Source: Candidatus Thorarchaeota archaeon
Lineage (GTDB): Archaea > Asgardarchaeota > Thorarchaeia > Thorarchaeales > Thorarchaeaceae
Assembly: GCA_048884965.1 (NCBI GenBank)
Contig: JBHLQH010000053.1
Location: forward strand, 1 to 17,010
DNA: 17,010 nucleotides
Reading direction: 5' to 3'
Shown: positions 1 to 17,010 of the stretch, in pieces
How positions within the stretch are numbered: the first letter of the stretch is position 1
Layout of the letters: each line of letters opens with the position of its first letter
Program-made: the position numbers and the translations under genes
The notes under the pieces: generated by a model
Told to the model about the DNA's origin: nothing
The model's database searches: none
What the model saw: only the letters and a program-made list of their open reading frames with translations

Positions 1-34
1 ACGAACATGCGAGAAATGCGGCGCGTCGATTTAG
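1..34 (+). CDS. 3' end of upstream gene, C-terminal zinc-ribbon knuckle (partial)
   Basis: Frame from nt 2 reads RTCEKCGASI* (TAG 32-34); CxxCG knuckle typical of C-terminal Zn ribbons. Confidence 0.6.
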   Translation, partial: RTCEKCGASI

Positions 35-105
35 CATACATGTTTTCATTGAATGTACATAGATTCTTTCACTAGAACTTTCTTTCCTCGATGTAAAGGA
101 TTCTG

Positions 106-2586
106 ATGAGCTTGGATGTCCATGAGCTTTTTATACCCGCTGAAACCGTCTGCAATTCGATTACAATGGGAGTTTCGCGGAGATATCATCTGGTACTTGT
201 ATCTGCACTCATCTTTCTAGTGTTATTGACCTTTCTATCATTCAACGAAACAATGGCATCTCTTGATGCTAGATATGATATTCCTTACAGGTATCACGAA
301 GCGCAGACTGAGAGCGATTGGACACAAGCTTGGGGAATAAATGAGATGACTGTCGAGCCAAAGGATGGTTTCTGTGACGAGTCTGGTAATATCCATATCG
401 TCGGAAGCCTAAATCACTTCGAAGGAGAGAACGTTGAGACTGACTTTCTCTGGGTGAAGTTCTCTGGCAATGGAACCTACCTGAACCACTCTACATATGA
501 TTTACGTGAAACCGAGAGTGCGGAAGATATCGTTATTGACAGTATTGGCAATATCTACCTCATTGGATACAGCTGGAGGCCTTTCATCGGATATGATGGG
601 CATATCATCTGCTTCAACGCATCAGGTCAGTATCAATGGATAAAGACATTCCCGGGCTACCACATCGAATCCGGAGATATTGATAGCAGTGATAACTTGG
701 TTATTTATGCACTCCAAACTGAGGACTCCGATGGATATCTTGGCAAATACGACGTATCAGGAAATGGTATGTGGAATGTCACCTGGACCTCTGACATGCC
801 AGTCGATTCTAGCGTGGTCGTAGACGAAACAGATCATCCGTATCTCTATGGTACCATAGATGACCATCGCATACTCTTCAAATTCGATGATTCTGGGAAT
901 CAATTGTGGAATAGAACGGCGACTCCTGGCAATTACACCAACTCAGGTAATCTAGAACTTGACTCCTCAGGTAATCCATACGTATCAGGATGGACAAAGA
1001 GCCATCTGTACGCGCATGACGAATTCATCTTCGTGTCAAAATATGATGATAATGGTGACTTACAATGGACTTCTCTGTGGGAGTCTCCTCCGGGAGAAGC
1101 ACCTGCATGCTTTTGTCTCACAGTCGAAGATAATGGAATGATAGGAGTGCTTGGCTACCTGTATCCCTATCAACTCGAATTGTGGGTGGATCCGGATGGC
1201 TCCATCCGACGAACTGTTGTATCTGAGTTAACAGTTACATCTGAGTACATCCACATCTCATTCTTAGACAACGATGATAACCTAGTGCGTGCATACAATA
1301 TGGGGTATAATCTGATTCTCACTAAAACCTATCTTGATGTAACAGGCCCCACAATTGATGGGGTTCCTTACTATACAGTCGCTCAATCTCCTTCTGGAGC
1401 ACTTGTTTCTTGGAATTTCTCTGATTCGAGTGAATGCTCCTATGTGATATATGTCAATGGCTCAATCGTAGATTCAGGACAACTCAACAGCACTTCAATC
1501 TCTTTCAACATGATTGGGATGCAACCGGGAACCTACAATGTGACGCTGTTGGCTTTTGATTGGAGGGGAAATACTGCTTCTGAAACGATGATGGTTGTGC
1601 TACTTCCGCTTGATATCATCCCAATTGTGCTTCCTTGGTTGATATCCATGGTAGTGATAGTGTCAATTGCCACAAGCGGCTGGTATGGTCGAGCGTGGTA
1701 TAGGACTAGACCAAAGAAAGAACCCACCCCCAAGAAATTACCTAAACCCAAGAAAGATAGAGTAAAGATATCATTGCCAAAAGGTAAGGGTGTGCAAATT
1801 CTACGTGGCGGCGAGTTTGTTGGGAACCGATTAAGGTACAAGGTCAAGGTTCTGAATGACACGAAGTACATCATAACAGATGTCACTGTCACATTACTTT
1901 CTTATCCAAGAGACAGCCTGACATTGGATGGCGATGTGTCAAAGAGGATTTCCAAGATTGAGTCTGGAGGTTTTAGAAGTCCGAGCTTTGAGTTCTCACC
2001 CACACAGGATTGTGTGAAGGGTGAAGTTATAGCAAGCATATCATATGTGGACCACGAGGGAAAGGCACACTCACAAACCTCAGAGCCTTATATCATCCGT
2101 GCAGTTTGCGACCTGCTCAGTCCCGAGAGTATCACACCAGCTGATTTCGAACTAAAGCTCGCATCTCTTCAGAGCAGCGATTCCAGCATCAAGGTCGATG
2201 ACTGGAGCCCTGAGGAGATGCGAGAGAAAGCTGTTCGGGTATTGAAGGACTCAAACTTCTATCAGGTCAGTGAACGGGTCACCTCTGAAGGTGAAGAAAC
2301 TAGAATCCAACTGACTGGTTGGGCGAAGGGCAAGTATACTGGAAAGCATGTTGGTGTGTCACTAATCATATCAGGAATTCCTGAAACAAAAGGTGCGGTT
2401 TGCAATCTTGGCATTGTAGGCGAGGATGATGCGATGATGCTCCCCGCAATTGATGAGCTCACCAAGAAGCTCAACTCATGGTTATGTCCCCAGTGCAGTG
2501 GCATTCTGCCTTTGGATGTCGTCTTGCTACTCAAGAAGGGTGATTGTTCAGAATGCCCGTTCTGTGGTGTGGTTCTGGAAAGCTGA
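106..2586 (+). CDS. Type-I membrane protein: extracellular beta-propeller (SBBP/NHL-like) + Ig-like domain, TM, cytoplasmic adaptin-appendage-like domain, C-terminal Zn ribbon
   Basis: 826-aa ORF (true start probably ATG 166); hydrophobic N-terminus LVLVSALIFLVLLTFL; blade-like repeats (DESGNIHIVG, DSIGNIYLIG, DSSGNPYVSG, KFDDSGNQLW); Ig-like PGTYNVTLLAFDWRGN; TM IIPIVLPWLISMVVIVSIA then K/P-rich linker; CPQC...CPFC. Confidence 0.85.
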   Translation: MSLDVHELFIPAETVCNSITMGVSRRYHLVLVSALIFLVLLTFLSFNETMASLDARYDIPYRYHEAQTESDWTQAWGINEMTVEPKDGFCDESGNIHIVGSLNHFEGENVETDFLWVKFSGNGTYLNHSTYDLRETESAEDIVIDSIGNIYLIGYSWRPFIGYDGHIICFNASGQYQWIKTFPGYHIESGDIDSSDNLVIYALQTEDSDGYLGKYDVSGNGMWNVTWTSDMPVDSSVVVDETDHPYLYGTIDDHRILFKFDDSGNQLWNRTATPGNYTNSGNLELDSSGNPYVSGWTKSHLYAHDEFIFVSKYDDNGDLQWTSLWESPPGEAPACFCLTVEDNGMIGVLGYLYPYQLELWVDPDGSIRRTVVSELTVTSEYIHISFLDNDDNLVRAYNMGYNLILTKTYLDVTGPTIDGVPYYTVAQSPSGALVSWNFSDSSECSYVIYVNGSIVDSGQLNSTSISFNMIGMQPGTYNVTLLAFDWRGNTASETMMVVLLPLDIIPIVLPWLISMVVIVSIATSGWYGRAWYRTRPKKEPTPKKLPKPKKDRVKISLPKGKGVQILRGGEFVGNRLRYKVKVLNDTKYIITDVTVTLLSYPRDSLTLDGDVSKRISKIESGGFRSPSFEFSPTQDCVKGEVIASISYVDHEGKAHSQTSEPYIIRAVCDLLSPESITPADFELKLASLQSSDSSIKVDDWSPEEMREKAVRVLKDSNFYQVSERVTSEGEETRIQLTGWAKGKYTGKHVGVSLIISGIPETKGAVCNLGIVGEDDAMMLPAIDELTKKLNSWLCPQCSGILPLDVVLLLKKGDCSECPFCGVVLES
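128..135 (+). promoter_or_regulatory. Putative archaeal TATA box
   Basis: TTTTTATA about 30 nt upstream of ATG 166, which directly precedes a signal-peptide-like stretch; fits a leaderless start at 166. Confidence 0.4.
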
Positions 2587-2604
2587 ACCCATAAGTAATG
2601 CTAG

Positions 2605-2709
2605 ATTAGCTCCAGTAGAGATACGATCGTCGCTATCTTCAAGGATGGCCTCTCCGCGATTGTTCCTGTGGTCGTCGAGGAGATCAAGCGCGTTCAGGCT
2701 GAGAGATAG
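2605..2709 (+). pseudogene. Possible orphan 3' gene remnant
   Basis: Start-less open frame ISSSRDTIVAIFKDGLSAIVPVVVEEIKRVQAER* with GC3-rich codons, ending just before a terminator-like hairpin. Confidence 0.3.
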
Positions 2710-2721
2710 ACCGCCTCACTA

Positions 2722-2752
2722 ACCCAGCCAAGCTATGGCTGGGTCTATTTTT
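2722..2752 (+). terminator. Hairpin + T-tract terminator-like element
   Basis: ACCCAGCCA-agcta-TGGCTGGGT perfect 9-bp stem followed by CTATTTTT. Confidence 0.65.
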
Positions 2753-2818
2753 CAGTAGATTTCAAATATCGGGCTGGTCTAAAGTCTAGACTAATGTAGA
2801 TTCTGAAGGAATGCTATC

Positions 2819-4732
2819 TTGATCACTATGATGCAAGAAGACGAATACTATCGGTATGCAAGATTTCATGGCAATATCAAGAAGACAGTTCTGATTGGGA
2901 GTATCACATCGCTTCTCATTGGATTGATAATCACGAGCTTAGTACCTGTTGTTACAGAACCTAGCGGATATTTTCTGATTGAGCGCGATGGGCCATCTGG
3001 ATATAGCTCTTCCTTCATAACAAAGGAGAGTGCATCCCTTAGCGAATTGGAGCTATTTCAGACTCACAATTTCACCTTGGAATCAGGATGGCGCTCCCGA
3101 ATTCTCTACTCTATCACTCCCTCGGGTGAGTGGCATCAAACCGATGATGGTCTCCAGATATCTGGCAGCGATATGGACATCACCCTACAATATCTCCTAA
3201 ACGTTCCAGTAGAAGAATACCTCATCTTACATTTTAGTGCTGCATTCGAAGCATTGGAAGGGACACCTCGCGTAGGGATAAGTACACATTTCGGCGCCTT
3301 CAGTACTCTTTGGGCAAGTCCGACTGGAAGATCAAATATCACTGTCCTAGAAATGGACGAGTACAGAGTCTTTAGTCTCGCCGTTCAAATCGATGAAGTA
3401 TGTAACATATCTCAAGGTTGGATTCAGCAAGCACGATTGGAAATTGAGGTACATTTCAACGATTTTGCATCGGTCATTGTACATAATGCAACATCAACAG
3501 CAGTCACTTCTTCCCCTCTCGTTCCGTTCAGTTTTGATTTCCGAGATTCTGCGAATGAAAGTATGTATGCCAATAAGAATTCTCGAATGATGGGCTATCC
3601 CCCTTCTTTGAATATCACGGAGACGCAACTGAATCAAACCGCGTCAGTATTTCAATGGGTTTCAGATGACCGAATTTACCTCACCCCCGGCGAGTACAAG
3701 ATTGACTATGGTTGGTTTCTACTTTACAATGCCTCAATATCTGAGTATGGTGAGTGCTTGATCGTCCTCTCACCAGATCAAGAGGGCTATCTGACAATGC
3801 AAATCAATTGTATGAGAGTATACTTGAGTCTTCCACAAGACCAAAGTCATGACATACAAGTCTGGATTTATGGCCGCGCAATAAGAGACAACTGGTTCTT
3901 TGAGCAATCTCGAGTTATCTACAATTTCAGGGACTTCTTTCCCGCTGATTCGTTCCTATATGCTCCTGGAAGAATAGATGAGGTACTCGTTTACGGTATT
4001 GATCCGAGCCAGCGTTTGTATGAGAATCCTGTATCGCTTGACGGTACTCATGATCTGCTAATTCGAATCGCAGAAAATAGGTTCCCGTTCTTTGGAGTTT
4101 CATTTGATGTGATTCAGATGTTTGCCGCATTGGTTCTATTGAGTATGATATTTGCGTCACTCATTAGTCTTAGGAAGGCACAAAATCCACTCCCTCTTGC
4201 TAAGTGGATCCATCGAGAACGGTTCATTCCCACCCTCCTGATGTTCGTAGGCTACTGCCTACCTTGGTTCTCAATCAACACATCAATTGCTACTGTGAGT
4301 GGAATCACTACCGAAACGACTGCAGTCTTTCTTCCCATAGGTGTGGAAGCCATGAGAGAGAGTTCAAAGAACTGGATAGTATATCTATATGGGGTAGATT
4401 ACTATCTACGACCGTCCTCGATTCTAGATTATTATGACATCGTTGGTGTTCTACCAATTATAGCGATGATCTTCTGGATCCCTCTGTTCATACTTGTTGT
4501 CCAATACCTTGATGATAGCAAGATCAAATCAACATGGACCTCTGTTCTTCCTTACGCAATCCCAGGTTGTGTATCGCTTTTCTATCTTCTATGGAACACA
4601 AGCTATTTGACTTTGGGAGCCATTCCTGTAGTCGCATCAATGATACTCTTTAGTTTTCGAGCATTGAGTAGAACTCAGAAATGGAACTCCTTGCGAGTTC
4701 GGATAGGAAGAGATGTGCATGAAACGAGATAG
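2819..4732 (+). CDS. Hypothetical membrane protein (N-terminal TM, large extracytoplasmic beta-rich domain, about 5 C-terminal TM segments)
   Basis: 637-aa ORF (TTG 2819 or ATG 2828); hydrophobic VLIGSITSLLIGLIITSLV and several C-terminal hydrophobic helices. Confidence 0.8.
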   Translation: MITMMQEDEYYRYARFHGNIKKTVLIGSITSLLIGLIITSLVPVVTEPSGYFLIERDGPSGYSSSFITKESASLSELELFQTHNFTLESGWRSRILYSITPSGEWHQTDDGLQISGSDMDITLQYLLNVPVEEYLILHFSAAFEALEGTPRVGISTHFGAFSTLWASPTGRSNITVLEMDEYRVFSLAVQIDEVCNISQGWIQQARLEIEVHFNDFASVIVHNATSTAVTSSPLVPFSFDFRDSANESMYANKNSRMMGYPPSLNITETQLNQTASVFQWVSDDRIYLTPGEYKIDYGWFLLYNASISEYGECLIVLSPDQEGYLTMQINCMRVYLSLPQDQSHDIQVWIYGRAIRDNWFFEQSRVIYNFRDFFPADSFLYAPGRIDEVLVYGIDPSQRLYENPVSLDGTHDLLIRIAENRFPFFGVSFDVIQMFAALVLLSMIFASLISLRKAQNPLPLAKWIHRERFIPTLLMFVGYCLPWFSINTSIATVSGITTETTAVFLPIGVEAMRESSKNWIVYLYGVDYYLRPSSILDYYDIVGVLPIIAMIFWIPLFILVVQYLDDSKIKSTWTSVLPYAIPGCVSLFYLLWNTSYLTLGAIPVVASMILFSFRALSRTQKWNSLRVRIGRDVHETR

Positions 4733-5168
4733 AAAGAGTAACGGCTTACCTCTGGTTTTTGAGTTAGGCCCTACAACCTGGAAAGTTCTGATTTCCTTGC
4801 TTGCTGTACAGCGACCAATAGGACCCAGGGAGGTTGCACGAAGACTTGGGATGAGTAGTCACACGGTTGCGATATATCATCTTGAGAAACTCTGCAATGA
4901 GAATGTAGTCGAAAAAAACATCGAGGGCGAGTATCATGTCAAATCTGGTGCAAACCTCGGCTTCCTTGACAATTTCCTATATATCCGAGATAAGACTGTT
5001 CCAAGAGTGCTCTTCTATGCGGTGGTAATAACAGGACTTGTCGTATTCTATATTACCGCTGTTGGAATAGATTATAGTATCCATAGCCTCTTCACATTGA
5101 CAATAGGGATTATTTCCATGGTATTCTTCTGGGTGGAAGTCTATAGGACTTGGACTGGTCTGGTCTAG
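4713..5168 (+). CDS. Membrane-anchored winged helix-turn-helix transcriptional regulator (ArsR-like wHTH + 2 TM)
   Basis: IGPREVARRLGMSSHTVAIYHLEKL...VEKNIEGEY wHTH motif followed by two hydrophobic helices; overlaps the upstream gene end. Confidence 0.85.
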   Translation: MCMKRDRKSNGLPLVFELGPTTWKVLISLLAVQRPIGPREVARRLGMSSHTVAIYHLEKLCNENVVEKNIEGEYHVKSGANLGFLDNFLYIRDKTVPRVLFYAVVITGLVVFYITAVGIDYSIHSLFTLTIGIISMVFFWVEVYRTWTGLV

Positions 5169-5176
5169 AAATGCAT

Positions 5177-5207
5177 AGGATGATTGACATCTTATTGTCA
5201 GCATCCT
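5177..5207. terminator. Hairpin between convergent genes
   Basis: AGGATG-a-T-TGACA-tcttat-TGTCA-G-CATCCT imperfect stem followed by a pyrimidine-rich tract. Confidence 0.45.
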
Positions 5208-5255
5208 CTTCGCTATTCTTTCCGGTCTTCAGACCAAATGCACTATCTCAAAACT

Positions 5256-6944
5256 TCAAGCAGTTCGCTTAATTTGGGTAGTTGGGAACTCAAGCCTGAA
5301 AATCACACCACTTGAGTGTTCCCTATCAACTCCTTCCCGCACACTGATTTTTCCATTATATCTCCCTACAAGGACATTGGCCAATGGAAGACCAACACCT
5401 CCGCTGGGATTCCGAGAATGCCAATCAAACAAACTCATCAGATCGAGAGATTTGATATCAAACTCCTCGCATGATATCTCGACTACAATTGTTCCTGCTT
5501 TTTCCTGATGTTCGATTTTCACTGTGACCTTTGCTTCGGATGTGTTGATGTTGTCAATGATGAATCTGAAGACGCTAAAGAAAGCATACTTCAACATATT
5601 CTCTGCTTGAATAGCATAGTCTTCTGGAGGAAAGTGAGCATTGAAAGTGATGTTGGCCCGAGGGTAAAGCTCATGGATATCTACTAATGCCTCTTCGATG
5701 CATTTGACAACATCAGTATCGACTAGCATCCGCGTTGTTTCATTAGCAAGGACCATGATCTTAGTTTCTTTCAACAGTATCATTGACCTGTCAATCTCAT
5801 CGCTTACCATGGTCAGAGACTCAAGGACATTCATGTTGCGCTTTATCTGATGGAATGCTGTTTCTATGCCCAATAACATCCCTTGTATGATGTTTGCCAT
5901 GTCATGACTAAGCAGGTCAAGATAGAATGATGCTTTCTCTCTCTCCCCCTTGTATCTGGAGAGAATCTCAGAAAGCTGTTCGCTCTCCATTCCTTCTAGT
6001 GCTCCTGTCACATCAGTAAGTGCAATTACAACCGATAATGGAGAACCATCTGTGCCTAGTTCGTGTGGCAGGATATCAACCTTGAAACGGCGTGAGATTC
6101 CTAGAGGGTCGATCCTGATGCTTGGTATCGTGAATCCATCCCCAGACCGCATCACCCTCTCAACGCCATCCAAAAGATAGGACAATGTGGTATGTGCAAG
6201 CTTGTTGATGGATGTGCCCTCGGGAGGTAGATTTGATTCGACAATCCTACCTTGGTCATCTACTATAAGAAGAAGAATCTCTAGTTTTTCGTACAGTCCT
6301 GCGTAGGTAACAGTTCCAATGATATATCCCCCTAATCCAACTAATACTACCGATATTGCTTCGAAGGCTATTCCAAGGTCTATCATTCTGAAAAGCCCTG
6401 CGAAAATACCCGTGCCAAGCACCATCGAAAAGTAACCAAGCATTATCACTCGGTATCCCCTCTCATACTCTGGCTTTGTTGTACGATAGGGGTATTTACG
6501 AAAATGATTGAAATAATAGACCGGAAGGGCCGTAAAAAGGGGGATAAGGAAGACAACTGCTACTCGTCTAGCGAATTCAGGATCAATAAGTATGTAGAAA
6601 ATAGACACTACAGGTAAACTAATCGCAAAGGCTATCATGATTGTTCTTACAGCCCAAATGCTTGGTTTCTCAATCCTTGCTTCTGCACTCACATGAAGAA
6701 AATAGACTCCTAGGCTCAAGAGGGGCAATCCGTAGAAATAGTCCATCGCTCTAAGAATAGTGACTATGGGGTCGCTTGTGGGCAGATTCAACCAAGTATA
6801 CAGATTTAGATTATGAAGTATCATAGCGAAGGCAAAACCAGCAAAAATCAGGTCGTTCCGTTTCTTTCTCTGCCACGATTGAACAATATAGACAATAGTA
6901 ACAATGACAGAGATGAGTGCTGAGAAGATGGCGATTTCATACAA
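5256..6944 (-). CDS. Multi-TM (about 7) sensor histidine kinase-like protein with PAS-like domain and degenerate HATPase domain
   Basis: N-terminal hydrophobic helices; PAS-like LLIVDDQGRIVESN...ALTDVT; H-box DLLSHDMANIIQ; G2-like SGGVGLPLA; N and G1 boxes degenerate; TTG start with GGAGG upstream. Confidence 0.85.
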   Translation of the reverse strand: MYEIAIFSALISVIVTIVYIVQSWQRKKRNDLIFAGFAFAMILHNLNLYTWLNLPTSDPIVTILRAMDYFYGLPLLSLGVYFLHVSAEARIEKPSIWAVRTIMIAFAISLPVVSIFYILIDPEFARRVAVVFLIPLFTALPVYYFNHFRKYPYRTTKPEYERGYRVIMLGYFSMVLGTGIFAGLFRMIDLGIAFEAISVVLVGLGGYIIGTVTYAGLYEKLEILLLIVDDQGRIVESNLPPEGTSINKLAHTTLSYLLDGVERVMRSGDGFTIPSIRIDPLGISRRFKVDILPHELGTDGSPLSVVIALTDVTGALEGMESEQLSEILSRYKGEREKASFYLDLLSHDMANIIQGMLLGIETAFHQIKRNMNVLESLTMVSDEIDRSMILLKETKIMVLANETTRMLVDTDVVKCIEEALVDIHELYPRANITFNAHFPPEDYAIQAENMLKYAFFSVFRFIIDNINTSEAKVTVKIEHQEKAGTIVVEISCEEFDIKSLDLMSLFDWHSRNPSGGVGLPLANVLVGRYNGKISVREGVDREHSSGVIFRLEFPTTQIKRTA

Positions 6945-7017
6945 TTCTGTTTCTACCCTCCACTAGAGTGTCTAGCTACAGAATTGGCGTGTCCCTTTTC
7001 GGAAGTTCTGGTTTCAT

Positions 7018-7030
7018 GGTATAACCTTTT
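7018..7030 (-). promoter_or_regulatory. Putative BRE/TATA for the multi-TM kinase gene
   Basis: Minus strand reads AAAAGGTTATACC about 75 nt upstream of the start. Confidence 0.35.
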
Positions 7031-7208
7031 CTTCGATGTATTCTGCAAACTGAAATAGACATGAATGCGAAAGATAATACTCCTTACATATGGCACACCA
7101 GAATTACTGAGGTCTGAAACCAAGGTGCTCTACTTCAATAGATTCATTAGTCAATAACTCTACCATCTTCTGAATGGGCTTGTATCGACTGGAATTTAGA
7201 GGTCGTAG

Positions 7209-8291
7209 GTGAGGACCGTGGACAAGACACAGCTGCTATGGACCTTGGTAGAGGGAACCAGCGAGTTGATATTTAGTGTGCTAAAAGATGGCTCTATCGA
7301 ATATGTGAATGCCTCCTTCTTAACGAAACTGAAATACTCTGAAGATAATTATGAAGAAGTTACGTTTACAGACCTTGCATTTCCTGGATCTCTGAATAAG
7401 GTAAAGGAGCTCTTGAAACTGGCATTTTCAGGGAAAGATATCCTTGATCAAGATTTCACATTAATTGACTCCGCTGGCGGAATTGTTGAGGTTGTGGGTA
7501 GTCTTATTCCAAGATATGAGGGTGGGCTGCCTGTAGCCGTGATGGGGATATTCAGAGATGTTACTGACCAGAAGAGAATAGAAAAGGAGATTCAGGAAGC
7601 TCGTACGAAAGCTGAGTTCCTAATGGATATCATGATTCATGATATTACCAATATCAATCAAGAAATCCTTTCTACTTTGGAGTTAGTGAGTTTTATTCCT
7701 GCCTTTCCTCCCGATATGAGATCGCTTCTGAATGAATGTATGACTGAGCTTGAGAGGTCAACATCGATTATCTCTAATGTCAGGAAATTATCCGTATTAG
7801 AGTCTGAATCACAAATAATGGACGACCGGGATTTGGGAGAAGCTATCTATCGTGCATCTATTCGTGCGAGAGCTTTGAATCCAACGAAGAAGTTGAGGCT
7901 TGTCAATAATGTTCAGCTAAATACCTACTATATTAGATCCAACACCTATCTATCCGATGTGTTCTACGAGCTATTCAATAACTCATTGAAATTTGATGAA
8001 AAGGATGAAGTGAGAGTTGAGGTCACAGCTAATCCTATTGCGCATTCACCCTTTTTGCGAGTAGAAATTTCTGACTATGGACAAGGAATCTCCGACATTG
8101 AAAAGAAACGTATCTTTGACAAGGAGGTTTCGAGAAAGGATAGTGTCAAAGGACTCGGACTGGGTCTAACCCTAGTGAAGAGAATTCTGGAATCATTTGG
8201 GGGATATATCAGAGTAGAAGATCGTGTTCAATCAGATCCGAGTAAAGGCGCCAAGTTTGTCATTATGCTAAAGTATTCAGGAGAAAAATAA
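7209..8291 (+). CDS. PAS-domain sensor histidine kinase
   Basis: PAS (DGSIEYVN...GIFRDVT), H-box HDITNINQ, N-box ELFNNSLKF, G1 SDYGQGI, G2 GLGLGL; start may be GTG 7218 after SD AGGTGAGG. Confidence 0.92.
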   Translation: MRTVDKTQLLWTLVEGTSELIFSVLKDGSIEYVNASFLTKLKYSEDNYEEVTFTDLAFPGSLNKVKELLKLAFSGKDILDQDFTLIDSAGGIVEVVGSLIPRYEGGLPVAVMGIFRDVTDQKRIEKEIQEARTKAEFLMDIMIHDITNINQEILSTLELVSFIPAFPPDMRSLLNECMTELERSTSIISNVRKLSVLESESQIMDDRDLGEAIYRASIRARALNPTKKLRLVNNVQLNTYYIRSNTYLSDVFYELFNNSLKFDEKDEVRVEVTANPIAHSPFLRVEISDYGQGISDIEKKRIFDKEVSRKDSVKGLGLGLTLVKRILESFGGYIRVEDRVQSDPSKGAKFVIMLKYSGEK

Positions 8292-8313
8292 AACGAACAG
8301 GAGCTACATGTAG

Positions 8314-8673
8314 ATGACATCGGTACTAATAGTGGATGACGACAATTTCCTTCATACTGTTTTAGGTAGAATTCTGAACATTGGAGGTCATGAAGTTGTT
8401 GCGCATGCCTATGACGGAGCTGAAGCGATTGAAAAATATACACAGCTTTCTCAGAAACCTGAGATCATTCTCATGGACCACCGAATGCCTGTCATGAATG
8501 GGGCAGAGGCAACAAAAAAGATACTCAAGATTAATCCCAAAGCAAAAATAATCTTCATCAGTGCCGATGAATCTGTTCGAAGGATAGCTCTTACTGCAGG
8601 TGCTTTGGATTTCCTGACAAAACCCATTAGAAGCAAATATCTCTTCGCTATTATCGAGAAATATTCATCCTGA
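8314..8673 (+). CDS. Stand-alone response regulator receiver (CheY-like)
   Basis: IVDDD acidic pocket, phospho-acceptor ILMDHRMP, SAD, conserved KP; no output domain; GGAG SD. Confidence 0.95.
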   Translation: MTSVLIVDDDNFLHTVLGRILNIGGHEVVAHAYDGAEAIEKYTQLSQKPEIILMDHRMPVMNGAEATKKILKINPKAKIIFISADESVRRIALTAGALDFLTKPIRSKYLFAIIEKYSS

Positions 8674-8679
8674 GTATTA

Positions 8680-9774
8680 TTATACTATCTTTCGAACAGG
8701 AAGAGAAATCACGAAACCAGCTCCCTTTCCTTTCATAGATTCCTTCAGCTCGATAGACCCATCCACGATTCTAAGAACCTCGCGGCAAAGATAAAGACCG
8801 TATCCGCCTCCCGTTGTTGAGACCCCTCTTTCGAATATCCTATCTCTTACAGAAGATGAGATACCCGGTCCATCGTCTTGAATCTCTATCCTAACCTGAT
8901 TACTCTCTATCTTGCCAATGATTTCTATCATGGCTTTCGATCCTGCATACGTAGCCGCGTTCCTAAAGAGATTATCAAACACAAGTGGTAATAGCCTATT
9001 GAAGGGGATTTCAACACCCTCAAGTCTTTCGATGTTCCTAATAATATTCAATTCTGGATAGATCTTTTTTGCCCGTTCGACCGATTCATTGATTATTCTC
9101 GTGATTTCGGTTTCAGGAGTAGTAGAACCCTTTCCAAGCACTGATAGGAGGTTAATCATTCTATCACAGATTGCCTCAGCTGTGACTACAAATTCATGGA
9201 GTTCAGTTGAATCGTCTGAGAGAATGATCTTTATGAGATCGATGTTGGTCAAGATCAGCCCTATATCGTTCTTGAGGTCATGTCGCATTAGAGAGGCAAA
9301 CAGTTCAAGCTCCTTGGTCTGCCTCCGCTGAGTTTCTAATAACCAGACTCGCTCAAGATGAGCCTGAAGATCAAGAGTGATGGTAGAGAAGAATGCTTCC
9401 TCATCATCAGACAGGATCTGCTTTTCCTTTATATCCATGAATCCCAATTCGATAAAGACATCATCGATATCATGCGGAGCGACTTTCTTTCGAATGGTGG
9501 AAAGTGCTCTTGAGAAGTCATCCGTTTCATATACTGAGTCTAGTATCTTCACCCTACAAGATATTGAATCGGGATTGTGAAATCCTTCAAGTGCCATGTG
9601 GATAAATAACGTCATTGCGTCATCAAGAGAAGAACGATGGTCGGACAAAGCCTTGCTTATGTTTCGCAAGACTACCATCTGGTGAGAGATTTTCTGTAGT
9701 CTTCTATAAGACTGATCTAGATCACCATGATCCTTGTCTTGTTCAGATGGCATCGAACTATCCACCACCCCCAC
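8680..9774 (-). CDS. Cytoplasmic sensor histidine kinase (GAF-like N-terminal region)
   Basis: H-box RHDLKND, N-box NLFRNAATY, G1 QDDGPGI, F-box IFERG, G2 GGGYGL; probable start ATG 9753 after GGTGG. Confidence 0.92.
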   Translation of the reverse strand: MGVVDSSMPSEQDKDHGDLDQSYRRLQKISHQMVVLRNISKALSDHRSSLDDAMTLFIHMALEGFHNPDSISCRVKILDSVYETDDFSRALSTIRKKVAPHDIDDVFIELGFMDIKEKQILSDDEEAFFSTITLDLQAHLERVWLLETQRRQTKELELFASLMRHDLKNDIGLILTNIDLIKIILSDDSTELHEFVVTAEAICDRMINLLSVLGKGSTTPETEITRIINESVERAKKIYPELNIIRNIERLEGVEIPFNRLLPLVFDNLFRNAATYAGSKAMIEIIGKIESNQVRIEIQDDGPGISSSVRDRIFERGVSTTGGGYGLYLCREVLRIVDGSIELKESMKGKGAGFVISLPVRKIV

Positions 9775-9848
9775 GTAGATTTATCTTTCCCTAATTGAGT
9801 TAAGAGTCTATATCGTTTCTATTCACGACGTGGTGTGGAGTGTAGCAC

Positions 9849-11078
9849 ATGAAGACTGACGACTATGCAAATCAATCCAACGAGAAGATGCTCTTCTTAT
9901 ACAACAAGTTGACTGGGATGGCTCCTTACACTCATGAATTTGTCCCTGGACATCTCGACTCACAGATGCTTTCTGGCTTTGTTTCAGCGATGTCTAGCTT
10001 TATGGAAGAGATGACAGGCGCAGAGCAGCATCAGTGGAAGACTGTGTATGGCAGTGACACTATACTACTAGTTGAGGCTTCTGATTGGATGGTGAGTGTC
10101 TTAGCAGTAGTTCAGGAAACCCGGGAGTATAGGAGCAAGCTTAGACGCATCGTGAAGGAATATGAGCAAGCATTTGCCCATCTCAAGAATGCCGATGGAA
10201 TTGAAGGAGGGATATTTAATGAATTCGACAAATATGTCCAAAGAGTATTCGTAGGGGACAAACTGAATGAGAGAACCCTCATCTTGAAAGGAGATGATTG
10301 TATGGAACTCCTTACTTCAATGGAGGGAAAACCTTGCTCCTCTGAGTTCAACTCGTTTCTTACAAAAGTATCTGATGGGCAGACGATACAAGAATATATC
10401 ATAGAAAGTGATTCTGACTCAACCTTGGTAAAGGAACTGATCTCGGAGGCAGTTTGGCGAAATCTATTGTACTTGCATTTCATCCCTATGGATAATGATA
10501 TCATGGAACTATCAACTGGCTCTTCGAGCATCATATTCTCATCTGAGAATCCACTTCAAATCCCTCATCAATCCCTTGAAGTCATCACCGCACTGGATGG
10601 ACGAAAGCCACTCCTTCAGTTCATTGGTGGTCTTAGCACGAGCAAAAATGAACGACTTATCATTGATCTTGGCAATCTCTGCAACCTAGGGTACCTCTCC
10701 AGAGTGCCTATCGAACAGAAATTCCTTTTATTGAATGAATGCATTTTGACTCGTTTTTATCTGAAAATGAAAGACGCGTTGGATGAAGAAACAGTTACTT
10801 CTCTTTTTACGGATGTACGATCAAAAGTAATCAAAGCACACTCATGGGCCGGCCGAATCAATCTGGAGGGCGATGGTCGAATCAAGACCTATTTCGAGTC
10901 AACAGCAACTCCTCACGATCTCGAGATGATCTCAGATGCTTTGGATGCGCACTTGTTGGAAAGTGTAACTGCTTGTTCTGAGAAACTTGGACTGACAGAA
11001 GTGAAGCGGATTTTGCATGAATGCACTAATGCGTGCAACAACGACTGGAGGGATTTCTTTGATGATGTGCTATTATAG
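9849..11078 (+). CDS. Longin-domain protein with C-terminal winged-helix-like repeats (NPRL2-like architecture)
   Basis: N-terminal ~135 aa has the longin pattern LFLYN..G...Y....LDSQMLSGFVSAMSSFMEEM...LLVE...LRRIVKEYEQAF; later SDGQTIQEYI and LDGRKPL wHTH-like motifs; GGAG SD. Confidence 0.7.
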   Translation: MKTDDYANQSNEKMLFLYNKLTGMAPYTHEFVPGHLDSQMLSGFVSAMSSFMEEMTGAEQHQWKTVYGSDTILLVEASDWMVSVLAVVQETREYRSKLRRIVKEYEQAFAHLKNADGIEGGIFNEFDKYVQRVFVGDKLNERTLILKGDDCMELLTSMEGKPCSSEFNSFLTKVSDGQTIQEYIIESDSDSTLVKELISEAVWRNLLYLHFIPMDNDIMELSTGSSSIIFSSENPLQIPHQSLEVITALDGRKPLLQFIGGLSTSKNERLIIDLGNLCNLGYLSRVPIEQKFLLLNECILTRFYLKMKDALDEETVTSLFTDVRSKVIKAHSWAGRINLEGDGRIKTYFESTATPHDLEMISDALDAHLLESVTACSEKLGLTEVKRILHECTNACNNDWRDFFDDVLL

Positions 11079-11214
11079 AATTGGAATGAATTGCTCCAAG
11101 GACCACCTAGAACGTTCCACCATCAGGTTCCGATGATTGCTTTTGAAATGCCTTATGCCTCAATGCAGTTAGCCTGATACACAATATACGCTTAATACTC
11201 CCTTTAAACGCGGA

Positions 11215-13674
11215 TTGAACTTAACATTGTTAATGGTGATTGGTGTGAACTTCAGCTATCGACCGTTAGTGGTATTTGCTATTCTCTTCTGTGTTGCATC
11301 CATACCGATGCATTCAGGCTCATTCAACGCAAACCTATCTGCAAATCAAGAAGGTGGGCCAGAATTAATCTCAACTTCAACGATTTGTCATTACGCTGAT
11401 GGCTCTCACAAAGAAATAGGACAATCTGAGAAGGCACTGAGTGCAATCGATACGACTCCTCCTCTAAGCCGGAATACAATGGTGATCAGCCCAATGGAAG
11501 AAATCGCTATCATTGACTATGTTACCGGTGGCAATTCTATCCCTTATGTCCTAGACGATGCGTATGAGTCATTTGAAAGATCGGCAGCCCTTGATAGTCC
11601 CGATGTCTATCATGCTATAGTATCTGGGAATTTTGGTACTGACGAATACGATGAAATCTTAGTCTTTAGTGGATTTGGTGGTATTACTATTTATGACGAT
11701 GCAGTGCATTCGTATCCCAAGATCTTGGATAAGGGGTACGGTGTTGATAGCACTCCCAAGGTCCTCACTGCTGATGTAGACGGTGATTATATAGATGAGA
11801 TATTGCTGCTGACAATTGCCGATGCTGTCATGGGAAGCACACTCAAAGTATCCCTGATTGATGATATCTTTGATGATTCTAGTTATACAGTGTCTTGGTC
11901 TCATGCGATTACTGATTGGGTTCTGGGTTCTAGCGAAGCTAATTTTGCAGCTGGGAATCTCGATTCTGATATCCATGAAGAGATTGTTGTAGTGGCTGAT
12001 GATACCGGTGGACATTCGGCTTGGATCTTGGATTATGGCTCAGGTGCCATGGTCTCATACGAACTATCTGGAACTGGATTCACTCCTACTCTGGCAATTG
12101 GTAACTTTGATTATGACCCCCGATTCGAGATTGCGATTTCAGCTGGCTCTCATACTAGTGGTCAGAATGTTTACATTCTTGATGATATAGACTCGGGTCT
12201 AAATATAATTGCATCCGATCTGGGAATCATGAATCTTTACAAAGCCCAAATCGCTGCTGGCCAACTCGATGCTGACTATTGCGATGAGCTTGTGACATTT
12301 GGTCTGGTACCAGATGATTATGATGAGTATCAAGGTTACGTCATTGACGATTTTTCCAATCCTACGTATCCAAAGAATTGGTCCGTGGGAGAGTTTGATG
12401 CCGAGTACTTGGGCATGGGTGATGTAGATTGTGATGGGATGGATGAGATAGCGATGTCACACAAGCTTGGTACCACCTACATTCTAGATGATTCGCTTAG
12501 CAACTATACTGTCCTACTGGAGAATTCAAATGTTGCAGGAATCTTCTCTTTTGGAGAGTTTGACTGCGACGGCGTGAAGGTGGGGTACACCGGTGCATAC
12601 CAAGATAACCTAGGACCTCCAGGTGTAATGCTTGCTATGGCATCTCCCCCAACCTATCCTGATGATTATCAGGTCGCTGGGAGCTATACGGCATTTGGGC
12701 AGCAGACCAGTGTAGGATCAACAGAAACAAATTGGATGGGGCTTAGAGTCAGTGTTACAGTGTCCTACGAAACTGGGGATCCATTCTCGCTCTTTAAGGC
12801 AAAATTCAGTGCGACATTCAGCTCAGAGTTCAAAAAGACGCAGTCTGTAACATCAGTTGAAACCCAAGAGATCTCATTTCGAAATGGCGTTGAATCTGAT
12901 GCAGTGATCTATGAAACGACTTGGTATCGATCATTCATCTACGAGATTCTAATCCATCCCACATCTCCTGAGCGAGAAGGACAGAATATGACAATCGATA
13001 TCCCCTATGAAACGAACGTTTTCAAAAGCGATCTTATTTGGTTTAATGAGCATTTTGCAAATTCAACTAATGGGGGGATTAGTCCTTTCCAACACGAATT
13101 AGGTCACCCAGAAACCTACACTTCCAAGATGGAGATGGAGTCGATGTCCGAAGATATGCTCCAATCTCAGCAACAAACGATTGGAAACGCCAATGGCTAC
13201 AATATCGTAACGATGCGCTTGGATGAAATGACCTCTTCTGAGTCGAGCTATGAAGTAGGTATGGATGTAGCTGTTGGTGCATCAATTGGAGGCCTTGGGC
13301 TTGAGGTAAGCTTTGGAGTTTTTGGCGGGTATGCATATGCTATCGAATATGGACAAGGAGTTGTATACGAGGGAGCTATCGGTGATGTTGTTGATAGTGA
13401 CGAATGGATGCATCTGAACTTCCGATGGGGTCTCTTTGTGTACAATAAGACGGATGATCCGAGCGGAATTCTCTATCAGGTGATTGATTACTATCAAGAT
13501 GGAGCACAACCACTAAATCCCTCTCTCTTTGCAAATCCACTCATTTACCTACGTGACTTGATACGCAATCCTACAGAAACAATCCAACGTTACCCTCTTG
13601 AATTTGCCACACTAGTAGGCGGAATAGCTGCCGTTATCATCGTAGTTGTCCTCCTAGCTAAACGATTGCGATAG
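11215..13674 (+). CDS. Cell-surface FG-GAP/VCBS-repeat beta-propeller protein with Ser/Thr-rich beta domain and C-terminal TM anchor
   Basis: Signal-like N-terminus (likely start GTG 11245 after GGTGA); seven acidic repeats GNFGTDEYDEI, ADVDGDYIDEI, GNLDSDIHEEI, GNFDYDPRFEI, GQLDADYCDEL, GDVDCDGMDEI, GEFDCDG; C-terminal FATLVGGIAAVIIVVVLLAKRLR. Confidence 0.85.
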   Translation: MNLTLLMVIGVNFSYRPLVVFAILFCVASIPMHSGSFNANLSANQEGGPELISTSTICHYADGSHKEIGQSEKALSAIDTTPPLSRNTMVISPMEEIAIIDYVTGGNSIPYVLDDAYESFERSAALDSPDVYHAIVSGNFGTDEYDEILVFSGFGGITIYDDAVHSYPKILDKGYGVDSTPKVLTADVDGDYIDEILLLTIADAVMGSTLKVSLIDDIFDDSSYTVSWSHAITDWVLGSSEANFAAGNLDSDIHEEIVVVADDTGGHSAWILDYGSGAMVSYELSGTGFTPTLAIGNFDYDPRFEIAISAGSHTSGQNVYILDDIDSGLNIIASDLGIMNLYKAQIAAGQLDADYCDELVTFGLVPDDYDEYQGYVIDDFSNPTYPKNWSVGEFDAEYLGMGDVDCDGMDEIAMSHKLGTTYILDDSLSNYTVLLENSNVAGIFSFGEFDCDGVKVGYTGAYQDNLGPPGVMLAMASPPTYPDDYQVAGSYTAFGQQTSVGSTETNWMGLRVSVTVSYETGDPFSLFKAKFSATFSSEFKKTQSVTSVETQEISFRNGVESDAVIYETTWYRSFIYEILIHPTSPEREGQNMTIDIPYETNVFKSDLIWFNEHFANSTNGGISPFQHELGHPETYTSKMEMESMSEDMLQSQQQTIGNANGYNIVTMRLDEMTSSESSYEVGMDVAVGASIGGLGLEVSFGVFGGYAYAIEYGQGVVYEGAIGDVVDSDEWMHLNFRWGLFVYNKTDDPSGILYQVIDYYQDGAQPLNPSLFANPLIYLRDLIRNPTETIQRYPLEFATLVGGIAAVIIVVVLLAKRLR

Positions 13675-13730
13675 AGTACTTCAGGGAAGTCCATCTAGCC
13701 TATATCGAGTATAGTTTAAGAGATACGAAC

Positions 13731-13768
13731 GTGCCCAGTCCTTAGCAGGCTGGGTATCTCCTTCTTTT
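13731..13768 (+). terminator. Hairpin + pyrimidine tract between convergent genes
   Basis: GTGCCCAGTC-cttagca-GGCTGGGTAT 10-bp stem (3 G-U) followed by CTCCTTCTTTT. Confidence 0.55.
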
Positions 13769-13798
13769 CGAATATATTGTGATAAGAAAAAGAAGTAA

Positions 13799-14749
13799 TC
13801 ATCTCGCTCCAGTGTGCCTATGCATGACTTCGAGATTCTTCCTCGCCGACTCGTTGTCAGGATCCAATCTGATTGCTTGTTGAAATGATGAGATCGCATC
13901 ATCATAGTTCTTCATTCTGGCATAGGTTATCCCCATCTTGATGAATATGGCTGGATTCTCAGGGGTCAGTTCGATTGCCTTGCTTAGGGCAGAGAGTGAG
14001 TCCTTGTTCTTCCCCCGTTGTCCCAATATCTGACCCAGAGTTATCCACCCCTCAGAATATGAGTTGTTGATTTGGACTGCTCTCTTCGCAGCCTTCTCAG
14101 CCTTACCCAGCTTTTCAGCTTTTAGTAGAGCTGTTGCCAGCAGGTTCAGCGCCTCACAGTCTTCGCCATTTGATTTCAAGCAATCATTCAGGGCATTGAT
14201 CGCTGCCTCATAGTCTCCATCGTTCATCAATCCTCTTGCCACTTCGAAAACGGACTCAGCCTTCGTTGGTTGCAGTGATACAGATTGTCTAAAGGCTTGA
14301 TCACTCTTCTCAATTCTATCCGTTGACAGATAGAGCAAACCAAGGCTCTTGTATGCCTCTGATTTGGACCTGTCCAAACGAAGGGCTTTTTTCAGCGCCT
14401 CTTCAGCTTCTTCATAGTCCTCCTTTCCGCGAAGATACTCTCCTAACTCGTACCATGCTTGGGAATCGTTCTCATCCTTTTTGATTCTCTTTCGAATTTC
14501 CTTTTCTGGATCTATCGCTTTCTTCTTTGGTTTAAGCTTCTCCGGAGATGCCTTTACTTTTTCTTTGGCGGGTTTCTTCGCTACAGATGCTTTCGATGTC
14601 TTCTCGATTGGCTTCTTTGTCTTCACTTTCTGTTCAGATGTTTCCTTTTGCTTTTTGGGAGTTTTCTTTGCTTGTTCCTTCTCTTTACCAGCTTTCTTCT
14701 TTGGCGTTGACTCACTCGTTGATATAATGAACGCCTCCTTCTGTTGCAA
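13799..14749 (-). CDS. Tetratricopeptide repeat protein with Lys/Glu-rich disordered N-terminus
   Basis: About 6 TPR units (AWYELGEYL...EAEEALKKALRLD, AYKSLGLLYL, GWITLGQIL...KAIELTP, FIKMGITY...QQAIRLDP); N-terminal ~80 aa low-complexity K/E/P. Confidence 0.92.
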   Translation of the reverse strand: MQQKEAFIISTSESTPKKKAGKEKEQAKKTPKKQKETSEQKVKTKKPIEKTSKASVAKKPAKEKVKASPEKLKPKKKAIDPEKEIRKRIKKDENDSQAWYELGEYLRGKEDYEEAEEALKKALRLDRSKSEAYKSLGLLYLSTDRIEKSDQAFRQSVSLQPTKAESVFEVARGLMNDGDYEAAINALNDCLKSNGEDCEALNLLATALLKAEKLGKAEKAAKRAVQINNSYSEGWITLGQILGQRGKNKDSLSALSKAIELTPENPAIFIKMGITYARMKNYDDAISSFQQAIRLDPDNESARKNLEVMHRHTGAR

Positions 14750-14844
14750 ATACTAAATCTCCTTTAACGCATCAGCATCAGATATCTGTTTCCAACTCGC
14801 TGATTTAGAGATTAAGTACGAATCGCCACCCTTTGTATGACGTT

Positions 14845-14872
14845 AATATATTTAAGATAAATATTTAAGATG
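14845..14872. promoter_or_regulatory. Back-to-back AT-rich promoter region with 11-bp direct repeat
   Basis: ATATTTAAGAT at 14848-14858 and 14861-14871; TATA-like on both strands between the divergent TPR gene and the microprotein cluster. Confidence 0.55.
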
Positions 14873-14930
14873 TAATATGTCAGACTATTACCACGCGAAT
14901 CGAAAATTTCGCATATGAACGGTGTTCGCA

Positions 14931-15041
14931 ATGACAAATCTAGAACGGAGAACAAACTCCAAAGTGAAGGATCTAGACAGGCGTCTTCGAACTAAGGGGA
15001 ACCTGTACCAAGACTACCTTGATGAAGGAGGACGGAACTGA
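14931..15041 (+). CDS. Microprotein 1 (36 aa) MTNLERRTNSKVKDLDRRLRTKGNLYQDYLDEGGRN
   Basis: ATG 14931 with GGTG 6 nt upstream; stop TGA overlaps next ATG (TGATG); 3' end embeds the GGAGG SD of the next ORF. Confidence 0.6.
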   Translation: MTNLERRTNSKVKDLDRRLRTKGNLYQDYLDEGGRN

Positions 15042-15154
15042 TGGCCCTCGCTAAGAGCGAGCGGGTCGAGTCAGACGTGAAGATGAACAACAAGTTGGCC
15101 GAGGTCCAATCGACCAAAGCCCTTGCACGCGCATACCTATACAAACAGGTGTAG
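15041..15154 (+). CDS. Microprotein 2 (37 aa) MALAKSERVESDVKMNNKLAEVQSTKALARAYLYKQV
   Basis: AAGGAGG SD upstream, TGATG coupling, TAG stop; similar to microprotein 3. Confidence 0.72.
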   Translation: MALAKSERVESDVKMNNKLAEVQSTKALARAYLYKQV

Positions 15155-15172
15155 AAAAGGAGGTGTATAGAA

Positions 15173-15271
15173 TTGGCAGAGGAAAAGATTCACAGGGAGA
15201 TCAAGCACAAAGGTCCGCATAAGAAGATCTGTTGTGAGGCAATCGCTCACGCATACCAGTATCGCAGGTAG
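15173..15271 (+). CDS. Microprotein 3 (32 aa) MAEEKIHREIKHKGPHKKICCEAIAHAYQYRR
   Basis: Strong SD AGGAGGTG at 15158-15165, 7 nt before TTG; TAG stop; similar to microprotein 2. Confidence 0.72.
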   Translation: MAEEKIHREIKHKGPHKKICCEAIAHAYQYRR

Positions 15272-15274
15272 ACC

Positions 15275-15394
15275 ATGATGACCGACGAAAGCGTCGTTGA
15301 CACGCCTAGAACAAAAGCCGGTGAAATTGATCTTCAAGACGGCAACCTTCGAGCTCTTTCATTGATTGATGTGCTCGCGTTGGAAGCTACGTGA
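15275..15394 (+). CDS. Microprotein 4 (39 aa) MMTDESVVDTPRTKAGEIDLQDGNLRALSLIDVLALEAT
   Basis: ATGATG 3 nt after the previous stop, AGGT SD-like upstream, TGA stop directly followed by a T-tract. Confidence 0.55.
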   Translation: MMTDESVVDTPRTKAGEIDLQDGNLRALSLIDVLALEAT

Positions 15395-15412
15395 GCCTTC
15401 CTACTCTTTTTT
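15382..15412 (+). terminator. Weak hairpin + oligo-T terminator closing the microprotein cluster
   Basis: GGAAGCT-acgtg-AGCCTTCC then TACTCTTTTTT. Confidence 0.5.
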
Positions 15413-15545
15413 GAATGCAAACATTCCGATAGTATCAATACAAAGTTAGTTCATATTCAAATTGCATTCTAAACAATTACCGAATGTTGTATTGTGAAAA
15501 ACATCACGATGCATATTCTCTCCCCAAAATGAGGGATGTCATAAA

Positions 15546-15734
15546 TTGGCAGAGAAAGTAAGTAAATCAGACAAAATTAAGGCTGACCAGAAAGCCTGGA
15601 AGGCCGGTGTAGCCGCCATTGCAAAGTACAAGTTCATTACTGCAGACGAGAAGACAGCAATGGCCGCAAAGTATGACGCTCAGTTCAAAGCCTTGTTGGA
15701 TGCTGAGAAAGCAAAGGCCAAGAAAAAGAAGTAA
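15546..15734 (+). CDS. Small basic Lys/Ala-rich helical protein (62 aa)
   Basis: TTG start with GAGGG upstream, 17 K and 16 A of 62 residues, strong terminator downstream. Confidence 0.8.
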   Translation: MAEKVSKSDKIKADQKAWKAGVAAIAKYKFITADEKTAMAAKYDAQFKALLDAEKAKAKKKK

Positions 15735-15751
15735 TATACGTACTTCAACTA

Positions 15752-15786
15752 AGTCGGACTAGAGTAGTCCGACTCTCTTCTTTTTT
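15752..15786 (+). terminator. Strong hairpin + T-tract terminator
   Basis: AGTCGGACTA-gag-TAGTCCGACT perfect 10-bp stem followed by CTCTTCTTTTTT. Confidence 0.8.
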
Positions 15787-15863
15787 CCTACTATCTCTTC
15801 GTGACTTGCAATTATATATGAGTACAGCAAGTAAATCACTATGAAATTCACGAGGAATGTTCC

Positions 15864-16391
15864 ATGACACATGATTGTATGAAGGCACTTGCAAGTAGGC
15901 AATCAATCCGAAAATTCACGGATTCACCTGTATCCGATCAGATGATTGATAACATAATCAAGATGGCTCTCCAAGCTCCTTCTGCAGGGAATCGGCAGCC
16001 ATGGAGAATAGTAGTCGTACGCGATCGCGAGAGATTGGAGAAGCTATCTAAAGCGGCCTTTGGGCAGCAGTTCGTCGCATCGTGTCAAGTACTACTTGGA
16101 ATCTTTGGAGTACCTGAGGAATCTGCTGAGAGATATGCTGATCGAGGTCGCGATCTCTATGTATTTCAGGACACTGCAGCACTTACGTACGCCTTACTCC
16201 TTGGTATTCATTTCAATGGACTTGGAGGATGCTGGGTAGGTGCTTTTGACGATGCCGCAGTTGCAGAGATATTCCAAGCACCTGATGGATACCGTCCGGT
16301 CGCTATGATACCTGTTGGTCAGTATGAAGCACAACCTCCACCACGTCCTAGACGAGGCATTTCAGAGGTAGTACTAAAGGAAACATTCTAG
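15864..16391 (+). CDS. Nitroreductase family protein (FMN-binding)
   Basis: SRQSIRKF, APSAGNRQPW, QDTA, GLGGCWVGAFD, PVAMIPVG motifs; GAGG SD. Confidence 0.93.
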   Translation: MTHDCMKALASRQSIRKFTDSPVSDQMIDNIIKMALQAPSAGNRQPWRIVVVRDRERLEKLSKAAFGQQFVASCQVLLGIFGVPEESAERYADRGRDLYVFQDTAALTYALLLGIHFNGLGGCWVGAFDDAAVAEIFQAPDGYRPVAMIPVGQYEAQPPPRPRRGISEVVLKETF

Positions 16392-16453
16392 CATAGCACT
16401 CTGTACTCATATTGATATGTGGAATACCTTCTAGAAAGAGAGGTCGAATTGGA

Positions 16454-17010
16454 ATGAAGAGATTAGTAGCAACTCCAAGCACGTTCTCCATCGTGGCTCG
16501 TGATGATTCAAATGGCGATCTGGGAATCATCGTCCAATCCAAGTTCCCATGTGTTGGTTCTGTGGTTCCTTGGGCAGAGGCTGAGGTAGGTGCGATTGCA
16601 ACACAGGCCTGGGCGAATGTATCATATGGACCTCGAGGTCTAGCTCTTCTACGGGATGGGAAATCTGCCAAAGAAACCCTATCCCACTTGATTGCGAGTG
16701 ATGATGGCTCGCAACACAGGCAGATTGGCATTGTAGATGGTAGAGGAAATGTTGCAGCGCATACCGGTGAGGAATGCATGAACTGGGCAGGTCATATCAC
16801 AGGTGATGGATATACCTGTCAAGGAAATATCCTCGCTGGTGAAGCGGTCGTCATCAATATGGCTGAAGCATACGAGAAGACTGAGGGTGATCTCATTGAC
16901 AAGCTCGTGGCTGCATTGAAGGCTGGACAATCAGCAGGCGGTGATAAGAGAGGGATGCAGTCCGCAGCACTCTTTATCGTTCGAAAAGAGGGTGGCTATG
17001 AAGGTGGGAA
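16454..17010 (+). CDS. DUF1028 family protein (putative Ntn-hydrolase), truncated at window end
   Basis: Not in ORF track; ATG 16454 after GAGAGGT; MKRLVATPSTFSIVARD..GDLGIIVQSKFPCVGSVVPWA..EVGAIATQA...GGDKRGMQSAAL; open to 17010. Confidence 0.9.
   Translation, partial: MKRLVATPSTFSIVARDDSNGDLGIIVQSKFPCVGSVVPWAEAEVGAIATQAWANVSYGPRGLALLRDGKSAKETLSHLIASDDGSQHRQIGIVDGRGNVAAHTGEECMNWAGHITGDGYTCQGNILAGEAVVINMAEAYEKTEGDLIDKLVAALKAGQSAGGDKRGMQSAALFIVRKEGGYEGG

Follow-up and report, generated by a model that had tools for sequence, protein, structure and literature searches.

The window analyzed here, a stretch of 17,010 nucleotides, is the entire 17-kb contig of a 4.1-Mb genome, and it contains an apparently intergenic gap in which an earlier note had seen a hidden operon of four microproteins of an unrecognized family. 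This locus raises the question of whether such short ORFs are genuine genes and, if so, what their products might do. The operon is real, and its family is undescribed in the literature searched.

Organization of the four-gene operon

The operon comprises four plus-strand ORFs of 36, 37, 32 and 39 aa between 14931 and 15394, exactly as the earlier note had placed them: ORF1 (14931-15041, 36 aa, ATG start, net charge +3), ORF2 (15041-15154, 37 aa, ATG start, basic), ORF3 (15173-15271, 32 aa, TTG start, basic) and ORF4 (15275-15394, 38-39 aa, net charge -5). The claimed spacing also holds: ORF1 and ORF2 share a 1-nt overlap in TGATG, and gaps of 18 nt and 3 nt separate ORF2 from ORF3 and ORF3 from ORF4, respectively. 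The second ATG of ORF4, at 15278, fits the orthologues better than the first and is probably the translation start. Shine-Dalgarno (SD)-like sites, likewise anticipated, lie 5-9 nt upstream of the four starts (GGTG, GGAGG, GGAGGTG and AGGT); all are compatible with the 3' end of the 16S rRNA of the genome, and the last codons of ORF3 are also the SD of ORF4. The expected T-tract follows the last stop (15407-15412), within a pyrimidine/oligo-T tract (15400-15412, plus strand) that is predicted from the sequence to be an archaeal terminator; most copies of the ORF4 type are followed by such a T-rich tract. Among 2000 dinucleotide shuffles of the region, 3.3% contained a chain of four such ORFs, and none contained four chained ORFs with SD-like sites.

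Upstream of ORF1, a BRE-like AT-rich stretch lies immediately 5' of a plus-strand sequence (14862-14869) that resembles an archaeal TATA box. The block 14857-14897 is near-invariant in five orthologues, and transcription would start near 14893-14896. Four elements that the earlier note lacked complete the picture: a conserved operator between TATA box and start codon (14879-14891), a 5'-leader hairpin on the plus strand (14895-14912, GCGA...TCGC arms, -6.5 kcal/mol, arms visible in the orthologues), a covarying hairpin at the end of ORF4, and a 62-aa gene further downstream (15546-15734). The operon is flanked by a divergent gene for a TPR protein, which is not a regulator, and on the 3' side by the 62-aa basic gene, a nitroreductase gene and a DUF1028 gene.

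The neighboring 62-aa gene (plus strand, TTG start) encodes a Lys/Ala-rich product with a net charge of +9, and has its own hairpin terminator (15752-15774). It is under strong constraint, with a pN/pS of 0.20, and occurs in six of 26 other genomes of the family and in no other Asgard genome searched, with no family match. It is the sole part of a 3.5-kb stretch for which the single RNA run contains a contig, spanning 15551-15800 and not the operon; this run consists of contigs, which show presence, not absence. The product is a candidate abundant nucleic-acid-binding protein.

Coding constraint and the hairpin at the end of ORF4

Orthologous four-gene loci were found in five other genomes belonging to three genera. 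Their starts, SDs, stops and frames align, and the indels in ORF1 to ORF3 are all multiples of three; broken frames, starts or SDs, which the earlier note had named as evidence against the locus, were looked for and not seen in these three ORFs. Codon third positions are the most variable across the orthologues, and synonymous changes exceed non-synonymous ones. The uncorrected pN/pS ratios are 0.51, 0.43, 0.53 and 0.78 for ORF1 to ORF4; as pS is 0.5-0.6, these ratios understate selection. ORF4 is the weakest of the four and is degenerate in one orthologue. The conserved frames, starts and SDs, the third-position bias and the lack of a global RNA structure together support the proposal of a real polycistronic small-peptide locus.

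As an RNA, the region folds no better than its shuffles (folding z-score +0.68), the covariation term of the consensus fold is unfavorable (+1.52), and no Rfam family matches at gathering level. A single structured non-coding RNA with incidental ORFs would account for the covarying 3' hairpin and the small 5' hairpin; however, these results, together with the frame-preserving indels and the third-position bias, argue against it, and we give this explanation almost no credence. No global covarying structure was found, and the terminal hairpin alone covaries. The other objection raised beforehand, a structured RNA, holds solely for the final 28 nt, where hairpin and coding sequence coincide.

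This terminal hairpin (15371-15398, plus strand) covers the last seven codons and the stop of ORF4, just before the U-tract, with a stem of 8 bp in this copy (15373-15396) and of 12 bp in the family consensus. ORF4 represents the Z-type, which has a variable polar N-terminal part and a conserved C-terminal [ED]VLx[LW]EAT, here ending in VLALEAT; Z copies found via the VLALEAT pattern were excluded from the conservation counts as circular. In the 39 unbiased copies, 87% of cells are paired, compared to 20-48% in slid controls, and 23 double-sided changes were counted versus 6.1 in shuffles (0/500). The C-terminal Glu is always kept, with both codons used, the Thr is kept in 37 of the 39 copies, with all four codons used, and the Leu is retained through codons that break hairpin pairs. 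The codon usage at these residues and the pairing data thus indicate that both the RNA and the peptide are selected at this end of ORF4, which is weakly constrained outside the hairpin. One orthologue has lost the peptide motif and kept the hairpin. We infer that the hairpin serves as a terminator or a 3'-protecting element. Selenocysteine recoding of the ORF4 stop was rejected, as the TGA is accounted for by hairpin pairing and varies to TAA or TAG. In one genome of the same genus (L023:1478-1560), the 3' end of ORF4 and its hairpin alone remain, where they form the terminator region of an unrelated gene.

A multi-copy family of basic peptides

ORF2 and ORF3 are paralogues of the A-type (HMM E 1.2e-13) and B-type (HMM E 6.8e-10), respectively, in a family of ~33-aa basic peptides with the motif STxA[IL]xxAY..R. 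Each A/B peptide starts with M-A, continues with a basic middle of variable length and sequence, and closes with STxA[IL]xxAY followed by a terminal Arg; conservation is confined to this C-terminal motif and the initial M-A. The terminal RR is retained even in copies where its codons spell no SD. The A/B profile has matches in 74 of 76 Thorarchaeaceae genomes, at 1-15 per genome, and in none of the 224 other Asgard genomes searched; we took the searched genome family to be Thorarchaeaceae, as nearly all named records in which these elements occur belong to Candidatus Thorarchaeota. One record with the title Candidatus Hermodarchaeota contains a two-gene cassette (L060:7728-7950) that closely resembles one in a Thorarchaeota record (L048). 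The genome of this window has 15 matches at no fewer than eight loci, several of them at contig ends. The operon, real as first proposed, is no isolated case and represents one copy of a multi-copy Thorarchaeaceae family.

The peptides are hydrophilic, with a family mean GRAVY of -0.6, a net charge of +5, 22% Lys+Arg and almost no Trp or Cys; at this locus the four GRAVY values are -1.6, -0.4, -1.1 and 0.0, and no signal or hydrophobic segment was found. Most peptides end in RR or VR and not in YX, and a proteasome HbYX motif was rejected on this basis. Searching 1.84 billion proteins returned 81 hits, of which 80 are 29-103 aa long, so the family is not a domain of larger proteins; the hits looked up are unnamed or hypothetical. 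B-Z fusion proteins of 69-73 aa also appear, and the two that were traced (L268:1142-1354 and L269:235-453) are gene-caller artefacts in which TAG was read as Gln. Since the B stop codons vary and the traced fusions are artefacts, read-through and pyrrolysine were rejected. The peptides have no match in Pfam, NCBIfam or the ESM Atlas, nor in a PDB sequence search with the A/B and Z profiles up to E 10, and a literature search on Thorarchaeota small proteins or bactofilin found no paper matching the family. Along with the Rfam result, this leaves the family as unrecognized as it had been from the DNA alone.

ORF1 is a rarer third peptide class with the motif RL[RMK]T.[ED][SN]LY.D[YF]. Six close orthologues were found, and in other genera related leaders occupy the first position of two-gene operons. 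Intermediate sequences suggest a kinship of ORF1 with ORF2 and ORF3 that is at most distant and is not significant: as an A/B paralogue ORF1 does not rise above shuffles (global hhalign P 0.04). Derivation from an Lrp N-terminus was likewise rejected (hhalign 0.4%).

Using the A/B profile alone, we delineated 90 clusters, of which 40 end in a Z-type ORF and the others run into MFS genes or contig ends. Nine lead directly into a DHA3/Mef-like MFS gene and six into a second MFS family, and some cassettes stand ahead of MFS, peptidase or GNAT genes. Peptides of the ORF2/3 type are also found where ORF1 or ORF4 is missing; this speaks against a complex in which all four subunits are obligatory, and so disfavors that form of the earlier suggestion that the peptides are subunits of a small complex. 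Some MFS genes are separated from the peptides by additional short ORFs (L143:249-498, L178, L186, L189, L217 and L225), whose DNA abounds in GGTCAC/GTGACC half-sites of the main operator described below and which might represent internal binding arrays instead of genes.

Promoter types and predicted regulators

In most copies of the family the first gene is leaderless and lies behind the main operator, a palindrome GT(C/A)ACA-N3-TGTGAC in 13-bp-spaced repeats up to the TATA box (53 of 90 clusters). Where upstream DNA is available, the same operator stands before a single-copy bactofilin-like gene (PF04519) at 26 of 27 loci. Of 30 sampled sites, 13 precede a gene for a multi-pass membrane protein of 370 aa, and some MFS exporter genes have the operator as well; it was not found in viral contigs. 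A third promoter type of the family faces a weakly PadR-like gene. The operon of this window has neither the main operator nor the PadR-facing promoter.

The bactofilin-like gene encodes 420 aa (L137:5114-6385; C2:49113-50387 in the genome of this window) and occurs in 49 of 54 genomes of the family and in a few other Asgard genomes. Just 5' of it ends an Sso10a-like wHTH gene, whose product is a candidate binder of the main operator. The 370-aa membrane protein (L312:1634-2734; in the genome of this window on the minus strand of C15, about 29475-30590 in reverse coordinates) has repeated helix pairs and an N-terminal tail that is acidic and then basic. Its named homologues are almost all from Thorarchaeota, it has no Pfam or PDB match, and its fold is predicted with a pLDDT of 66. 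Archaeal bactofilins shape Haloferax cells (PMC11459167), and the co-regulation of the peptides with the bactofilin-like gene may point to a program of shape or growth phase, a hint that concerns the main operator and not this copy.

At this locus, the operator between TATA and start (14879-14891, no strand assigned) is a degenerate form of a second palindrome, TGTAATA-S-TATTACA, with three mismatches; it is near-consensus in the orthologues. It ranks 18th in its own genome by PWM and, in view of this rank and the mismatches, control of this copy may be weaker. The promoter block was found at 13 sites among 81 family genomes (none with the reversed control). Five of these belong to four-gene operons, seven lie in the intergenic region that separates a 112-aa gene from a tandem Lrp gene, and the remaining site is of another kind. 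The core palindrome occurs in 42 of the 81 genomes, with few control matches, and 18 of 30 such loci adjoin a homologue of the 112-aa gene. In another genus, seven ORF1-led operons have the palindrome just 3' of the TATA box.

The 112-aa protein is named in databases as an Arc/MetJ-type ribbon-helix-helix (RHH) regulator, with weak NikR and AbmR matches; Pfam RHH_1 misses it, and its monomer model shows no ribbon strand, which is uninformative for a dimer fold. Since the second palindrome elsewhere mostly precedes this gene, the operon is probably repressed by the RHH protein. In Sulfolobales, the RHH factor aCcr1 represses through a box between TATA and start, blocking initiation (PMC9976878), and a box in the same position likewise mediates repression by LrpA (PMC2995911); CdrS of haloarchaea provides a further RHH-repressed archaeal promoter system (PMC7439475). 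The arrangement here is similar, with a small RHH factor and a palindromic box between TATA and start codon, degenerate at this locus, that also precedes the regulator's own gene; an autoregulated RHH protein is therefore the predicted repressor. Compared to aCcr1 and CdrS, the box differs, the protein is longer (110-126 aa) with an extended helical C-terminus, and the putative targets are its own gene, the peptide operons, an ARPP-1 domain gene and the tandem Lrp gene, with no cell-division gene seen. The palindrome lies before the divergent tandem Lrp gene as well, which makes Lrp an alternative candidate for binding it.

The divergent arrangement of the RHH gene and the tandem Lrp/AsnC gene is seen at L381 (C12:64703-66105 in the genome of this window, with the RHH gene at 64703-65041 and the tandem Lrp gene at 65167-66105), L418 and L440, and the RHH-type palindrome was also found before the ARPP-1 domain gene. 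A further RHH gene of this genome is located near 40680 on C1. Genes for a 4Fe-4S hydrogenase-like subunit and an AhpC/TSA peroxiredoxin lie on the divergent side of palindromes at RHH genes or peptide operons. In four genomes (L433, L434, L435 and L437), a conserved unannotated ~55-aa ORF, starting with MANLKI in three of the four, lies directly behind the palindrome.

Comparison with known systems

AcrZ-AcrB, SgrT and MgtS exemplify tightly regulated proteins of under 50 aa that modulate larger proteins; they are mostly single-copy single genes, and many are membrane-bound. The putative likeness lies in the small size, the lack of annotation, the tight regulation and a predicted helical docking motif. 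By contrast, the peptides described here are soluble paralogues in coupled arrays of two to four, with up to 15 matches per genome and three or more promoter types.

Small acid-soluble spore proteins (SASPs) are small, basic and multi-copy. The present peptides share these features and have a short motif resembling the C-terminal helix α3 of archaeal histones; however, they show no significant profile similarity to the histone and are half the length of the histone fold.

The multi-peptide leaderless bacteriocins aureocin A70, garvicin KS and the cereucins are encoded as tandem cationic paralogues of 26-34 aa without a leader (PMC6131525). The operon resembles them in having three to four tandem small peptides in one operon and no leader, and there is no sequence similarity. 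Moreover, ORF2 and ORF3 are here the sole clear paralogues, ORF4 is acidic, and the peptides are hydrophilic, Tyr- rather than Gly/Trp-rich, and encoded by multi-copy core genes of an archaeal family. Neither a positive GRAVY nor adjacent exporter and immunity genes were found, MFS genes following a minority of the paralogous loci. A type I toxin-antitoxin system with a hok/sok-like locked mRNA finds no counterpart either: the peptides have no hydrophobic segment, and no locking of the first start codon by the 3' tail is predicted (pairing with the ORF1 SD/AUG, 0.02).

Proposed role and alternative explanations

Sequence comparison establishes the coding constraint, the SD-coupled layout, the 3' hairpin with its U-tract, the conserved operator and the distribution of the family. 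The reading we prefer, with somewhat less than even confidence, is that the products are cytoplasmic effector microproteins, made in a fixed ratio under several regulators, that dock on a partner through a short helix. One regulated polycistronic mRNA would yield the four microproteins, and a cytoplasmic location is suggested by the hydrophilic composition and the lack of a signal or hydrophobic segment. The RHH repressor, bound just 3' of the TATA box, would hold this copy off until a signal arrives; most other copies would answer to a different factor, whose site is shared with the bactofilin-like gene, the 370-aa membrane protein gene and some MFS genes. With different switches on its copies, the cell would make the same peptides under several conditions, and gene copy number would raise the dose. 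In the least-supported step, ORF2 and ORF3 may be basic, disordered tails that terminate in a short amphipathic helix, one face of which carries the invariant Ala together with the conserved Ile/Leu and Tyr, and in a terminal Arg. This helix would dock on one conserved Thorarchaeota protein and modulate it during a growth-phase or cell-shape program, with the acidic ORF4 and the ORF1 peptide as optional partners or counterweights. Retention of the same peptides under three switches, with amplification by copy number, agrees better with a dose-dependent effector than with a leader peptide or a pathway-specific precursor.

It is also conceivable, if unlikely, that the peptides are abundant nucleic-acid- or chromatin-binding proteins with an SASP-like role in a dormant or stressed state. 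The Lys+Arg content, the multiple copies and their own promoters are consistent with this; the acidic ORF4 is not. In a specific version, ORF2 and ORF3 would mimic helix α3 of the one histone of Thorarchaeota and would cap or loosen its polymers. Aligned with the C-terminal helix of the only histone in the genome, the peptide core stays in register; the C-terminus of this histone ranked first of 3989 with one profile (equalled by 1 of 300 column-shuffled profiles), whereas other profile widths gave ranks of 2-464 for C-termini and 65-2098 for whole proteins. The hhalign probability of 0.2-0.3%, the lack of a Pfam or PDB match, and the replacement of the invariant histone Asp by Ala in the peptides also speak against mimicry, as does the fact that the likeness was partly noticed after the histone had been seen. 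A complex prediction of the histone dimer with ORF2 scored 0.00 and was counted neither for nor against. Export as leaderless signals or antimicrobials by the co-regulated MFS proteins, possibly after trimming or modification by enzymes encoded elsewhere, we consider unlikely. The three to four ~30-aa cationic paralogues per operon recall multi-peptide leaderless bacteriocins (PMC6131525), and the nine and six clusters noted above run straight into two MFS families. However, a GRAVY of -0.6 compares with +0.15 to +0.7 for the tabulated multi-peptide bacteriocins, the family is chromosomal and near-universal rather than patchy, and this copy has no adjacent transporter, immunity gene or maturase. 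As to the suggestion of modified-peptide precursors, no maturase (radical SAM, YcaO, LanM or RRE) is a conserved neighbor or co-distributed, though enzymes may act in trans; the recurrent neighbors are PolX, methyltransferase, GNAT, EamA, MFS and desulfoferrodoxin genes, each tied to one insertion site. An operator-bearing S9 peptidase was rejected as a processing enzyme, being too patchy (5 of 51 genomes).

Within genomes some copies are nearly identical, and their 5' edge, at the operator, is sharp; this could instead reflect a cis-acting or selfish expression cassette. Here the whole unit of operator, promoter, coupled short ORFs and terminator would be duplicated together, and its ORFs would mainly pass ribosomes on to downstream genes or act as leader or arrest peptides. 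That ORF ends are SDs, that MFS, peptidase or GNAT genes follow some cassettes, and that the Z motif is partly an RNA hairpin would agree with it. On the other hand, the commonest cassette, like this one, ends in a terminator with nothing downstream to regulate, and the amino-acid motif survives synonymous change. With regard to a MITE/IS200-like non-autonomous mobile element, neither a target-site duplication (by eye) nor a common 3' edge was seen, the 3' end being variable; no copy was found in viral contigs, and almost all genomes of the family retain the peptides. We regard such a cassette as improbable. A bolder reading, in which a family-wide set of microproteins amplified by copy number would form an Asgard-specific control layer, is speculative and, in our judgment, doubtful. 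These peptides, linked to at least three transcription factors and co-regulated with the bactofilin-like cytoskeletal protein, would switch the shape of the cell or the state of its chromatin, perhaps through mimicry of the histone C-terminal helix.

Significance for Thorarchaeota

Thorarchaeota are relatives of the eukaryote host lineage and are known here only from genomes. Found in 74 of 76 genomes and nameless in the databases searched, the peptide family represents a hidden core feature of these archaea. To this family the present window adds a subtype led by ORF1 and a predicted link, through the palindromic box, to an RHH regulator. Altogether, the two predicted operators, the candidate regulators and the co-regulated genes make the proposed control of these microproteins testable without culture.

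Follow-up and report, generated by a model that had tools for sequence, protein, structure and literature searches.

Two microproteins encoded in tandem in a Candidatus Thorarchaeota archaeon, mp2 and mp3, represent units A and B in a micro-operon of protein-coding genes, A-B-C, which takes the form mp1-A-B-C in the sequence analysed here. A profile of the A/B units matches 79 of the 85 genomes of the host's family (Thorarchaeota) and none of the 315 further genomes sampled from the phylum, and the A-B-C family matched no description in the family libraries, structure database or literature searched. The evidence for this cassette comprises the paralogy and constraint of its units, the translation, termination and promoter signals that it carries, and a winged helix-turn-helix (wHTH) regulator that accompanies one copy per genome. 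Its most probable products, on the tentative reading that we favour, would be unmodified cytoplasmic microproteins acting jointly in trans.

The gene chain and the paralogy of units A and B

The window, by which we mean the entire stretch of DNA analysed, corresponds to the complete contig C53 (17,010 bp) from a MAG of 4.09 Mb. It contains four chained small open reading frames (ORFs), mp1 to mp4, which lie on the forward strand and are flanked by a TPR gene in divergent orientation (13799-14749, minus strand) and by a Lys/Ala-rich ORF of 62 aa (15546-15734). The first of them, mp1 (36 aa, 14931-15041), ends in a TGA that overlaps the ATG of mp2 by one base. Unit A, mp2 (37 aa, 15041-15154, net charge +3), starts with ATG, stops with TAG, and has the N-terminus MALAK and the C-terminal sequence STKALARAYLYKQV. 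An 18-nt spacer holding a GGAGGT Shine-Dalgarno (SD) sequence (15159-15164, forward strand) leads to unit B, mp3 (32 aa, 15173-15271, net charge +4), which starts with TTG, stops with TAG and has the C-terminal sequence CCEAIAHAYQYRR. Unit C, mp4 (39 aa, 15275-15394), has a net charge of -5 and ends in DVLALEAT followed by TGA. The TTG start of unit B recurs in two of the three other genus-g1 cassettes examined (L006 and L007; ATG in L008). The mp1 gene marks a subtype confined to cassettes of genus g1 and G020, for which four aligned sequences give a mean column identity of 65%; in the window's own genome the mp1 profile matches nowhere except the window copy. We also observe that mp2, mp3 and mp4 share one reading frame in the window, with TAG stops between them; a common frame of A, B and C was rejected as a family trait, the arrangement not being general.

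The initial annotation had proposed that mp2 and mp3 are diverged paralogues sharing a Tyr-containing C-terminal motif. The peptide strings on which it relied, their spacing of 12 and 11 aa, the shared DNA CGCATACC and the endings CAGGTGTAG and CAGGTAG are all present in the sequence, and the paralogy is upheld by independent comparisons. The local BLOSUM62 alignment of mp2 with mp3 scores 33 (z = 5.2), a value reached by 0.08% of 20,000 composition-preserving shuffles (p = 0.0008). A hidden Markov model (HMM) built from 13 homologues from other genomes, with the window sequences left out and Z set to all six-frame segments of the genome, matches mp2 with an E-value of 1.8e-14 and mp3 with one of 2.9e-10; it has no match to mp1, mp4 or the 62-aa protein. 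Profiles made from A units only and from B units only, again excluding the window, align over their full length (HHalign probability 98.5%, E = 1.9e-15), and real B units score a median of 20 bits against the A model, compared with a maximum of 9.9 for shuffled B units. Weaker echoes of the motif had also been reported in mp1 and the 62-aa protein, and these did not hold up: the remaining pairs among mp1, mp2, mp3, mp4 and the 62-aa protein are unremarkable (shuffle p of 0.07-0.98), and the family HMM does not match the two proteins even at E <= 1000.

The profile and family comparisons support the suggestion that tandem duplication of one peptide unit gave rise to mp2 and mp3. The nearest relative of every A unit is another A unit and that of every B unit another B unit (41 of 41 in each case), so the duplication is older than the radiation of the sampled genomes. 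Judged by these sequence relationships, the A-B duplication is ancient, not recent, and its copies have escaped homogenisation.

A microprotein family confined to Thorarchaeota

Unit A follows the consensus MALAK...VKMNKK.AKVQSTDA..HAY.Y and unit B the consensus MA[LI]AK...[KR]ISTRAI.HAY.YRR. Both are hydrophilic proteins of about 27-37 aa, predicted to fold as helix-loop-helix, in which a variable middle separates two conserved ends (MA[LI]AK and ST.A[IL]..AY.Y). Unit C has a variable N-terminal part and ends in [DE]VLALEAT; within this end V-L-x-x-E-A-T is invariant in 44 of 44 sequences, the x positions being A in 37 and L in 39 of the 44. The gene order A-B-C recurs at related loci, and A-B cassettes lacking C also exist. 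In the window, the A/B profile matches at full length in ORFs of 26-37 aa (mp2 and mp3), and the order A, B, C, ending in [DE]VL.LEAT-TGA within a hairpin, extends over positions 15041-15398.

The distribution of the family was delimited with several searches. As a lone query, mp2 retrieves full-length matches in open frames of 30-45 aa from many genera of the same family. The scan with the A/B profile yielded about 480 matches, all of them in open frames of 30-45 aa; a single genome has as many as 12, and the window's own genome has 11. That genome carries eight to ten cassettes, several of which lie at contig ends, where the assembly is broken by near-identical copies (82-95% DNA identity between position -88 and the end of B). 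An exhaustive HMMER search over 1.84 billion representative proteins returned just 35 clusters, all of 29-84 aa, and those sampled have one or two members and no name. A DNA pattern of the C end occurs at 50 loci in 185,579 species genomes; 45 belong to MAGs labelled Thorarchaeota, Asgard or 'uncultured archaeon', nearly all with A and B at fixed upstream distances, and the other five are bacterial and devoid of A/B units.

Searches of Pfam, NCBIfam, PHROGs and PADLOC gave no match for mp1 to mp4, for the TAG read-through product or for the database relatives; the sole library entry, a flagellar FlgD model, was discarded at an E-value of 0.033, well short of its cut-off. A PDB profile search and the ESM Atlas provided nothing usable for the microproteins, and a full-text literature search found no paper on Thorarchaeota microproteins. 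A viral origin was considered and rejected, none of 16 pattern matches in IMG/VR being confirmed. The database proteins P0031, P0032 and P0035 are apparent B-C fusions in which a Q occupies the very position of the TAG that ends unit B in related cassettes; they derive from ENA contigs of 0.5-1.6 kb, may be gene calls made under a TAG=Q code, and were not counted as evidence.

Substitution patterns support the coding nature of the units. Pooled Nei-Gojobori estimates of dN/dS, which are rough because the sequence pairs are not independent, are lowest for B (0.22), followed by the last ten codons of C (0.28) and A (0.38), and reach 0.69 in the N-terminal part of C. Conservation is three-periodic, variation at the C end falls on third codon positions, and unit C keeps an open frame of 30-40 codons in each of the 44 unique cassettes. 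By these measures A and B are under purifying selection, which runs along their length and includes conserved N-termini. The peptides differ in charge, with mean net values of +5.4 for A, +5.9 for B and -2.3 for C. Their GRAVY indices lie between -0.5 and -0.7 (-0.57 for A, -0.66 for B), and none of the three has a hydrophobic segment or signal peptide. AlphaFold models of the read-through A-B-C product from a single sequence (pLDDT 43) and of the read-through B-C product from 23 sequences (pLDDT 60, pTM 0.19) contain helices with no confident packing; two helices are predicted in B and a short one at the C end, the latter with a pLDDT of about 80.

Signals within and around the cassette

In the majority of cassettes, A and B both close with the codon pair CGG AGG, AGG AGG or AGG AGA, so that a GGAGG or GGAGA lies directly before the stop codon and 4-8 nt ahead of the next ATG. 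Given this layout, the terminal Arg-Arg pair is the SD of the next ORF, and the terminal basic residue or residues of the A/B motif largely reflect a nucleic-acid signal, not a peptide function. In the window's genus, A ends in KQV or KKV and the SD lies in the spacer, of 18-20 nt; this position is genus-specific and also found in L005b, L006, L007 and L008. At the end of mp3, the codons CGC AGG and the stop form an SD-like AGGT site 3 nt before the ATG of mp4, and the endings CAGGTGTAG and CAGGTAG singled out in the initial annotation are SD-like AGGT(G) elements. What is conserved beyond explanation as an SD is ST.A[IL]..AY.Y. The conserved C-terminal Tyr motif first noted in two peptides thus survives in part: ST.A[IL]..AY.Y is the most conserved segment and shows purifying selection, and the basic residues that close the motif belong in large part to the translation signal. 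An SD-like 5-mer precedes 19% of long ORFs in the MAG, which lacks the 3' end of the 16S rRNA, the site of the anti-SD. With ORFs chained by SD sites in or just after the last codons of the preceding ORF, the A, B and C peptides are made together.

The 3' end of the cassette overlaps an RNA hairpin. In the window it occupies positions 15371-15398 of the forward strand, spanning the last seven codons of mp4, the stop and 4 nt beyond, with the sequence GUGCUCGCGUU-GGAAGC-AACGUGAGCAC. The family hairpin has an 11-bp stem and a 6-nt GGAAGC loop; the stable stem in the window is 8 bp long (15373-15380 with 15389-15396) and the fold has a free energy of -13.7 kcal/mol (z = -2.25). Across 44 distinct sequences, 92.6% of cells are paired, against 21-52% in slid-partner controls, and compensatory double changes are present in 14 cells (0 of 500 shuffles), as in GTG/GCAC to GTA/GTAC or GTT/GAGC and in TTG to TGG with GCA to GCC. 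The 3' arm contains the stop codon of C, a TGA in 44 of 44 cases, including 17 of 17 loci not selected through TGA; the stops of A and B vary (TAG 65, TAA 54, TGA 26). A tract of five or more T residues follows within 45 nt in 30 of the 44 unique cassettes. Oligo-T tracts terminate transcription in archaea, and by analogy the T6 tract read at 15407-15412 of the forward strand is likely to be the transcription termination signal of the window's cassette. We infer that the hairpin and the oligo-T tract act as the cassette's terminator or 3'-end stabiliser.

At the 5' end, many cassette copies have a promoter with the palindrome AGTCACA-N3-TGTGACT, an extra TGTGAC half-site, a TATA box and a short leader. 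A different common promoter is found in four mp1-type cassettes (the window, L006, L007 and L005b). Alignment of the window with the other three places its putative promoter and 5' leader at 14839-14927 of the forward strand, with a conserved block, GACGTTAATA (14839-14848), a TATA-like element, ATAAATATTTAAG (14857-14869), an inverted repeat, GCGAA-N8-TTCGC (14895-14912), and an SD-like GGTGTTC ahead of mp1 (14921-14927). The inverted repeat still pairs in mp1-type cassettes with changes on both arms (GCGAG/CTCGC, GCGGAA/TTCCGC). With its own promoter and its hairpin/oligo-T 3' end, the cassette is self-contained.

One cassette per genome lies beside a divergently transcribed gene for a regulator of about 250 aa. 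The regulator is an ArsR/PadR-like wHTH protein related to Pyrococcus PH1932 (1ULY, E = 3.8e-6), with sub-threshold matches to HTH_20 in 12 of 12 sequences and a helical domain of about 100 aa C-terminal of the wHTH. Strong orthologues are found in 77 of the 85 family genomes and in only two genomes outside the family. Comparing their coordinates with those of the A/B matches, we count at least 37 genomes in which the regulator and a cassette are divergent and 200-1100 nt apart, among them the window's own (regulator at C9:84910-85647, cassette at C9:85804). The window copy has neither an adjacent regulator nor a GTCACA...TGTGAC operator: it is a satellite copy of the cassette, without the ArsR/PadR-like regulator.

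The divergent TPR protein of the window is common to only one other genome, of the same genus. Housekeeping genes recur at a different syntenic site, the PolX locus: those upstream encode PolX, a URO-D-like protein and HDAC, and those downstream an IclR-type HTH protein, an amino-acid kinase and a class I tRNA synthetase. The gene downstream of C is on the opposite strand, and hence convergent, in 28 of 42 cases, so that there is usually nothing to read into past C. In the window's own genome, five of nine cassettes flank MFS, EamA or ECF-S-like genes, but a general link to transporters did not hold in the larger sample, with polytopic membrane proteins making up 8 of 120 neighbours of 68 cassettes against a background of 8.8% by a crude count of transmembrane segments. 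Around the approximately 68 cassettes examined we found no recurrent tailoring enzyme, transporter or exporter, or immunity gene.

Candidate functions of the A-B-C cassette

Set beside known systems of small genes, A-B-C lacks testable defining features of bacteriocin operons, regulator-peptide pairs and toxin-antitoxin (TA) loci. The operons of leaderless multi-peptide bacteriocins, such as aureocin A70 (aurABCD), enterocin L50A/B and garvicin KS, resemble it in their tandem, paralogous, co-transcribed genes for cationic peptides of 30-45 aa with no leader or signal sequence. A and B, however, are hydrophilic (GRAVY about -0.6), have no amphipathic, membrane-active profile and are poor in Trp, which falls outside their ten commonest residues. 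A-B-C cassettes also differ in having an acidic third peptide and no recurrent ABC exporter or immunity gene beside them, and there is no sequence similarity.

The best explanation, to which we give somewhat less than even confidence, is that A, B and C are unmodified, co-translated cytoplasmic microproteins that act jointly in trans and whose Tyr-containing helix is a binding surface. The three would form a stoichiometric set in which the cationic A and B together bind a partner of acidic character, which may be nucleic acid, the ribosome or C itself, and the acidic C, with a disordered N-terminal part and a short invariant C-terminal helix, would be the partner or neutraliser of A/B. Expression would be switched by the ArsR/PadR-like wHTH protein at the 'master' copy and through palindromic operators at satellite copies, and the Tyr motif would serve as a binding interface, not as a cross-linking site. 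This account draws on the translational coupling of the units, their charge complementarity, multi-copy dosage, dedicated regulation and the lack of secretion and tailoring functions. Several observations weigh against it: AlphaFold gives no confident A-B-C packing, the near-neutral evolution of the N-terminal part of C also fits a mainly regulatory ORF, and the window copy has no adjacent regulator or GTCACA...TGTGAC operator.

A different target is suggested by the divergent regulator-cassette pairing in at least 37 genomes, by the co-restriction of both families to the same archaeal family and by the helical domain that follows the wHTH. One or more of A, B and C could bind this domain as anti- or co-repressors, creating a feedback switch, much as SinI does with SinR. 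We regard this as unlikely, although it would deserve a real share of belief. Adjacency shows at most that the regulator controls the cassette and not the other way round; the presence of as many as 12 units in a genome, some of them satellites under different promoters, fits effectors made in bulk better than it fits a signal; and the microproteins have no sequence similarity to the regulator, HMM scores of about 0 bits having also led us to reject mimicry of it. Known regulator-small peptide gene pairs, including Rgg/SHP, the RRNPP family (PlcR/PapR) and SinR/SinI, are comparable in that a transcription factor gene is conserved beside, and divergent from, tiny peptide genes. In contrast to Rgg/SHP and RRNPP proteins, the cassette regulator is a PH1932-related wHTH protein with a helical C-terminal domain and no TPR peptide-binding domain, and A, B and C are not hydrophobic pheromone precursors. 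Many satellite cassettes, including the window's, moreover lack the regulator that such pairs contain.

Distinctly less likely is a toxin-antidote or selfish module, in which cationic A/B would inhibit growth, acidic C would be the antidote and the whole would spread by duplication. The cassettes share with type II TA operons their small size, translational coupling, multiple copies, lineage restriction, pairing of basic with acidic products and promoter palindromes serving as operators, and the 82-95% nucleotide identity within a genome points to recent duplicates. Unlike type II TA systems, however, A-B-C comprises three to four genes with products that are all <=40 aa and have no known toxin or antitoxin fold or domain in Pfam, NCBIfam, PADLOC or PHROGs. 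Some copies are syntenic across genera (the PolX and regulator loci), which is unlike typical mobile TA loci; cassettes with A and B but no C exist; and the peptides do not have the hydrophobicity of known small toxins.

A related conjecture, and to our minds as much of a long shot, is that the cassette is a regulator-gated system of proteins of <=40 aa, in which A/B would silence ribosomes or the nucleoid in bulk, C would be the antidote, and the UGA in the hairpin would couple translation to 3'-end formation. Small basic stress proteins that are multi-copy or made in bulk are represented by the alpha/beta-type SASPs and RMF, which A and B resemble in being small, basic, hydrophilic, multi-copy and driven by their own regulated promoters. 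They differ from these in being half the size, in their operonic arrangement with an acidic partner and in the lack of homology. If the conjecture were true, bulk-silencing A/B with an antidote C would constitute a toxin-antidote or hibernation module that is specific to Thorarchaeota and unlike any described so far.

Unit C has an N-terminal part that evolves fast within a constrained length, ends in an octapeptide that does not vary, and always stops at a UGA in a covarying stem next to oligo-T. These properties could also indicate that the ORFs are mainly cis-acting leaders, in which translation to the UGA in the hairpin would control termination, stability or read-through and the peptides themselves would matter little. 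Termination-stalling leader peptides of the TnaC type offer a parallel for unit C only, with a variable N-terminal part, an invariant C-terminal peptide and a fixed UGA beside a termination signal, and in the window's own genome A-B units that lack C are followed directly, on the same strand, by MFS and ECF-S-like transporter genes. We consider this reading improbable to a greater degree than the preceding ones. Selection along the length of A and B, with conserved N-termini, argues against it, as do the lack of enrichment in membrane-protein neighbours and the prevalence of convergent genes past C, where leaders of the TnaC type would require a same-strand gene.

Lower still is the probability that the microproteins are RiPP precursors with an AYxY core cross-linked or modified by an enzyme encoded elsewhere, the analogy drawn in the initial annotation. 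A conserved Y-x-Y adjoins basic residues; it is an aromatic-x-aromatic tripeptide close to the C-terminus, a feature shared with biarylitides, cittilins and triceptides, and each genome has several diverged precursor-like genes, as is the case for prochlorosins. Yet the neighbourhood check proposed with the analogy leaves it unsupported: no radical SAM, P450, YcaO, lanthionine synthetase or peptidase/exporter gene recurs beside any of the approximately 68 cassettes, and a Pfam scan of the window's genes agrees with the earlier statement that no radical SAM or P450 enzyme is encoded there. The nitroreductase of the window (175 aa, 15864-16391) is not a conserved neighbour of the cassettes, and a variable middle between two conserved termini does not correspond to a leader/core pattern, so that the peptides are not organised like such precursors.

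That the ORFs are accidental, or that the element acts only as a non-coding RNA, might be suggested by the very short frames and the real hairpin over the C end, but is hardly credible given about 480 profile matches that all fall in short open frames, dN/dS well below 1 with third-position variation, and a conserved layout of start, SD and stop.

Among known prokaryotes, the nearest relatives of eukaryotes are the Asgard archaea, whose small-protein content is to our knowledge essentially unannotated. The A-B-C family is found in nearly all genomes of a single Asgard family and in none of the others sampled from the phylum, and it is multi-copy, co-translated and paired with a regulator. Such a distribution, copy number, co-translation and regulator are hallmarks that would be expected of a lineage-defining cellular function missed by current annotation. 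Within genes of 100 nt, moreover, three constraints overlap, namely the peptide sequence, an embedded SD and a terminator hairpin with the stop codon, and this overlap bears on how the 'conserved motifs' of microproteins are read.

Reading frame and the junction of units B and C

The cassette, a micro-operon of tiny ORFs comprising units A (mp2, 15041-15154), B (mp3, 15173-15271, with a TTG start) and C (mp4, 15275-15394), is preceded in the window by mp1 (14931-15041), all on the + strand. From 15041 to 15394, mp2, mp3 and mp4 share a single frame in which the TAG stops at 15152-15154 and 15269-15271 are the sole separators. This single-frame layout is not general across the family, where the commonest B-C junction is the unit B TAG followed by 6 nt and an in-frame ATG. 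Three database proteins that read as B-C fusions (P0031, P0032 and P0035), originating from ENA contigs of 0.5-1.6 kb, carry Q at the exact site of the unit B TAG stop in related cassettes, and may represent either gene calls made under a TAG=Q code or genuine read-through variants.

Promoters, regulator and copy number

Between a TATA-like box and mp1 lies the inverted repeat GCGAA-N8-TTCGC (14895-14912), whose pairing is preserved with other bases in the three other mp1-type cassettes (GCGAG/CTCGC, GCGGAA/TTCCGC) and which may constitute a 5'-leader hairpin or an operator. Satellite cassettes, copies without an adjacent ArsR/PadR-like regulator, share a common promoter in the same genome (C1:227866, C5:174046, both ends of C40, and C81:1301) and in the loci of alignment A5. 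In this promoter, which is conserved across genera, the palindrome AGTCACA-N3-TGTGACT is accompanied by an extra half-site (TGTGACCC) and a TATA box, and TTGTGAAATATC stands immediately 5' of the ATG. Two genes of this genome, at C2:49113 (424 aa) and C88:308 (693 aa), are preceded by a comparable layout of palindrome and TATA box.

An ArsR/PadR-like, PH1932-like wHTH regulator is encoded divergently from a cassette elsewhere in the genome (C9:84910-85647; L094:2611-3342, minus strand). Its strong orthologues fall nearly all within the same archaeal family, and the genome holds about five further paralogues (C14, C16, C4, C1 and C17). Contigs of this assembly are broken within cassettes at the end of C5, the starts of C11, C29 and C62, and both ends of C40, with the C40 end and C29 start overlapping by 77 nt at 100% identity; cassette repeats fragment the assembly, so cassette copy number is under-counted.

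The downstream 62-aa protein

A Lys/Ala-rich 62-aa protein is encoded at 15546-15734, with its own hairpin terminator (15752-15774) and the start context of mp3 (AATTGGCAGAG). The initial annotation had seen weak echoes of the microproteins in it, but it is unrelated to units A and B. The gene lies 3' of the cassette only in the window's genus; DNA matches to it also occur in genomes G016 and G010.

The hairpin at the end of mp4

A covarying 11-bp RNA hairpin (15371-15398), with equivalents in loci L005-L092, spans the last mp4 codons and encloses the invariant TGA stop; oligo-T then follows. The end of the mp4 peptide and the RNA stem are under joint constraint. At a site homologous to that of the window's cassette in a congeneric genome (G006, L009:1235-1294), unit C is reduced to its last 19 codons plus the hairpin, overlapping a 316-aa ORF in a different frame. 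This sequence may be a cassette remnant retained as a terminator, or an insertion.
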